Shown: positions 1 through 64,000 of the stretch, piece by piece
How positions within the stretch are numbered: the first letter of the stretch is position 1
Layout: every line of letters starts with the position of its first letter
Position numbers and translations under genes: made by a program
The notes under the pieces: generated by a model
Seen by the model: only the letters and a program-made list of their open reading frames with translations
Database searches by the model: none
Told to the model about the DNA's origin: nothing
Assembly (NCBI GenBank): GCA_038060895.1
Contig: JBBTCT010000001.1
Location: 352,001-416,000 of the forward strand
Direction: 5' to 3'
DNA: 64,000 nucleotides
Origin: Planctomycetota bacterium
GTDB taxonomy: Bacteria > Planctomycetota > MHYJ01 > WSZJ01

Positions 1-1255
<1,255 letters not shown>

Positions 1256-1531
1256 GGCTTGCTCCTGATCGGGCTGGGGCCGGATGTTTGGCGGGTGTTC
1301 GCCTTCTTTTCAACGCCCGGGACGGCGGGGAAATTCCGTCGTCCCAAGGGGTTGAGTCTATTTCTCTGGTATGTGTGGAGACAAGCAAATAGGGAGCCGG
1401 GCCGGCCCCGGGGTGGGGGCGGGCCGGTGTGCCAATACGGCGGGGACGAGGAACGAAGCGACAGGCAGCCTGGGGCTGACGAGGTGGACACGCCGCGCCG
1501 ACGGCGACCGTGCCCGGCGCCCAGTCTTGCA

Positions 1532-1580
1532 GTTTGAAGTTGTCGTTTGCTTGAGAGTTCGCGGTCTTGTAGTTGCTCTT
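1532..1580. repeat. Single-arm copy of the heptamer-periodic element at 38393-38528
   Basis: GTTTGAAGTTGTCGTTTGCTTGA (1532-1554) matches 38481-38503 at 22/23 nt. Confidence 0.7.
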
Positions 1581-1600
1581 TCCGCCGCCGCACTCGGCGG

Positions 1601-2287
1601 TCAACTCCCGCTGTTCTTCCCCGGGATGAACGGCTGGAGCCACTGCCCGAAAGCCGCGGCCTGCCGCGTCTGGAGCAGGAGCTCGCCTGGTCCGACGTAC
1701 TCCGCGACAAGCCACTCCCCTGAAGCGGCGGTGTTGAACACCCCTCCGGCGGCCTTTCGAATCGAGTACTGGATCGTGTCGCTGAAGGCGACGATGTGTC
1801 CCGTATCGACGATGTAATTCTCGCCGGCTGCGAGAGTCTTGCGGTGGATCGTGCCGAACGAGGCCACCATCGCAATCCCCTGCCCGCTCATGTGGAGCCA
1901 GAAAAGTCCGCCTGAGCTGAACGCGGCCTTGAACCCGCCCCACTTGGTATCGACCTCGATCCCCGTCGAGTTGCCGAGGTAGCAGCCGCGCTGGACAATG
2001 AGTCCGGCGCCCTGGACCGGCACGACCGCTATATCGCCGGGCATTGAAGGGGCCATCAGGATTTCGCCGGGGCCGCGGGTCGCGGTGGCGCGTGTGATGA
2101 AGAACGACTCGCCGCCGAGCATCTTGCGTCCCAGGGCTTTCAGGAACCCGCCCTCCATCTTGGCCTCGATGTCGATCGTCGGCGAGTGCCCGACCATCGC
2201 GCCGGACTCCATGCGGACCTGTTCGTTGGCGTCGAGCTGGACCTGGGCGAGGGCGTAGGCGCCCTGGTAGAGGACTGAAGCGCGCAT
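1601..2287 (-). CDS. TIGR00266/AIM24 family protein
   Basis: MRASVLYQGAYALAQVQLDANEQVRMESGAMV...GGESFF...YIVDTGHIVAF...SGEWLV..YVGPGELLLQTR; start taken at ATG 2287. Confidence 0.88.
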   Translation of the reverse strand: MRASVLYQGAYALAQVQLDANEQVRMESGAMVGHSPTIDIEAKMEGGFLKALGRKMLGGESFFITRATATRGPGEILMAPSMPGDIAVVPVQGAGLIVQRGCYLGNSTGIEVDTKWGGFKAAFSSGGLFWLHMSGQGIAMVASFGTIHRKTLAAGENYIVDTGHIVAFSDTIQYSIRKAAGGVFNTAASGEWLVAEYVGPGELLLQTRQAAAFGQWLQPFIPGKNSGS

Positions 2288-2312
2288 CGTGGGGTCTCCC
2301 GGAATGCAGTGT

Positions 2313-2380
2313 TGAGTGATGAGTACTGAGTGATGGGTAGTTTGCTGTGTGGAAGAGGCAGGAGGCAGGAAAAACGACTC
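2313..2380. repeat. Intergenic heptamer arrays (single arm)
   Basis: TGAGTGA TGAGTAC TGAGTGA TGGGTAG, then GAGGCAG x2, then AAAACGAC. Confidence 0.55.
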
Positions 2381-2475
2381 TTCAGGCCTGAACCTTGCCG
2401 GGAGTATGGTAAGGATCGCGTATCGCATTTAGAGCCTGGGTCGCCGCCTGTCCTGAAAACGCGGAGAAATTAGCT

Positions 2476-2979
2476 ATGGATTCCAGGACGCGTTGGTGGC
2501 TCGGGTTTGTTTTCCTCGCTTGCGCGGCCGAAGTCCTGGCGGACGATTGTCCGAACTGTCGCGACTCCCTGTGCGCCGAGCACGAGGCGGAGCACGCGGT
2601 CTGGGACGCGGACTTCGAGTTTTTCAAACAGGTGGCGCGGCTGCTCGGCGACTCCGGCGTCCTGGAGGCCTCCCGCGGCGTCGTCGATCTCCTGAAATCC
2701 ACTTCTTTTGACCTGCTCGAAGTCGCAGCGAACAACTGCAGCGGGATTCGGACTCACGAAGTCGCCACCGCCGTGCTCGAGGCGTATGGACGCGCCCGCG
2801 GTCTGGATCCCAAGGCCGGGAAAGTCTCGGTCGTGCTGCTCCAGGACTGGAACGCGATCACGAAATCGGACATCCGCGCTCCAAAGGGCGCCAACAAGGA
2901 AGACTTCGACCGTTTCATGGCGGCCTGCAGGGCCTGGCTCAAGGAGCACCCGGGCGATCCGGAGGGCTGGCTCAAGTAG
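2476..2979 (+). CDS. Hypothetical secreted protein with an N-terminal CxxC-x4-C-x2-H motif
   Basis: Signal-like N-terminus (WWLGFVFLACAAEVLA), then DDCPNCRDSLCAEHEAEH; codon usage typical of this window. Confidence 0.65.
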   Translation: MDSRTRWWLGFVFLACAAEVLADDCPNCRDSLCAEHEAEHAVWDADFEFFKQVARLLGDSGVLEASRGVVDLLKSTSFDLLEVAANNCSGIRTHEVATAVLEAYGRARGLDPKAGKVSVVLLQDWNAITKSDIRAPKGANKEDFDRFMAACRAWLKEHPGDPEGWLK

Positions 2980-3037
2980 CGCCCCGCGCCTGTCTTTCTC
3001 CTTGCGCCGCGGAACCCCGGGGAATAGGTTCGCCGTG

Positions 3038-3463
3038 ATGAAGCAGGTGTCGCGCACGATCGCGTTCGATTCCCACGCGCCCTTCGAGTTCGTCGACATC
3101 ACCTCCCGCGTCCGTGACGAAGTCCGCGGCGCGGGCGTGAAGACGGGGACCGTCACCATCGTTTCACGGCACACAACGGGCGGCATTGCGATCAACGAGC
3201 GCGACCCGGAGCTCCAGGCGGACATGGTCGACTGGATGAAGAAACTGTTCCCGCCGCGCGCCGGCTATCGGCATGACATCGAACCGATCGACGACCGCCT
3301 CAACGCGCACGCGCACCTCGCCTCGCTCACCCTGCGCACTTCCGAGACGCTCCTCGTCAAGGACGGCGACCTCGACCTGGGCCCGTGGCAGGCCGTCTTC
3401 TTCGTCGAATGCGATGGCTCCCGCACCCGCGAAGTCGCGCTTCTGGTCCAGGGGACCGAATGA
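3038..3463 (+). CDS. yjbQ: YjbQ/UPF0047 family protein
   Basis: FVDIT...SRHTTGGIAINE...YRHD...NAHAH...LDLGPWQAVFFVECDG; stop overlaps the next start (ATGA). Confidence 0.92.
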   Translation: MKQVSRTIAFDSHAPFEFVDITSRVRDEVRGAGVKTGTVTIVSRHTTGGIAINERDPELQADMVDWMKKLFPPRAGYRHDIEPIDDRLNAHAHLASLTLRTSETLLVKDGDLDLGPWQAVFFVECDGSRTREVALLVQGTE

Positions 3464-4746
3464 CCGCCGAAGCGGCGTGGTTCGCGGAAGGCTCGCTCGA
3501 CCTCGCGCGCTACGTCCTCGCCACGAACGTCTTCGAGACCGACCGCGAACCGCGGGAGGCCGCGGCTCACCTGGCTCAGGAACAGTCCACGGCCCAATGG
3601 AAGCGGCCCGGCGTCGACGAAGATTTCCGGCCGCGGCACGGGGCGAAGGTCGTGTCGGTGACCGTTCTTGGAGATCTCAACGGACCGTCGACGCCCACGC
3701 CCTTTGACGGCGCGGGTCCATGGAAGCGATGCGTGGCGGTCATCGCTCATCCCGTCGAGAATTTCGGCGCGAAGCTCCCGAATCTCCTCACGGTGCTGCT
3801 CGGCGAAGGCACCTTCTACTCGCCCGGAATCTCCGCGATCCGGCTCACCGACATCGCCCTCCCCGACACGTTCGCAAACCTGTTTCCCGGACCGCAATTC
3901 GGAGTCAAGGGTCTGCGGGACCTCCTCGGAGTCGAGGAGCGCCCCTTCTTCATCGGTGTCGTCAAGCCAAACGTCGGCCTTCCGCCGGCGGAGTTCGCGG
4001 CGCTCGCGGAAGAAGCCTGGAAGGGCGGGCTGGACGCGGCGAAAGACGATGAGATGCTCGCGGACGTCCCGTGGTCCCCGCTTGCGGAACGAGCGAAGCT
4101 TTGCGGCGACGCGCGGAGGCTTGCGGAAGCGGAAAGCGGCGAGAAAAAGATGTACGTCGCCAACATCACGGACGAGATCTCGAGGCTGAAGACGCTTCAT
4201 CACGACGCCGTCGCCGGGGGCGCGAACGCCGTGATGCTCAACGCGCTTCCGCTCGGCCTGCCGGCATGCCGTTTCGTGCGGGAATTCGCAACCGTCCCGC
4301 TGCTGGCTCATTTCGACATGGTGGCCGCGATGAGCCGAGCCCCGGCCGTCGGTGTCGATTCGCACGTCATGACGCTTCTCCAGCGCCTCGCAGGATTCGA
4401 CGTCATCCTCTTCCCCGGCACGGGCGCGCGGATGCGCACCACGGACGAGGAGGTGAAAGCGAACATCGAGTCCTGCCGGCGCCCGCTCGGAACGATTGCG
4501 CCGGCTCTCCCCGTGCCCGGCGGATCGAGCCGCCCCGCCGACCTGCCGGCCGCCCTGCGCCTCTGCGGCGGCACCGACTTCGGCATGGTCCCGGGCCGTG
4601 CCGTTTTCAATCACCCCGACGGGCCGCGGGCGGGGGCGAAGAGTTTCCGGCAGGCCTGGGAGGCGGTGTGCCGGGGTCGCTCGCTGGCCGAGCACGCGAT
4701 CTCGGCCGCGGAACTGGCAAAATCCCTCACGGAATTCGGGAGCTGA
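3460..4746 (+). CDS. RuBisCO-like protein (form IV, resembles the IV-Photo clade)
   Basis: EQSTAQWKRPGVDEDFR, GVVKPNVGL, KDDEML carbamate motif, VPGG, VPGRAVFNHPDG; no small subunit or PRK gene nearby. Confidence 0.92.
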   Translation: MTAEAAWFAEGSLDLARYVLATNVFETDREPREAAAHLAQEQSTAQWKRPGVDEDFRPRHGAKVVSVTVLGDLNGPSTPTPFDGAGPWKRCVAVIAHPVENFGAKLPNLLTVLLGEGTFYSPGISAIRLTDIALPDTFANLFPGPQFGVKGLRDLLGVEERPFFIGVVKPNVGLPPAEFAALAEEAWKGGLDAAKDDEMLADVPWSPLAERAKLCGDARRLAEAESGEKKMYVANITDEISRLKTLHHDAVAGGANAVMLNALPLGLPACRFVREFATVPLLAHFDMVAAMSRAPAVGVDSHVMTLLQRLAGFDVILFPGTGARMRTTDEEVKANIESCRRPLGTIAPALPVPGGSSRPADLPAALRLCGGTDFGMVPGRAVFNHPDGPRAGAKSFRQAWEAVCRGRSLAEHAISAAELAKSLTEFGS

Positions 4747-4749
4747 CGG

Positions 4750-5163
4750 ATGCCGATCAGCCACCATGTCGACCACGAACGCCGACTGGTCACCGCGACG
4801 GCGACAGGGGACGTCACTGAATCTGACATCTTCGGTTACCAGAAGAACGCCTGGTCGGACCCGAAGGTCGCCGGATACGACGAGATCGTCGACATGACCG
4901 GCGCAGCGCGCATCGTCGAGCCAAAGGCCGCCCGGATGCGCGAACTCGCCGCTCTCTCCGCCTCCATGGACCCGCCGGCAACGTCGGCCCGCTTCGGCAT
5001 CGTCGCCCCCGAGGAACTCGCCTTTCAGCTGGGCCGCATCTACGAGGCCATGCGCTGTGAGGCCGCGGGCGGCTCCGGCGGCAAGAAGGTCATGACGTTC
5101 CGGACGCTGGAGGAGGCGGAAAACTGGCTGGGCTGGGAGGGTCGTAAGCGCCGGCGACCCTGA
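4750..5163 (+). CDS. Small SpoIIAA-like (STAS/SEC14-type) hypothetical protein
   Basis: MPISHHVDHERRLVTATATG...YDEIVDMT...FRTLEEAENWLG; C-terminal motif is typical of this family. Confidence 0.65.
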   Translation: MPISHHVDHERRLVTATATGDVTESDIFGYQKNAWSDPKVAGYDEIVDMTGAARIVEPKAARMRELAALSASMDPPATSARFGIVAPEELAFQLGRIYEAMRCEAAGGSGGKKVMTFRTLEEAENWLGWEGRKRRRP

Positions 5164-5206
5164 CACTTCACGCTGCTCTACCTTCCGCATATCCTCCGCC
5201 CGAACA

Positions 5207-5231
5207 GATCCATACCTCCGCCAGCCGCGTA
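5207..5231 (+). promoter_or_regulatory. Putative SigK-type ECF promoter (GATCC-N16-CGTA)
   Basis: GATCC at 5207-5211 and CGTA at 5228-5231, directly upstream of a SigK-like ECF gene. Confidence 0.45.
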
Positions 5232-5317
5232 TCTCCGGGACCACGGTCATCTCCACAGCTGTCACCCCCACCGACCAGTCACTTCTCCTCCGCATTGCGA
5301 AGAGGGACGAGGGCGCG

Positions 5318-5806
5318 TTGTCCCAGCTTTACGACCGGTATTGCGCCGCTGCGCTGGCGACCGCCGCGCGGGTGCTGGGGGACCGTTCGGAAGCGGAGGA
5401 CGTGGTGCAGGAGGTTTTCGTGCGAGTGTGGGACCGGGCCGCGGACTACGACACTTCGCGCGGATCGGTCGCCGCGTGGATCATGAGCTCGGTCCGCAAC
5501 GCGTCGATCGACAAACTCCGCCGGAAGGATGCGTTCCACCGCGCGCTCGACGGCGCGACGGCGGAGCCTAGACCGCTGCCGGAGGAGAGTGAGTTCCCGG
5601 AAGACCTGAAGCGCGTGACCGCGGCGGTCGCGCAACTGCCGCCGGACCAGCGGCAGGCGATCGAGCTGGCCTATTTTGAAGGGCTGTCCCAATCGGAAAT
5701 TGCATCGCGCCTGAAGCAGCCGCTGGGGACGGTGAAGACGCGGATGCGTCTCGGGATGCAGAAGCTGCGCGCGGCGCTCGCCGGGTTCGAGGGAGGCGCG
5801 GCATGA
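5318..5806 (+). CDS. ECF sigma-70 factor, SigK-like (start uncertain)
   Basis: LYDRY...AEDVVQEVFVRVW...YDTSRGSVAAW...LPPDQRQAIELAYFEGLSQSEIA...PLGTVKTRMRLGMQKLR. Confidence 0.93.
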   Translation: MSQLYDRYCAAALATAARVLGDRSEAEDVVQEVFVRVWDRAADYDTSRGSVAAWIMSSVRNASIDKLRRKDAFHRALDGATAEPRPLPEESEFPEDLKRVTAAVAQLPPDQRQAIELAYFEGLSQSEIASRLKQPLGTVKTRMRLGMQKLRAALAGFEGGAA

Positions 5807-6573
5807 CTCACGACGAACTCCGCGACCTCTGTGCGATCCAGGCGATCGGCGGCCTCGACGCCGAGGAACGCGCCGCGATCGAGTCGCATCTCGAAGAATG
5901 CCCGGAGTGCCGCAGGCTTGTCGCGGCGCACTCGGAAGCGGCCGCAGGGCTCGCCGTGGCGCTTCCGCCAGTCACGCCGTCGCCGGAGCTCCGTCTCCGA
6001 ATTCAGGACGCGGTGAGCGGCCGCTCCGCATCCCCGCACCTGGTGCCCAAGGGTTCATTGCCGTTCTGGGCCCTTCCCGCCGCCACCGCCGCCACCATGA
6101 TCTTCGGGATCTTCATGGGCACGAAGTTGGAGGAGAGGAACTCGACAAGCAAGATCGCCCATGTCCGCAGCGAATTCGAGAAGCTGCGTGCTCAACTCGA
6201 CTCCATGGAAGCCGAAGCGCTGGCCGAGAAGAAGTTCATGCCGAGTGCGTCGATGGGCGAGCTGGCCGGCGTGGGCGGAGCGGCGTCGCTCGGACGGGTG
6301 TTCTGGCAAGGCGAAGAAGTCCACATCATGGCCGCGAATCTCCCCGCGCCTCCCTCGGGCAAGGGATACCAGGTGTGGGCGCTCGTCGAAGGAATGAAGC
6401 CGATGCCGGGCGCGGTGTTCATGCCGGACAAGGACGGGCTGCTCAAGGGCTCGCAGACGATTGCCGGCGTTCCGCCCGGGCAGGCGGTCAAGTTCGCCGT
6501 GACGCTTGAACCCATCGCGGGCGTCAAACAGCCGACCGGGCCGATGGTGCTGGAGCCGCCGAAGCCGAAGTAG
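5803..6573 (+). CDS. Zinc-binding anti-sigma factor, RskA-like
   Basis: HxxxCxxC (HLEECPEC), one TM helix, C-terminal LPAPPSGKGYQVW...FAVTLEP..G..QPTGP; ATGA overlap with the sigma gene. Confidence 0.9.
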   Translation: MTHDELRDLCAIQAIGGLDAEERAAIESHLEECPECRRLVAAHSEAAAGLAVALPPVTPSPELRLRIQDAVSGRSASPHLVPKGSLPFWALPAATAATMIFGIFMGTKLEERNSTSKIAHVRSEFEKLRAQLDSMEAEALAEKKFMPSASMGELAGVGGAASLGRVFWQGEEVHIMAANLPAPPSGKGYQVWALVEGMKPMPGAVFMPDKDGLLKGSQTIAGVPPGQAVKFAVTLEPIAGVKQPTGPMVLEPPKPK

Positions 6574-6581
6574 CGCTACTC

Positions 6582-6779
6582 AAGTAGCTCCACGTTGATT
6601 CTGTGCCATTCAGCCGCCGCGAATTTCGTCGTCCCGCAAGGAGGAGACCGGAACTGGAGCGGAACGGAGCTCCAGTGAGGATCGACGACGACGCGGGACG
6701 ACGACCCTTCGACTCGCTCCGCTCGCTCAGGCCGGAAAGGCGCGCGGATGGATGGCACAGAATCAACGTGGAGCTACTT
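6582..6779. mobile_element. MITE-like element with perfect 28-bp terminal inverted repeats
   Basis: AAGTAGCTCCACGTTGATTCTGTGCCAT (6582-6609) is the exact reverse complement of 6752-6779; nested internal stems. Confidence 0.75.
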
Positions 6780-8108
6780 AAGCCCGCGCAGGTACTCGCG
6801 CCACGCCAGCTCGAACTCCTCCGGCGCTTCCCCGAACGCCTCCTGGAAAGAACTCGCTTTCGCCTCTCCCGCCAGAACCGCAGCGCAGTACTTCAGGAAG
6901 CGTTCGCGGTACTTCGCGTCGCCGGCCGTCATGAAGAAGTGCGTCACGCCCGCGGCCTGGTCGTAGTGGGGTGCCATGTCCCGCTGTTCCAGGAGGACGA
7001 GCTCCGCGAGCGAAAGCACGCTTCCCTTCACGACCTTAGCCTTCGCGACCTGGAACGGTGGATGCTTCGGGTTTCCCACGAGCAGCTTCCCGTCCCGGTT
7101 CTCGACCGTCTCGAACCAGCGCGCGACGCCCTCGTAAATCCAGAAGTGCGGGTTGAGCGTCGGCTCGTTCTTCCACGTGATCCACTGGTCCAGTGCCTGG
7201 TGACAGCACTCGTGCTGGACGATGGTCGAGAGTGGTGAAGGGCCGGCTTCCTCGCGATACCAGAAGTGCGCGGCGCGGTCCTCGTTGGAATAGAAACCGA
7301 CGACGCCGGGAGAGATGCCTCCGGGATGGTGACCTCGGACGTGGGCGTCGAAGTCCTCTTTCGTCGCGAAGAGGTAGACAGGCATCGGCTTCAGGGTGGC
7401 CGGGGGTTTCAGGACGGGAGCCGTTTCGCGGACCAGCACGGCGTACATGTCTTCGGCCCAGCCGAGCACTTTCTGGGCCGCCAGAAGCGAGTGGTTGGAA
7501 CGCACGACGAACCGCCCGCCATTCACCTCCCACGCATCCGCCCATAATTTCCTCTTCTGCTCCACCTCGGCGGCCGGGAGCCACTTTCCGCCGATGGGGA
7601 GCAATCCCTGCTTCCGCTTCTCCGCCTCTGCCGTCTGGAACCAGCCCTGGCCTTCGACGAGCGCCTCCCCGAGCTGCGTGCGAGCGTCGGCGAAGTCCCG
7701 GTCGTAGTTGAGCGCGCGGCGGAAGGCGGCCTTTGCGCCGGAAGCGTCCCCTTTTTCTTTCTTTGCCTTGCCGAGGGCGAGAAGGCGCGAAGACGCCTCG
7801 TAGTCGAGGATCCGGCGCAATTCGCGGTAATCCGTGTACTTCGCGTGGCGGGCGTCGTCCCAGCTGAGCGCCCAGAGCCGACCGCCGGAATTGACCATCC
7901 GGGCGGCGAGTCCGTGCTGGGATTCCCAGCGAAGGACGTCGAGATACTCGGCGCGGGCTTCTTCGACAAGATCGTCGGCGACGCATTTGTCGGCCAGCTT
8001 GAGGTGTTCGGCGACGAGGAACGTCTTGAGGTCGCGTTCGATCTCGGCCGGGGTTGGATCGGCGGCGGCGACGGCCGCAAGGAAGAAGAAAAGGGCGATC
8101 CGGGGCAT
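6774..8108 (-). CDS. Secreted DUF1570-like gluzincin, paralogue 5 of the array
   Basis: Signal peptide, TPR-like helices, GLLPIGGKWLPA, GFY, HECCH...EGVA, C-terminal W...LK. Confidence 0.8.
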   Translation of the reverse strand: MPRIALFFFLAAVAAADPTPAEIERDLKTFLVAEHLKLADKCVADDLVEEARAEYLDVLRWESQHGLAARMVNSGGRLWALSWDDARHAKYTDYRELRRILDYEASSRLLALGKAKKEKGDASGAKAAFRRALNYDRDFADARTQLGEALVEGQGWFQTAEAEKRKQGLLPIGGKWLPAAEVEQKRKLWADAWEVNGGRFVVRSNHSLLAAQKVLGWAEDMYAVLVRETAPVLKPPATLKPMPVYLFATKEDFDAHVRGHHPGGISPGVVGFYSNEDRAAHFWYREEAGPSPLSTIVQHECCHQALDQWITWKNEPTLNPHFWIYEGVARWFETVENRDGKLLVGNPKHPPFQVAKAKVVKGSVLSLAELVLLEQRDMAPHYDQAAGVTHFFMTAGDAKYRERFLKYCAAVLAGEAKASSFQEAFGEAPEEFELAWREYLRGLK

Positions 8109-8154
8109 GGCGTCAAGCGTAACACGGGTGAATGCGCGAAGAATGGTCGGGCGC

Positions 8155-8274
8155 AGGGCGCGTGAAACAAGCGGGCGACGTCTGCGGTCGGGACTCGCGG
8201 CGCGGCGTCGAGCCTTACCGACGCCATGCCGCGAGATCCGAACGCAGACGGCGCCCGCTTGTTTCACGCGCTCT
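8155..8274. repeat. Long near-perfect intergenic hairpin (about 55-bp stem)
   Basis: AGGGCGCGTGAAACAAGCGGGCGACGTCTGCG...CGCAGACGGCGCCCGCTTGTTTCACGCGCTCT. Confidence 0.8.
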
Positions 8275-9701
8275 CACTTTTTGAATTCCATCACGTGCTC
8301 TTTCCATTCCGCTTCGAACGTCTCCGCCCCGCGCCCGAACTCCTTCTCGAACGACTTCTCGTCCGACATTCCGGTCGCCACCACCTTGAAGTACTGGATG
8401 AACGCCTCGCGGTACATTCCGCCCTTCCAGTGCAGGAAGAAATGCACGAGCCCGGCCGCCTGCTGGTACTGCTTCCCAAGCCCTTCCTGGTTGAGCGCCA
8501 CGAATTTCGCCAGAGGAGTGAACTTCCCGTCGGCCAGCTCGTCGTGTGCCAGTTTCAGGCGGATGACCGAGGTGTTTCCTGCGACGACCTTTCCGTCGCG
8601 CGACTCCGTCGATTCGAAGTACGACGCCATGCCCTCCCACGCCCAGAAGTTCGCCCGCGAGTTGATCCAGCCCACGAGCGGAATGGCCCGGCCCGCGACG
8701 GCGTGGGTGCACTCGTGAAGGACGACCTCCTCGCGCGTGAGAGCCGAACCTTCAGGAAGGACGGTGAGATGCACGCCCTCTCCGGGACTGTAGAAACCCG
8801 GTACGCCCTTGGGGGTCGTGCCCCCCTGGTGCTCGGCCTTGATGTGCGCATCGAGATCGTCGAGCGTCGCGAAATCCATGACCAGCAGCCGTTTCGTTTC
8901 CGCAGGCGCATCGACAATGCCCATGATGTCGCGCATGAACGCCGTGTGAACCCGCTCGGCAAGCACGACCACCGATCGCCCCGGGCCGAGCCCGCGGTTC
9001 GAGCGGACCGTGTAGTGCGGGCTGTGCAGCTCCCACGCATCCGCCCACACCATCCGCTGCTTGCGCACGTCCGCCGCAGGCAGCCACTCGCCGCGCAGCT
9101 CCAGCAATCCCCGGGACCGCTTCGCCGCAATCTCCTCCGTCACCCAGCCGCCGTCGTGCTTCGCCTCGCCCAGCAACTCGTGAGCCCGCTGGCAGTCCGC
9201 GTCGAGCCCGAACGCCCGCTGGCAGGCTTCCCAGCACCCGTCCCGGTCGCCCGCCTTGTCGCGCTCCGAAGCGAGATTCGCCCAGCGCCGCGCGATGTCG
9301 CCGCAGAAGGCCCGGCGCTTCTCCGACCACGCCACCCATTTGCGGTGCGTCGCCGCGTCCCAGTCGAGAACCCAGGGCTTCGGGGCCGAAGCCAGCGCCT
9401 TCGTGGCCTCCACGTTTGCCGGGTCGTCCCGTTTCACCAGTTGCCACTCGCGGATGGACTCCTCGACGAGGCCATCGGCGGAAGCGGCCCGGGCGAGCTC
9501 GGAGCGGCCGCGAATGGATTCATTCTTGAGGGAAGCGTCGTCGGCGAACGCGAAGAGCGCGAGCGACAGAACCAGGAAGAACGGCATGGCCGCAGAGGAC
9601 GCTAAGGACACAGAGAAAGTCAAGATCCCAAGCCGTGTGCCGTCCCCGAATTGCCTTTCTCTGTGTCCTCTGCGCCCTCTGCGGCTCATGCCTTTTTTCA
9701 T
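8274..9701 (-). CDS. Secreted DUF1570-like gluzincin, paralogue 4 (carries an in-frame palindromic insertion; alternative start 9587)
   Basis: HECTH...EGMA. ATG 9701 has a GGGGAG RBS and overlaps the upstream stop; ATG 9587 has no RBS. Confidence 0.8.
   Translation of the reverse strand: MKKGMSRRGRRGHRERQFGDGTRLGILTFSVSLASSAAMPFFLVLSLALFAFADDASLKNESIRGRSELARAASADGLVEESIREWQLVKRDDPANVEATKALASAPKPWVLDWDAATHRKWVAWSEKRRAFCGDIARRWANLASERDKAGDRDGCWEACQRAFGLDADCQRAHELLGEAKHDGGWVTEEIAAKRSRGLLELRGEWLPAADVRKQRMVWADAWELHSPHYTVRSNRGLGPGRSVVVLAERVHTAFMRDIMGIVDAPAETKRLLVMDFATLDDLDAHIKAEHQGGTTPKGVPGFYSPGEGVHLTVLPEGSALTREEVVLHECTHAVAGRAIPLVGWINSRANFWAWEGMASYFESTESRDGKVVAGNTSVIRLKLAHDELADGKFTPLAKFVALNQEGLGKQYQQAAGLVHFFLHWKGGMYREAFIQYFKVVATGMSDEKSFEKEFGRGAETFEAEWKEHVMEFKK
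9585..9690. mobile_element. 102-bp palindromic insertion with 9-nt-periodic arms, flanked by duplicated CATG
   Basis: Arms 9589-9619 and 9655-9685 pair at 28/31; CATG at 9585-9588 and 9687-9690. Confidence 0.75.
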
Positions 9702-10978
9702 CGCCCACTCCCCTTCACCCAGGCTTCCCAATCCTCCTGGAACTTCCCCGCCTTGCATCCGAACGACTTCTCAAACGTGTCGGCCTCGGCTTTGCCGGAA
9801 GCAACGACCCGCAAGTACTTCAGGAAACGCTCCCGGCCCTTCCCGCCGTCCGAGAGCAGAAAGAAATGAACGAGCGACGCCGCCTGGTTGTAGCGGCCCT
9901 TCACGCCTTCCCCGTCCAGCAGCACGAATTCATCGAGGGGGAGCGTCGCCCCGTCTTTGAGAGCGCCGCGGGCCATTCCCATCCGCGGATGGAGGCGGCT
10001 TCCGACGAGAATTTTCCCGTCGCGGATCTTGGTCGATTCGAAGAAGGCCGCGACGCCTTCCCAGGCCCAGAAGTGCGGCCGCTCGGCGAGCATCCCCTGC
10101 GGCGGCCACAGGGCGTCGCAGACCTGGTGCGCGACTTCGTGGCGCACGACGTCCGGGTCGCCGAGCCCGAATCCGTTGCCCGTGGGGGCGAAGTGGCTGG
10201 CGGCGTCGAGCGAGCTGAAGAATCCGGCGGAAGAACGGCGTTCCGCGCCTCCTTCGTGGACGGCGTCGAGGTGGGCGAGAAAGTCGGCGCGCGTGGCGAA
10301 GTCGTAGACCGCGAACCGCTTCTTCGGCGCGGGCGCATCGAGCTCGCCCTCGAGTTCGCGGTGCACCGCCGCGAACACGGCCTCGGCAAGCGCCAGCACT
10401 TCGCGCGCCGCCGGCTCCGAGCGATTCGAGCGGACCGCAAAGTGAGTGCCGCGGATCTCCCAGGCCTCCGCCCAGGCCGCACGGCGCTTCTTTACATCGG
10501 CGGCCGGCAGCCACTTGCCGTCGATGGGAAGCAGGTCCTGCAGGAGGAAGTCCGCAACCTCCCTCCGAACCCACTCTCCCCCTGCGAACACTTCACCCGC
10601 GCGGTCGTGCGCCGGCTCGAAATCCGGCGAGAGCGTAAGGGCGGATCGCGCGTCGCCGAGCGCGAGCCAGCGAGCCGCGAAGCGATCGAGAAGCGCGGAG
10701 CGGTCCTTCGCATAGGCGACGAAGTTCGCGTGCAGCGCCTCGTCCCATTCGAGCACCCAGGGCTTCCCGATCCGCGCGAGCGCTTCGGCCGCTCCGGCGA
10801 CCGCGGGATCTTCGCGCCGCGCCGCCTGCCACTCGCGCGCCGCCTCCTCGACGAGTCCCGCCTCTTCGCACCGAGCTCCCAATGCTGCGCGCTCCTTCGC
10901 GAGATCGCGCCGCACGGCCGCAGCATCGTCGGCAAAGGCGGAAAGCGCCGGGACGATCAGAACCAGCAGGCTCTTCAT
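9698..10978 (-). CDS. Secreted DUF1570-like gluzincin, paralogue 3
   Basis: MKSLLVLIVPALSAFADD; HEVAH...EGVA; ATGA overlaps at both ends. Confidence 0.8.
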   Translation of the reverse strand: MKSLLVLIVPALSAFADDAAAVRRDLAKERAALGARCEEAGLVEEAAREWQAARREDPAVAGAAEALARIGKPWVLEWDEALHANFVAYAKDRSALLDRFAARWLALGDARSALTLSPDFEPAHDRAGEVFAGGEWVRREVADFLLQDLLPIDGKWLPAADVKKRRAAWAEAWEIRGTHFAVRSNRSEPAAREVLALAEAVFAAVHRELEGELDAPAPKKRFAVYDFATRADFLAHLDAVHEGGAERRSSAGFFSSLDAASHFAPTGNGFGLGDPDVVRHEVAHQVCDALWPPQGMLAERPHFWAWEGVAAFFESTKIRDGKILVGSRLHPRMGMARGALKDGATLPLDEFVLLDGEGVKGRYNQAASLVHFFLLSDGGKGRERFLKYLRVVASGKAEADTFEKSFGCKAGKFQEDWEAWVKGSGR

Positions 10979-12294
10979 TTCAGCCCGTCCACCCAGGCCT
11001 CCCACTCCGCCTGCAGATCCTTCGCCTCCTTCCGGAAACACTGCTGGAAGGTCCCGAATTCTGCCACGCCCTCGTGGACGGCCTTCGCGTAGGCGATGAA
11101 CTGTTCGCGATACCTGGCGCGGCCCGACGTCATGAAGAAGTTCGCGAGGGCGGCGCACTGGGAAGGCTTGTCGGCGATCTCCCGGGCGGCGAAACCGGTG
11201 AACTTCGCGAGCACTACGTGCTTTCCTTCCACGAAGTCCCTCCGGAACTGGCGGACACGCACGTGGTCCGGGCTTCCCGTCAGCAACTTCCCGTCGCGCG
11301 TTTCCACGGATTCGAAGAACAGCGCGATGCCGACCCACGCCCAGTACCCCACGTGCGCTTCCGGATTGCCTTTCGGTTTCCAGACCCAGGAAAGGATCTG
11401 GTGCGTGGCCTCGCGCCGCACGTCGTCGTCGAGGCCGCCGGTCGCGGTGTTGGGCGTCGGGAGGAAGTGCGCCATTTTGTCATCGGCGCTGAAGTAGCCG
11501 GAGAGCGCCCTCAGTTCTTCGCGGTCGCCGTGCGCGGCCTTGATGTGGTCGTTGAAGTCGGCGCGCGTGGCAAAGCAGGAGAGTTTCATCAGGCCGTCGG
11601 TTTTGGGCGGCTCGATCAGCCCGTGAAGATCGCGCGTGACGGCGCGGTACACGTCCTCCGCCCGCGCCAGCACGCTGCGAGCGACGTCGCGAGAGACGTT
11701 GGACGTCACCTCGAAATGCGCGCCCTTCTCGACCCACGCCTCCGCCCATTTCGAGTGCCGCGCTTCCGCGTCCTTGGCGGGCACCCATTCGGCGCCGACC
11801 GGGAGCAGCCCCTGCTTGCGCTTCTCGGCCTCCTCCCTCGGATACCAGCCGTCCTTTTCCACCAGGACTTCGCCCAACCTGTCGTGCGCCGCCTGGCACT
11901 CCGGGTCCTGCTCGAGCGCCCACCGCCATGCCGCTTCCGCGCGCTTCGCGCTCCCTGCCGCCTTGCGCTCGTCCCCCAGCGTGACCAGCCTCGCGGCGGA
12001 CTCCCTCGCCACGACCTGGCGGCCCTTTTCGAACGCGAGGTACTTCGCATGCGTCGCGTCGTCCCATTTCAGCACCCAGGGCCGCCTGCCTTCCTTGAGT
12101 CCGCGTCCCGCTTCCGCGTGATCCGACATGGCCCGCAACGCGGTCGTAAAGGCAGCGACCGACTCCTCGGCCAGCCCGTCCTTCTTCGCGGCCGCCCCCA
12201 GCTTCGCGTGTTCGTCCGCAAGCCACTTCATCGTCGTCGTCTCATCCGCGGAAGCGGCGAGCGCGGCGACCATCAGCCAGGCGCAAGTTCTCAT
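10975..12294 (-). CDS. Secreted DUF1570-like protein, paralogue 2, degenerate zinc site
   Basis: Collinear with its neighbours, but HExxH reads REATH and WEG reads WVG. Confidence 0.8.
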   Translation of the reverse strand: MRTCAWLMVAALAASADETTTMKWLADEHAKLGAAAKKDGLAEESVAAFTTALRAMSDHAEAGRGLKEGRRPWVLKWDDATHAKYLAFEKGRQVVARESAARLVTLGDERKAAGSAKRAEAAWRWALEQDPECQAAHDRLGEVLVEKDGWYPREEAEKRKQGLLPVGAEWVPAKDAEARHSKWAEAWVEKGAHFEVTSNVSRDVARSVLARAEDVYRAVTRDLHGLIEPPKTDGLMKLSCFATRADFNDHIKAAHGDREELRALSGYFSADDKMAHFLPTPNTATGGLDDDVRREATHQILSWVWKPKGNPEAHVGYWAWVGIALFFESVETRDGKLLTGSPDHVRVRQFRRDFVEGKHVVLAKFTGFAAREIADKPSQCAALANFFMTSGRARYREQFIAYAKAVHEGVAEFGTFQQCFRKEAKDLQAEWEAWVDGLK

Positions 12295-12313
12295 CGCAGT
12301 TCCCCTATGAAAT

Positions 12314-13642
12314 TCACTTGAGGCCTTTGAGCCAGGCTTCCCATTCTGCCTGAAAATCGGCGGGTTTCTTCCCGAACGCTCCGTCGAACGTGTCCGCCCT
12401 CGCCTGTGCTTCGTGAATCACCTTGAGGTACGCCAGGAACTTCTCGCGGTGCTTTCCGTCGCCCGCATTCATGAAGAAGCTCGCCAGGGCGGCGCACTGC
12501 GGGTACTTGCCGGAAACCCCCCGCTGGTCGAGCGTCACGAACTCCGCCAGCGGGACGTGTTTCCCCGCCGCGAATTCCGTGCGAAACGTTTTTACGCGAA
12601 GGTGATTCGGGTTCCCGACCAGCACCTTGCCGTCTTTCGTCTCCACCGACTCGAAATACGTCGCGAACCCCTCCCACTCCCAGAAATGCGGAAGAGCGGG
12701 CGGCTGGCCTGAAGCGGTCCAGATCCAGTACGCGACCTGGTGCGCGCCCTCGTGCCTGACCACGTCCTCGAGCGTGTTCAGCGCGTTGGCTGGCAAGGGG
12801 AAAAAGTGGCTGACCTTGTCCTCGTTACTGAAAAACCCGGGCGCAGTCTTGAGCCCCGGACGGTCGCCGTGCGCCGTGCGGTCGTGTTCATCCAGGTCGG
12901 CGCGCGAGGCGAAGTAGTAAATCTTCATCAGGCCCTTCGTGTCGGGCGTCAGCGGCGGCCCGCCCGGCTCGCTCAACTCGCGCGTCAGGGCGTGATACAT
13001 CTCCTCCGCCCGCGCCAGCACGTTTTTCGCCCCGTCCAGCGAGTGGTTCGAACTGACCTCGAAATGGTCCCCCTTCACAACCCACGGCTCCGCCCACTTC
13101 GAATGCCGCGCCTCCGCTTCCTTCGCGGTCACCCAGTCTGCGCCGACCGGCAGGAGCCCCTTTTTGCGCTTCTCCGCCTCCTCCTTCGGGAACCACCCCT
13201 GCTTTTCGACCAGCACCTCCCCCAACCGTTCGTGCGCTTCCTTCGAGGCCGGGTCATATTTCAGCGCTGTTCGCCAGGCCAGCGCCGCCTTGTCCGCATC
13301 CCCCGCGGCTTTTATTTCGTTTCCGAGCGCGACGAACTTCGCTGCCGCCGCTTTGCGCATCGTCTTGCGCTTTTCCGAGAACGAGAGGTACTTCCTGTGA
13401 AGCGCGTCATCCCAATGCGTAATCCAGATCCGCCCGGAGCCCGAGATGGTCTTCTTCGTCGGGTCCGCCCACACGCGCGCCCGGCTGTCCATCTCCATCT
13501 CGTTCTGCGCTTCCTCGACGAGGCCGTCGCTCCGGGCCGCCATCAGCAGCTTGCCGTGCTCGTCCGAAATCCACTTCAGCGTCGCCGTTTCGTCCGCGGA
13601 AACAGCGACGGCCGTGACGAGCAGGCAGGCGAAGATCTTCAC
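12314..13642 (-). CDS. Secreted DUF1570-like gluzincin, paralogue 1
   Basis: GTG start with AGGAG RBS; signal peptide; HEGAH...EGFA. Confidence 0.8.
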   Translation of the reverse strand: MKIFACLLVTAVAVSADETATLKWISDEHGKLLMAARSDGLVEEAQNEMEMDSRARVWADPTKKTISGSGRIWITHWDDALHRKYLSFSEKRKTMRKAAAAKFVALGNEIKAAGDADKAALAWRTALKYDPASKEAHERLGEVLVEKQGWFPKEEAEKRKKGLLPVGADWVTAKEAEARHSKWAEPWVVKGDHFEVSSNHSLDGAKNVLARAEEMYHALTRELSEPGGPPLTPDTKGLMKIYYFASRADLDEHDRTAHGDRPGLKTAPGFFSNEDKVSHFFPLPANALNTLEDVVRHEGAHQVAYWIWTASGQPPALPHFWEWEGFATYFESVETKDGKVLVGNPNHLRVKTFRTEFAAGKHVPLAEFVTLDQRGVSGKYPQCAALASFFMNAGDGKHREKFLAYLKVIHEAQARADTFDGAFGKKPADFQAEWEAWLKGLK

Positions 13643-13726
13643 GAGCGCTCCTTGTTCGTCGTGCTGTTGTCACAAGATACGCAAAACGCCCTTCCCCCGA
13701 CTGCCAGAAGTGCTACAACCTCCACC

Positions 13727-14455
13727 ATGCGCCGCACGACCTATTTCCGCTCCGCTGAGTTCGCCCGGATCCGCGCGCATCTCCTCGTGACCCTCACCGC
13801 CTGGGGCGCGCTCATGCTCCTCGCCCTGAAGGTCCAGTTCAACATGGCCGCCTGGGCTGACGACGCTTCGCCCGTCACCATCGCCTCGGAACGAGATCGC
13901 ACGCCGGCGGTGCAGAGCGATTACTACGGGGAATTGCTGAAGCGCGCTTCGGCAGGGCTCGGCGCGCCGGAGACGCTGGGGTACAACGATCTCATGGAGC
14001 GCCCGGCGGAGTGCCGCGGGCGGGTGGTCCGGCGTGAGGGCGTGATTTTCGGGGACGTCCGCAAGCTCCCGGTGGAGCCGGTGCCGCTCGCGCCCGGGGA
14101 AGCGCCGCCGGACACTTCGAAGGCCTGTGAAGCGGTGATCATGGACCCCGTGAGCGGCAAGACGGTTGCGGTGACGTTTCTCGAGCCGGGGGAGAAACCG
14201 GCGGCGCACGGGCGGATCGAGTTCGTCGGTGCGTTCTGGAAGATCGTGACATACACGAATCAGCGCGGCGACGTGGTTGCCGCGCCGTACCTCGTTGCGA
14301 AGACGTGGGTAGTCATGAAGCCGGAGAAACGCAGTCCGCTTCTCCCCATTCTGATGGGGCTGACAGGCGGTCTCGCGATCGCCTCCATCGTGATCGGCGC
14401 GCAGGCATCACGCCGCAAGGACGCATGCAAAAGCTCGAGCGACTCCGCGAAGTAA
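13727..14455 (+). CDS. Hypothetical membrane protein (two TM helices around a soluble domain)
   Basis: MRRTTYFRSAEF...; P..CRGRVV..EG...GAFWKIVTY...APYLV; overlaps larE. Confidence 0.7.
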   Translation: MRRTTYFRSAEFARIRAHLLVTLTAWGALMLLALKVQFNMAAWADDASPVTIASERDRTPAVQSDYYGELLKRASAGLGAPETLGYNDLMERPAECRGRVVRREGVIFGDVRKLPVEPVPLAPGEAPPDTSKACEAVIMDPVSGKTVAVTFLEPGEKPAAHGRIEFVGAFWKIVTYTNQRGDVVAAPYLVAKTWVVMKPEKRSPLLPILMGLTGGLAIASIVIGAQASRRKDACKSSSDSAK

Positions 14456-15228
14456 TCCGGCGGGCGCCCTCGGCGCTCGTCGCGTATTCGGGCGGCGTGG
14501 ACTCCACGCTGGTCGCGGCGGTGGCGCACGCGGAGCTGGGGAAGCGGGCGCAGGCGGTGCTCGCGGTCAGCGAGAGCCTCGCGCCGGACGAGGAGAAGTG
14601 GGCCGAGGACGCGGCGCGCGCGGGCGGGTTTCCGCTTCGCAAGATCCGCACGCACGAGCTCGAGCGGGGCGACTACGCGAAGAACCCGCCGAATCGGTGC
14701 TGGTTCTGCAAGAGCGAGCTGTACGAGATGCTGCGCGGGATTGCCGGGAAGGAGGGAATCGCGGAGATCCTGGACGGCCAGAACACCGACGACGTCGGCG
14801 ACTGGCGCCCGGGCTCGGCGGCGGCGACCGAGCAGGGAGTTCGAAGCCCGCTGAAGGAAGCCGGCTTCAGCAAGGCCGACGTGCGAGAAGCAGCGCGCGC
14901 GCTGGGACTCCCGAATTGGGACAAACCCGCGGCGCCGTGCCTGTCGAGCCGCTTCCCGTACGGAACGGCCATCACGCCGGAGAAGTTGAAACAGGTCAGC
15001 GAAGCGGAAGCGTTCCTGCGGAGCCTGGGTTTCCGTGAGTTCCGGGTGAGACATCACGACGCGGTGGCGCGGATCGAGGTGAAGCCTGCGGAGCTGGCGA
15101 AGGTGTTCGAACTGCGGGCGGCGATTGCGGCTGGCTTGCGAGGGATCGGGTATGCGTGGGTGTCGGTCGATCTTGAGGGGATGGTGAGCGGAGGGATGAA
15201 CCGGGTGATCGGGAAGGGGCCGGGGTAG
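14425..15228 (+). CDS. larE: ATP-dependent sulfur transferase LarE
   Basis: PP-loop AYSGGVDS, NRCWFCK, DWRPG, WDKPAAPCLSSRFPYG, FRVRHH..ARIEV. Confidence 0.93.
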   Translation: MQKLERLREVIRRAPSALVAYSGGVDSTLVAAVAHAELGKRAQAVLAVSESLAPDEEKWAEDAARAGGFPLRKIRTHELERGDYAKNPPNRCWFCKSELYEMLRGIAGKEGIAEILDGQNTDDVGDWRPGSAAATEQGVRSPLKEAGFSKADVREAARALGLPNWDKPAAPCLSSRFPYGTAITPEKLKQVSEAEAFLRSLGFREFRVRHHDAVARIEVKPAELAKVFELRAAIAAGLRGIGYAWVSVDLEGMVSGGMNRVIGKGPG

Positions 15229-15238
15229 AGGCAGGCTT

Positions 15239-15361
15239 TATCCGCGGCTGTTTCCGCGAAATTCGCTTTCATCCGCGTATTCCTTTGTCGGATTCCTCCT
15301 GTCTCAAGCGAAAAACAGAATTCGCGGATAAAGGCGAATTTCGCGGAAACGGCCGCGGATA
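15239..15361. repeat. Intergenic palindrome with TCCGCG-periodic arms
   Basis: 15239-15277 pairs with 15323-15361 at 36/39. Confidence 0.8.
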
Positions 15362-15385
15362 CGACCACTTTTCCCGGAGATCCCC

Positions 15386-17290
15386 TTGACTCGCCCCACC
15401 CTAGGCCAGAAGCTTCGATACGCCTTCGACAACTCCATGTCGCGCGGGACGATCGCACTCATTGCGTGGCTGGGAGCGGTGACGGCGGCGTTCCTCCTGT
15501 TTGCTTCGGTCCTGGTGTTTGTTGCGGGACTCGCGCCGGAGGGCGCGGGACCGGAAAAGCGCGAGTTCGCACAGATCTTCTGGGACGGACTCATGCGCAC
15601 ACTCGACCCGGGAACGATGGGCGCCGACGCGGGGAGCTGGCCTTTCAGGTTCTCCATGCTTGGCATCACGCTTGGCGGCATCTTCATCGTCAGCACGCTG
15701 ATCGGCGTCCTGACGAGCGGCATCCAGGGGCGCCTGGGCGAGCTCCGCAAAGGACGGTCCAGGGTGATCGAAGAGCGGCACACCGTCATCCTGGGCTGGT
15801 CGGCGCAGGTCTTTTCGATCATATCCGAACTGGTGGAGGCCAACGCGAACCAGCGGCGCCCCTGCATCGTCGTGATGGGCGAGAAGGACAAGGTGGAGAT
15901 GGAGGACGCGATCCGCGCGAACGTGCCGAGCACGAAGAACACGCGCGTCGTGTGCCGGACGGGTAGCCCGATCGACCTGGGCGACCTCGACATGGTGAGC
16001 GTGCAGACCACGAAGTCGATCATCGTGCTGGCAGGAGAAGCGGAAGACCCGGACGCGAGCGTGATCAAGACGATCCTCGCGATCACCAACGGCCCCAACC
16101 GCCGCAAGGAGCCCTACCACATCGTGGCGGAGCTTCACGACCCCAGGAATCTCCAGGCCGCGCGCATGGTCGGGAAGGACGAGGCGGAAATCGTGCTCGT
16201 GGGAGATCTGATCTCGCGCATCACGGTGCAGACATGCCGCCAGAGCGGACTGTCGGTCGTGCACACGGAGTTGCTCGATTTCGGCGGGGACGAGATCTAT
16301 TTCAAGGAAGAACCGGCACTTGTTGGAAAAACGTTCGGTGAGGCGCTTCATGCCTACGAAGATTCCTCGGTCATCGGCCTGCGCCGCGCGGACGGCACGG
16401 TTCAGCTCAATCCGCCGATGGACAGCCGCATCGGGGCCGGCGACAAGGTCGTCGCGATCTCCGAGGACGATGACACGATTCGCCTCTCGGGCAGGAGCGA
16501 CTTCGGCATCGAAGAGACCGCGATCCGCACGGGCTCGATCCCGCCGGCGAAACCCGAGCGCACGCTCATCATCGGCTGGAACTGGCGGGCTCCCGGCATC
16601 GTCGCGGGTCTCGACGCCTACGTCGCACCGGGGTCAACCGTCAGGATTCTCGCCGAGTCCGAGAACGGCAAGGCCCTCCTCCAGCAGCATTGCGCCGGCC
16701 TCAAAAATCTGGTGTACGAGTTCCGGCACGGCGACACGACCGACCGCCGCACGATCGAAGGCGCCGAACCTCGCGAGTTCGACCACATCATCATCCTCTG
16801 CAGCGACGGCATCACGCAGGAGAAGGCCGACTGCCGCGTCCTCATCACGCTGCTTCACCTCCGGGACATGGCGGAGAAGGGCAAGTGCGAGTTTTCGATC
16901 GTCAGCGAGATTCTCGATGTCCGCAACCGGGCCCTCGCTGAGGTCACGAACGCCGACGACTTCATCGTCAGCCACAAACTGGTCAGCCTCATGCTTTCCC
17001 AGATCTCCGAGAACAAGGAAATCCACGCGGTCCTGGCGGACCTCTTCGACCCCGAGGGATCCGAGATCTACGTCAAGCCCGCCACCAATTACGTCGCCGC
17101 CGGGCAACCCTTCAGCTTCCACACCGTCGTCGAGGCCGCCCGCCGCCGAGGCGAAATCGCCATCGGCTACAAGCTCGCCGCCCTCCGGCGCGACGCCTCG
17201 CGCTCGTACGGCGTCGTCGTCAATCCCGACAAGTCGGGGAAGATCACGCTGGCCGCGGAGGATCGCGTCATCGTGGTAGCCGAGAACTAG
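15386..17290 (+). CDS. CASTOR/POLLUX-like ion channel with RCK domains
   Basis: RYAFDNSMSRG, pore LDPGTMG, LRKGRSRVIEERHTVILGW, ELLDFGGDEIY, LFDPEGSEIY. Confidence 0.88.
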   Translation: MTRPTLGQKLRYAFDNSMSRGTIALIAWLGAVTAAFLLFASVLVFVAGLAPEGAGPEKREFAQIFWDGLMRTLDPGTMGADAGSWPFRFSMLGITLGGIFIVSTLIGVLTSGIQGRLGELRKGRSRVIEERHTVILGWSAQVFSIISELVEANANQRRPCIVVMGEKDKVEMEDAIRANVPSTKNTRVVCRTGSPIDLGDLDMVSVQTTKSIIVLAGEAEDPDASVIKTILAITNGPNRRKEPYHIVAELHDPRNLQAARMVGKDEAEIVLVGDLISRITVQTCRQSGLSVVHTELLDFGGDEIYFKEEPALVGKTFGEALHAYEDSSVIGLRRADGTVQLNPPMDSRIGAGDKVVAISEDDDTIRLSGRSDFGIEETAIRTGSIPPAKPERTLIIGWNWRAPGIVAGLDAYVAPGSTVRILAESENGKALLQQHCAGLKNLVYEFRHGDTTDRRTIEGAEPREFDHIIILCSDGITQEKADCRVLITLLHLRDMAEKGKCEFSIVSEILDVRNRALAEVTNADDFIVSHKLVSLMLSQISENKEIHAVLADLFDPEGSEIYVKPATNYVAAGQPFSFHTVVEAARRRGEIAIGYKLAALRRDASRSYGVVVNPDKSGKITLAAEDRVIVVAEN

Positions 17291-17292
17291 GG

Positions 17293-17373
17293 GGTAGTGG
17301 GTAGCAGGTAGGAGGTAGGAACAGCCCCACGAGAGATTGTCTTTTCTACCTCCTACCCACTACCAACTACCCA
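17293..17373. repeat. Inverted heptamer arrays (GGTAGNR x4 / CTACCNN x4)
   Basis: 17293-17320 and 17346-17373; the 21-mer at 17351-17371 is identical to 51657-51677. Confidence 0.8.
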
Positions 17374-17422
17374 CCGCCTTCCCTTTCATATTCCTCCCCC
17401 GTCCCCCAGACTTCCTCCACCG

Positions 17423-19042
17423 ATGTTCCCCATCTTCACTTCGCTCGCGGCATTCTCCCTCGCACTCTGCTGGTCCCCGGAGTGGGCGACCCCATTATTC
17501 GATGCGCGCGTCTCCTGTTTCGGGGTCGCTGCCCTACTGCTGATCCAGGTCCTCTCCGGCGCCGCCTACGGGCGCGAAGTCCGCCGCCGCTTGCCGGGCG
17601 AGCCGGGAGAATTCCGCGTCCGCCGGCTCGCACGCGCAGAAAACGCCTACCGCTTCCTCGGCCTCGCCCTCTACGCCTCCGCCGTCGCCAACCTGAACTG
17701 GCCGCGCGTCGCCTGGCAGACCTGGCACCTCGGAGGCATCCCCGGCGTCTCTCTCGCCGCCGCCCTCTCTCCATACTTCCTGTTTCTCCTCGCCACCTCC
17801 GTCGGCATCGCCCGCGCCTGGCGCTCCTCGTCCGGCGAGGGCCCCTCGATCCGCGTCGTCCTTGCCTCAGAAGCCCGACTCGCCGCCCTGCCGTTTGTCC
17901 CCGCCTTCCTCATCGTCACCGGCATCGACCTCCTCTCGCTTAATCGCGGCATCCGCCTTCTCCTCGGCTCCGTCCCCTTCACAGGCATCGCCCTCCTCGC
18001 CGCCATCATGGTCGTCACCCTCCTCACCTCCCCTTCGTGGATGCCCCTCGTCCTCCGCGCCCGCCCCTTCCCCGACAGCCCTCTCCGCTCCGACCTCATC
18101 CGCCTCTGCGAACGCGCCGGCGTCACCACCCCCGCTTTCTGGATCTGGCCCTCAGCCGACTCCGGCTCCGTCAACGCCATGGTCGTCGGCATCCGCTCGC
18201 GCGGCCGCGCCGTGTTCTTCACCGAATCCATGCTCCAATCCCTCAGCGCCGACGAACTCGGCGCCGTCCTCGCCCACGAACTCGGACACGTCCGCTACCG
18301 CCACGCCGCCGTCTACGCCTGCTTCGCCATGGGCGCCGTTGCCGCCGTCGCCGCCGCCGAAGCCGCACTCTCCCACCTCGACTCCGACCTCTCACGCACC
18401 ACCCTCGTCGCCGCCCTCGCCGCCTCCATCGCCGCCACCTTCGGCGCCTTCTACCGCCGATTCGAACGCCAGGCCGACCTCTTCGCCGCACGCCTCGTCC
18501 CCGCCAATGTCTTCATCGCCACCCTCGAGAAAGTCGCGTCCCTCTCAGGCAACGTCCGCAAAGTCTGGTCCTTCACCCACACGTCCATCGAACAGCGCGT
18601 CAATTTTCTCCTCGAAGCGGGCCTGCGCCCCGAATCCGCCGCGCGCTTCGAGCACCGCCTTTCCAAAGCCGTCCTCGCCGGCCTCGTCGTGGCCGCGTTC
18701 GCCGGCGGCGCCGGCATCTGGACGGCCGTCAAGCAGGTCGCCGCCGCGCCGGTCGAGAGGGCGAAGCTGGAAGCGGAGGAATCGGCGGGGGAAGCGCGGC
18801 TGGCGTGGGAGAAAGGCGAGCGGGACGGCGCGATCGGGAAGGCGGCAGAGGCGGCCAAAGGAGACGCGAAGTGGGAACTGCTGGTGGCGGACATGCTGTT
18901 CGAGGCCGGGAGGGCGGCGGAGGCAAGGCCGCACTACGAGAGGGCGAAGCGTGAGTGGCGGGACGGGACGGAAGAGAGGGCGGAGATTGAGGAACGGCTG
19001 GAGCTGATCCGGGGGATCGAGGAGAGGGCGCGGAGGAAATGA
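17423..19042 (+). CDS. M48 (Ste24/HtpX-like) membrane metallopeptidase with C-terminal TPR-like helices
   Basis: Several TM helices, VNAMVVG, AVLAHELGH, ERQAD, THTSIEQRV. Confidence 0.88.
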   Translation: MFPIFTSLAAFSLALCWSPEWATPLFDARVSCFGVAALLLIQVLSGAAYGREVRRRLPGEPGEFRVRRLARAENAYRFLGLALYASAVANLNWPRVAWQTWHLGGIPGVSLAAALSPYFLFLLATSVGIARAWRSSSGEGPSIRVVLASEARLAALPFVPAFLIVTGIDLLSLNRGIRLLLGSVPFTGIALLAAIMVVTLLTSPSWMPLVLRARPFPDSPLRSDLIRLCERAGVTTPAFWIWPSADSGSVNAMVVGIRSRGRAVFFTESMLQSLSADELGAVLAHELGHVRYRHAAVYACFAMGAVAAVAAAEAALSHLDSDLSRTTLVAALAASIAATFGAFYRRFERQADLFAARLVPANVFIATLEKVASLSGNVRKVWSFTHTSIEQRVNFLLEAGLRPESAARFEHRLSKAVLAGLVVAAFAGGAGIWTAVKQVAAAPVERAKLEAEESAGEARLAWEKGERDGAIGKAAEAAKGDAKWELLVADMLFEAGRAAEARPHYERAKREWRDGTEERAEIEERLELIRGIEERARRK

Positions 19043-19091
19043 ACGGATGAATGTCCCATTCTCCGTTCGGCGGCGGGCTACAATCCGCGCC

Positions 19092-20636
19092 ATGAAGACC
19101 GCGGCCCGGCTCCTGCTTTCGCTTGCGCTGCCGATGTTTGCGTTCGCCGGGGACGACACCGTCGTCGAGGGCGACGCGGGGAAAGCGCTCGACGCGGCGG
19201 TTCAGGCGGATCCGGAGAAGCCCTTCTGGGGCGCCGTCCTCGTGGCTAAGGACGGCAAGGTCCTCCTCGCGAAAGGCTATGGCGAAGCGGACTACAAGAA
19301 AGCCCCCATCACGCCCCGCACGCTGTTCGAAATCGCCTCGGCGAGCAAGATGTTCACCGCCATCGCGATCCTCAAACTCGAGATGCAGGGCAAGCTCGCG
19401 ACGACCGACCCGATTTCGAAGTTCTTCAAGGGCGTTCCTGCCGACAAGAAGGCGATCACCGTCCAGCACCTCGTCAACCACACGTCCGGCATTTCGGGCG
19501 AAGCGATCCTCGGGTACCACTCGCGCGAGACGGCCGACGAATTCGTCGCGCTGGCCATGAAGCGCCCGCTCGCGTCGAAGATCGGCGAGACGTTCGAATA
19601 CAGCAATCCCGGGTACGCACTTCTCGGCGTCATCATCGAGAAGGCCTCGGGGAAGAAGTTCGAGGAGTACCTGCGGGAAAACCTCTTCAAGCCTGCGGGC
19701 ATGAAGGACACCGGTTTCTGCCAGGACAAATCGCTCGACGCCTCGCGCGCGACGGTGCGCCGCGACTCGCGCGACGGGAACAAGGACGTCGGCACGGCGA
19801 TCGAGTGGGGCTGGAGCTGGGGCTACCGCGGCATGGGCGGCATCGTCACGACGGTGTACGACCTGTGGCGCTTCGACAAGGCGATGCGCGGCGACGCGAT
19901 CCTGGACGCCGCCGCGAAAACAAAACATCGGACTCCGGCGCTGGACAACTACGGCTGCGGCTGCCTCGTCGGGACCTCGGCCGGCGGGCAGGCGACGATC
20001 TCCCACTCGGGCTCCGTCGCGGGCTTCCTCTGCGACTACGTCCGCTTCCCCGACGACGACGCCGTCGTGATCGTTCTGTCAAACGACGCGGGCGATCCGT
20101 TCGGCGTCGTGCGACGCCTTTCGGCGACGATCTTCCGGCCGCCGACGGCGACGCTCGCGATCGACGTGAAGGGCCGGCAGCTGGACGAATACGGTTCTCT
20201 CTGGTTTCCCGGCGATGCGGCGTGGAAGGCCGCGAAGACCGGGGGCGGCGTTTCCGTCTCGCTCGGGGCGAAGGACGGCCCGCCCCCCTTGACCGCCACC
20301 CTCAGCGTGGAGAGCGCCGCGGCGTTCCTGAAGCAACTGCAGGGTCAGATCGACGCCCACGCGAAGGCCGGCGCCAAGGAAGATGACTCTCTTCGCGCCG
20401 GGGTCTTCACGGGCGACCTCAAGCTCAAGGAGGGGCGCGGCGAACTGAAGGAGGCGGAAATCGTGATCAAACCCTGCTACGACGCCCGGGACGCAGACGG
20501 AAAGAGGTGGTTCGACGCCCGCATGACGCTCGCGTTCAACGACCCGGTGTCCGGCCAGCAGGCCTTCATGGCCTATCTCGGCCTGACCTCCGCCCGCCAG
20601 CTCGCAGCCGCGCTGAAAGGCGCCCTCGCGAAATAA
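19092..20636 (+). CDS. Secreted serine hydrolase, beta-lactamase/AmpC family, with a C-terminal extra domain
   Basis: FEIASASK (SxxK), LVNHTSG, FEYSNPGY, HSGS. Confidence 0.9.
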   Translation: MKTAARLLLSLALPMFAFAGDDTVVEGDAGKALDAAVQADPEKPFWGAVLVAKDGKVLLAKGYGEADYKKAPITPRTLFEIASASKMFTAIAILKLEMQGKLATTDPISKFFKGVPADKKAITVQHLVNHTSGISGEAILGYHSRETADEFVALAMKRPLASKIGETFEYSNPGYALLGVIIEKASGKKFEEYLRENLFKPAGMKDTGFCQDKSLDASRATVRRDSRDGNKDVGTAIEWGWSWGYRGMGGIVTTVYDLWRFDKAMRGDAILDAAAKTKHRTPALDNYGCGCLVGTSAGGQATISHSGSVAGFLCDYVRFPDDDAVVIVLSNDAGDPFGVVRRLSATIFRPPTATLAIDVKGRQLDEYGSLWFPGDAAWKAAKTGGGVSVSLGAKDGPPPLTATLSVESAAAFLKQLQGQIDAHAKAGAKEDDSLRAGVFTGDLKLKEGRGELKEAEIVIKPCYDARDADGKRWFDARMTLAFNDPVSGQQAFMAYLGLTSARQLAAALKGALAK

Positions 20637-20637
20637 C

Positions 20638-21318
20638 ATGCGCGCCTCCCTCCTCCTGCTTCTGTTCGCCCTCCCCGCCGCCGCAGCGGACCCGTTTGAG
20701 GGCCTCAAGCGCCTCGACCGCGTCACCGTGACCGACAAGGACGGCGACACCGTGCGCGGGATCGTCCGCTCGATCCTGCGCGGCCGGATGTCACTCCAGA
20801 TCGAAGGGCGCGAAGGGCTGACGGGGTCGCTGGTCTTCGAGCGCAAGTCGGTCCGCAAAATCGAGAAAACCGGGATCGCGACCGAGGAGGAGCTGAAAGC
20901 TGCTTCGGAGCCCGAAGCTCCTCCCCCCGAGGGACTCGTGGAGCCCGAACGAGTTGCGTCGAAGGTTGAGGCGCCTCCCGCTCCGCCGAGGCCCGTCCTC
21001 GAAGCATTTCCGACGACGACCTGGTCCTCATCGCGACACGATGAGATCGCCCTGAAGGACGCCTATCTCCGGTCCGCCGACGAACGCGAGTTCCTCGCGC
21101 GCATCGGCGAATGGACTGCGGCGGTCGCTGCCCTGAATCGGGAAATGCGGCTAGCTCTCATTCGCAGATTCCCGCCGGGTGAGCTGTGGAATCAGGCGAC
21201 CTTTGACAGATTGCGCGTCTTGATGGCTGTCATCGGCCGCGAGCTCACCGCTGAAGAGAAGGATTTCGTCAGTCATTTTGAAGCGTGGAGAACTGCGATG
21301 GAAGAGACCGCGCGATAG
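20638..21318 (+). CDS. Hypothetical secreted protein
   Basis: Signal peptide MRASLLLLLFALPAAAA; starts 1 nt after the upstream stop. Confidence 0.65.
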   Translation: MRASLLLLLFALPAAAADPFEGLKRLDRVTVTDKDGDTVRGIVRSILRGRMSLQIEGREGLTGSLVFERKSVRKIEKTGIATEEELKAASEPEAPPPEGLVEPERVASKVEAPPAPPRPVLEAFPTTTWSSSRHDEIALKDAYLRSADEREFLARIGEWTAAVAALNREMRLALIRRFPPGELWNQATFDRLRVLMAVIGRELTAEEKDFVSHFEAWRTAMEETAR

Positions 21319-21403
21319 CGCTACGGTTGCAGAAATGGCCCGCGCAAGACTGGATCCCCGATTGTTTGCAGCAAGGCTCCGCAAGCCCTTAACCTGACTC
21401 GCT

Positions 21404-23500
21404 GTGGAGTATCAAGGGCACACGCTGGACGAATTTCAGGTGCGCGCGGTCCAGGCGATCGACCGCGGCGAATCCGTGCTTGTCAGCGCGCCGACCGGAG
21501 CCGGGAAGACGCTGATCGCGGAGTATGCGCTCGAGAAATGCCTGAATGAAGGCAAGCGCGTGATCTACACCGCGCCGATCAAGGCCCTTTCGAACCAGAA
21601 GTACCGCGATTTCACCGGGACGTACGGCGAACGCATCGGCCTCGTGACCGGCGACGTCGTCATCAACCAGCACGCGCAGGTCCTGATCATGACCACCGAA
21701 ATCCTGCGCAACACGATCTTCGACGACCCCGAGCGGCTCTCGGACGTGGCCTTCGTGATCTTCGACGAGATTCACTTCATGGACGACCGCGAGCGCGGCA
21801 CCGTCTGGGAGGAATCGATCATCTTCGCGCCCGAGCACATCCAGATCATCGGGCTGTCGGCAACCGTGGCCAATCTGACCTCTTTTGCGGCGTGGATCCG
21901 GAAAACGCGCAAGGCGAAACTCGAGGTCATCATCGAGACGAACCGGCCGGTGCCTCTCAAACACCTGCTGGTCCTGAACGGGCACGGGATCGGCAATCTC
22001 AAGGACCTGAAGCGGCTGGAGGACGAGACGACGACTCCTGTGGGCCCGCGCCCGGCGGGGTGGCATCGCGCGACGGAGCCGGAGCACCCGACGCGGGATT
22101 CGGCGAGGTGGGGCCCCCACTCGTGGCGGCGGCTGCTGATGGACAACATCCAGCACGACAATCGGCTGCCGGTGATCTGGTTCATCTTCAATCGCCGCGA
22201 GTGCGAAGAGCGCGCCAACGACATGGCGCACCGGGAGCTGCTCAACGGCTCGGAAAAGGAAATCATCCTGCGGCTCTTCGACGAGTGGGCCGGCAAGTAC
22301 GGCGTCGAGGGGGACAAGGCTGTCGCGGAGATGCGGCGGCTCGTGGCACGCGGGATCGCGTTCCACCACGCCGGCCTGCTGCCGACTCTCAAGGACATCG
22401 TCGAGCGCATCTTTACCGCGGGTCTGATCAAGCTCATCTTCACGACGGAAACCTTCGCGCTCGGCATCAACATGCCTGCGCGCACCGTCGTCTTCGACGC
22501 TCTCACGAAATTCGACGGCATCCGCCGCGGCCCTCTCATGGCCCGCGAGTACATGCAGATGGCCGGCCGCGCCGGCCGCCGCGGCATGGACGAGGTCGGG
22601 TTCGTCTACTCGAACGTCGAGTATCCCTACGCACGCTTCAATGCCGTCAACCGCACCATCGACGGCGAGATCGAGCCGATCCACTCGCAGTTCAACCTCT
22701 CCTACGCCACCCTGCTCAACCTCTGGCAGCAGATCGGCAAGAACATCTTCAAGGCCTGCGACAACTCGTTCGCGAACTTCGGCGCCCCCGAGATCGTCGC
22801 GCCGCCCCCGCAATCGATCCGCAGCTCACGCCGGAAGCGCCGCGGCAAGCACGGACCGCATTCGCAGCCGCCTCCAATTCACACAGGCGGCTCATACCGG
22901 GGCATGGTCGAGCAGGTCCGCCGCCGCCTGGCGCTCCTCGAGCGCATGGGCTACACGAAGGACCGCGAGCTGACCCCGAAAGGCATCTTCGCCAAGCAGA
23001 TCTACGGTTACGAAATCCAGGTCGCGGAATTCATCGAAGCGGGAATCCTGTCGCGCCTGACCGAGGACCAGCTCAACGTCCTCTTCAATGCGATCGTCTT
23101 CGAAGCCCGCAAGGGCGACTGGTTCCGTCCGCTCGCGAAGGAGCTGATGCGCCCCTGGAAATTCAAGGCGCTCGACCTCGTCGAAAAGACCCGCAATCTC
23201 GAAGGCGAATTCGGCATCACGACGCCCACCAAGGAAATGGACTACCGCATGGCGTCCTGCATCTGGGCGTGGAGCCGCGGCTGCCCGTTCGCGGACCTCG
23301 AAGCGCACACTTCCCTGTCGGACGGCGACATGGTGCGCTACATGCGCCTGGGCGTGCAGCTCCAGCGGCAGACGGTCCGCGCGCTGATGGACTACCCGCA
23401 CTTCGCGAACGATCCGTACCTCGCGGAAAAGCTGAAGACGGCTGCGGCGAAAGTGAGTCGCGACGTTGTGGATGCGGAGAAGCAGCTGAGGCAGGGATAG
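21404..23500 (+). CDS. Ski2-like (HelY-type) DExH helicase
   Basis: APTGAGKT, PIKALSNQK, FDEIH, LSAT, AFHHAG, QMAGRAGRRG, DSHCT-like C-terminus. Confidence 0.93.
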   Translation: MEYQGHTLDEFQVRAVQAIDRGESVLVSAPTGAGKTLIAEYALEKCLNEGKRVIYTAPIKALSNQKYRDFTGTYGERIGLVTGDVVINQHAQVLIMTTEILRNTIFDDPERLSDVAFVIFDEIHFMDDRERGTVWEESIIFAPEHIQIIGLSATVANLTSFAAWIRKTRKAKLEVIIETNRPVPLKHLLVLNGHGIGNLKDLKRLEDETTTPVGPRPAGWHRATEPEHPTRDSARWGPHSWRRLLMDNIQHDNRLPVIWFIFNRRECEERANDMAHRELLNGSEKEIILRLFDEWAGKYGVEGDKAVAEMRRLVARGIAFHHAGLLPTLKDIVERIFTAGLIKLIFTTETFALGINMPARTVVFDALTKFDGIRRGPLMAREYMQMAGRAGRRGMDEVGFVYSNVEYPYARFNAVNRTIDGEIEPIHSQFNLSYATLLNLWQQIGKNIFKACDNSFANFGAPEIVAPPPQSIRSSRRKRRGKHGPHSQPPPIHTGGSYRGMVEQVRRRLALLERMGYTKDRELTPKGIFAKQIYGYEIQVAEFIEAGILSRLTEDQLNVLFNAIVFEARKGDWFRPLAKELMRPWKFKALDLVEKTRNLEGEFGITTPTKEMDYRMASCIWAWSRGCPFADLEAHTSLSDGDMVRYMRLGVQLQRQTVRALMDYPHFANDPYLAEKLKTAAAKVSRDVVDAEKQLRQG

Positions 23501-23579
23501 TGGCGCTGAAGGAAGTCAGCGCGTCCCCTCGCAAAGAGAGAGAACTGGTGATCCTGCCGTGAAGCTATAATCGTTTCCG

Positions 23580-23849
23580 ATGAAGAGAATTGAAGACACA
23601 TACGAAGGCCGTTTTGTTCATGGCCGCGTGGAATGGAAGGGCGGGAAACCGCCGCCTGAAGGCGCCCGTGTCGAAGCTCTGGGCAAGACGCGTGGCGGGA
23701 AGTCCCGTAAGCGGTCTGTGGGCGGTCGAGTCTCTGCAGGTCGGGACATCTGGCAGGTCCTGAGGAAATTCGAAGGAAAGGCCGCAAGCCTGCCCGCGGA
23801 TCTCGGCCCGAACCTGGATCACTACCTCTACGGAGTTCCGCGCAAGTGA
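23580..23849 (+). CDS. Putative type II antitoxin
   Basis: 89 aa ending LPADLGPNLDHYLYG; GTGA overlap with the PIN toxin gene. Confidence 0.75.
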   Translation: MKRIEDTYEGRFVHGRVEWKGGKPPPEGARVEALGKTRGGKSRKRSVGGRVSAGRDIWQVLRKFEGKAASLPADLGPNLDHYLYGVPRK

Positions 23850-24250
23850 CGCAGGTCTTTGCGGACACGCACTTCTTCATCGCGCTGGTGAATCCTTCGG
23901 ATCCGGCGCATGCCATTGCGCGAAAGCAACGGGAGCAGAAGGGACGCACGCTCGTTACGACCACTTGGGTGATCGCCGAGTTCGGGAACGCGATGTCGAG
24001 AGGTGGAAGCAGAGCCCTGTTTCTCGCGATGCTTGATGCTCTCTCTGCGGCGAAGAACACGGTGGTCCTGAACCCTACGCGATCGGTCATCGACTCAGCC
24101 GTGGATCTGTTCCGCGAGCGACCTGACAAAGATTGGTCACTGACGGACTGCGTCTCCTTCGTAGTCATGCAAAGGCGCGGTATCCGCGATGCACTGACTG
24201 GAGACCGACACTTTGACCAGGCCGGATTTCACGCCCTCCTCGGTCAATAG
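23846..24250 (+). CDS. vapC: VapC-family PIN-domain toxin
   Basis: VFADTHFFIAL..P.D..H, E, WSLTDCVSF, ALTGDRHFDQAGF. Confidence 0.92.
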   Translation: MTQVFADTHFFIALVNPSDPAHAIARKQREQKGRTLVTTTWVIAEFGNAMSRGGSRALFLAMLDALSAAKNTVVLNPTRSVIDSAVDLFRERPDKDWSLTDCVSFVVMQRRGIRDALTGDRHFDQAGFHALLGQ

Positions 24251-24261
24251 CAGGAGTCTCC

Positions 24262-24675
24262 ATGACGCCCCTCGATCCAGCCCTGGCCGAACTGCGCCGG
24301 CGAAGCAAGACGGTCCCGACACCCCCTCGCCTTCCTACCGACGCGGAAGTGACGGCAATGGAGGAGACACGGGGCGTGACCTTTCCCTCGGATTACCGGA
24401 GGTTCCTGCTCAAAGCGAGCGACGTGTGTGCGGGTTCATTCGAGCCAGCGACCATCACGAGTCCACGGTCGCACACATACTTGCCTGATGTAGTCGCGTC
24501 GGCCCGAGAATGGGGAGTGCCCCCAGAACTACTGCCCATCTGCGAAGACAACTCCGACTTCTACTGCCTGAACTCCGCCGGCGAGATTTGCTTCTGGTCG
24601 CATGATAGCGCGACTGATGAATGTTGGCCCAACCTCGCAGCTTGGATAGAGCAAGTCTGGCTCCGTGGGGAATAG
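24262..24675 (+). CDS. SMI1/KNR4 (SUKH) family protein
   Basis: E..RGVTFPSDYRRFL...LLPICEDNSDFYCL...FWSHD...LAAWIE. Confidence 0.9.
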   Translation: MTPLDPALAELRRRSKTVPTPPRLPTDAEVTAMEETRGVTFPSDYRRFLLKASDVCAGSFEPATITSPRSHTYLPDVVASAREWGVPPELLPICEDNSDFYCLNSAGEICFWSHDSATDECWPNLAAWIEQVWLRGE

Positions 24676-24775
24676 CTGTCTTGTCTGCCCGCAGCCTTGG
24701 GTGCCACCCGGTGCCGCCGCAATTCGCGCGTCATTTTGGTCCACGATCCGCGCGTGATAAGCTCGCCTTCCCGAG

Positions 24776-27700
24776 ATGCGCCGCCGAGAGCTGACAGCGT
24801 TTCACGCCTCCTTCTTGCTCCTCGCGAGCGGCCTGTGTGCTTCCGCGCAGGGCGTGCAGCACTGGGGATTCGGGCACGGTTCGCTCGCGACACTGCAGAC
24901 GCGCGAGGACGGGTCGCGGGACCTGGTTGTCTACGAAGCGCCGCTTCGCGCGAAGGACGCCGCGTGGCTGGTGCGATGGCGGTCGGAGAAGATTGCGGGG
25001 CCGCAGGCGGCGGCGTGGGTGGCGTGCGGGGATTTCAAGCCGCAGAAGGTCGGCAAGGCGTACGTCGTGGTTGCGACGGCCGACGGCGCCGGGCTCACGG
25101 TGACGCTCTACGATCCGCCCGAGGTCTTCACGACACGCGCCTGGGCGGCCCTTCCCGCAAAGAACCGCCTCATTCCCGCGGAGAAACTGGGCGGCACGGT
25201 GGAGCACATCGCCGCGGGAAATCTGTACGGCAGTCGCCTCGACCCGGATGGGCTGTGCGTTCTCATCCGCTCGGGTGAGGGCGACACGGCGAACTGGTTC
25301 GTCGGGCAAGTGCGCGTGCCGATGGACGAGAAGGGCGAGGCCGAGCTGACGCGGCGCGAGCCGCTTCCCGTCAAGGCGGACCCTTCGTTTGTCGCGGGGT
25401 TCGCGGTCGGGGACTTCTGGGGGACGGGAGAGGACTCCATCTGTTTCCCGATCGGCGGCGAGGCGGGGACTCAGCTGAAGTTCCTGCGGTGGGGGCGCGA
25501 AGTTTCGCCGGGGGCCTGCTTCGTGAAGGTCGTCGATGACATCGCGCAGGACGTGCCTCCGCTCGCGACGGGCGGGATCTGCGCGGCGGATTACCTGAAA
25601 GACGGATTCGACGCGATCACGCTTCTGCCGGCCGATCCGGAAGCGCCGATGGAAGTCCGGGTGGCGCCGGCGAGGGAGCCCGGCAAGGGGCGAGAGCCGG
25701 GGCCGTTTTACAACGGGCACATGCCGTCGCGGCAGGCGTGGCCGGGCTTCGGCGGGTATATGTCGGTCGTGTCGATGCGCGGGCGGCCAGAGGGCCTCGA
25801 CAAGCGCAAAGAGGGGCCGCTTCCCATCGCCGGCGGGCCCGTGTTCGGCTACGTCCGCGGGACGCTCGACGGGCAGACGCGCGCAGCCAATGTCCTCGAC
25901 GAGCGCGGCGACGCCGGGATCGCCTGCGCGCACCGCATCGCGCCGTGGAACGTCGGGGAAGGCGAACCGCATTTCGGGTGGCCGCTTCAGGGGGAAGAAA
26001 CCTCGTGGCAGATCGTCGTGAAGAACAACGGCAAGCACGAGGTGGCGGGCGGCGGGAAGCTGCGGGTGTGGCTCTGCACGGACAAGCCGAACGCGGATCT
26101 GACGGGCGTGAAGCCCGACATGGAAATGCTCGTCGAGCGGATGGAAGCGGAAAACGCCGACAAGCCGGACTACAAGATTTTCACGGTGAAAGGACCCTGG
26201 CCGTGGGCGCTGGTGGATTGTCCGGGGGAGAAGTGGAAGCGGCTGAATCTTGGCGAGGTCGGGGAGCGGTGGCTGATCGCGACGATCGAGGCGCCCGGGG
26301 ACGTGAACGAGCGCGACAACCGGCTCGAGGTGCCGTGGCACGGGCTTCCATATCACCCGATCCTGCGCGACTGGGGCAACCTGCGCGACTCGCGGCCGAT
26401 GGTCCCGGGGGATCCGCCCGGGCTTGAGTACCTGATGCGCAAGACCGCCGACGCCGTGAACGCCACGTGGGCGCGCGCGGGCGGCGCTTACAACGAGGAT
26501 GCCCTCATCCGCGTTTTCTTCGACGGCTTCGACGTCGGCTGGCCGGACGACGTGCCGGAGAGGGAGAAGGAGCGGACGTGGCGAGCGTACCGCGAGAAGT
26601 ACGAGGGGCTGCGGCAGCTCGAGTCGCACTGGGGCGGGGACTGGGAGCGGCTGGACTGGAAGGGGCCCGAGAAGCCGGAGGACAAGCGGGTGGTGAAGGA
26701 CCCGCTGAAGGACACGGCGGACGAGCTGAAGGAAGTGGCGCGGCTGTTTCATCCCCTCGCGGGGATCGACGAGGGGAAGCTGTCGCCGTCGCTGACCGGG
26801 ATCGCGACGCTGGGGGACGGTCGCCCGGTGCAGATGACGTCGCGCTACTGGACGGCGGACATCCTGACGACGGGGCACCGCGTGGCGGGCGTGCCGGCGG
26901 CGGAGTACGCGCGGCGGTACATGCAGGGAGTGCGCGGCGTGAAACTGCCCGCGTGGAGCGAGATGGCTCCGGACAAGGTCATCGCGCGGGTGCTGGACCG
27001 CGACGGAAACCCGGTCTCGGGCGCGACGGTGACGCTGTGGCTCTACGGGAAGACGTCGTCGCTGCGTTCCGGAACCACGGATTCCGCCGGGCGCTGGGAC
27101 ACCGGGCATCCGTTCGGTCCCGGTGCGCCGGACATGTTCGGGAAGAAGCACTGGACCGACGGGCTGCAGGTCGATCCGGCGGCGATTCTCGTCGTCACGA
27201 TCGGGTTCCACAGCGAGGCCTTCCTTCTCGGCGCGGACGACGCCGGGGCGCACGGCCGCCTGGCCCTGTTTCTCCACTCGATGACGGATCCCAGGGAGTG
27301 GGTCACCAACCTGCGCCTGAACTGGCACAAGAACGCCGCGCCTCCGGACTTCACGATCGACCTTCCCGTCCAGGGGACGATGGTCGAGCTGCAGGTGAAC
27401 GGAACGCCCGGCCGCAAGTACCGGCTCTACCGCCGCTGGGAGCCGGCGTGGATCCGCACGCTCGTCGGCGAATACCCCACCGGCGACGGCAAGGTCGTCG
27501 TCCCTCTCGAACTCACCGCCCCCGACTCCTGGGGCAAGGGGCGCTTCCGGGCGTCCTACGAAGTCACATGCGTCGACGCCGCCGGGAACGAGTCGCTTCC
27601 CAGGTTTGCCTCGGCCACGGCCCTGCAGAATGTCCTGGGCCTTTCGCTGACCGCCACGGACCGCCTCTCGATTGCAGCCGGAAACGGCGACGCCGACCCG

Positions 27701-28732
27701 TTCGGTATCGAGCTCAAGTATCCGTCGACGTCCCTCCACCGCGAGATGCTCCTGAGCACGAGCCGCGAACACGCCGCCCGGAAAATCGTCCGCTCGAACA
27801 TCCACCCGCTGCGGCTCTTCGTCACCCTCAAGGCCTCGGGCGAACTTCCCCCCGTCTGCCTCGACATTCTCGACTCCTGGCAGGGCGGCCCTTACGAGCG
27901 CAAATACGACCTCGGGACGGCGAACGGGAAGCGCGGCGGCCCGAAGGAATTCCGGGTGCGCAACCCGACCCAGCTCGGCGAGCTGAACCAGGGCGACGTG
28001 ATCACGTGGAACACGAAGTCCGCGCGCGTCGCTTCGATCCAGCGCGAGTGCGTTTTCCTCGACGCGCCGATCTTCGACATGGAAGTTGACCAGGTCACCG
28101 TTCAGATGACTCGCGCGGCCGGCCGCCTCGGAGAGAATTCCAACTCGCGCGAGCTGTGCGACCCGCGGGGCCTGATGATCCTCCCCGTCGGCAAGGAACA
28201 CGTCGCGATCGCCGACACCGGCAACAACCGCATCGTCGTCTGGGACGACACCACGAAATTCGTCTCGTACTACGGCGGCGACAAGTTCCGCCCCTGCGCC
28301 CTCGGGCTCGACCCGCGCGACTCCAAGGTCTTCTTCGTGGTGGACCGGAGACCTGACCGCAAGAGCTTCCTCCTCCGCCTCACCTTCGGCGGCAAGACGA
28401 TCGAGCGCGACCACAAGTGGAACCTCGACGCCGGGGACTGGAACGGCGAAGAGCAGGGGCTCGCGGTCCGGCGCCTGTACGACGAGCTCGACCGCGTCCA
28501 GCTCGCCGTCACGGACGCCGAGAAGGGCCGCGTGCTGCTCTTCACCGTGATGCCCGACCACCTCGTCGCCAACGGCGTCGTCAAGATCGTCACGGGAACC
28601 CACGCCGGGCCGCTGGCGCTTCAGGCCCCCTCCGACTGCATTTTCGTGCCGGGCGAGAAGAACGCCGCAAGGCTCTTCCTGGTTGACGGGATGGACCGGG
28701 TTGTCGAGGGCGGAGCGTCAGTGCCCAAGTAG
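24776..28732 (+). CDS. Large (1318 aa) secreted multidomain protein (CARDB-like, carboxypeptidase-regulatory-like, NHL-like segments)
   Basis: Signal-like N-terminus; VKNNG...DVNERDN; VLDRDGNPVSGATVTL...GTTDSAGRW; PRGL...IADTGNNRIVV. Confidence 0.7.
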   Translation: MRRRELTAFHASFLLLASGLCASAQGVQHWGFGHGSLATLQTREDGSRDLVVYEAPLRAKDAAWLVRWRSEKIAGPQAAAWVACGDFKPQKVGKAYVVVATADGAGLTVTLYDPPEVFTTRAWAALPAKNRLIPAEKLGGTVEHIAAGNLYGSRLDPDGLCVLIRSGEGDTANWFVGQVRVPMDEKGEAELTRREPLPVKADPSFVAGFAVGDFWGTGEDSICFPIGGEAGTQLKFLRWGREVSPGACFVKVVDDIAQDVPPLATGGICAADYLKDGFDAITLLPADPEAPMEVRVAPAREPGKGREPGPFYNGHMPSRQAWPGFGGYMSVVSMRGRPEGLDKRKEGPLPIAGGPVFGYVRGTLDGQTRAANVLDERGDAGIACAHRIAPWNVGEGEPHFGWPLQGEETSWQIVVKNNGKHEVAGGGKLRVWLCTDKPNADLTGVKPDMEMLVERMEAENADKPDYKIFTVKGPWPWALVDCPGEKWKRLNLGEVGERWLIATIEAPGDVNERDNRLEVPWHGLPYHPILRDWGNLRDSRPMVPGDPPGLEYLMRKTADAVNATWARAGGAYNEDALIRVFFDGFDVGWPDDVPEREKERTWRAYREKYEGLRQLESHWGGDWERLDWKGPEKPEDKRVVKDPLKDTADELKEVARLFHPLAGIDEGKLSPSLTGIATLGDGRPVQMTSRYWTADILTTGHRVAGVPAAEYARRYMQGVRGVKLPAWSEMAPDKVIARVLDRDGNPVSGATVTLWLYGKTSSLRSGTTDSAGRWDTGHPFGPGAPDMFGKKHWTDGLQVDPAAILVVTIGFHSEAFLLGADDAGAHGRLALFLHSMTDPREWVTNLRLNWHKNAAPPDFTIDLPVQGTMVELQVNGTPGRKYRLYRRWEPAWIRTLVGEYPTGDGKVVVPLELTAPDSWGKGRFRASYEVTCVDAAGNESLPRFASATALQNVLGLSLTATDRLSIAAGNGDADPFGIELKYPSTSLHREMLLSTSREHAARKIVRSNIHPLRLFVTLKASGELPPVCLDILDSWQGGPYERKYDLGTANGKRGGPKEFRVRNPTQLGELNQGDVITWNTKSARVASIQRECVFLDAPIFDMEVDQVTVQMTRAAGRLGENSNSRELCDPRGLMILPVGKEHVAIADTGNNRIVVWDDTTKFVSYYGGDKFRPCALGLDPRDSKVFFVVDRRPDRKSFLLRLTFGGKTIERDHKWNLDAGDWNGEEQGLAVRRLYDELDRVQLAVTDAEKGRVLLFTVMPDHLVANGVVKIVTGTHAGPLALQAPSDCIFVPGEKNAARLFLVDGMDRVVEGGASVPK

Positions 28733-29269
28733 GGCCGCCGTCACCCGCCGAAGTTCGGCGTCGAAGGCGGTATCCGTAAGGACGAGACCCGCGCGCGCGA
28801 CTTCGATGTCCTCTTCGAGTTCGATCCACGATCGGCAGCCGCGGTAGGCGGGCCGAAGTTTCAAGGTGACGGGCCGTTCAAGCGCCGAAACCCGGACCGC
28901 TACGGCCCAGAGCGGGCCCTCCCCTTTGCGTTCGAGACGCTCGGCGGCGACCGCGTCGCTCCAGGAGTGGAGTCCGCTGAGGCGGGCGAGCGAAGCGGCG
29001 TCGGGGACCGGCCACGCTCCAGCGGTCGTGGCGCAGAGAGAGATCACGACCTCATCGTCCGCCGGTGTCGCCAGCGAATTCGCCGGCACGGCGTCCGCGA
29101 GCTGGCCTGCCGACTGATGGAATTGAGTCGGGAAGAGCAGGAACGTCCCCTGCCCGGGATGGAACGCGCCATCGGGGTCGGCGATCCCGCCGCGGCGGAG
29201 AATCAGGATCGACGACCCGCGGCCGAGCGCGAAACAGACGGCGGCCCATTCCTTGAAGGCGGTCTTCAT
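28718..29269 (-). CDS. DUF1802 family protein
   Basis: AFKEWAAVC.ALGRG..ILRRGGI...FLLFPT.FHQ...Y.GCRSWIEL. Confidence 0.88.
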   Translation of the reverse strand: MKTAFKEWAAVCFALGRGSSILILRRGGIADPDGAFHPGQGTFLLFPTQFHQSAGQLADAVPANSLATPADDEVVISLCATTAGAWPVPDAASLARLSGLHSWSDAVAAERLERKGEGPLWAVAVRVSALERPVTLKLRPAYRGCRSWIELEEDIEVARAGLVLTDTAFDAELRRVTAALLGH

Positions 29270-29372
29270 GGTTGAAGTGTACGGAGAGCGCGTGGGAAAA
29301 TCCCGCGTGTCAGGCTGCGTCGGCCCCGCATCAAATACGCGCCAATTCTAAGGATCTTAAAGGCCGGCACAC

Positions 29373-29560
29373 CCGGCCGGACATGCCATTTTTTATTTCG
29401 CGCGACCGGCCGGACAGCCGAGTTTTTTATTTATTCGGCGCCCTGGCTGGTTCCGCCGCCGGCGACCCGAACATTCCCGAACATTCCTAAATCCACGGCG
29501 CAATCTGCACGCAGCCGCAACTCCTTGGGAATACTTGAATTGCAATCGATCTAAAATGCA
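29373..29560. promoter_or_regulatory. AT-enriched divergent promoter region with phased direct repeats
   Basis: CCGGCCGGACA at 29373 and 29406, each followed by TTTTTTATTT; tandem CCGAACATTC; TTGCA-N12-TGCAA. Confidence 0.45.
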
Positions 29561-29726
29561 AATTCCTTTTTGCGTCGCTTCCCCTTACCCCTATACTCCT
29601 CACCCAAGGAACGTGGCCGGCAAAGCGCCACCACCTCTTCCCCTACCGCCCGGCGCCTTTCGGGTGCCTCCGGCTCACCCCGGACCGCCCGGCCGGCTCG
29701 AAAGGCCCCTTCGGAGGAATCACTTG

Positions 29727-30497
29727 ATGGGAAACCCGAACAGCGAACCCGACTCGCGGCCGTCTGCCGCAACACTGACGCCTGACCTCAAGACCGACAT
29801 TGAAATGTGGCTCAGCCACGACGTGACGAAGCGCAACGGATCGCTCGTGCGAATCGTCGCCCTCGGAGCCACCGCTGCCCGCGCCCTCGTCGAAACGATG
29901 TTTCTCAACGCGCGCGAATCCCTCCGGCAGTCGCAACTCCAGAACGCCCTCCGGGAAATCGGTCCGTCCGCCTTCCAGCCGATCGCGCAGGCCCTCGGCA
30001 GGATTCCGGCGATCAAAACCATGACCGACGTCGCGCTTCTCGAGGATCTCACCGAAACCCTTCTTTCCCTCGACGGCCGCCGCGGTGCGCCGGTCGCGGT
30101 CGAACAGCTGTCGAAGCTTTCGGCGGTGCCGATCGGAAACCGCCTCATGGCCGAGACCATCAACAACGCACGGCTGCGCCTCGTCGTGAAGACGGCCGGC
30201 ACGTGCTGTTCTCCGGAAGCGGTCGACGAAGTCCTCGCGTACCTGGGTGACGGAACGACACTCGTGCCGCTCGCGCTGATCGAAGTGCTGGAAAAGTGCG
30301 GCGACCGGCGCGCGCTGACGCCGCTTCTCAGGCTGTTCCCTCGCCAGAACGCGGCGAGCGAGCATTCGGGGCGCCAGATTTCGGAAGCGTTCCGGGCGAT
30401 TGTGAAGAGAGAGAAGCTCGCCATCGATTCCGCGGCGTTTGCAGACTGCGGGGCGAACGAGAAGGAGCTGGCCGCGCGCTGGTTTGCGAAAAAGTAA
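29727..30497 (+). CDS. Hypothetical HEAT-repeat-like helical protein
   Basis: GGAGG RBS before ATG 29727; ALREIGPSA, GDRRALTPLL. Confidence 0.65.
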   Translation: MGNPNSEPDSRPSAATLTPDLKTDIEMWLSHDVTKRNGSLVRIVALGATAARALVETMFLNARESLRQSQLQNALREIGPSAFQPIAQALGRIPAIKTMTDVALLEDLTETLLSLDGRRGAPVAVEQLSKLSAVPIGNRLMAETINNARLRLVVKTAGTCCSPEAVDEVLAYLGDGTTLVPLALIEVLEKCGDRRALTPLLRLFPRQNAASEHSGRQISEAFRAIVKREKLAIDSAAFADCGANEKELAARWFAKK

Positions 30498-30518
30498 CCG
30501 TCCTTGATCTGATCATTG

Positions 30519-30542
30519 GCCCCGGGAAACCGGGGCTTTTTT
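30519..30542 (+). terminator. Intrinsic terminator
   Basis: GCCCCGG-GAAA-CCGGGGC followed by TTTTTT, between convergent genes. Confidence 0.85.
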
Positions 30543-30549
30543 GTTGGAC

Positions 30550-31488
30550 CTACTTCGCAGGCACGACTCGCTCGAAATAGCCTCTCACGATCTCGCGATC
30601 GGCTTCGGGAAATCCATCGCGCCCCGTGAAGGCCTCCGCCTGGCGCCGGTACGCGGCGAGGCGCTCGGGATCGGTGGCCGCTTCGGGCGCGCCGCCGGCG
30701 GCCGCGCCCGCGTCGAGGCCGAGGCCGGAGGAGGGTTTCCAGGCTCCTTCGCCGACAAGCGGGTCGACGTGCTCGGGGCGTTCGCGGAGCTTCTTGCGTT
30801 CGGGGTCGCCAAACAGCGGCGGGGGTGGCGCCGGGCGGCCCCGTCCGGGAAGCGCGCCGGGGCCGGTTTCTTCTCCGTCGGCGGGGTTGGCAGTCCCCGA
30901 CCGGCCCCCACCGCTTCCTCCTCCGGCAAGTTCCCGCTCGCCGATGGTGGCCCCGCTTCGGGGACGGCGCGCGCGGACCGGACTTGCGGCCTCCTCGCGC
31001 CGGGGATCGGGCAAGGGAAAGAGCGCGACGAGAAGGGCGGCGATCACCGCGGCGAGCGCCCAGCGGCGGCGGCCTGCCACGGGGGCGGGAAGGACTCGGC
31101 CCGGGGCGGCCGCAGACAAGTCCGCCTCCGCCTGCCGGCGCAAGAGCGGCGCGAGGGCGCCCGGCGCGTCTTCGAGCGCGGTGGCGACGCTGTCATGAAG
31201 GCCGAGGGAGCGATCGGCAGCGCGGGCGAGGTCGGTGGCGGCGGGGCGGGTGGTGACGGCACGGATCAGAGCCGCCGCGGCGGAAACCACCAGCGCCGCG
31301 CCTAGTGCCACGAAGGCGCCGCTCGCGGTCGAGAGCGGACGCCCGCCCGGCGAGAACTCGAGGCGAATGCGGTCGGCGACCAGGACCGATGCGGCCCCGT
31401 ACGACGTCCAGAAGAATGCGTCCAGGAAAGCTTCGCGAGCGGCGACGACCCGGGCGCGGCGGGCAAGGCGGTCGAGGAAGTCGCGCAT
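30550..31488 (-). CDS. Hypothetical membrane protein with a Gly/Pro-rich C-terminus
   Basis: TM helices, ARAADRSLGLHDSVATALE, C-terminal P..DREIVRGYF. Confidence 0.7.
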   Translation of the reverse strand: MRDFLDRLARRARVVAAREAFLDAFFWTSYGAASVLVADRIRLEFSPGGRPLSTASGAFVALGAALVVSAAAALIRAVTTRPAATDLARAADRSLGLHDSVATALEDAPGALAPLLRRQAEADLSAAAPGRVLPAPVAGRRRWALAAVIAALLVALFPLPDPRREEAASPVRARRPRSGATIGERELAGGGSGGGRSGTANPADGEETGPGALPGRGRPAPPPPLFGDPERKKLRERPEHVDPLVGEGAWKPSSGLGLDAGAAAGGAPEAATDPERLAAYRRQAEAFTGRDGFPEADREIVRGYFERVVPAK

Positions 31489-32351
31489 TACTGGAACCCG
31501 CCGAGGAAGAGAATCCCGAAGTTGAAGACGGCGTGCGTCGCGAGCGTCGCTTCGGCGCCGCGGCGGATGTAGACGATGGCAAACAGGATCCCGATCGGGA
31601 AGACCTGCAGGAATTTAACCATCTCAGGGTTCATGGTCATCGCGTGCCCCGCGGCCCAGATCGCGGACGACAGGATGACGGCGATGGCGGTCGAGCCCTG
31701 GGCCCTGCGCAGGAGGAGGCGCAGGGCGTTGAGCAGGAAGAGGCGCACGAAGACTTCTTCCCAGATCGCGGCGGCGATGCCGAATCCGAGCTGGAGGAGG
31801 ATGTTCCCGGCAAAAATGACGAGGACAGGCTCGGTACCCTGCGCCGGCTGCGGAGGCTTGCCGGTCATGACCTCGCATCCCTTGAAAAGGATGACCGACC
31901 AGGCGAGGGCGACGCCACTCGCGACAACGGCGATGCCGAGAGTCTCGAGAACCGGTTTCCTGGCCTTCTCCGGCTCGGTCATCGCGAGGCGGGTGACGGG
32001 GAACGGCGGGGTCTTCACGCGCTCCGAGAGCCAGGCGCCCGTCGCGGCCATCACGAACCCGGAGAGAAAGAGAGCGGGGAGGAAGACGATGGACTGGGTG
32101 TACATCAGGTCGCGAAAGAACCGCTCCTCGAACTTCCCGGGCGCGACGCGCGAGAGCGCCACGATCACGAGGAGCTGGCAGAGGCCGATCATGAAGGCGA
32201 TGGTCAGCGCGGCGGGGACATGCCTGCCGACCTGGCGACGGCGCTTCCAGAAGAGCGACCCGGCGGCCGCAAACGAGATAATCGCGGTCGCGGTGTAGAC
32301 GAGCACCGCGTGCTCGAGTCCGCCCGATGAAACGGCCGCGAGGGGAATCAC
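31488..32351 (-). CDS. CPBP/Abi (CAAX protease-like) intramembrane metalloprotease
   Basis: AAIWEEVFVR, SSAIWAAGH, THAVFN; GTG 32351 overlaps the upstream stop. Confidence 0.85.
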   Translation of the reverse strand: MIPLAAVSSGGLEHAVLVYTATAIISFAAAGSLFWKRRRQVGRHVPAALTIAFMIGLCQLLVIVALSRVAPGKFEERFFRDLMYTQSIVFLPALFLSGFVMAATGAWLSERVKTPPFPVTRLAMTEPEKARKPVLETLGIAVVASGVALAWSVILFKGCEVMTGKPPQPAQGTEPVLVIFAGNILLQLGFGIAAAIWEEVFVRLFLLNALRLLLRRAQGSTAIAVILSSAIWAAGHAMTMNPEMVKFLQVFPIGILFAIVYIRRGAEATLATHAVFNFGILFLGGFQ

Positions 32352-33847
32352 TGGGGGCGGTGCCGGACTTTCTTGAGGAACTCGTTGAGGTCGAAGGGCG
32401 GCTCGCCCTTGATGAAGCAGGGGCGCTTGTGCTCTTCGTGGCAGGACTGGCAGATCCGCGTGATGACGCAGGTCGGGCACTTCTTGTCGAACGCGAAGAT
32501 CGTCTCGCGGCGCTCGACGTCGGTTTTCGCCTCGATGTGCTTCAGACCGGGCCCGTGGCAGGACTCGCAGCCGACGTTCTTGAAGTCAGGCGTGTCTTTC
32601 GCATTCCGAAAACCTTTCTTCATGCCGAAGCCCGTGGTGTGGCACGGGAGACATTTCGGATCCTCCGCCTTCCCCTGGCGCTCAAGCGACGCGAACGACT
32701 TTCCGTGCGGCGTGCCCGACCACTGCGCGTGCGCCTCGGCGTGGCACTCGAGGCACTTCGAAGAGCCGACATAGTCCGTCTTCCCGCAGACTTCCGCGTA
32801 CATCTGGTCCTTGATAGCGCCGATCGCGAGCGGACGCGCGTCGAAGTTCGCCTTCTCGGAGAAAGCCGCCCGGCGCTGCGGATGCGCGACGTACTTCATC
32901 GCGATTTCCGGGTCCTGGAAGAACGAGAATTTCTGCGTGTGGCACTTTCCGCACGTCTGCAGGTAGTCGTCGTTCTTGAGCGACATCGGGTGCGTCGTCG
33001 AATGCGTGCGCTCGGGAATGTGGCACGCCTCGCACTGCACGTCGGCCAGCGTCCGGTGCTTCTCGCGGTCGCTGTACCCGCCCTTCTCCCACCCGACCAC
33101 GTGGCACCCGATGCACTCCGCTTCCCCGTCGCGCCCCAGCAGCGACAGGTCTTCCAGCGCGATCGAGTGCGGCGTCATGAGCCAGTCACGGAACATGTCG
33201 CGGTGACAGGCGCCGCAATGAAGCGCGCCCTTGAAATCCTTCGAGGGCGCCGGCGTGATGCGGCGAACGGTGATGCGGAACTCGTTTTTCGCCTTCTCGG
33301 CTTCGTAAGCGAGTTCGCGGGCTTCGTACCGGAAGAGCTCCTTGTCCCATGCCGAGCCGGGGAGGTGGGCGAATCGAATGGACCCGTCGTGGCCGACCAG
33401 GAGCAGGGCCGGGCGGAGGGCCACCGGGATGGAGGCGTCGACCTGCGGCGCAACGGCACCCATGATCCCGGCGACGCCGGCCTTGCGCGCGGCCTCGTCC
33501 GTCGCGGCGTCGGGCGCAGCCCAATAAGCCTTGAAGTCCTTCTCCCCCGCCGCAACCGCGGCCGCTTCCTTCAGCAGCTCCACCGGGTCGTCGCCAGCTT
33601 TGGGCACCGCGAGCACGAACGGGACCCCCAGCGCCGCAACTTTCTTTCCGTCCACCTCGAAGGCGGGAAGCGCCTGCGTGTCGGAGAGCACGCGCGACTG
33701 CCAGTCGAACGCCGCGTCCAGCGGCCGCTTCGCTCCGGGACCCGCGGGTCCGCCGCCGGGCTCCGCGCCGGGGCCACCCGTACAGCTCGTCCAGAGGACG
33801 AGGGGTGCGAGTGCAACGAGAGCGCCGAAGAGGTGGGACCGCGTCAT
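32348..33847 (-). CDS. Octaheme cytochrome c, probable lipoprotein (two c554-like tetraheme modules)
   Basis: Eight CXXCH: CGACH, CIGCH, CEACH, CGKCH, CLECH, CLPCH, CESCH, CQSCH; lipobox-like WTSC. Confidence 0.9.
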   Translation of the reverse strand: MTRSHLFGALVALAPLVLWTSCTGGPGAEPGGGPAGPGAKRPLDAAFDWQSRVLSDTQALPAFEVDGKKVAALGVPFVLAVPKAGDDPVELLKEAAAVAAGEKDFKAYWAAPDAATDEAARKAGVAGIMGAVAPQVDASIPVALRPALLLVGHDGSIRFAHLPGSAWDKELFRYEARELAYEAEKAKNEFRITVRRITPAPSKDFKGALHCGACHRDMFRDWLMTPHSIALEDLSLLGRDGEAECIGCHVVGWEKGGYSDREKHRTLADVQCEACHIPERTHSTTHPMSLKNDDYLQTCGKCHTQKFSFFQDPEIAMKYVAHPQRRAAFSEKANFDARPLAIGAIKDQMYAEVCGKTDYVGSSKCLECHAEAHAQWSGTPHGKSFASLERQGKAEDPKCLPCHTTGFGMKKGFRNAKDTPDFKNVGCESCHGPGLKHIEAKTDVERRETIFAFDKKCPTCVITRICQSCHEEHKRPCFIKGEPPFDLNEFLKKVRHRPQ

Positions 33848-33908
33848 GGAGGAATTCTACGTCAAGGTCCGCGGTAGCAGCCGGCGCACCTGGATTTCCT
33901 CCCGCCCG

Positions 33909-34193
33909 CTACCTGCCTCCGCCTGCAATCGCCGGGACGATGGACATCTCATCCCCTTCCTTCACCGGCGTCGCTTCCCCCTGCAGAAACCTCACGTCCT
34001 TGTCGTTCACGAAGACGTTGAGGTACCGGCGTACTTTTCCGGTGGCGGGGTCGCACAGCTTGTCCTTCACGCCGGGGAACGCGGTGTCGAGGCTGGCGAT
34101 CACGTCGCCGACGGTTGCGCCCGAGCCCTGGATTTCCGGCTGGCCGCCGGTGAGTTTCTGAAGCGGTGCCGGCACTCGCACTTTCACGGGCAT
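33909..34193 (-). CDS. Ubiquitin-like sulfur carrier (CysO/MoaD/ThiS family) with a C-terminal extension
   Basis: MPVKVRVPAPLQKLTGG...YLNVFVNDKDVRFLQGEATPV..GDEMSIVPAIAGGGR. Confidence 0.92.
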   Translation of the reverse strand: MPVKVRVPAPLQKLTGGQPEIQGSGATVGDVIASLDTAFPGVKDKLCDPATGKVRRYLNVFVNDKDVRFLQGEATPVKEGDEMSIVPAIAGGGR

Positions 34194-34636
34194 CAGGCCC
34201 TCCCTTCCTTGATGTCGACCCGCGTGAATTTCGCGGTGTGTTCCGGGAACGCGGTGTCGTCGTCGAGCGTCCACGCGGTCATGACCTTGTACTTGGCTTT
34301 CTCGACGGACGCAATGACGTAGACGAAGCTGCCGAAAGCGCGGCTGCGGTCGCCCTCGCTGGGGGCCGCGGGGTGGTCCGGGTGGGAGTGGTAGTAGCCG
34401 ATGACGTCGAGCCCGCGCTTCTGCGCCTCTTTCGAGACGCGCAGCTGGTCCGCGGGGGAGAGGTCGTACCAGACTTTCGGCCGGTCCGTGTTCTCGTTCG
34501 CGCCGGTCGGCGCTTCCGTCACGATGTAGTCGGCGCCCTCGCGCCGGCCGACGAGCATGCCGCACCCTTCGTGCGGGTAGGCGCGCTGCGCCTCCTCGAC
34601 GATTTTCGCGGTCGCCGCCGGGCTAATGACCAGCAA
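34193..34636 (-). CDS. JAB/MPN+ (JAMM, M67) peptidase, Mec-like
   Basis: YPHEGCG...YHSHPDHPAAPSEGD; TTG 34636 with GGGAGG RBS. Confidence 0.92.
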   Translation of the reverse strand: MLVISPAATAKIVEEAQRAYPHEGCGMLVGRREGADYIVTEAPTGANENTDRPKVWYDLSPADQLRVSKEAQKRGLDVIGYYHSHPDHPAAPSEGDRSRAFGSFVYVIASVEKAKYKVMTAWTLDDDTAFPEHTAKFTRVDIKEGRA

Positions 34637-35561
34637 GGATTTCCTCCCAGACCGGGGTCGAAAGGTACCGGTCGCCGCCATCGGGCAGCACCGTCACCAC
34701 GCACGCTCCCGGAGTCCCCCGCGCGACCTCGACCGCGGCCGCCACCGCCGCCCCGCTCGAAAAACCTGCGAGGATCGCTTCTTCCCGCGCAAGCCGCAAG
34801 ACCATGCGGTACGCATCCTCGGTTTCGACCTGCATTTTCACATCGGCCAGCGAAGCGTCGTAAATCGGCGGAACGATCGCGCTCTCCATGTGCTTCATGC
34901 CCTCGAGGCCATGAATCGGCGCCGCGGGCTCGACCGAGATGAGCCGGATGGCGGGGTTCATCTTGCGGAGAAACCGCCCCGTCCCGACGAAGGTTCCGCT
35001 TGTTCCCAGGCCGGCGACGAAATGAGTGACGCGCCCGCCGGTCTGCCGCCAGATTTCGGGCCCGGTGCCGTCAAAATGCGCCCGCCAGTTGGCATCGTTG
35101 CCGTACTGGTCGGCATAGAAATACTTGTCAGGATTCTTCTTCACCAGCTCCCGGCAGAGCACGATAGCTCCGTCGCTTCCGTCAAACGGCGACGAGTACG
35201 TCATAGAAGCGCCGTACCCGCGGATCATCGCCTTGCGCTCCGGCGAGACGTTCCCGGGGACGACCAGTTCCACGGGGAAGCGAAGCGCAGCACCCAGGAA
35301 TGCGTAGGCAATTCCGGTGTTCCCCGACGTAGAGTCGATCAGCGTCCGGCCCTTCATCCTCCCGTCCGCCATCGCCTCGGCCACGATGCGGGAAGCGGCG
35401 CGGACCTTCACGGAGCCGGAAGGATTGGCCCACTCGGCTTTCGCGAGAACCTGGGAGGAGGTCGCAGCCGCAAGGCGGCGCAGCGGAAGCAGCGGCGTAT
35501 TCCCGACCGACTCCGCAAGCGACAGGTACTCGCCGCCGCTCGGCCCCATCCCAATCCCCAT
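34623..35561 (-). CDS. cysM: PLP-dependent cysteine synthase, CysM-type
   Basis: VGNTPL, KAEWANPSGSVK, STSGNTG, GLGTSGT, GFSSG, LPDGGDRYLST; start is 35561 or 35549. Confidence 0.88.
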   Translation of the reverse strand: MGIGMGPSGGEYLSLAESVGNTPLLPLRRLAAATSSQVLAKAEWANPSGSVKVRAASRIVAEAMADGRMKGRTLIDSTSGNTGIAYAFLGAALRFPVELVVPGNVSPERKAMIRGYGASMTYSSPFDGSDGAIVLCRELVKKNPDKYFYADQYGNDANWRAHFDGTGPEIWRQTGGRVTHFVAGLGTSGTFVGTGRFLRKMNPAIRLISVEPAAPIHGLEGMKHMESAIVPPIYDASLADVKMQVETEDAYRMVLRLAREEAILAGFSSGAAVAAAVEVARGTPGACVVTVLPDGGDRYLSTPVWEEILAGH

Positions 35562-35588
35562 CCCAATCCCTCCCCATCCCAATCCCGC
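35545..35588. repeat. Hexamer repeats (CCCATC/CCAATC) over the cysM start region
   Basis: Alternating CCCATC CCAATC units; related to 47370-47450. Confidence 0.6.
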
Positions 35589-35594
35589 AAGTCC

Positions 35595-36044
35595 CTATCC
35601 CCTGTCGTTCTTCCCCTTCTTGACCTCAAACTCCTTCTCGTACATCGACACCAGGTCCGAGAAGCTCCGGCGGTCCACCACTTCGCTCATCGCCTCCTGC
35701 ACCTCCGCCCAGATCTCCCGGAACTGCTTCCCCCCGGTTTCCTCGCCCTCCTGCCCGGGCTGGGGCGCGCGCGTCACCATCAGAGGCCCGTCGATCACGC
35801 GCAGAACCTCCCCGACCGAGATGTCCTGGGGCTCGCGCGCCAGCCGGTACCCGCCTTTCGCGCCGCGCTCGCTCCGGACGAGCCCGGCGCGCTGCAGCTG
35901 GATCAGGATCTGCACGAGATACTGCGAAGGAATCGCCTGAGCTTCCGCGACCAGGTGGATCTGCGTGGGGCGCGGCCCGCCGTGCCGCTTGGCGAGTTCG
36001 AACATGGCCAGGCACGCATACTCCGCTTTGGCGCTGATTTTCAT
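35595..36044 (-). CDS. Rrf2-family regulator, CymR-like (no Fe-S Cys triad)
   Basis: MKISAKAEYA...YLVQILIQL..AGLVRSERGAKGGYRLAR.P..ISVGEV...IDG. Confidence 0.92.
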   Translation of the reverse strand: MKISAKAEYACLAMFELAKRHGGPRPTQIHLVAEAQAIPSQYLVQILIQLQRAGLVRSERGAKGGYRLAREPQDISVGEVLRVIDGPLMVTRAPQPGQEGEETGGKQFREIWAEVQEAMSEVVDRRSFSDLVSMYEKEFEVKKGKNDRG

Positions 36045-36100
36045 TCCGGCGCGTCATGCTATCGCCTGTCAGGGGGGGGTCAAGGCTGAGCGCGCTTCGC

Positions 36101-36226
36101 GCGCGCGGGCGGGCGGATAGGCGGGCGGGCGAACTACTGAACGGCCCCGAAGTTCGGGGGTCGTTTGTTTTCGCCCGCTCGCCCGCTCGCCCGCTCGCCC
36201 GCTCGCCCGCTCGCCCGCTCGCCCGC
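36101..36226. repeat. Octamer tandem repeat (TCGCCCGC x7) with an inverted partner arm and a central hairpin
   Basis: Seven perfect copies at 36171-36226; GCGGGC-type arm at 36105-36132; central AACGGCCCCGA...TCGGGGGTCGTT. Confidence 0.8.
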
Positions 36227-36264
36227 CCCCTCAGGTCCACCCCAGTTGATGCCGATAACCCAAC

Positions 36265-36825
36265 ATGCGCCACCTCCTGCCCTTCGCGCTCCTCGCCGCC
36301 GCCGTCGGCTGCGGCCGGTCGCCCAACGCGCAAAGACCGGCCGATCCGCCCGCACGGACAGCCACGCCGGGCATTTCCGAAGCGATCTCAAAGCTCGGCG
36401 ACGAGGATTACAAGGTGCGCCGCGCGGCGGCCGAAGCGCTTCTGGCGGCCGGACGGGAGAGTCTTCCGCTTCTGGCGGAAGCGCGGCTGAGCCAGGATGC
36501 GGAGGTGCGTGCGCGGGCGCAGGAACTGGTGGAGACGATTGAGGAAGAGCCGCTGGTGTGGATCGGCGCGAAGGACGACCGCTGGGAGAATGCCGAGAAC
36601 TGGGTGCCGCCGCACGTGCCGGGGCCGAGGTCGATCGCGATCGTGCCGGAGACGCCCTCGCCGCTGTCGGCGCCGGTGATCCGGGGTGAAGCGCAGGTGC
36701 TGGACCTGGTTCTGCTGAAGAAGGCGGACTTGACGGTCGAGGAGATCGCGCACCTCCGGGTGAACGGCCGGCTGCGGTCGCGCGGGACGCTGCGCGCGCT
36801 GGGCGTGGTCCAGTCGGACGAGTAG
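36265..36825 (+). CDS. Hypothetical lipoprotein with a HEAT repeat
   Basis: Lipobox AVGC; LGDEDYKVRRAAAEAL...DAEVRARA; W.G...WENAENW. Confidence 0.7.
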   Translation: MRHLLPFALLAAAVGCGRSPNAQRPADPPARTATPGISEAISKLGDEDYKVRRAAAEALLAAGRESLPLLAEARLSQDAEVRARAQELVETIEEEPLVWIGAKDDRWENAENWVPPHVPGPRSIAIVPETPSPLSAPVIRGEAQVLDLVLLKKADLTVEEIAHLRVNGRLRSRGTLRALGVVQSDE

Positions 36826-36880
36826 CCTCTCGCATCATCCGTGACTCGCCGCCCGGGGAACGCTAACCTGTCGCCTCTCC

Positions 36881-38368
36881 ATGTGCGGCATCCTCGGCTT
36901 CGTCTCGTGGGAACCCGTCGCGCCGCGACTTGTCGCGGCCGCGGACCGGCTGCAGTCGCGCGGCGAGCACTCGACGGGTGTGGCGACGTTTGACGGGCAG
37001 TTCTTCTGGGACCACGCGGGGCTGGGGTCGGCGTCGGCGGTGTTCGCGAACTACGACCTCGGGCAGCTGCGAGGCTCGATCGGGATCGCGCACACGCGGT
37101 ACGCGACGACCGGCGGAGGGACGCCCGAGAGGCTGCTGCGGAACCGCCAGCCTGTCGGAAGCGACCGTCCGGGCCTGCGGACCTGCGCGAACGGCGACCT
37201 TGTGAACCTGCACTCGGCGCGGGCGGCGCTGATGAAGAAGGGGTACACGTTCCAGACGGAGGTGGACAGCAAGGTGATCCAGGACCTGCTGATCGAACGG
37301 ATGATGGACCAGCAGATTCACGAAGCGAAGGAGATGGAGGATTACGTCGCACGGCTTTTCCAGTGCGTCGAGGGGATCCACACGGACCTGGTCGGCGCGT
37401 ACTCGGTCCTGACGATCACGGAGCGCGGGCTGCTGGCGTTCAAGGACCCCAACGGGATCCGGCCTTGCTCGATCGCGTTCCGCGAGAAGCCCAACGACAT
37501 GTTCGGGGCCAAGGAGGTCGCGTTCGCGAGCGAGTCGTCGGTCTTCAATTACTTCGGAGACTACCACGACATCCGCGAGCTCGAGCCCGGCGAGGTCATC
37601 TTCGTCGAGCGCGACACGCTTAAGGTCCACAAGGCCCGTTTCGGGCGCAGCAAGGGAGCGTTCTGCTTCTTCGAATTCGTCTACTTCGCGCGCCCGGACT
37701 CGAAGTTCAAGGGGCGCGTCGTCGAGAGCGCGCGGCGCGACCTCGGCAAGGTCCTGTCCGAGGAGTTCGCGCCTGCAAAGAAAAACATCGACGTCGTCCT
37801 CGGCGTCCCTGGGACCGGCGTTTCCGCCGGCGTCGCGATGGCCCAGGCGTGGCAGAAGCCGTTCGAGTACGGGATCATCAAGGTCGGCTCCAAGCGCTCC
37901 TTCCAGGAGACCTCGCAGGAAAAGCGCGAAAAGGCGATCGACGAAAAGTTCCTCTTCATCAAGGAGTTCATCGACGGCCAGCGCGTCGCCGTCGTCGACG
38001 ACTCCAACGTCCGCGGCACCACCGCGCGCAAGCTCGCCCGGCGCCTCTTCGAACTCGGCGCAAAGGAAGTCCACCTCTTCTATTTCTGCCCCCCCGTGAT
38101 CGGCCCCTGCTTCTACGGGATCGATACCCCCGACGAGTCGAAACTCGTCGCCGTCGGCCGCTCCAGTGAGCAGATCCGGGAGTGGATCGGCGCGACGACG
38201 GTGAATTACATCTCGGTCGAAGGGTTGATCCGGGGGTTAGGGCTGCCGAAGGACGAATTGTGCCTTGCGTGCGTCACGCGGCAGTACCCGACGTCGGTCA
38301 AGGAAGCGCAGGCGAGGGTCGCGCTGAGGAATGCGGAACAGGATGTCTGCGCGGTGTGGCCGAAGTAG
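36881..38368 (+). CDS. purF: Amidophosphoribosyltransferase (Fe-S type)
   Basis: MCGILG, HTRYATTG, CFFEFVYFARPDS, VVDDSNVRGTT, PCFYGIDTP, CLAC. Confidence 0.88.
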   Translation: MCGILGFVSWEPVAPRLVAAADRLQSRGEHSTGVATFDGQFFWDHAGLGSASAVFANYDLGQLRGSIGIAHTRYATTGGGTPERLLRNRQPVGSDRPGLRTCANGDLVNLHSARAALMKKGYTFQTEVDSKVIQDLLIERMMDQQIHEAKEMEDYVARLFQCVEGIHTDLVGAYSVLTITERGLLAFKDPNGIRPCSIAFREKPNDMFGAKEVAFASESSVFNYFGDYHDIRELEPGEVIFVERDTLKVHKARFGRSKGAFCFFEFVYFARPDSKFKGRVVESARRDLGKVLSEEFAPAKKNIDVVLGVPGTGVSAGVAMAQAWQKPFEYGIIKVGSKRSFQETSQEKREKAIDEKFLFIKEFIDGQRVAVVDDSNVRGTTARKLARRLFELGAKEVHLFYFCPPVIGPCFYGIDTPDESKLVAVGRSSEQIREWIGATTVNYISVEGLIRGLGLPKDELCLACVTRQYPTSVKEAQARVALRNAEQDVCAVWPK

Positions 38369-38392
38369 CCGCGCCTTCGGCGCGGAAGCAGC

Positions 38393-38528
38393 AGCTTCAA
38401 CGTTTCAAGTTTCAAGCAAACGGCAACTTCAAAGGGACAATTTCAAAAGACGACCTTGTCGGCCAGCGTTGCATTTGTCCGTTTGAAGTTGCCGTTTGCT
38501 TGAATCTTGAAACTTGAGATTTGAAGTT
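38393..38528. repeat. Intergenic palindrome with TTTCAAG-type heptamer arms
   Basis: TTCAAGCAAACGGCAACTTCAAA (38411-38433) pairs perfectly with 38482-38504. Confidence 0.8.
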
Positions 38529-38552
38529 GTCGGTTCCGCGCCGAGGGCGCGG

Positions 38553-39455
38553 CTACCGATCCGCAGGAATGCGCCAGAGCTGCCGGCGCGCCGCACTTCT
38601 CACGAGCTCCGTGTCGGTTCCCTTCTCGATCGCCGCGAAGAAATCCCGCAGCCCCGCGTCGAGGTAATTCCCGGCGGCCTCAACGCACGCGGTGCGCACG
38701 GTGGGATCGAGGTCGCCCTGCGCGGACTCGCACAGCGTGTCCAGCGCGTCGGGGTCCAGGAGGTTTCCGAGGGAAGCGGCGGCCGCGAGGCGGACGGTCG
38801 GGGAAGCGTCAGTGCGAAGGGCGTTGCGAAGGAGCGGCATGGCGCGCTCGTCGCCGCTTCGCCCGACCATGTCGGCGGCGCAGGCGCGGACGGAGGAGTG
38901 TTCGTCAGAGGTGAAGAGGTCGAAGAAGAGCCAGCTGGTGCGGGAGCGTGCGGCGGGATTGGCGCCGAGGGCGCGGACGGCGGCGGCGCGGACGTCCTCG
39001 CGGAAGCGGCGGTCGAGGCAGCCGATGAGGGCGGGGACGGCGGAGGCGTCGTCGATACGGGCGAGCATGTCGATGGCGAGGAGGCGGAGGCCGAGGGGCT
39101 CGGCTTCGTTGTCGGCGAGGCTCGAGAGCGGGTCGACGGCGGCGGGGCCGAAGCGGACGGCGTCGTCGGAGAGGGAGCAGAGGGCGCGCCAGTCGCGATC
39201 CGGGCCGTCGAGCGCGGCGCGCACGCGGGCGAGGAGGGCGTTGACGCTGCGGACGTCGGAGGCGGCCGGGAGAGCGGCGGCAGGGCCCGGGCCGCTGGCG
39301 ACCGGCGAGGGGGGCGGGGCCATCGGCCGGCCGAAGCCCGCGAATGCCGAATCCTCCGGCGCGAGTTTCTCGGCGGCAAAGACCGTCCAGTAGGCGCCGG
39401 AGACGCAGGCGACCAGCAGGGCGGCGGAGACGATGGCGATTCGGAGCTTGAGCAT
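38553..39455 (-). CDS. Membrane-anchored HEAT-repeat protein
   Basis: N-terminal TM; repeats EDVRAAAVRALG, SSVRACAADMVG, PTVRLAAAASLG, PTVRTACVEAAG. Confidence 0.8.
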   Translation of the reverse strand: MLKLRIAIVSAALLVACVSGAYWTVFAAEKLAPEDSAFAGFGRPMAPPPSPVASGPGPAAALPAASDVRSVNALLARVRAALDGPDRDWRALCSLSDDAVRFGPAAVDPLSSLADNEAEPLGLRLLAIDMLARIDDASAVPALIGCLDRRFREDVRAAAVRALGANPAARSRTSWLFFDLFTSDEHSSVRACAADMVGRSGDERAMPLLRNALRTDASPTVRLAAAASLGNLLDPDALDTLCESAQGDLDPTVRTACVEAAGNYLDAGLRDFFAAIEKGTDTELVRSAARRQLWRIPADR

Positions 39456-39548
39456 GGGATCGAAAGGATTGTACGCCTCGGGCCGCCGTAGAGGAAACAC
39501 GAGTTACCGCCGTCCGGAGTCCCCGCCGAAGTTATGCTACACGCTCCC

Positions 39549-41723
39549 ATGCGCCTTCCCGCGTTCGCGACCCAGGCCCTTCGACGCCCCGCAGTGCGTG
39601 CGGTCGCCGCGGGCGCGACCATCCTCGCCGTCGGGGGCGCGGCCATCTGGAAAGGCCCGCGCCCGGCGCGCGCAACCTCAACCGTCGAGCTCGCCGCGCA
39701 CCACCTCCCCGCCGTCGTCGCAGCAGCCCTCCCCTCCCTCGACGCCGCCGCTTCCCCCAGCCCCGCCGCCGCGCTCTCCGACCCCGTCCTCCGGGTTGCG
39801 GTCGTTTCCATGGGCAACGCCTGGTGGCCCGGTCTCACGGGGAAGGACGAGCTGGAGCTCGCTGCCTACGAGGCGGCGGAGCCGGGGGGGGAACCGAAGC
39901 GCCGCAAGGCGTTCGTGACGCGGGCGCGTCTGGATGCGGCGGTGGACGAGGCGCGCGGGATGCTGGTGTCGGAAGCGCGGCCGGAGACGGCGGAGATTGC
40001 GCTCACGGCCACGAACCGGCGGGCGGATTTCGCGAAGACACTGGCTGACGCGGTGGCGAAGGCGTTCGCGGACTGGGCGGCCTTCGATGCGCGCGAGCGG
40101 GCGCGGCGCGCGGCGGACATGCTGCGCGAACGGCAGGACGCGGTGCTGAAGCGGCTGACGGAGGTGGAAGAGCGGATCCGGAAGCTGCAGCCGGACATCC
40201 TGCCGGACGAGATCATGGACCTGAAGCGGCCGGACATCCCGACGGCGATGGGGCGGCTGGCGGAGCTGGAGTCGAAGCTGTCGACGGCGGAGGCGGAGCT
40301 TCGCGACCTGTCGGCGAAGGTGAACGACCCGAACTTCACGTTCGTGGTGGACGTGGACCTCGACCCGACGGTGCAGGCGTACATTTCGGAGACGCTGCGC
40401 GCGCAGTCGCGGCTGTCGGAGCTCGAGCAGCGGCTTGGGGCCACGGACCCGCAGGTGAAGTCGGCGAAGGCCGAGGTGGACGGGCTTGGGCGGGAGCTCA
40501 AGGCGGCGCGCTCGGCAGCGGTTTCGACAATGTCGGCGAAGGAGCGCATGAAGACGATCGACCGGATCCGTGCGCTGAGCGAGCAGAAGGACTCGCTGAA
40601 GGCCGAGTTCGACGCACTGGACGCGCGAGTAAAAAAGGAACGCAAGGAGTGGGAGGACCTCGTCCAGCAGCGCGTCGCGGCGAAACGCGGCGCAGCCTCC
40701 CCTGAATTGTCCGCGCTCAGCGCCGAGGCCGAGGTCCAGCACCGCCTGTTCACCGACATCCTCACCGCCCGCCTCGCCGTCGAAGGCGCCCCGTCCGCCG
40801 CTTCCCCGGCGCGCGTCGCGGCCGCTGCCCGGCCCGTCTCGCCCGCCGGGCCGCCCGACTGGGCGCTCTGGTGCGGCGTCGCCGTGCTGGCGATCGGCGC
40901 TTCCGCCTTCGGTTTCCGCGGCGGGCGGCCGCGGGCGGCGGGGCTTCACGGGAAGATCCGCACGGAGCACGACCTGCACAAGGCGCTCAAGTTCCCGATC
41001 CTCGGGTGCACGCCGAGGGCGGACCAGGGGCAGCTCATCCTGCACCACATCGACGCGCGCCACCCGCACGCCGAGGCCTACAACACGGTCGCCGCGCTCG
41101 TCGAAAGCTACGCCGCCGACCACGCGGCGCGGACCTTCATGATCACGAGCGCTTCCCCCGGCGACGGCAAGACCACGCTCGCCGCGAACCTCGGCATCGC
41201 CCTCGCCCGCTCAGGCCAGCGCGTCATCCTCATCGACGCCGACCTCCGCACCGGCCGCCTCCACGAAATCTTCGGCGCGTCGAACGAACGCGGCACGAGC
41301 GAAGCGGGCTGGGACGCGACCGGGCAGCCGATCATCGTCGAGGTCGACGCGCTCCTGAAAGACACCACCGAGCCGGGACTGCGCCTCATCCCCAGCGGTC
41401 CCCCGCCTCCCAACCCGGTGGCGTTGCTCAAGGGAAGCGCCTTCAAGGCGATGCTCGCGGAGGCAGCGCAGAAAGCCGACTACATCCTCCTCGACGTCCC
41501 TCCCGTGCTCGCGGCCGTCGATCCGCTGCTCCTGACCGCAGCCGCCGACGGGATCCTTTTCGTCGCGGCGGCGGGCGAAACGAAACGCGAAGACGTCGTG
41601 TACGCCAAGAAACTGCTCGAGAACACGCACGGGCGCTTCGCGGGAGGCGTGCTCACGAAGGCGACGGCGGAGGCGCGGGAGATCCCCGCGATGGAGTTCG
41701 AGGCGGAAGGGAAACAGACGTAG
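39549..41723 (+). CDS. Wzc/CpsCD-like protein (coiled-coil plus BY-kinase-like P-loop domain), no Tyr cluster
   Basis: AEAY, ITSASPGDGKTT, ILIDADLR, SGP.PPNP, ILLDVPP; two hydrophobic segments around a coiled-coil region. Confidence 0.85.
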   Translation: MRLPAFATQALRRPAVRAVAAGATILAVGGAAIWKGPRPARATSTVELAAHHLPAVVAAALPSLDAAASPSPAAALSDPVLRVAVVSMGNAWWPGLTGKDELELAAYEAAEPGGEPKRRKAFVTRARLDAAVDEARGMLVSEARPETAEIALTATNRRADFAKTLADAVAKAFADWAAFDARERARRAADMLRERQDAVLKRLTEVEERIRKLQPDILPDEIMDLKRPDIPTAMGRLAELESKLSTAEAELRDLSAKVNDPNFTFVVDVDLDPTVQAYISETLRAQSRLSELEQRLGATDPQVKSAKAEVDGLGRELKAARSAAVSTMSAKERMKTIDRIRALSEQKDSLKAEFDALDARVKKERKEWEDLVQQRVAAKRGAASPELSALSAEAEVQHRLFTDILTARLAVEGAPSAASPARVAAAARPVSPAGPPDWALWCGVAVLAIGASAFGFRGGRPRAAGLHGKIRTEHDLHKALKFPILGCTPRADQGQLILHHIDARHPHAEAYNTVAALVESYAADHAARTFMITSASPGDGKTTLAANLGIALARSGQRVILIDADLRTGRLHEIFGASNERGTSEAGWDATGQPIIVEVDALLKDTTEPGLRLIPSGPPPPNPVALLKGSAFKAMLAEAAQKADYILLDVPPVLAAVDPLLLTAAADGILFVAAAGETKREDVVYAKKLLENTHGRFAGGVLTKATAEAREIPAMEFEAEGKQT

Positions 41724-41728
41724 GGGCC

Positions 41729-44341
41729 ATGCGCCACTTCGCTTCCATCTCGCTGGTCCTGCTGCTGTCGCTTCCGGCGAACGCGGACCGTGCCGCCGCG
41801 CAATCCGCGGTCGCGGACGGCGACGCGCGAGCGGGGCGTGGAGATTTCACGGGGGCGGAGGCGGCGTACACGCGAGCGATCGAAGCGGATCCGTCGTGGG
41901 CGGACGCCTGGGGCAAGCGCGGGGACGCGCGTTCGTCCGGCGCGCTGGGTCCTTCGTGCATCGAGGACTACAACCAGGCGGTCGCGCTCGACCCGAACAG
42001 CTGGCTCTGGCGGCTTATGCGGTCTCAGGCCTACCTGATGTACGACCGGCCGCTGGCGGCGCTGGAAGACCTGGACGGGCTCCTGAAAAAGACGCCGGGG
42101 TACACCGACGCGATGACGATGCGCGGGATCGCGCTCATCCTGTCGGGGGACGTCGATGCGGGGCTCGCGGAGCAGACGCGCGCTCTTGAAAAAGATAACA
42201 ACGACCCCCGGCTGCGGCTTCGCGGCGAAGGGCTCGCCCGGAAAGGCGACTGGGCGGGGCTCATCGCGGAAATCGACGCGCGCCGCGCGGCCGGCATCGT
42301 CCAGATGGCCGACGTGTACTACCGCGTGGTCGCCCTGACCGAGTCGGGACGCTACGACGATGCCTGGGCCGCCGCGCAGGCCGTGCAGGCGCAAGACCGC
42401 GGCGTCGCAGCCTCGTGCCGCCTCTACCTCGTCTCCACCCCGCAGGCCGGCGCTCACTTCAAGCCCGACCTCGCCGAGCAGGACCTCGCCAGCCTCTCCG
42501 CTTCGAAATTCGACTCAAACCAGATCGCCAACCAGGGCCGCGCCCTCCTCCTGATCGGCCGCGCCAGGGACGCGCTCGACCTGCTCGGCATCCGCGGCCG
42601 CCGGTCGCATTTCGGCACCGCCCTCTGGACGGGCGCCGCCTACTGGAAACTGGGGCAATTCGCCGAAGCGCGCGGCGTGCTGCGCGACGCGTTCCGCCTC
42701 AACCCGTATCTCGAGAAACACGCGGGGCGGATCGAAGGATTCGCCGAGTTCGTGGCGTCGGTGAAGGCCGAGCTGAAGGGCGAGGGGCAGGCGGACCGCG
42801 CGGCGCTGGGGCACGAGCTCGCGACGCACCTCTTGACGATCGCGGAGATCGAGGGACTCGTGCGCAATTACCGCTTCCAGCGCGCGGCCGACGAGTACGC
42901 GCTGCTCCAGAAGAACGTCGCGTCGCAGACGCGAAGGGCCGAGATCGACGCGCGCCTCCCGGAAGTTCGCGGCATGGCCGGGGCGCTCGCGAAGATCGTG
43001 GCGGCCGTGAACAAGGCGGGCGGCAAGACGAAGGTCAAGGTCAGCGCGACCGAGCTCACGCTCACGAAAGCCGACGACCTCGCATTCGATTTCACCATCC
43101 CGAAGGGCAACGGCCGCTTCCCCTGGGCCGCGCTCGACGCCGCCGCGTTCTGCGCGCTCGCGCTCGACGCCGACCCGACGCCCGAGGAGCGCCTTGGCCT
43201 AGGCTGCCTGGCGTGGGACGCGGGCGAGCGCGAGCTGGCGGTGAAGATCTTCGAGGAAGCCGTGAAAAAGAAGGCCGCGATCAAGCCCGCGGTCGCGGTT
43301 TTCGTGGCGCGGAGGCGCGGGATCGCGGCGCCGAAGGACGGGTTTGTGCTGTGGAAGGGTCAATACGCGACGGCCGAGGAGAAGGCGAACTACGACAAGG
43401 GGCTCGTGCTGTTCGAAGGCGCGTGGGTCACGCCGAAGGACCGCGAGCAGCTCGCGAAAGGCATGACGAAGGTCGGCGACAAGTGGGTGAGCGGCGACGA
43501 GGCCGCGCTCCTGAAGAAGGGGTTTCGCAAACACAAGGGGCAGTGGATGTCGCGCGAGGACCTCGATGCCCTGAGGTCAAAGTGGGACGAAGCGTGGACC
43601 GAGGAAACCGCCCACTACAGGATCCGCACGAACGAAGGCGAGGCGTTCGCGAAGGAACTCGCGCTCCTCGTCGAGCCGGCGTACGCCGCGCTCCGCGAGT
43701 TCTACGGCGAAGAACCAAAGCTCCCCGGCGGCGAAAGGATGGAGCTCTTCGCGTTCCGCACCTTCGAGGACTACCGCCGCTACTGCCTCGAGAAAAAGGC
43801 GGAGGGCCAGCTCAACGCGGCCGGCTTCGCGTCGAGCGACTCCAACACTGTCGCCGGCTGGAACCGCACGCACAACCAGCAGCAGTTCCTGCAGACCATG
43901 ACGCACGAGGCCGCGCACCTCTTCTGGTTCCGCGTAGCCCCGGGCGCGAAAGCCCCGTCCTGGTTTGCCGAGGGCATGGCGTCCGCGTTCGAAGGCTTCA
44001 CCTGGGACGGCAAGACCTACACCTTCAACTTCGTCAGCGAGTCCCGCCTCCCCTTCGCCCGCGACGCCATGAAAGCCGGCCGCCACCTCCCGCTCGCCGA
44101 AGTCATCGCCGGCGACGCGCTCACCCTGATCAACAACGACCCGCAGAAGGCGCTGCTCTTCTACGCCGAATGCTGGTCGCTGAACTACTTCCTCACGCGC
44201 ACGCCCAGCAAGCCCTACCGGGATGCCTACGCCGAGTACCGCAAGGCGATTGCGAAGGGCGGCTCGGACCAGCTCACGAAGTTCTTCCCCGACGCGGCGA
44301 AGCTGGAGCGGGACTGGGTGGAGTTTGTGAAGGGGATGTAA
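41729..44341 (+). CDS. Secreted TPR plus DUF1570-like gluzincin
   Basis: Signal peptide, TPRs, G.V...G.W repeats, THEAAH...WFAEGMA, FYAECWSLNYFL. Confidence 0.82.
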   Translation: MRHFASISLVLLLSLPANADRAAAQSAVADGDARAGRGDFTGAEAAYTRAIEADPSWADAWGKRGDARSSGALGPSCIEDYNQAVALDPNSWLWRLMRSQAYLMYDRPLAALEDLDGLLKKTPGYTDAMTMRGIALILSGDVDAGLAEQTRALEKDNNDPRLRLRGEGLARKGDWAGLIAEIDARRAAGIVQMADVYYRVVALTESGRYDDAWAAAQAVQAQDRGVAASCRLYLVSTPQAGAHFKPDLAEQDLASLSASKFDSNQIANQGRALLLIGRARDALDLLGIRGRRSHFGTALWTGAAYWKLGQFAEARGVLRDAFRLNPYLEKHAGRIEGFAEFVASVKAELKGEGQADRAALGHELATHLLTIAEIEGLVRNYRFQRAADEYALLQKNVASQTRRAEIDARLPEVRGMAGALAKIVAAVNKAGGKTKVKVSATELTLTKADDLAFDFTIPKGNGRFPWAALDAAAFCALALDADPTPEERLGLGCLAWDAGERELAVKIFEEAVKKKAAIKPAVAVFVARRRGIAAPKDGFVLWKGQYATAEEKANYDKGLVLFEGAWVTPKDREQLAKGMTKVGDKWVSGDEAALLKKGFRKHKGQWMSREDLDALRSKWDEAWTEETAHYRIRTNEGEAFAKELALLVEPAYAALREFYGEEPKLPGGERMELFAFRTFEDYRRYCLEKKAEGQLNAAGFASSDSNTVAGWNRTHNQQQFLQTMTHEAAHLFWFRVAPGAKAPSWFAEGMASAFEGFTWDGKTYTFNFVSESRLPFARDAMKAGRHLPLAEVIAGDALTLINNDPQKALLFYAECWSLNYFLTRTPSKPYRDAYAEYRKAIAKGGSDQLTKFFPDAAKLERDWVEFVKGM

Positions 44342-44360
44342 CCAGGAAACTCCTGGAGCC

Positions 44361-45965
44361 TCATTTCAGTTCAAGAAACCGCACTTCCCCCTTCGAATCA
44401 CCCACGACAACCGTCTTTCCGTCGCGACTTAGGGCAACGGCCGTTCCATCGCCTACGGCGCGGACCAGTTCCGCCTTCGTCTCCTTGCCAAGAAGCTGGA
44501 ATACGACCGCCTTGCCTCCAGCGACGGTTGCGACGCGGCCGGTTTCGGATGCCGAGAAAACCAGCCGGTCGTCCCGAGCACCAGCAGCCTTGCGGCCAAA
44601 CTCGCCCAGGTTCAGCGGTTCACGTGTCTCACGACTCCAGCCGACGGTGGAACGATCTGCGAGAATGGCAAGCACCGTCTGTGGATTCGAGCAGAGCGCG
44701 ATGTGCGTCGCGCCGGAGCCGCCATCGCCGAACTCCTCGAGCAGATCGCCCGTCACTGTTCCGTAAAGCTGGATCGGCCTTTCCGCGAAGGTGGCAACCG
44801 CGATCATTTTGCCGTCGACGCTCATGCACACATCGTTCGCCCCGCGGGCGCCGGTCCACCGCGACCAGATCAGCCGCGAGTTATGAACATCCCAAACGTG
44901 GACGTACCCCTTCGAATCGACGGCGGCGGCCCACTTCCCTTCTGGTCCGACGGCCACCCCCAAAACCGCGCCGTGCGCATCCTCGAAGACCGCCACCCGC
45001 CTGCGGGCCGCAACATCCCAGACCCATATGCGATGGTTGAAATCGGAGGCGGCGATATGGGACCCCGACGGCGAGATCGCCACTGAGGACGCCGAGTCGG
45101 CGCCACGCGCGACGCCACTGGGCAGATTTGAGACCTTGCGCCAAAGCCGGACCCTTCTGGCTCGATCGCAAGACACGACGAGGGATCCGTCATCACAGAC
45201 GGCGAGATCCAGGATCGTCGGCTCCGCGTCACTCTCTGGATCGTTCGAGTCCGGCTCCCACTCCTGGAAGCCGCCGTTCGGCGGGCGGGGGATCAGGGCG
45301 TCTACCGGCTGCGGAGCGTAGATATCCAGACTTCGGCCGCTGGCGAGATCGAGACCGATCTGCGTCGTTTCGCCAGCCACGGCGACGACGACTCGCTCGA
45401 CGACCTGGCCATTGGATTCGAACAGAAGCTTGTGCTTGCCCGGCGGCACTTTCCAGACACAGAGCCAGCGCCGCGTCTTCAGGAAGTCGTCCCAATCCAG
45501 CGTCGGGCAGTGGATACGGCAGCTCTTCGGCTCAGTCAGGATCACCATCGCCGCGAATGGCTCGAGCGAGGCGACCAGGGGTCTCTCGGCGAACGAATGT
45601 GAGATCATCGGCGGACCGAAGGAGGGGATTCGCCGCAGAACGACTCCGCCTGCCGGCACCTCAAGGTCCTCAACATACGCCTGCAGATGTGGTACGGCGA
45701 CCCGGAGGCGATGAGTGCCGGGAACGACTTCTGCGATTCGAGTCTCGCCGCCCGCCGAAGGAATCACTCCCCGCAGCACCTGGTCGAGGTAGACCGATGC
45801 GCCGGGTGCGGACTCAACCACGATGGTTCCCGTTTCGACCGTCTCCGGGCTCGGGTTCGCAACCTTCTCTTCGCGAGCCGAAGGCCGGTGGTCCGCGGAA
45901 TAAGGCGCAACTAGGACGCCTGCGAACGCCGCAATGGCGAGCACGGGCACAAGGATCCTACGCAT
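44361..45965 (-). CDS. Secreted PEGA-like plus WD40 repeat protein
   Basis: VESAPGASVYLD...VVPGTHRLRV; VAISPSG..IAA...IWVWD; VHVWD. Confidence 0.8.
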   Translation of the reverse strand: MRRILVPVLAIAAFAGVLVAPYSADHRPSAREEKVANPSPETVETGTIVVESAPGASVYLDQVLRGVIPSAGGETRIAEVVPGTHRLRVAVPHLQAYVEDLEVPAGGVVLRRIPSFGPPMISHSFAERPLVASLEPFAAMVILTEPKSCRIHCPTLDWDDFLKTRRWLCVWKVPPGKHKLLFESNGQVVERVVVAVAGETTQIGLDLASGRSLDIYAPQPVDALIPRPPNGGFQEWEPDSNDPESDAEPTILDLAVCDDGSLVVSCDRARRVRLWRKVSNLPSGVARGADSASSVAISPSGSHIAASDFNHRIWVWDVAARRRVAVFEDAHGAVLGVAVGPEGKWAAAVDSKGYVHVWDVHNSRLIWSRWTGARGANDVCMSVDGKMIAVATFAERPIQLYGTVTGDLLEEFGDGGSGATHIALCSNPQTVLAILADRSTVGWSRETREPLNLGEFGRKAAGARDDRLVFSASETGRVATVAGGKAVVFQLLGKETKAELVRAVGDGTAVALSRDGKTVVVGDSKGEVRFLELK

Positions 45966-46022
45966 ATGAAGTCAGTGTACTCCGACCCGTGCCCCGAGAT
46001 TTCCGCGCGATTTTCGACCAAT

Positions 46023-46053
46023 AAAAAAGGGCCGCCCTCGCAGGCGGCCCTTT
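46023..46053 (-). terminator. Intrinsic terminator
   Basis: AAAAAAGGGCCGCC-CTCGCA-GGCGGCCCTTT. Confidence 0.8.
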
Positions 46054-46078
46054 GTCACTCACCACTCAAAACTCCCGA

Positions 46079-47278
46079 CTACCTTCCCGACGTCGTCTTC
46101 GGCACCACCGGCTTCGTCGCCCTGCGCAAGAACAGGATCGCAAAGCAGGTGTCGGTCACCGGGCTGGGGCCGCCCATGCCGGCCGCGCCGGGCGACTTCC
46201 ACATCCCGCTCGCTTCCTGCTTCGCCAGCAGGTACTTCGCGCCGACCTGGTACCAGTCGTGGCGGCCGATGATCTCGAACTCACCGAGCATCCCGACGCG
46301 CTCGAGGGCGTACAGGTAGTAGTAGTGCCACGTGTACTTGTCGCCGGTCGGGACGGAGGCCGTCGCTTTCACCTTCTCGTACGCGGCGTTTTCCTCGACC
46401 GTGAAGTTCTCCGCGATCCACTTCAGCGCGTCCTTGACCGACTTGTCCGTCTTGAAGTCCTCTTTCGCGCCGTAGTGCGCCTTGAGGTAGTACTTGCAGA
46501 TCACCAGCGAGCCCGCGCATCCCGCGGTCATCGAGCCGTAGCCGGGGTTCTTGTTCACCGTCACCTTCGGGCCACCCTTTTTCGGATCGACGCCGCCGTT
46601 GTCGAAGTAGTAGGCATACCCCCAGCTCCCCTTCAGGTCCTGCGCCTCTTCCAGAATCTTCAGCGCTTCCGCCCACGTTTCCTTCGGGATCATGACCTCG
46701 GCAACCGCGCAGGAGCGCAGCCCGAGGATCGCGTACTGCGTGTTCGAATGGTCGCCCTTCGGCGGGCCCCGCCGGTTGCGCTTGATCGGAACCCTCTTCA
46801 CCGTCGTCGTCCCGCCCGACCGCGCACCGCCGACCGAACCACCGCTTCCGACGTCCGGCGGCTTCTCGACCCCCGCCATCGGCTCGCCGTACGACCACTG
46901 GCCGTTCTCGCACTGGTTGTCCACCAGGAACTGGGCGCACTCCGCGATCCTCTTCTGGTTCGCGACCCGGTCGTAGGCCTCCAGGAACATCGCCGTCAGC
47001 GCGACGTTGTAGGTCTTCTCCAGCGTTCTTTCCTGCATGGACTTGACGCCGTCCAGGAAGCGCTTGTCGTCGCGCGGGAAGGTGCCGCTGTGGAAGAGCG
47101 TGTACATGACGAGTTCGAAGTGTTCGCCGCCGAAGCCGCCGTTGCCTGCGAGGAAGTTGGCGCCTTTGTCGATGGCAGCATCGACGTCCTTCTGGTCGAC
47201 CTTTCCGCCGGCAGCGCCTTGGGCGAGGGCGGGAGCGGAAGCGAGGGCAAGGAAGAGGGCGATTCCGGCGAAGCGCAT
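46079..47278 (-). CDS. Secreted prenyltransferase/squalene-cyclase-repeat (alpha/alpha barrel) protein
   Basis: QW-like repeats NQCENGQWSY, AQDLKGSWGY, KQEASGMW; DHSNTQYAILGL; YYYLYALERVG. Confidence 0.8.
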   Translation of the reverse strand: MRFAGIALFLALASAPALAQGAAGGKVDQKDVDAAIDKGANFLAGNGGFGGEHFELVMYTLFHSGTFPRDDKRFLDGVKSMQERTLEKTYNVALTAMFLEAYDRVANQKRIAECAQFLVDNQCENGQWSYGEPMAGVEKPPDVGSGGSVGGARSGGTTTVKRVPIKRNRRGPPKGDHSNTQYAILGLRSCAVAEVMIPKETWAEALKILEEAQDLKGSWGYAYYFDNGGVDPKKGGPKVTVNKNPGYGSMTAGCAGSLVICKYYLKAHYGAKEDFKTDKSVKDALKWIAENFTVEENAAYEKVKATASVPTGDKYTWHYYYLYALERVGMLGEFEIIGRHDWYQVGAKYLLAKQEASGMWKSPGAAGMGGPSPVTDTCFAILFLRRATKPVVPKTTSGR

Positions 47279-47369
47279 GGAGTCCTCCAGCGAGGGGGGA
47301 GAAGAGCCTTAAATTCTAGCGGGTGGGGGGGGGAATGGGGCAACAAATTGGGGGCGGGCGGGCAAGGAC

Positions 47370-47450
47370 AAATCCCAACTCCAACCCCAATCTCAAACGA
47401 CGCCGGGCGTGGCCGTTTTGGGGTTGGGGTTGGAGTTGGGGTTGGGATTT
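47370..47450. repeat. Inverted hexamer arrays (CCAACY / RGTTGG)
   Basis: AAATCCCAACTCCAACCCCAATCTCAAACGAC...GCCGTTTTGGGGTTGGGGTTGGAGTTGGGGTTGGGATTT. Confidence 0.8.
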
Positions 47451-47468
47451 TCCTGTGCCGTTCCCCCC

Positions 47469-48458
47469 CTACTTGCTCCACAGGTTGTACTTCAGGATGC
47501 ACCACAACGCCCTGATCCCATCCTTCAGTCCGATTTTCTTCCCCTGCTTCCAGCTACGCGGGTGATACGTGATCGGGACCTCGTAGATCCTCACCCCCAT
47601 CCGGGCAATCTTCGCCGTGATCTCCGGCTCGAATCCGAACCGGTTCTCCTTCAGCTTCACCTTCTGCAGAATCTCCCGCCGGACCATCTTGTAGCAGGTC
47701 TCCATGTCCGTCAGGTTCAGGTCGCTGAACATGTTCGACATCCGCGTGATCATCCGGTTCACGAACGTGTGCCAGAACTTCAGCACTGGGCGGTTCTCGC
47801 GGGGGGCGAAGCGGCTCCCGTAGACGACGTCGGCGCGCCCCTCGGCGATGAGCGCGAACATCTTCTTCCATTCCTGCGGGTCGTATTCGAGGTCGGCGTC
47901 CTGCACGACCACCACGTCCCCCGTCGCGCTCTGAAACCCGGTGCGCAGCGCGGCGCCCTTGCCGCGGTTCTTGTCGTGAAGGACGAGCTTGTCGAAGAGG
48001 CCCTTCAGCTCCCCGTTCAGAAGGTCGCGCGTCCCGTCCTTGGAGAAGTCGTCGACGACAATGATCTCCTTGGGAAGATCGACTTTGCGCACCGCCTCGA
48101 GAATGTCGCGGATCGACTTCTTCTCGTTGTAGCACGGGATGACGACGGTGAGCTTCATCGGGCCGGCAGGGACCTTGACCGCGGGCGGTGCGTCGCTGAC
48201 GACGTCCAGCTCGCGAAGGCTGAAATTCGCTTCATCGACCGCGGGAGTCGTGAAGTCCTTCTCTGAGTCGAAGGCGCGAGGCTCGGCGTTCGCGGGGGCG
48301 AAATCCGCGAGAGACAGCTCCTGCGGCCCCGGGGCGACCGGCGGAACGTACGCGGGGGTCCCCTTCTCCGGCGTCGGCTCCCCGAACGCGGCCTCCCCCG
48401 GGGATGCGGGCTTGTCCGATCCGGGCGGGGGGGACGCAGGCGGGGGCGCTTCGGCCAT
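47469..48458 (-). CDS. Glycosyltransferase family 2 (DPM1-like) with a Pro-rich N-terminal extension
   Basis: VVIPCYNE, VVDDFSKDGT, NRGKGAA, QDADLEYDP, VYGSRF, DMETCYK, FGFEPE. Confidence 0.92.
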   Translation of the reverse strand: MAEAPPPASPPPGSDKPASPGEAAFGEPTPEKGTPAYVPPVAPGPQELSLADFAPANAEPRAFDSEKDFTTPAVDEANFSLRELDVVSDAPPAVKVPAGPMKLTVVIPCYNEKKSIRDILEAVRKVDLPKEIIVVDDFSKDGTRDLLNGELKGLFDKLVLHDKNRGKGAALRTGFQSATGDVVVVQDADLEYDPQEWKKMFALIAEGRADVVYGSRFAPRENRPVLKFWHTFVNRMITRMSNMFSDLNLTDMETCYKMVRREILQKVKLKENRFGFEPEITAKIARMGVRIYEVPITYHPRSWKQGKKIGLKDGIRALWCILKYNLWSK

Positions 48459-48537
48459 TGCAACGATCGATTCTACGGATCACACGGGCAATCCGAAATG
48501 CCTATGTCCGGGCACCGGGTGTGGTAGAAGAACACCG

Positions 48538-49524
48538 ATGCCAGAACCCCCGCGAATCGACATTTCCGACCTGGCCGGCACCGAAGCCGTGGACCAGGTC
48601 TTCCTCCTCGGCAACGTCGAGGTCCGCCAGAAAAAGAACGGCGAGCCCTTCCTGAATCTCGAGCTCGTCGACCGAAGCGGCCGCATGCAGGCGAAAGTCT
48701 GGGACGGCGCCGAGATGGTGCAGCGCAAGATCCGCACCGGCGATTACGTGCGCGTCCGCGGGCAGGTGAAGATCTATAACAAGCGGCTCGACATGGCGAT
48801 CGCTTCGATCATCGCCGTGGACGAGAAGTCGGTCGACAAGGGCGCGTTCGTGCCCCGGACGAAGAAGGACCCGGTTCAGCTCGCGCTGGCCTGGAAAGAA
48901 ATCGTGGCCGGCGTGAAGAACGACTGGCTGAAGCGGCTGCTGCGGACGTTCGTGGAGGACGAGGGGTGGTTCGCGAAGTTCTGCGAGAGCCCCGCGGCCG
49001 TGCGCCTTCACCACGCCTGCATCGGCGGCCTGCTCGAGCACGTCGTGACGCTCGCCCGTGCCGCGCTCGCGATCGCGCCGCTCTACCCGAACCTCGACAA
49101 GGACCTCCTCGTCACCGGCATCTTCCTCCACGACGTCGGCAAGGTCCGCGAACTCTCCAGCGACCGCGTCTTCGCCTACACGGACGAAGGCCGCCTCGTC
49201 GGACACATCGCCATCGGGAGCCAGATGCTGGAAGAGGTCGTGGCCGGGATCGAAGGATTTCCCGAGGAGTTGCGGCTGCGTCTCCAGCACATGATCCTCG
49301 CCCATCACGGTCAGCTCGAATACGGCTCCCCTGTCAAGCCGATGACGCTGGAAGCGGTGGCCCTTCACCACCTCGACAACCTGGACGCGAAGATCTTCGC
49401 GTTCAGCAAGGCGATCGAGGAATCGACGGTGGGAGAAGGAGAGAACTGGACGGAGTACAGCAAGATGTTTGATGGGTATTTGTGGAAGGGGCCGTCGAGC
49501 GGGGGAATGGAATCGCAGGGGTAA
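48538..49524 (+). CDS. yhaM: 3'-5' exoribonuclease YhaM family (OB-fold plus HD)
   Basis: L.DRSG...KVW, PAA..HHA..GGLLEH, LHDVGK, GRLVGHI, ILAHHG..EYGSP, DNLDAK. Confidence 0.88.
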   Translation: MPEPPRIDISDLAGTEAVDQVFLLGNVEVRQKKNGEPFLNLELVDRSGRMQAKVWDGAEMVQRKIRTGDYVRVRGQVKIYNKRLDMAIASIIAVDEKSVDKGAFVPRTKKDPVQLALAWKEIVAGVKNDWLKRLLRTFVEDEGWFAKFCESPAAVRLHHACIGGLLEHVVTLARAALAIAPLYPNLDKDLLVTGIFLHDVGKVRELSSDRVFAYTDEGRLVGHIAIGSQMLEEVVAGIEGFPEELRLRLQHMILAHHGQLEYGSPVKPMTLEAVALHHLDNLDAKIFAFSKAIEESTVGEGENWTEYSKMFDGYLWKGPSSGGMESQG

Positions 49525-49672
49525 AAACGACAACAACGAAACGAAAAACGAAAAAGTAAAAACGAAAAACGAAAAGCGTCAGTTTCTCGTGAGCTTCTTG
49601 ATCCGGCCTCCCAACTTCGGAGTTTTCGTTTTTCATTTTTAGTTTTTCGTTTTTCCTTTCGTTGTTGCCGTT
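49525..49672. repeat. AT-rich palindrome with AAAAACG-type heptamer arms
   Basis: 49526-49575 pairs with 49623-49672 at 46/50. Confidence 0.85.
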
Positions 49673-49730
49673 ATCCAACAGCAGGCTCCGCTTCCCGTAA
49701 CACCTTCACTCCCCCGGAGACACCTCCCCC

Positions 49731-50642
49731 ATGCTTCGCACCGCCCTTCTCATCGCTTTCCTTGCCCTCCCTCTCCTCGCCGAGGACTCCAACGACGACG
49801 GCGCTTCCGCCCTCAAAGCCTACGGCCGCTCCGTCAAGGCCATGAACAAGTCCGAGGGCTATCACCTCGACACGAAGATCGACGTGGATATGGGCGGCGC
49901 CGTGATGCCCGGCGGCTCCGTCGAGGGCGTCATTCGCAATCCTGACTTCGGCCATTTCAAGCTCGACATCGCGGGCAATGCCCTCGACGTCTTCAAGGAA
50001 GGCGATTGCGTCGCCCTCCTCAACCCCCAGACCGGCAAGTGGGAAGGACAGGCCGGCAACCAGACGCTCGACTTCTTCATCAAGATCTTCAACCTCGGCA
50101 AGCTCATGGACGACCTCCGCGAAGGCGCCGTGAAGGCGGAGTTCGGCGAAGCGGAGGAGCTGGGTAAGCGCGAGTGCCGCACGGTGGTCTTCGGCGTGCC
50201 GAAGAAGACGCTGGAAGGCCTGCTGAAGGGCGACGGGAAGGGCAGCCTGGGTGTCTCGGCCGAAAACGCGAAGATGAAGGTCCGCACCTGGATCGACAAG
50301 AAAGAGGGGCTTCCGCGCAAGATTGAAATCGTGATCGACGTGGAGCTGAAAGGCCTCCCGGGCGCCGACGACGGGACGAAGGACGACTGGGAAGACTGGG
50401 ACGAAGAAAAGGACGGCGAAAAGAAGGACGAGAAGAAGGACGACGGCGCCAACGCCGATGAGGGCGATGAAGGCGAAGAAGAAGTGCCGCCGATGACGAT
50501 CGCGATCACCGTCACCGCTTCCATCAAGAAGTACGGACAGGATCTCGAGGTCGAAATCCCGGCCGCCGCGCGCAAGGTGCTCGACTCGCAGAAGAAGACC
50601 AAGACGGAGCCGGGCGGGGACGAAAAAGACGAAGAAAAGTAA
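49731..50642 (+). CDS. Hypothetical secreted protein, possible LolA/LppX-like fold, acidic insert
   Basis: Signal peptide; WIDKKEGLPRKI; KYGQDLEVEIP. Confidence 0.7.
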   Translation: MLRTALLIAFLALPLLAEDSNDDGASALKAYGRSVKAMNKSEGYHLDTKIDVDMGGAVMPGGSVEGVIRNPDFGHFKLDIAGNALDVFKEGDCVALLNPQTGKWEGQAGNQTLDFFIKIFNLGKLMDDLREGAVKAEFGEAEELGKRECRTVVFGVPKKTLEGLLKGDGKGSLGVSAENAKMKVRTWIDKKEGLPRKIEIVIDVELKGLPGADDGTKDDWEDWDEEKDGEKKDEKKDDGANADEGDEGEEEVPPMTIAITVTASIKKYGQDLEVEIPAAARKVLDSQKKTKTEPGGDEKDEEK

Positions 50643-50670
50643 CGGACTGGTTCGGATAAGATGGCGCTTC

Positions 50671-50703
50671 AGGGGGCCCCGAAGAACTCGGGGCCTCTTT
50701 TTT
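50671..50703 (+). terminator. Intrinsic terminator
   Basis: AGGGGGCCCCGA...TCGGGGCCTCT followed by a T-run. Confidence 0.75.
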
Positions 50704-50770
50704 CAGGCGAACGCAAAAGGCAGCGAACGCGTCTTACCTTAGTCCCGGTCCCCCTTCAGGAATTCGACCC

Positions 50771-51619
50771 GTGAAGCCCCTATCCGCCGTCGCCGCCGTG
50801 CTCGCCCTGGCCGCCGCGCCGGCTTTCGCAGACGACGCTACCGACCGTCTCAACAAGGCCGTGGAGGCGCTTTCCGCGCAGGACGGCTATGTCCTCGCGG
50901 CGCAGTGGCGGCTCGACATCGAGAAGGTGAAGGAGCCCGTCAAGGGAACGGTCGAGTCGCTCGTGCGGCACAGGGAGGACTTCCTCAAACTGCACGCGAA
51001 GTTCGACGAAGGCGAAGTGACGGTCTACCAGAAAGGCGCGCAGATCGCGGGTCAGAACGCGGAGACAAAGCAGTGGGGCCCGATTTCCGACGACGCGAAA
51101 GCGAAGTTCGTGCTGAAGATGTTCAACCTGAAGGCGTTCCTGACGGAAGCGGCCGGGATGGCGACGAACGCGCGGCTGTCGAAGGGCGACAAGGACGAGG
51201 AGTTGCACCTGGAGTTCGAGGCGGACAAAGAAAAGCTGAAGAAGCTGCTCGGCGACGCCGAGGCCGGAAAAGCGCTCACGAACGGGACGCTCGACAACGC
51301 GACGATGAAAGTGGCGATCGACTTTGACCGGAAGTCGGGTGTGCCCCGGCGTGTGACGGTGGACATCGAGGGGGATTCGACGCACACGCCGCGCAAGGCG
51401 GCCAGTCCTCCGCCCGATGACGGCTTCAAACCGTGGACAGGCGAAGATGACGCGCCGCCCGCGAAAGACGACAAGAAAGATGACGGCGCGAAAAAACCCG
51501 AGGAGCCGCCGGCCCCGATCGTCGAGCACATCAAGGTGCACCTCGAGGCCATCCCGGACTACAAGCAGTCGCTCGACGCGGAAGTGCCGGAGGCGGTCAA
51601 GAAGGTGCTGGGGCTGTAG
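50771..51619 (+). CDS. Hypothetical secreted protein, apparent paralogue of 49731-50642
   Basis: NATMKVAIDFDRKSGVPRRV; DYKQSLDAEVPEAVKKVL. Confidence 0.7.
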   Translation: MKPLSAVAAVLALAAAPAFADDATDRLNKAVEALSAQDGYVLAAQWRLDIEKVKEPVKGTVESLVRHREDFLKLHAKFDEGEVTVYQKGAQIAGQNAETKQWGPISDDAKAKFVLKMFNLKAFLTEAAGMATNARLSKGDKDEELHLEFEADKEKLKKLLGDAEAGKALTNGTLDNATMKVAIDFDRKSGVPRRVTVDIEGDSTHTPRKAASPPPDDGFKPWTGEDDAPPAKDDKKDDGAKKPEEPPAPIVEHIKVHLEAIPDYKQSLDAEVPEAVKKVLGL

Positions 51620-51651
51620 TCCTCAGCGGGACGGCAGGATTCTGCCGGAAA

Positions 51652-51680
51652 GTCGTTCCTACCCACTACCAACTACCTCC
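51652..51680. repeat. Single-arm copy of the 17293-17373 heptamer element
   Basis: GTCGT followed by TCCTACCCACTACCAACTACC (51657-51677), identical to 17351-17371. Confidence 0.7.
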
Positions 51681-51692
51681 TGGTCACTGCCG

Positions 51693-52184
51693 TCACTTCT
51701 TCTTCGCTTTCCCCTCGCCCAGGATCGACGACTTCCCTTCCGCCGCCGTCCCCGCCGCGAACGTCTTTTTCTTCGCGTCCCAGGCCAGCCCGGCGCCGGA
51801 CTTCTTCCACCACGCCTCGAAGTCCTTCTTCGCTGCGGAGCAGCTTTCGAGGCTCTCGTGGTCGCAGGTGATCCCCGCGCCCGTCACGCTTGAGAGCGCG
51901 ACGGCCGCGCGCTTGCGGAATTCGTGGCGCTCGTCGGCGAGATGGGAAATCAGCTTCGGAAGCGCTTCTGCCTGCCCGAGCAGTGCCAGCGCGTACTGGG
52001 CCGCGACCCTCACTCCCTCGGACTCGTCCTCGGCGAAGCCCAGGACCGTCTTCACCGCATCGGGCCCGCCGAACACGCCCAGGTTGGCGACGCCGTTGGC
52101 GCGCCGGCCGGGATCGCGCTGTTTGACGTCGAGCAGGGCCTTGTCGTAGCCGTTGGACGGGACGCCGGGCATGCGCTGAAACAT
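51693..52184 (-). CDS. HEAT-repeat protein
   Basis: DESEGVRVAAQYALALLG; LADERHEFRKRAAVALSSVTG; AWW. Confidence 0.75.
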   Translation of the reverse strand: MFQRMPGVPSNGYDKALLDVKQRDPGRRANGVANLGVFGGPDAVKTVLGFAEDESEGVRVAAQYALALLGQAEALPKLISHLADERHEFRKRAAVALSSVTGAGITCDHESLESCSAAKKDFEAWWKKSGAGLAWDAKKKTFAAGTAAEGKSSILGEGKAKKK

Positions 52185-52257
52185 TCACGAACTCCTGAGA
52201 GGTGAGGAAGCGAGCGATGTTACGGGCCTCGGGCCGATAATGCCAGCGGCCAGCGGA

Positions 52258-52968
52258 TCAGGAACGGCGGCCTGAGTGCAGCGTCACTCCCCCGAACGCA
52301 AAGGAACGAATCGTGACGTCGACGAAGTCATTGGTTCGCATGAGGTCCGCGAACTGGGCGGCCGTCAGGTGCGCGGCCACGGAGTCGCGGTAGTAGGCGT
52401 AGGCGTTGTGTTTCGAGCCGGTGATCAGGCGGCCCAGCCACGGGACGACGCCGCGGCAAAGCATGTTAAAGCCGAGGCGGCCGAGACAGCCCTGCGGGGG
52501 GCCGGACTCGAGGACGTGGAGTCGGCCGCCGGGGGCGAGAACGCGGGCGAGTTCGCGAAGAGCTGCGGCGGTATCGGAGACGTTGCGGATGCCCCAGCCG
52601 ACCGTGGCGGTGCGGAAGGCGCCGTCGCGGAATGGAAGTCGAAGCGTGTCGGCGCGTCCAAGGGCGACCGGTGCTGTTCCTACTTTTGTTTTCGCGACGT
52701 CCAGCATCCCCCGCGTGAAGTCGGTCGCCGCAACGCGCGCCCCCGGCGCTTCTCGCAGAATCGCCAGCGCGAAATCCCCCGTCCCGCAGCACGCGTCCAG
52801 CGCCCACCCGCCCCCTGCGAGGTCCTTCGCCGCATCCCGCGCCGCCGCCCTCCTCCAGGCGTGGTGACGCCCCCCGGTCATCAGGCCGTTCACGAGGTCG
52901 TAGCGCGCGCTGATGTCGTGAAACATCGCCTGGATTTGAGAAGAGTCCTTCGACGGGGCAGGGCTCAT
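52258..52968 (-). CDS. ubiE: UbiE/MenG family C-methyltransferase
   Basis: MFHDISARYDLVN.LMTGGRH..WRR, LDACCGTGD, LPFRD, RELARVLAPGG, AYAYY..S. Confidence 0.88.
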   Translation of the reverse strand: MSPAPSKDSSQIQAMFHDISARYDLVNGLMTGGRHHAWRRAAARDAAKDLAGGGWALDACCGTGDFALAILREAPGARVAATDFTRGMLDVAKTKVGTAPVALGRADTLRLPFRDGAFRTATVGWGIRNVSDTAAALRELARVLAPGGRLHVLESGPPQGCLGRLGFNMLCRGVVPWLGRLITGSKHNAYAYYRDSVAAHLTAAQFADLMRTNDFVDVTIRSFAFGGVTLHSGRRS

Positions 52969-53429
52969 GCTTCGTCTCCCGCCCAACGCGCCGTTTGCCG
53001 ATGCCGACCCAATCCGACCGTGTCGAATTCGTCGCAGCCGGAAGCGGCACGAACTCCGAGCCGGCGAAGTATCAGGTTGATGGCATCCGGGGATTCGAGC
53101 GGGCCTAGCACGACTTCCCCGCCCTCCATCCCGACGGCCCACTGGGATCCCTCGCCGCCGAAAAAGTCAGCAGAAATGAAGGCCAGGAATTCGGATCGGG
53201 AAGCCTCTCGTATCCACCGGGCCACGGCGGGGACGCTTCCAGGTATCCCCTTGAAAGCGGCGTCTGGAGCAAATCCGAAACGCTGCTCGAGTTCTGCGAG
53301 CAGGCGATCAGTCAGCGGAATCAGTGCTACCCCGTAGGACAGCTTGACGACGCAGGCATGCTCTCTCGTCCGTCCTGCGAACTGCACCACTTGTTCAATT
53401 CCAATCACGGCGTCGAGGGTGTAGCTCAC
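52965..53429 (-). CDS. Hypothetical protein
   Basis: A.ISADFFGGEGSQWA...INLILRRLGV...DEFDTVGLGRHR; ATGA overlap with ubiE. Confidence 0.7.
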   Translation of the reverse strand: MSYTLDAVIGIEQVVQFAGRTREHACVVKLSYGVALIPLTDRLLAELEQRFGFAPDAAFKGIPGSVPAVARWIREASRSEFLAFISADFFGGEGSQWAVGMEGGEVVLGPLESPDAINLILRRLGVRAASGCDEFDTVGLGRHRQTARWAGDEA

Positions 53430-53450
53430 GGGGCGGGTATTCTACGCGCC

Positions 53451-54017
53451 ATGACCCCCGACATGGACTCGCCCACAACCCCGGAGAAACGCCGCATGGC
53501 TCTTTCCACGTCGCAGATCCTCTCGTACTGCGTGCTCGGCACGATCATCGTGGTGCTGACGATCATCGCGATCCGCACGCGCGGAACAGCAGGCGTGAAA
53601 GAAGCCGGAAAGTCCGGTGGCGTGCTGTTCCTCTCCGTCCTCCCGAACCTGCTTCTCGGCTTCACGATCGCCGGCTTCCTGCAGGTCCTCCTGCCGAAGG
53701 ACACGATCGTGCGCTGGATGGGCGAAGACTCCGGCTTCCGCGGCATCCTCGCCGGCTCGCTCGCCGGCACGCTCACCCCGGGCGGGCCGTTCACGCACTT
53801 CCCCATCCTCGCGTCGTTCCTCAAGGCAGGCGCCGGAGTGGGCCCCGTTTCCGCTTACATCGCCGGATGGGCCCTCCTCGGCGTCAATCGCATCATCGTC
53901 TGGGAGCTGCCCATTCTCGGCTGGCGCTTCGCCCTCGCCCGAATCGTCGCGTGCCTGTTCGTGCCGCCGGTCGTCGGGCTGCTGACCCAGCTGCTGTTCC
54001 GTGGAAGAGTCGCTTGA
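53451..54017 (+). CDS. Predicted permease (DUF318/ArsP-like half transporter)
   Basis: LLLGFTIAG....P...I.RWMG.DSG.RGI..G...G..TPGGP...FP. Confidence 0.8.
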   Translation: MTPDMDSPTTPEKRRMALSTSQILSYCVLGTIIVVLTIIAIRTRGTAGVKEAGKSGGVLFLSVLPNLLLGFTIAGFLQVLLPKDTIVRWMGEDSGFRGILAGSLAGTLTPGGPFTHFPILASFLKAGAGVGPVSAYIAGWALLGVNRIIVWELPILGWRFALARIVACLFVPPVVGLLTQLLFRGRVA

Positions 54018-54028
54018 GCGAGGTCGTC

Positions 54029-54553
54029 ATGTCTACGAGCTGCAAGACCTGCGGTGGACAGTGCGAGATGGGAAAGTCCTGCAATGCCTGCGGCTACGAC
54101 CCGATGTCGCACCGCGACGAACAAGTCGTGGCGCGGGTCGGGGCCCAGGGCGACGGCGCTTTTCGCGGGGACAGGAACCGGCTGTGGATTCTCACGACGG
54201 AGCGCGTGGTTTTCCTGAAGAACGGCACGCGGAGCAACGAGTCGAAACTTGGAGGAGTCCGCGAGGCGACGTATGCGGGGAAGCGGAATCTGGGCGTCCT
54301 CGGCCTGCTCATCGCCGTGGCCGTGATTTCAACCTTGTCAGCCGTTTCGCAGGTTGGAAGCGTCGTGTTGCTTGTGTCGCCTGTGGCGATGGCTCCCCTC
54401 CTTCTGGTGTGGGCCTTCTGGCGTGAGGCCTGCATCACGATCGTGAAGAACGATGATTCGTCGTTCGTCGAGCGCGTTCTTCCGGGGCATGCGAAAAGCG
54501 CCGAACAATTCGTGCAGGCCGTGCAGGACCAGCTCAGGCTGCGGCGCTCTTGA
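54029..54553 (+). CDS. Hypothetical zinc-ribbon membrane protein
   Basis: CKTCGG...CNACG followed by two TM helices. Confidence 0.65.
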   Translation: MSTSCKTCGGQCEMGKSCNACGYDPMSHRDEQVVARVGAQGDGAFRGDRNRLWILTTERVVFLKNGTRSNESKLGGVREATYAGKRNLGVLGLLIAVAVISTLSAVSQVGSVVLLVSPVAMAPLLLVWAFWREACITIVKNDDSSFVERVLPGHAKSAEQFVQAVQDQLRLRRS

Positions 54554-54563
54554 ACGGCGATGC

Positions 54564-55043
54564 CTACCGAAGGTGCTTCGCGAGCATGTCCCACGATTCC
54601 GCGAGCGTCAGCGGCAGCACTTTCGTGTCGCCCAGCAGCGGCATGAAGTTCGTATCTCCGTTCCAGCGGGGGACGACGTGCAGGTGGACGTGCCCGGGGA
54701 GCCCTGCACCCGCCGCCCGGCCGAGGTTGACGCCGACGTTGTAGCCATGCGGCTTCATCGCGCGATCCAGCGCCTGCTTGGCCTCACCGGTGAGGCGCAT
54801 GAGTTCGAGCGACTCGGCGTCCGTCAGCTTCTCGATGTCCGCGACATGGCGGTACGGCGCGACCAGAAGATGGCCGTTGTTGTAGGGGTACTTGTTCAGG
54901 ATGACGAAGCACTTCTTTCCGCGCTTGAGGATCAGGTTTTCGCGGTCCTTCTTCTGCTTCGGCAGCCCGCACAGGAAGCAGGCCTCGCCCTTTTCGGCTT
55001 CCTTGATGTACGCCATCCGCCACGGCGCCCAGAGCCGCGCCAT
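54564..55043 (-). CDS. HIT-family nucleotide hydrolase
   Basis: LWAPWR, CFLC, LNKYPYNNGHLLV.P.RH, AGAGLPGHVHLHVVPRW.GD.NF. Confidence 0.93.
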   Translation of the reverse strand: MARLWAPWRMAYIKEAEKGEACFLCGLPKQKKDRENLILKRGKKCFVILNKYPYNNGHLLVAPYRHVADIEKLTDAESLELMRLTGEAKQALDRAMKPHGYNVGVNLGRAAGAGLPGHVHLHVVPRWNGDTNFMPLLGDTKVLPLTLAESWDMLAKHLR

Positions 55044-55108
55044 CGCCCCCGCCATGCTCCCGCCCCGCTTCGCCACCGCTCCCCCCCTGGGCCTGGCCGT
55101 TTGGCTGT

Positions 55109-55199
55109 CCCGCTTAAGCGAAAAAGTCGAGGGGATACGCGGCGCGCGCAGTCCTTTAGTGCGCCCCGCGTATCCCCTCGACTTTTTTGCTTAAGCGGG
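55109..55199. repeat. Long hairpin abutting the tRNA 3' end
   Basis: 55109-55147 pairs with 55161-55199 at 37/39; GCTTAAGC at both ends. Confidence 0.8.
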
Positions 55200-55265
55200 C
55201 GATGGGATTCGAACCCACGACGTCGACCTTGGGAAGGTCGCATTCTACCACTGAATTACGCCCGC
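55194..55265 (-). tRNA. tRNA-Gly (CCC), CCA not encoded
   Basis: GCGGGCG TAATTCAGTGGTAGAAT GCGACC-TTCCCAA-GGTCG ACGTC GTGGG-TTCGAAT-CCCAT CGCCCGC T. Confidence 0.96.
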
Positions 55266-55314
55266 GAACGACGGGTCAGCATAGCGACGGAAGAGGTCGA
55301 GTCAAGCCCGGCGG

Positions 55315-55686
55315 TCAGTGCCGCTCCGTGACCGAAGCCCCTTCGCCACCACCCATGAGCTGCACCTGGGCGCTTCCCTGGCCGTCACCCGTGGAGTGGA
55401 ATTCGATGATGCAGCGGCCGGTCACGGGCATCTCCATGTCCCCGCCGGCATCGAGGGGAAAGCACTGGTCGTCGTCGCAGACGGACAGCGGCTGGTCGCC
55501 CGTGTTGACGACGCGCAGCGTTCCTCCCCCGGAAGCCACAACGAGGAGGTGGAATCCCTTCGATCCGATGGCGAACGCGAGCTCGCGGTCGGAGGACTTC
55601 GCCGGCTTCGCGGACTCCTCCTTCTCGCTCGAGGAGCATCCCGCCACAAAGACCATCCCGGCGAGCAAGGCGGCGAGTCTGGGCAT
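55315..55686 (-). CDS. Small hypothetical lipoprotein
   Basis: GGAGGAG RBS; MPRLAALLAGMVFVAGC. Confidence 0.72.
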   Translation of the reverse strand: MPRLAALLAGMVFVAGCSSSEKEESAKPAKSSDRELAFAIGSKGFHLLVVASGGGTLRVVNTGDQPLSVCDDDQCFPLDAGGDMEMPVTGRCIIEFHSTGDGQGSAQVQLMGGGEGASVTERH

Positions 55687-55694
55687 CTCTCCTC

Positions 55695-56036
55695 CTATCG
55701 AAGGTTGACCGTGTTGTACCGCCCCTCGGCCACGAAATGCACTTCGACCAGCCCTTCGCCGATCCCGCGACGCTCCAGATGGATGACGTGCTGGCCCCGG
55801 AGCACGATCTCTTTGTCGTCGCTCGTGTTCAGCAGGTAGATCTCTTCCCCGTGCCTCACCGCCACCGGGCAGGCGCCCCGGTTCAGGACGCGGATCGTGG
55901 CAAGCCCGGCATGGACGTCGATCGCGCGCTCCTCGCCGGCAATGTCCACCTTGAAGTCGCCGGTCGCCTTCACGTACGAACGGCACCCCGCCACCGCGAG
56001 CACCAGCGCGATGACGACCGCGAATCGTCTCATCAT
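55695..56036 (-). CDS. Small hypothetical lipoprotein
   Basis: MMRRFAVVIALVLAVAGC; ATGA overlap with serS. Confidence 0.72.
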   Translation of the reverse strand: MMRRFAVVIALVLAVAGCRSYVKATGDFKVDIAGEERAIDVHAGLATIRVLNRGACPVAVRHGEEIYLLNTSDDKEIVLRGQHVIHLERRGIGEGLVEVHFVAEGRYNTVNLR

Positions 56037-57316
56037 GACTTCTTCTCCGGAACGAGCCGGTCGGTGCCGAGGTACGGACGCAACACCTCGGGAATCACAA
56101 CGCTTCCGTCCGCTTCCTGGAAATTCTCGAGAATGCCGATCACGATGCGCGGGAGGGCGAGGCCGGAGCCGTTGAGCGTGTGGACGAAGCGGACTTTTCC
56201 GTCTTTGTCGCGGAAGCGGATCTGGGCGCGGCGGGCCTGGTAGTCCTCGAAGTTGGAGCAGCTGGAGACTTCGAGCCAGCGGTCGACGCCCGGGGCGTGG
56301 ACCTCGAGATCGTACTGTTTCGTGTTGGAGAAACCCATGCCGACCGTGGCGATGAAGACGCGGCGCCACGGAAGGCCGAGGCGCTCGAGCAGGGTCTCGG
56401 CAGCGCGGGTGAGGTTCTCGTGCTGGACGTACGAGTCGTCCGGGTGCGTCCAGTTCACGAGCTCGACCTTGTCGAACTGGTGCACGCGGATCATGCCGCG
56501 CGTGTCCTTGCCGGCAGCGCCCGCTTCGCGGCGGAAGCACTGGCTGAAGGCACAGTGACGGATCGGCAGCCTCTCCGCGGGGAGGATCTCCTCGCGGTAC
56601 ATGTTCGTGACCGGGACTTCCGCCGTCGGGATCAGGTACAGCGCGTCGTCCTTCAGCTTGTACATCTCCTCCTCGAACTTCGGCAGCTGCCCCGTCCCGA
56701 CCATCGTGTCGCGCAGCACCAGCACCGGCGGATAAATCTCCTCGTACCCGTGCTCCTTCACGTGCGTGTCGATGAACCACGCCACGAGCGACCGCTGCAG
56801 CTTCGCCCCCATCCCGCGGAACATCACGAACCCGCTCCCGGAAATCTTCGCCGCCCGCTCGAACTCCGTAATGCCGAGCTTCGGCCCGAGGTCCCAGTGC
56901 GCGAGCGGCTTGAACGCGAACTTCTTCGGCTCCCCGCCGCTCCTCACCACCTTGTTGTGCGTCTCCTCGTCCCCCACAGGCACGTCCGGGTGCGGGATGT
57001 TCGGGATGTACATGAGAAGAGCGTCGCGCTCCGCTTCGAGTTTCTTCGCGTCCTCCTCCAGCGCCTTCCTCCGGTCCGACAGCTCCTTCATTGCCACCTT
57101 CAGCTTCTCCGCCGCCGGCTTGTCCTCTTTCATCAGCCGGCCCATGTCCTTGTTCGCGGCGTTCTGCTCCGCCTGGAGCTTTTGCGCCTCCGTCGTCACC
57201 TTGCGCCACTTTTCGTCGGCGGCAAGGACCGCGTCGAGGTCGGCCTTCGCCTTTTTCGCGACGATCGCCGCGCGGACGCGATCGGGCTGCGTGCGGATGG
57301 TGTTGATGTCGAGCAT
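56033..57316 (-). CDS. serS: Serine--tRNA ligase
   Basis: MLDI, GTGQLPKF, LIPTAEVP, CFRREAG.AGKDTRG.IRVHQFDKVE, EVSSCSN..DYQARR, HTLNGSGLA. Confidence 0.98.
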   Translation of the reverse strand: MLDINTIRTQPDRVRAAIVAKKAKADLDAVLAADEKWRKVTTEAQKLQAEQNAANKDMGRLMKEDKPAAEKLKVAMKELSDRRKALEEDAKKLEAERDALLMYIPNIPHPDVPVGDEETHNKVVRSGGEPKKFAFKPLAHWDLGPKLGITEFERAAKISGSGFVMFRGMGAKLQRSLVAWFIDTHVKEHGYEEIYPPVLVLRDTMVGTGQLPKFEEEMYKLKDDALYLIPTAEVPVTNMYREEILPAERLPIRHCAFSQCFRREAGAAGKDTRGMIRVHQFDKVELVNWTHPDDSYVQHENLTRAAETLLERLGLPWRRVFIATVGMGFSNTKQYDLEVHAPGVDRWLEVSSCSNFEDYQARRAQIRFRDKDGKVRFVHTLNGSGLALPRIVIGILENFQEADGSVVIPEVLRPYLGTDRLVPEKKS

Positions 57317-57359
57317 TTCGCGAAAAGCTCCTTTTGTGATTCGGACGGCTGGCCACTAT

Positions 57360-57428
57360 AGCGGGGAGCGGGCGGGCGGGCGAGCGGGCGGGTGGGCCCG
57401 CGTGCCCGCCGGCCCGCTGGCCCGCCCC
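57360..57428. repeat. Degenerate inverted octamer arrays (GCGGGCGR / GCCCGCYG)
   Basis: Same unit as 36101-36226; lies between divergent serS and rhomboid genes. Confidence 0.6.
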
Positions 57429-57475
57429 TGCCTTGTGGCGCCCCCCGTTCCCCGGCCCTCCGTTATCATGGGGCC

Positions 57476-58303
57476 ATGGGTTACGACGATCGTGAGTACT
57501 TCCAACCCACCGACAGCCTCCGGAAGCGGTGGACCCTCAACTGGATCTTCATCTACGCGAGCGTCGCCGTCTTCGTAGCGGCGATGCTCTGGCAATACGT
57601 CATTTTCCGCGGCTCCACCCTGTCCATCGCGTTGCTCGACTGGTCCGTCCTGAAACCGGTCAATGTCATCGAAGGCTTCCAGGAGTGGCGCCTTCTCACT
57701 CACCTCTTCCTCGATATCAGCCCGCTCTCGCTCCTCTTCAACATGCTCGCGCTCTACTGGTTCGGGAATGATCTCGAAGAGCTCGTGGGGACCCGGTCCT
57801 ACGCGCTTCTCTTTGCCGGCGGAGCTCTCGTCTCGGCGCTCACGTTCGTCGGCCTCGGCTACCTCATCTGGCCGGGGAGCATGTTCACGGGCCCCAGCGG
57901 CGCTCTCATCGCCGTGATGGTCGCCGCGGCCATCACCTGGCCCGACCGGCAGGTCATCTGCCTCTTCTTCCCCGTCAAGCTCAAGTACCTCGTCCTCATC
58001 TGGATCGGCCTCGACGTCTACACCTCCATCACCGTGCTCGGCGTCGCTTCGCTCGGCCACCTCGCCGGCGCCGTCTGGGCCTTTGGTTACTGGAAACTCA
58101 AGGACCGCGTCGCCGACCGGCTCGAGACCATGGACAACCGCGCCGAGATCCGCGCGGACCGGAAGGAACGCGAGCATGTGATGGAACGTGAGGCGGAGAT
58201 CGACGAGATTCTCAAGAAGATCTCCGTCTCGGGAATCAACTCGCTCACCGAGCGCGAGCGGCGCGTCCTGGAAGTCGAGAGCGAAAAGAAGAGGTCGAGG
58301 TGA
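57476..58303 (+). CDS. Rhomboid intramembrane serine protease with a C-terminal helical tail
   Basis: WRLLT..F, FNMLAL, GPSG, GHLAG, EIDEILKKIS.SG..SLTE.ER. Confidence 0.88.
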   Translation: MGYDDREYFQPTDSLRKRWTLNWIFIYASVAVFVAAMLWQYVIFRGSTLSIALLDWSVLKPVNVIEGFQEWRLLTHLFLDISPLSLLFNMLALYWFGNDLEELVGTRSYALLFAGGALVSALTFVGLGYLIWPGSMFTGPSGALIAVMVAAAITWPDRQVICLFFPVKLKYLVLIWIGLDVYTSITVLGVASLGHLAGAVWAFGYWKLKDRVADRLETMDNRAEIRADRKEREHVMEREAEIDEILKKISVSGINSLTERERRVLEVESEKKRSR

Positions 58304-59115
58304 AGCCCTCGACAAAGATCGGCATCGCGGCCTCCGCCGGGGTCATCGCGCTCGTCGCCGCGATGCACGCGGCTCTTCCAGCGCTTTCCCGGAAGTTCGG
58401 CGGAGCCGAAACCGGTCTCGACAGCTTCGAGGGGCGGGTCGTGACCGCGTTTGCAGAGAATCCCGAGGAAGCGAAAAAGGGCGCGGTCGCCGCGGACGAC
58501 TTCTCGGAGGCGTTCGTGCGGCGGTGGGAAAAGTCGCGCGGAGCAAACCTCCCGACGTCGAGCGTCAAGCTCTACCTCTTCCCCAACCAGGCTGCGTTTT
58601 CCCGCCACGGCCTGGTTCGCATGAGCAATGCGCTCGAGTTCAACGGCGGCTACTTCAGCGCGGCGGAAGGCGCCATCGCCCTCGTGGCCGGCGACGACGC
58701 AGGACTGCGCCACGAGTTGACCCACATGCTCGCCTCCGCCTCGTGGGGTCCCGGTGCTGAGCTTTCGACCTGGTTCTCCGAGGGACTGGCCCAATGGCAC
58801 GAATCGGGGGTGGAGGGCGGCCCTGGCACCGGGGAAGCGAATGCGCGCGATCTCCTGGCCGCAGGCCGCTGGCTGTCTCTGCCCGATCTGCTCGATTCTT
58901 CCGGGGAAGCCTTCAAGAAGGCCGGAAACGACGTCTACTACGCGCAGAGCGCTTCCCTGTTCGCCTGGCTGGCAACCGTCCGTCCCGCGGCGCTCGAGCG
59001 CGTCGTGGCGCTGGAACGCCTGCCGGGAAAGGTCTCGATGGGCGAATTCGAAGAGGCGGTCGGCGAGAAAGCGGAGACGATAGAAGCGGACTGGCGGGCG
59101 TGGGCGCGGAAGTAG
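58300..59115 (+). CDS. Membrane-anchored gluzincin (peptidase MA/DUF1570-like)
   Basis: GGYF, RHELTH, WFSEGLA, YYAQS. Confidence 0.78.
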   Translation: MKPSTKIGIAASAGVIALVAAMHAALPALSRKFGGAETGLDSFEGRVVTAFAENPEEAKKGAVAADDFSEAFVRRWEKSRGANLPTSSVKLYLFPNQAAFSRHGLVRMSNALEFNGGYFSAAEGAIALVAGDDAGLRHELTHMLASASWGPGAELSTWFSEGLAQWHESGVEGGPGTGEANARDLLAAGRWLSLPDLLDSSGEAFKKAGNDVYYAQSASLFAWLATVRPAALERVVALERLPGKVSMGEFEEAVGEKAETIEADWRAWARK

Positions 59116-59124
59116 GCCCGGCTC

Positions 59125-59157
59125 AAAAAAAACGGGCGCCTCTTGCGAGGCGCCCGT
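59125..59157 (-). terminator. Intrinsic terminator for the minus-strand transcript
   Basis: A8 run with ACGGGCGCCTC-TTGC-GAGGCGCCCGT; starts 17 nt after the TAA at 59175. Confidence 0.85.
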
Positions 59158-59174
59158 CGTGAAGTCACTTCGAT

Positions 59175-60434
59175 TTACTTCTCTTTCTGCTCGCTCTTCA
59201 CGTCGCCGAACAGCTTCTTGTAACGGCTCTCGGACAGCTGGACTTTGAAGGGCCCCTTCGAATCGCCTACGCTACCTGCGTAGTCCTTCGGGGTACCCCC
59301 TCAGCACATCGACATCGAGCCCTTCTGCTCCTGGTCGCCTGTCTTCGCGTTGAGGACCTGGACGACCGGCATGAAGGCGGGCGGGGTGAAGCTGTAGTAC
59401 TCCTCGCCGCTGCTGCCGTAGACGTGCAGGGTGGAAACCATGATCGAAACGGTTCCGCCGCTGATGTCGAAGTCGAAGTCGATCTTGAGGTCCATGCCCC
59501 AGGCGATCTTGGTCGTGTCGTCCTTCTTGACGTCGACGGCGACCATGGTGCCCGTCTTCATGAGGGCGGACTGGCCGCCGGACGTCGCCTTGCACTCACC
59601 GCCGAAGAACAGGTAGCTGCCCGTCGGGACGACGGCGGCCTTGTCCTTGATGGTGCAGAGGTCGATGTAGGTCTGGCCGTTCTGGAACATCGCGGAGCCG
59701 AGCATGCCGAGCGACTTGTGGCCGCTGCGGGCGTCGAGCTTGCCCGTTTCGCCGGCGAACTCCTTGACCCAGATCTTCTTGCCGTTCTCTTCGACCTTGA
59801 GGCTGTAGAGCGTGCCGCCGAGGCTGACGACGTCGGACAGCGGCGTCGCGTACCCGGTCAGGCCGACGCTGACGGCGTCCTCGCCGTTCTCGTCGTACTT
59901 GCCGTTGTTGTTGTTGTCGAGGATGCCGAGCTGGGTCTTGTTGATGGTCGCCATCCAGAAGCCGCTGCGCTGCCAGTTCCAGCTGCCGCCTCCGCCCTTC
60001 TGGAAGCGCACCGCGTAGGGAGCGATGGTTCCGTCGGCGTAGGAGACGCTGACGAGGCACATGGCGCCGTCGGTCTTGATGCGTTCGTCCATCTTGCCGT
60101 CGTGGTTTGCATCGACTTCGATGGCGAACTGCTCGGCCTTGACGGCGACGCCGTCCTTGTCTTTGACGGGAAGCGGAATGACCTGGTTGCCGCCCTTGGT
60201 GGTGACGGCTGCGTAACCGCCGTGAAGCACTTTCATCGTCCAGTCTTTCACGGGGACGTAGGTGGCGTCGTAGGACTTCCACCCGAGCTCGGCGAGGCCG
60301 GGTTCGGCCTTGTTGGGGTTGCCGGACGGCTGTTCAGCGGCCGGCTTGCCCTTTTCAACGGTCGTGCCGCCGCCATCTGCGACCGCGAGGCCGCCGGCGA
60401 GTGCGAGCACGAGTGCGGGAACAACCCATTTCAT
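59175..60434 (-). CDS. Secreted protein, candidate selenoprotein (Cys377-Sec378; 419 aa with UGA readthrough)
   Basis: GGGAGGT RBS, signal peptide MKWVVPALVLALAGGLAVA, DxNxDG-like loops; in-frame TGA at 59301-59303 then GGTPKDYAGSVGDSKGPFKVQLSESRYKKLFGDVKSEQKEK-TAA. Confidence 0.72.
59250..59300 (-). promoter_or_regulatory. Candidate bacterial SECIS element
   Basis: Apical stem CTACGC-AGGTA-GCGTAG (59283-59267), loop begins 23 nt after UGA; lower pairing CGAA/TTCG and CCCC/GGGG. Confidence 0.62.
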
Positions 60435-60751
60435 GTGCGTACCTCCCTCAAAAGGAAAACCCGAAGCAATTATCTCGGCGGAGGCGGCCCGGCCGTAGGG
60501 AGCGCTTCCGCGGACGTTTCTCCCGTATCTAAAGAGAGTACCAATGAGGACGGGGAAATCTTCCCGCAATTTCATGGAAATGGAGAAATTTGAAGGGTTT
60601 ATAGATAAGTAATGTGATCAGGATTTGGAGCGGTTGTGAGTGGGGGCGCGGGCCGACGGGCGCGCCGTGTTGGCATGCGTTCGAACTGCGGAGACCGTGG
60701 CGCGCCCGTCGTGCCGGCGCCGCCCTTCTTCGCCCCCCTGCCCCCTCGCGT

Positions 60752-61642
60752 TCAGACGGATTCGGCCTCGGCAACCCCCGTCACCTGCAGGATCACCTCG
60801 GCAATCGCCCTTTCGCTGTCCACCGCAGCCATCATCTCGAAATAGTCCTCCTGCGGAAGCCCCAGCCGGGTCCAGGCTCGCTCGTCGAAATGGGCCGCGC
60901 CAAACGTCCCGGCACAGGCCACGCCTCGCGAACGGGCCGCGTAGTCCGCGAAGTACAGAGCCGCGGAAAGCAGGTCGTCGTCCCATGCCCCTTCGTCATG
61001 GTGCGAGTCGATCGCGTCCACGACGTCGCCGGGAAGATTCCAGGTCCTCGCCATCCAGGCACCGATCGCCGCGTGCCCGGTGGAGAACGCAACTCCCTCC
61101 GCCTCCGCGAACGACTCCTTCTTGTCCTCGGCGGCCTTCAGCACCGCCGCATACTCCTTCGGGAAATACCCGAGAATCGCGATCTTGCCCACGTCGTGCA
61201 GCAACCCGGTCAGGAACGCCTGCTCCGGGTCCTCGAGCCCGAGCCGCAGCGCCACGCGCTTCATCAGGCCCGCCACGACCGCGCTGTGCTGCCAGAACTG
61301 CGCGAAATCCTCGCGCTGCTTCTTCGAGATCGCCCGGAACACCCGGATGAGCGAAAGCGAGAGGACGAGATTCTTGATGCGGCCGTACCCGAGAAGCGCG
61401 ATCGCGCGGTTCAGGTCGGCGATTTTCTGCGGCAGGCCGAAGTACGCGCTGTTCACGAGCTTGATGATCTGCGCCGATAGCGACGGATCGCGCACGATCA
61501 CGTTGGAGACGTCCTGAGCGGAGGAGTCGGGATCCTCGAGCAGGTTCATCACGAACGATGTGATTTCGGGAAGCGTGGGCAGCGTGTCAACGCGCCGCTG
61601 GACGTCCTGGAGTGTGACAAGTGCTCGTGTTTGCTTGGCCAT
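60752..61642 (-). CDS. Stand-alone HDOD-domain protein
   Basis: LPTLP, DPSLSAQIIKLVNSAYFG, AIALLG, FWQHS, GLLHDVGK, HAAIG...W.LP, HH. Confidence 0.92.
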   Translation of the reverse strand: MAKQTRALVTLQDVQRRVDTLPTLPEITSFVMNLLEDPDSSAQDVSNVIVRDPSLSAQIIKLVNSAYFGLPQKIADLNRAIALLGYGRIKNLVLSLSLIRVFRAISKKQREDFAQFWQHSAVVAGLMKRVALRLGLEDPEQAFLTGLLHDVGKIAILGYFPKEYAAVLKAAEDKKESFAEAEGVAFSTGHAAIGAWMARTWNLPGDVVDAIDSHHDEGAWDDDLLSAALYFADYAARSRGVACAGTFGAAHFDERAWTRLGLPQEDYFEMMAAVDSERAIAEVILQVTGVAEAESV

Positions 61643-61690
61643 AGCTGGAGGGCGGACTTTACCAGAACCCGGCGGACGACGGCGATCCGC

Positions 61691-61722
61691 AAAAAAAGGG
61701 CGGGGAATCGCTTCCCCGCCCT
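61691..61722 (-). terminator. Intrinsic terminator of groEL
   Basis: AAAAAAAGGGCGGGGAA-TCGC-TTCCCCGCCCT. Confidence 0.88.
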
Positions 61723-61742
61723 CTCAGGTTCGAAGTCCCGCG

Positions 61743-63365
<1,623 letters not shown>

Positions 63366-63409
63366 CTTGTTCCCTCCTCGCTATGCGTTCAAAAAAGGTC
63401 TGTTTTGTT

Positions 63410-63805
63410 CTACCGCGTGGTCCGGTCCCGGAACAGCGACGAAAAGACCTGGATCGTCACCCTCGCCACTTCCATCTCAAACGGCCGCGGCAACCAGCTC
63501 CAGGCGCCCGCGTCCGCCGCCGCCAGCCTTGCTTCCTTCGATGCGGTCGCCCCGCCTACAAACATCACGGGAAACCGGACGACCAGTCGCAAGGCCGTCA
63601 GCAACTGCAAACCCGTCATGTCCGCGAAAGCTGCATCAATGATCCCGGCGTCGATCGGCACCCGCCGGGCTACTTCGAGTGCCCTGCGTCCGGTCTCTGC
63701 GACGTGAACCGAAGCGCCCAGTCCCGCAAGCACTTCCGACAGGGCCTCACGCGCCGGCAGGTCAGGTTCGGCGACGAGGATGTTGAAGTGGGGAGAAACA
63801 TTCAC
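63410..63805 (-). CDS. Single-domain response-regulator receiver (atypical)
   Basis: ILVAEPD...ALEV...GIID...DMTGLQL...GA..WLPRPF; GTG start assumed. Confidence 0.75.
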   Translation of the reverse strand: MNVSPHFNILVAEPDLPAREALSEVLAGLGASVHVAETGRRALEVARRVPIDAGIIDAAFADMTGLQLLTALRLVVRFPVMFVGGATASKEARLAAADAGAWSWLPRPFEMEVARVTIQVFSSLFRDRTTR

Positions 63806-63841
63806 GGGGTATGACCGACAGCGGTTCCTGCTGTGTGCAAA

Positions 63842-63857
63842 AGCAAACGCGGTGCCG
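63842..63857 (-). promoter_or_regulatory. Putative sigma-54 (-24/-12) promoter
   Basis: Minus strand CGGCACCGCGTTTGCT: GG-N10-GC, close to the consensus TGGCAC-N5-TTGC. Confidence 0.55.
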
Positions 63858-64000
63858 GGGGCCGCGCCGCTGATGCCCTCTGCTAAATGTTGCAGCCAAA
63901 AGACTTGCGTCGAGACCGCCGAAGTCAAATTCGGGCCAATCCCTGCCAGTCTGACCCGGGACACACGAAGGTGGCAGGAATCCGGGCCGGCCGAATTGAC

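Follow-up and report, generated by a model that had tools for sequence, protein, structure and literature searches.

A gene on the minus strand of the window (the whole 64,000-nucleotide stretch of Planctomycetota DNA analyzed here) very probably encodes a genuine selenoprotein of a new family. Gene callers end the protein at a cysteine followed by an in-frame UGA. Under our preferred reading, SelB and tRNA-Sec would decode this UGA as selenocysteine (Sec, U) 378 with the help of a stem-loop beginning 17 nt downstream, and the full-length product would be exported.

Gene layout and reading frame

The frame that appears to end at a TGA at 59301 stays open for 41 further codons to a TAA at 59175, as an earlier note on this DNA had described, and read-through gives a 419-aa product with U at residue 378, whose mature form would be ~42 kDa. 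Between TGA and TAA, the tail in the frame of the ORF translates as GGTPKDYAGSVGDSKGPFKVQLSESRYKKLFGDVKSEQKEK. We chose the start Met because orthologues align from the same residue. The features of the gene, in window coordinates, are as follows.

60442-60447, minus strand: Shine-Dalgarno-like GGGAGG, 7 nt 5′ of the ATG, read off the sequence
60434-60432, minus strand: ATG start codon
60378-60434, minus strand: predicted Sec-type signal peptide (MKWVVPALVLALAGGLAVA, then DGGG)
59304-60434, minus strand: first 377 codons (MKWVV...KGSMSMC), the portion annotated by gene callers
60084-60113, minus strand: DANHDGKMDE loop, residues 108-117
59877-59918, minus strand: DNNNNGKYDENGED loop, residues 173-186, from the family alignment
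59397-59408, minus strand: GEEY motif, residues 343-346, with E344 and Y346 invariant and E345 nearly invariant
59301-59303, minus strand: in-frame UGA, putative selenocysteine 378, motif M-C-U-G-G
59178-59300, minus strand: 41-codon tail after the UGA (GGTPKDYAGSVG...PFKVQL...LFGDVKSEQKEK), kept family-wide
59267-59283, minus strand: SECIS-like hairpin core CUACGC-AGGUA-GCGUAG, inside a larger fold at 59303-59246
59175-59177, minus strand: TAA, the probable true stop codon
59123-59158, minus strand: intrinsic terminator made of a 12-pair stem (9 G-C), a 4-nt loop and a T run, with stem plus T run at 59158-59131

Codon composition supports the earlier description of the tail as coding-like: in-frame GC3 reaches 0.91 for the ORF and 0.80 for the tail, compared with 0.55 and 0.37 when the tail is read out of frame. 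The terminator had also been placed correctly, as a strong stem-plus-T-run occurs only 3′ of the TAA, with no terminator in the TGA-to-TAA interval. The neighboring HDOD, serS and rhomboid genes terminate at TGA as an ordinary stop, and TGA is therefore not globally recoded in this organism. In two relatives, a second TGA serves as the gene's own stop.

Homologues, hairpin and selenocysteine machinery

The family is large and mostly from Planctomycetota, and its putative Sec form is the rule. It has 386 cluster representatives among 1.84 billion proteins. A first sample of 61 genomes yielded 18 homologues with TGA at the aligned position, and after a phylum-wide sample the total stood at 44 distinct sequences with both TGA and tail, down to ~28% identity. 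At least 57 of 401 sampled Planctomycetota genomes contain a TGA form, and among 150 matches listed at least 71 homologue rows, counted by hand, carry one or two in-frame TGAs (there are 62 further rows). Across sequences ~28–37% identical the tail is open, free of frameshifts and stops, and conserved as protein, with the motifs DY[AS]GGV, FKVxL, and [LF]G..K.E or PV[AT]V.VP. The homologue comparisons proposed in the earlier note thus came out in its favor: TGA and tail are retained, and the alternative residue in full-length relatives is Cys, not Trp or Arg. Cys occupies the U column with a full-length continuation in 10/167 database homologues, and three further full-length Cys forms come with gene DNA (L100, L101 and L105). 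In such Cys forms the tail runs on from the protein body, with sites such as GGC-C-GGGF, GGS-C-GEGF and PGNC-C-SIGF, the last to be compared with PGNC-U-SIGF.

Database entries for the family are systematically short, as the earlier note had anticipated of annotation pipelines. All 18 close homologues are "hypothetical" or unnamed entries of 299–394 aa, 17 of them ending at the Cys. Among the 167 database homologues, 121 end within three residues of the U site and are labelled "hypothetical"; of these, 80 have Cys as their final residue and 93 contain one in their last four.

The impression that the protein resembles no known selenoprotein family also held up in profile searches. Its sole Pfam match is MliC (E = 0.21), and NCBIfam r20 returned no family at E up to 1, the NF0407xx Sao models included. 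No consistent Pfam match emerged for 22 family members, and no informative Pfam domain was found in the longer members P0074, P0096, P0071, P0105, P0120, P0142 and P0166. A PDB sequence search gave chance-level matches only (2xbt, E = 0.54, with a profile; 2p9w, E = 0.23, with a single protein). Table 1 of PMC13188914 (May 2026) lists 119 selenoprotein families or subfamilies, each with a Pfam, TIGRFAM, NCBIfam, PTHR or cd identifier. The window protein matches no Pfam, TIGRFAM or NCBIfam model of these families, in a comparison made via Pfam-A and NCBIfam r20 and not directly for cd and PTHR identifiers. The family thus appears to lie outside the catalogue as given in that table, because each catalogued family has a domain identifier and the window protein matches none. 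The titles, abstracts and passages of the literature that were accessible contain no description of the family; this includes the available passages of PMC4807772 and PMC12013277, whose supplementary tables (S9 and S2, respectively) might list a member.

The hairpin singled out in the earlier note is present, and it is conserved and covarying in homologues. Its stem (CUACGC at 59283-59278 with GCGUAG at 59272-59267) starts 17 nt after the UGA and its AGGUA loop (59277-59273) 23 nt after. The 60 nt 3′ of the UGA fold at −27.1 kcal/mol versus −17.9 ± 2.7 in 200 shuffles, with 0/200 as stable. In a 43-sequence alignment, the pair of columns 34 and 42 is GC in 15 sequences, UA in 14, AU in 13 and CG in 1, and the pair of columns 30 and 46 is GC in 24, CG in 12 and UA in 7, each paired in 43/43. 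Column 34 falls on the first position of an Ala/Ser/Thr codon, and column 42 on a wobble position two codons later. None of 500 shuffles reached the covariation score of the hairpin, and slid controls scored lower. Generic bacterial SECIS criteria, as stated in the Fig. 2 legend of PMC13188914, are an apical loop of 3–9 nt with G in its first two positions, 16–37 nt from the UGA, and an energy of −7.5 kcal/mol or lower; the window hairpin agrees with them (AGGUA loop, 6-bp stem, spacing 23 nt, −11.8 kcal/mol including the lower stem). These criteria are passed by 35/44 homologues but also by 128/220 shuffles (58%), and we rejected the rule as a statistic that is uninformative in G+C-rich DNA; the evidential weight therefore falls on covariation. 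An Rfam search found no SECIS family, its four matches (E > 2) falling either on the terminator or on the stop codon immediately 5′ of it.

The hairpin overlaps conserved codons and is kept in two of the three Cys-form genes examined (L101 and L105; it is lost in L100), so part of its conservation may reflect protein constraint or recent Sec/Cys exchange. It is absent from all four of the more distant Sec-less paralogues. In a relative's RNA-library contig, it differs in loop bases only (AGGUA to CGGGA).

The search for selenocysteine machinery suggested in the earlier note found every component sought in the source genome. tRNA-Sec (71.7 bits, called SeC(tca) by ARAGORN), selB (344 bits), selA (541 bits) and selD (364 bits) all exceed curated cut-offs, and selD has an in-frame TGA of its own. 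Among the matches listed, selA is present in 57/57 genomes with a TGA form versus 290/401 overall, a count whose independence is overstated because genomes of one phylum are kin. Family-positive, selA-negative genomes among these matches (G021, G031 and G116) have TGA-free forms only.

Two other explanations of the UGA have to be weighed against this evidence. The source genome is a draft (47 contigs, 86.5% completeness), as would suit a TGA that arose through faulty sequencing or assembly, or through a nonsense mutation that recently left a pseudogene in this one genome. However, the same TGA occurs in the 44 distinct homologues of other genomes. A DNA contig from public run X3 over 59100-59642 shows no differences, TGA included. 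The gene was also found in metatranscriptome-library contigs of two studies: one from run X10 extends across the UGA by 63 nt (contigs from RNA libraries could stem from DNA, and they say nothing on translation), whereas runs X4 and X5 cover 59523-60494 only, short of the UGA. The homologues and the independent runs X3 and X10 refute an error or pseudogene, for which we see next to no chance. Alternatively, the UGA could be a true stop, or subject to low near-cognate read-through, in which case the 377-residue form that stops at the Cys would be the functional product and the tail a vestige. This matches the gene-caller annotation, and the failure of the generic SECIS test to discriminate in G+C-rich DNA leaves it some room. 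It is nonetheless highly improbable given that the tail is conserved at such low identity and continuous with the body in Cys forms, that the stem is kept by covariation of a wobble base with the first base of another codon, that the terminator follows the TAA, and that TGA forms occur in selA-positive genomes only (57/57 among the matches listed).

Protein features and gene contexts

The Ca-binding-like loops (D-x-N-x-N-G type) and the putative signal peptide reported in the earlier note are both in the sequence. As read from the sequence alone, a positively charged n-region is followed by a hydrophobic core and A-V-A, and the homologues whose N-termini are complete all start with a similarly hydrophobic segment. 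The N-terminal domain bearing the DANHDGKMDE loop is missing from short family forms. In the family alignment, the DNNNNGKYDENGED loop has invariant D173 and D186 and nearly invariant G178, Y180 and G184, and the invariant residues of the family are Asp, Glu, Gly, Pro, Met and Tyr. Weak, below-threshold matches to the Pfam models for Ca-binding loops of EF-hand and FG-GAP type, EF-hand_5 (E = 0.062) and FG-GAP_3 (E = 0.036), each occur in 1/22 members, and the family fold appears beta-rich.

The putative Sec lies in a Gly-rich loop ~40 residues before the C-terminus, and many members read G-G-C-U-G-G-G at this site. A vicinal Cys-Sec pair, as the earlier note had it, is found in the window protein but is not universal: the family has CU, CxU, CxxU, UU and U alone. 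A Cys is usually beside or near Sec, a second Sec (UU) is sometimes adjacent instead, and some members have no Cys partner (AGUDG, PGAGUG, GSGUS). In the Sec-less paralogues the site is gone entirely.

Family members occur in three gene contexts that vary by lineage, none of which applies to the window. Relatives form the extracytoplasmic part of ZAS (zf-HC2) anti-sigma proteins whose genes immediately follow an ECF sigma gene; in these fusions the family domain is set off from the anti-sigma part by a hydrophobic stretch, which probably spans the membrane, and a Pro-rich linker. This domain order and the signal sequences of homologues point to an extracytoplasmic location. Elsewhere, selD-selA lies directly downstream of the family gene in G027, G029 and G035 (by sequence) and G033 (by coordinates), a linkage limited to one family of genomes (three genera). 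Finally, MoxR-DUF58-BatA genes lie downstream of the family gene in 7/20 distant loci. Conserved neighbors of 860 aa and 522 aa gave only sub-threshold Omp28 matches or none.

The serS gene (56033-57316) lies ~1.9 kb from the window gene, a proximity that the earlier note had already described as possibly accidental. We rejected linkage as probably due to chance: when window positions 51001-64000 were compared with the 20 distant loci, no other ORF fell in clusters of at least three loci, among the clusters listed.

Comparison with known systems and possible roles

Animal thioredoxin reductase has a C-terminal Gly-Cys-Sec-Gly redox centre, and shares with the window protein a vicinal Cys-Sec pair with Gly flanks. 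The likeness of G-G-C-U-G-G-G to this centre suggests, by analogy, a selenenylsulfide on a flexible segment. In the large selenocysteine-type thioredoxin reductase, GCUG forms the last four residues of a protein with an FAD/NAD(P)-binding pyridine nucleotide-disulfide oxidoreductase fold. The window protein, in contrast, lacks a flavoprotein Pfam match, has 41 residues after the putative Sec and is predicted to be exported, with no evident NADPH/FAD partner.

Database entries for the bacterial selenoproteins SaoL, SaoB and HgcA stop short at CU dipeptides, according to the accessible part of a preprint (Haft and Gwadz 2022). Systematic gene-caller truncation and a SECIS hairpin within the coding tail are common to these proteins, as described there, and to the window family. 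The two groups differ in that there is no sequence relationship and no NCBIfam match (NF0407xx Sao models included), the Cys position varies in the window family, and the window family is probably exported, apparently beta-rich and from Planctomycetota, whereas SaoL, SaoB and HgcA are cytosolic or ABC-transport proteins of anaerobes. As presented in PMC13188914, DUF1573-domain and other "hypothetical" families are likewise predicted selenoproteins that have a short Sec motif but no assigned function, and they are, like ours, recognized by Sec/Cys pairs plus SECIS. Those families have domain identifiers; the window protein has no Pfam-A or NCBIfam r20 match. Unlike ZAS (zf-HC2) anti-sigma factors, the window protein has neither an anti-sigma part nor an adjacent sigma gene, and Table 1 of PMC13188914 contains no Sec-containing anti-sigma family.

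Our best guess is that the Cys-Sec centre (CxxU or Sec-Sec in other members) in its Gly-rich loop has a redox or metal-binding function. The pair would be a reactive chalcogen centre in the periplasm, forming a reversible selenenylsulfide (or a diselenide in UU forms), and its targets would be oxidants, electrophiles, or soft metals or metalloids. Standalone proteins like that of the window would use it in protection or binding, and in anti-sigma fusions it would be the sensing end of an ECF sigma switch. Provided that the protein is a genuine selenoprotein, a redox or oxidant-reactive centre is the likeliest role, though short of an even chance. It is somewhat unlikely that the loop is instead a ligand site for selenium or for soft metals or metalloids such as Cu(I), Hg, Zn, Ni and arsenic, one version being periplasmic selenium capture or sensing that feeds or reports to the selD-selA pathway. 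Chelation would tolerate the variable spacing of the Cys partner, the anti-sigma fusions suit a periplasmic ligand sensor, and the gene is directly 5′ of selD-selA in one lineage; in addition, the CU/CC motifs of other new bacterial selenoproteins have been argued to be heavy-metal sites, in the available part of bioRxiv 10.1101/2022.07.06.499078. Against binding, the invariant residues include no His or further Cys to complete a site, the selD-selA linkage is narrow, and the conserved neighborhoods examined contained neither a metal transporter nor a metal resistance gene. A function other than redox chemistry or soft-metal/selenium binding is less likely still.

If the gene is a selenoprotein gene as we propose, it adds to the bacterial inventory a family that has no Pfam or NCBIfam model and lies outside the May 2026 catalogue of 119 families as tabulated. 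Its Sec form outnumbers its Cys form, which is unusual, and export is uncommon among selenoproteins. One profile plus the hairpin could let annotation pipelines mend truncated entries, and several carrier genomes are assembled in 1–7 contigs, which would make bench tests practical if any is cultured. The anti-sigma relatives also make a role of selenium chemistry in envelope sensing open to testing.

We entertain, as a doubtful proposal, that selenocysteine makes the family a sensing and reactive module of the periplasm in its standalone, fused and selD-selA forms alike. If the proposal is true, oxidants, electrophiles, or chalcogen or metal species would be captured by the free protein or react with it; in the lineage with the selD-selA operon the family gene would couple periplasmic selenium status to selenoprotein synthesis; and the ZAS fusion would be the first known receptor with a selenol as the signal-sensing group of an ECF sigma switch.

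Probable recoding of the in-frame TGA

The minus-strand gene starting at 60434 is very probably a genuine selenoprotein gene of a widespread, uncatalogued family. An earlier note had proposed that its ORF ends only apparently at a TGA, continues for 41 codons and is followed by a terminator after the next stop, with a hairpin just 3′ of the UGA, and all of these elements are found in place.

Features of the target gene (all minus strand)
60434: start codon ATG, preceded by a GGGAGG box
From 60434: first part of the ORF, 377 codons ending ...KGSMSMC, frame read from the sequence
59303–59301: in-frame TGA, read from the sequence
Between TGA and TAA: tail of 41 sense codons in the frame of the ORF, read from the sequence
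59283–59278: hairpin 5′ arm CUACGC, read from the sequence
59277–59273: hairpin loop AGGUA, starting 23 nt after the UGA, read from the sequence
59272–59267: hairpin 3′ arm GCGUAG, read from the sequence
59177–59175: TAA stop, read from the sequence
59158–59131: terminator (12-pair stem plus T run), 3′ of the TAA

No terminator-like element was seen between the TGA and the TAA. Upstream of the TGA, third-position G+C is 0.91; in the tail it is 0.80 in frame versus 0.55 and 0.37 in the other frames. Nearby genes (HDOD, serS and rhomboid) end normally at TGA, so the codon is not generally translated as sense in this organism. A DNA contig from an unrelated run matches 59100–59642 without any difference, and in another study an RNA-library contig that covers 59238–60490 and is about 97% similar keeps the TGA and differs within the hairpin only in the loop, where AGGUA becomes CGGGA, the loop of the genus's other species. 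Since RNA libraries may contain DNA, the latter contig shows presence and has no bearing on translation.

The 60 nt after the target UGA fold at −27.1 kcal/mol, lower than 200/200 shuffles, and all 18 sequences of our first homologue sample have a 6–7 bp hairpin in the same place, with two covarying pairs. In a wider alignment of 43 distinct sequences, pairs 34–42 (GC 15, UA 14, AU 13, CG 1) and 30–46 (GC 24, CG 12, UA 7) are formed in 43/43, pairs 33–43 and 35–41 are C-G in 42/43, and the remaining two are formed in 27/43, the other 16 having instead a lower stem with a bulged U. The covariation score was reached by 0/500 shuffles, and every measure drops when the partner is slid. Column 34 opens an Ala, Ser or Thr codon, and column 42 is the wobble position of the second codon after it, so that a synonymous site follows an amino-acid change and the stem is kept. 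Three results point the other way. Generic bacterial SECIS criteria, as set out in a review (PMC13188914), are satisfied by 35/44 family sequences but also by 128/220 shuffles, and so are uninformative in this G+C-rich DNA. Rfam holds no family matching the hairpin. It is absent from 4/4 distant paralogues lacking selenocysteine (Sec) and from one Cys form, but is still present in the other two Cys forms examined.

A search for selA, selB, selC and selD, which the earlier note had left to be made, found all four in the window's genome, a draft of 47 contigs that is 86.5% complete: tRNA-Sec (71.7 bits; called SeC, anticodon tca, by ARAGORN), selB (344 bits), selA (541 bits) and selD (364 bits). 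Because selD has one in-frame TGA (G000:C2:48628-49548, locus L018), SelD is probably itself a selenoprotein here. With this gene content, the organism is able to insert selenocysteine. Across the phylum the trait is very common: selA is present in 290/401 sampled genomes. Among the matches listed, selA occurs in 57/57 of these genomes with a TGA-bearing family match, a count that is supportive and no statistical proof since the genomes are kin. Two further genomes, with anti-sigma forms whose TGA lies beyond the matched region, are both selA-positive; among the matches listed, the family-positive, selA-negative genomes (G021, G031 and G116) have TGA-free matches throughout. Judged from sequence, UGA recoding in the target gene is shown as far as such evidence can show it.

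A widespread family

In a six-frame search covering 61 related genomes, 26 had a match to the target protein. All same-genus orthologues with a full-length match (64–88% identical), and remote homologues in other families within the class and phylum (28–37% identical), have a single TGA inside the match, which extends past it to the query's last residues; with TGA read as U, 18 sequences of this sample have U at the aligned position. Homologues with UGA or with Cys at position 378, followed by a conserved tail, were both found, as the earlier note had envisaged. Across the phylum, a family profile search was positive in 129/401 genomes, with at least 71 rows bearing one or two in-frame TGAs in at least 57 genomes (150 matches listed, 62 further).

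Among the 44 distinct TGA-bearing genes in all fetched loci, U is invariant and Gly usually follows. Cys and Sec may be vicinal ((G/P)GCUGGG, MCUGG, PG[SNT]CU[GS]) or spaced (CLSUGG, CV[GT]UGG, CESUGG, CGTUGG, ACTUGP); other motifs are PGSTUG, AGUDG and EGGUGG, the last with Cys further on. Two adjacent TGAs encode putative Sec-Sec doublets (GGSUUGA, GASUUGS, PESUUGT; loci L065/L084, L072, L102) at the Cys-Sec position of other members. Three Cys forms were read from DNA (GGC-C-GGGF, GGS-C-GEGF, PGNC-C-SIGF), the third mirroring PGNC-U-SIGF in another genome. A paralogue on the window's contig, outside the window (G000:C1:60176-61300, L046; 42% identical), has SIC-P-QG at this position, with neither Sec nor hairpin. 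Tandem family copies occur in L033 (G043:C113 318-1067 and 1348-2097), L083, L087 and L090.

Annotation pipelines do truncate the protein, as had been suspected: its close database homologues, unnamed or "hypothetical protein" and some from Planctomycetota MAGs, end at the Cys. When 167 homologues from two protein-database searches were sorted against the family profile, 121 ended within 3 residues of the U column (last residue Cys in 80; Cys among the last four in 93), 10 had Cys there and then a tail, 13 another residue with a tail, 12 matched earlier profile parts only, and 11 were unplaceable.

Pfam (best hit MliC, E = 0.21), NCBIfam release 20 (no hit) and PDB sequences (E ≥ 0.2) contain no match to the target protein. 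In the family alignment, a signal-like N-terminus precedes an optional N-terminal domain with the first D-x-N-x-D-G loop. Then come a second, invariant loop (D173, G178, Y180, G184, D186), an invariant GEEY motif and the Sec loop, and the tail after it has strand-like segments (PFKVQL, LFGxxKSE). Several segments look beta-rich, with motifs such as VPxGxY, and the alignment contains no conserved His or further Cys. Animal thioredoxin reductase ends in GCUG, a likeness to the target's site by motif only. Also among the nearest analogies, again by motif only, are CU-truncated Sao and HgcA proteins, as described in 10.1101/2022.07.06.499078. In a May 2026 review (PMC13188914), 119 prokaryotic selenoprotein families and subfamilies are tabulated, all with a domain identifier; none of the table's Pfam, TIGRFAM or NCBIfam models matches the protein, in line with the earlier note, which had recognised no selenoprotein family in it. 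We found no description of the family in the titles, abstracts and passages covered by the literature searches.

Gene contexts and possible function

In the window the target gene stands alone, with an HDOD gene and groEL upstream, a convergent 271-aa ORF downstream (58300-59115, plus strand; no Pfam or NCBIfam match) ending 60 nt from its stop, and serS about 1.9 kb away. When positions 51001-64000 of the window were compared with 20 distant loci (7 kb flank each side), none of the target's neighbours there, serS included, appeared in the listed clusters spanning at least 3 loci. Locus comparisons showed three lineage-specific contexts.

Loci of two family contexts
selD-selA context, by sequence: L079 3234-8008 (genome G027); L032/L055 (G029); L031 (G035)
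selD-selA context, by coordinates: G033:C35
ECF sigma and ZAS anti-sigma pair: L097 178-876 and 940-2805 plus tail
ECF sigma and ZAS anti-sigma pair: L098 3928-4575 and 1879-3786 plus tail; also L099

In 7/20 distant loci (L088, L091-L096), genes for 860-aa and 522-aa proteins (both family-less), then MoxR (AAA_3), DUF58 and BatA, follow immediately after the family gene on its strand, an order that resembles a Bat/aerotolerance operon. In one family of small genomes (three verified by sequence, a fourth by coordinates), a Sec-form member comes first, followed on the same strand after 25–70 nt by selD (387.7 bits), selA and a second selD, whose match begins at model position 16 and which may start at a TGA. 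L083/L084/L086/L087 have a tricorn-like S41 protease (about 1100 aa) downstream.

The third context is an ECF sigma gene directly upstream of anti-sigma (ZAS, zf-HC2) relatives. These have 620–635 annotated residues, with one or two zf-HC2 motifs at the front, a hydrophobic stretch that is a putative membrane span, a Pro-rich linker and, last, the family domain, which would form the extracytoplasmic part. They also have an in-frame TGA (PGAG-U-GFS, GSGSG-U-SSS), a hairpin and the conserved ...FG..ES.WK tail, and the public entries (P0133, P0134, P0150) end at the TGA.

The protein is exported, and its Gly-rich, probably flexible loop places a selenol beside a thiol or another selenol, which suggests a reversible selenenylsulfide or diselenide; this could react with oxidants or electrophiles or serve as a soft-ligand site. 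Redox reactivity seems likelier to us than metal or selenium binding, though the grounds for this order are not strong. The anti-sigma fusions favour a periplasm-facing domain that can act as a sensor; selenium handling or oxidative stress is hinted at by the selD-selA and Bat-like contexts, each confined to one lineage. Together these are three leads on the family's function worth following.
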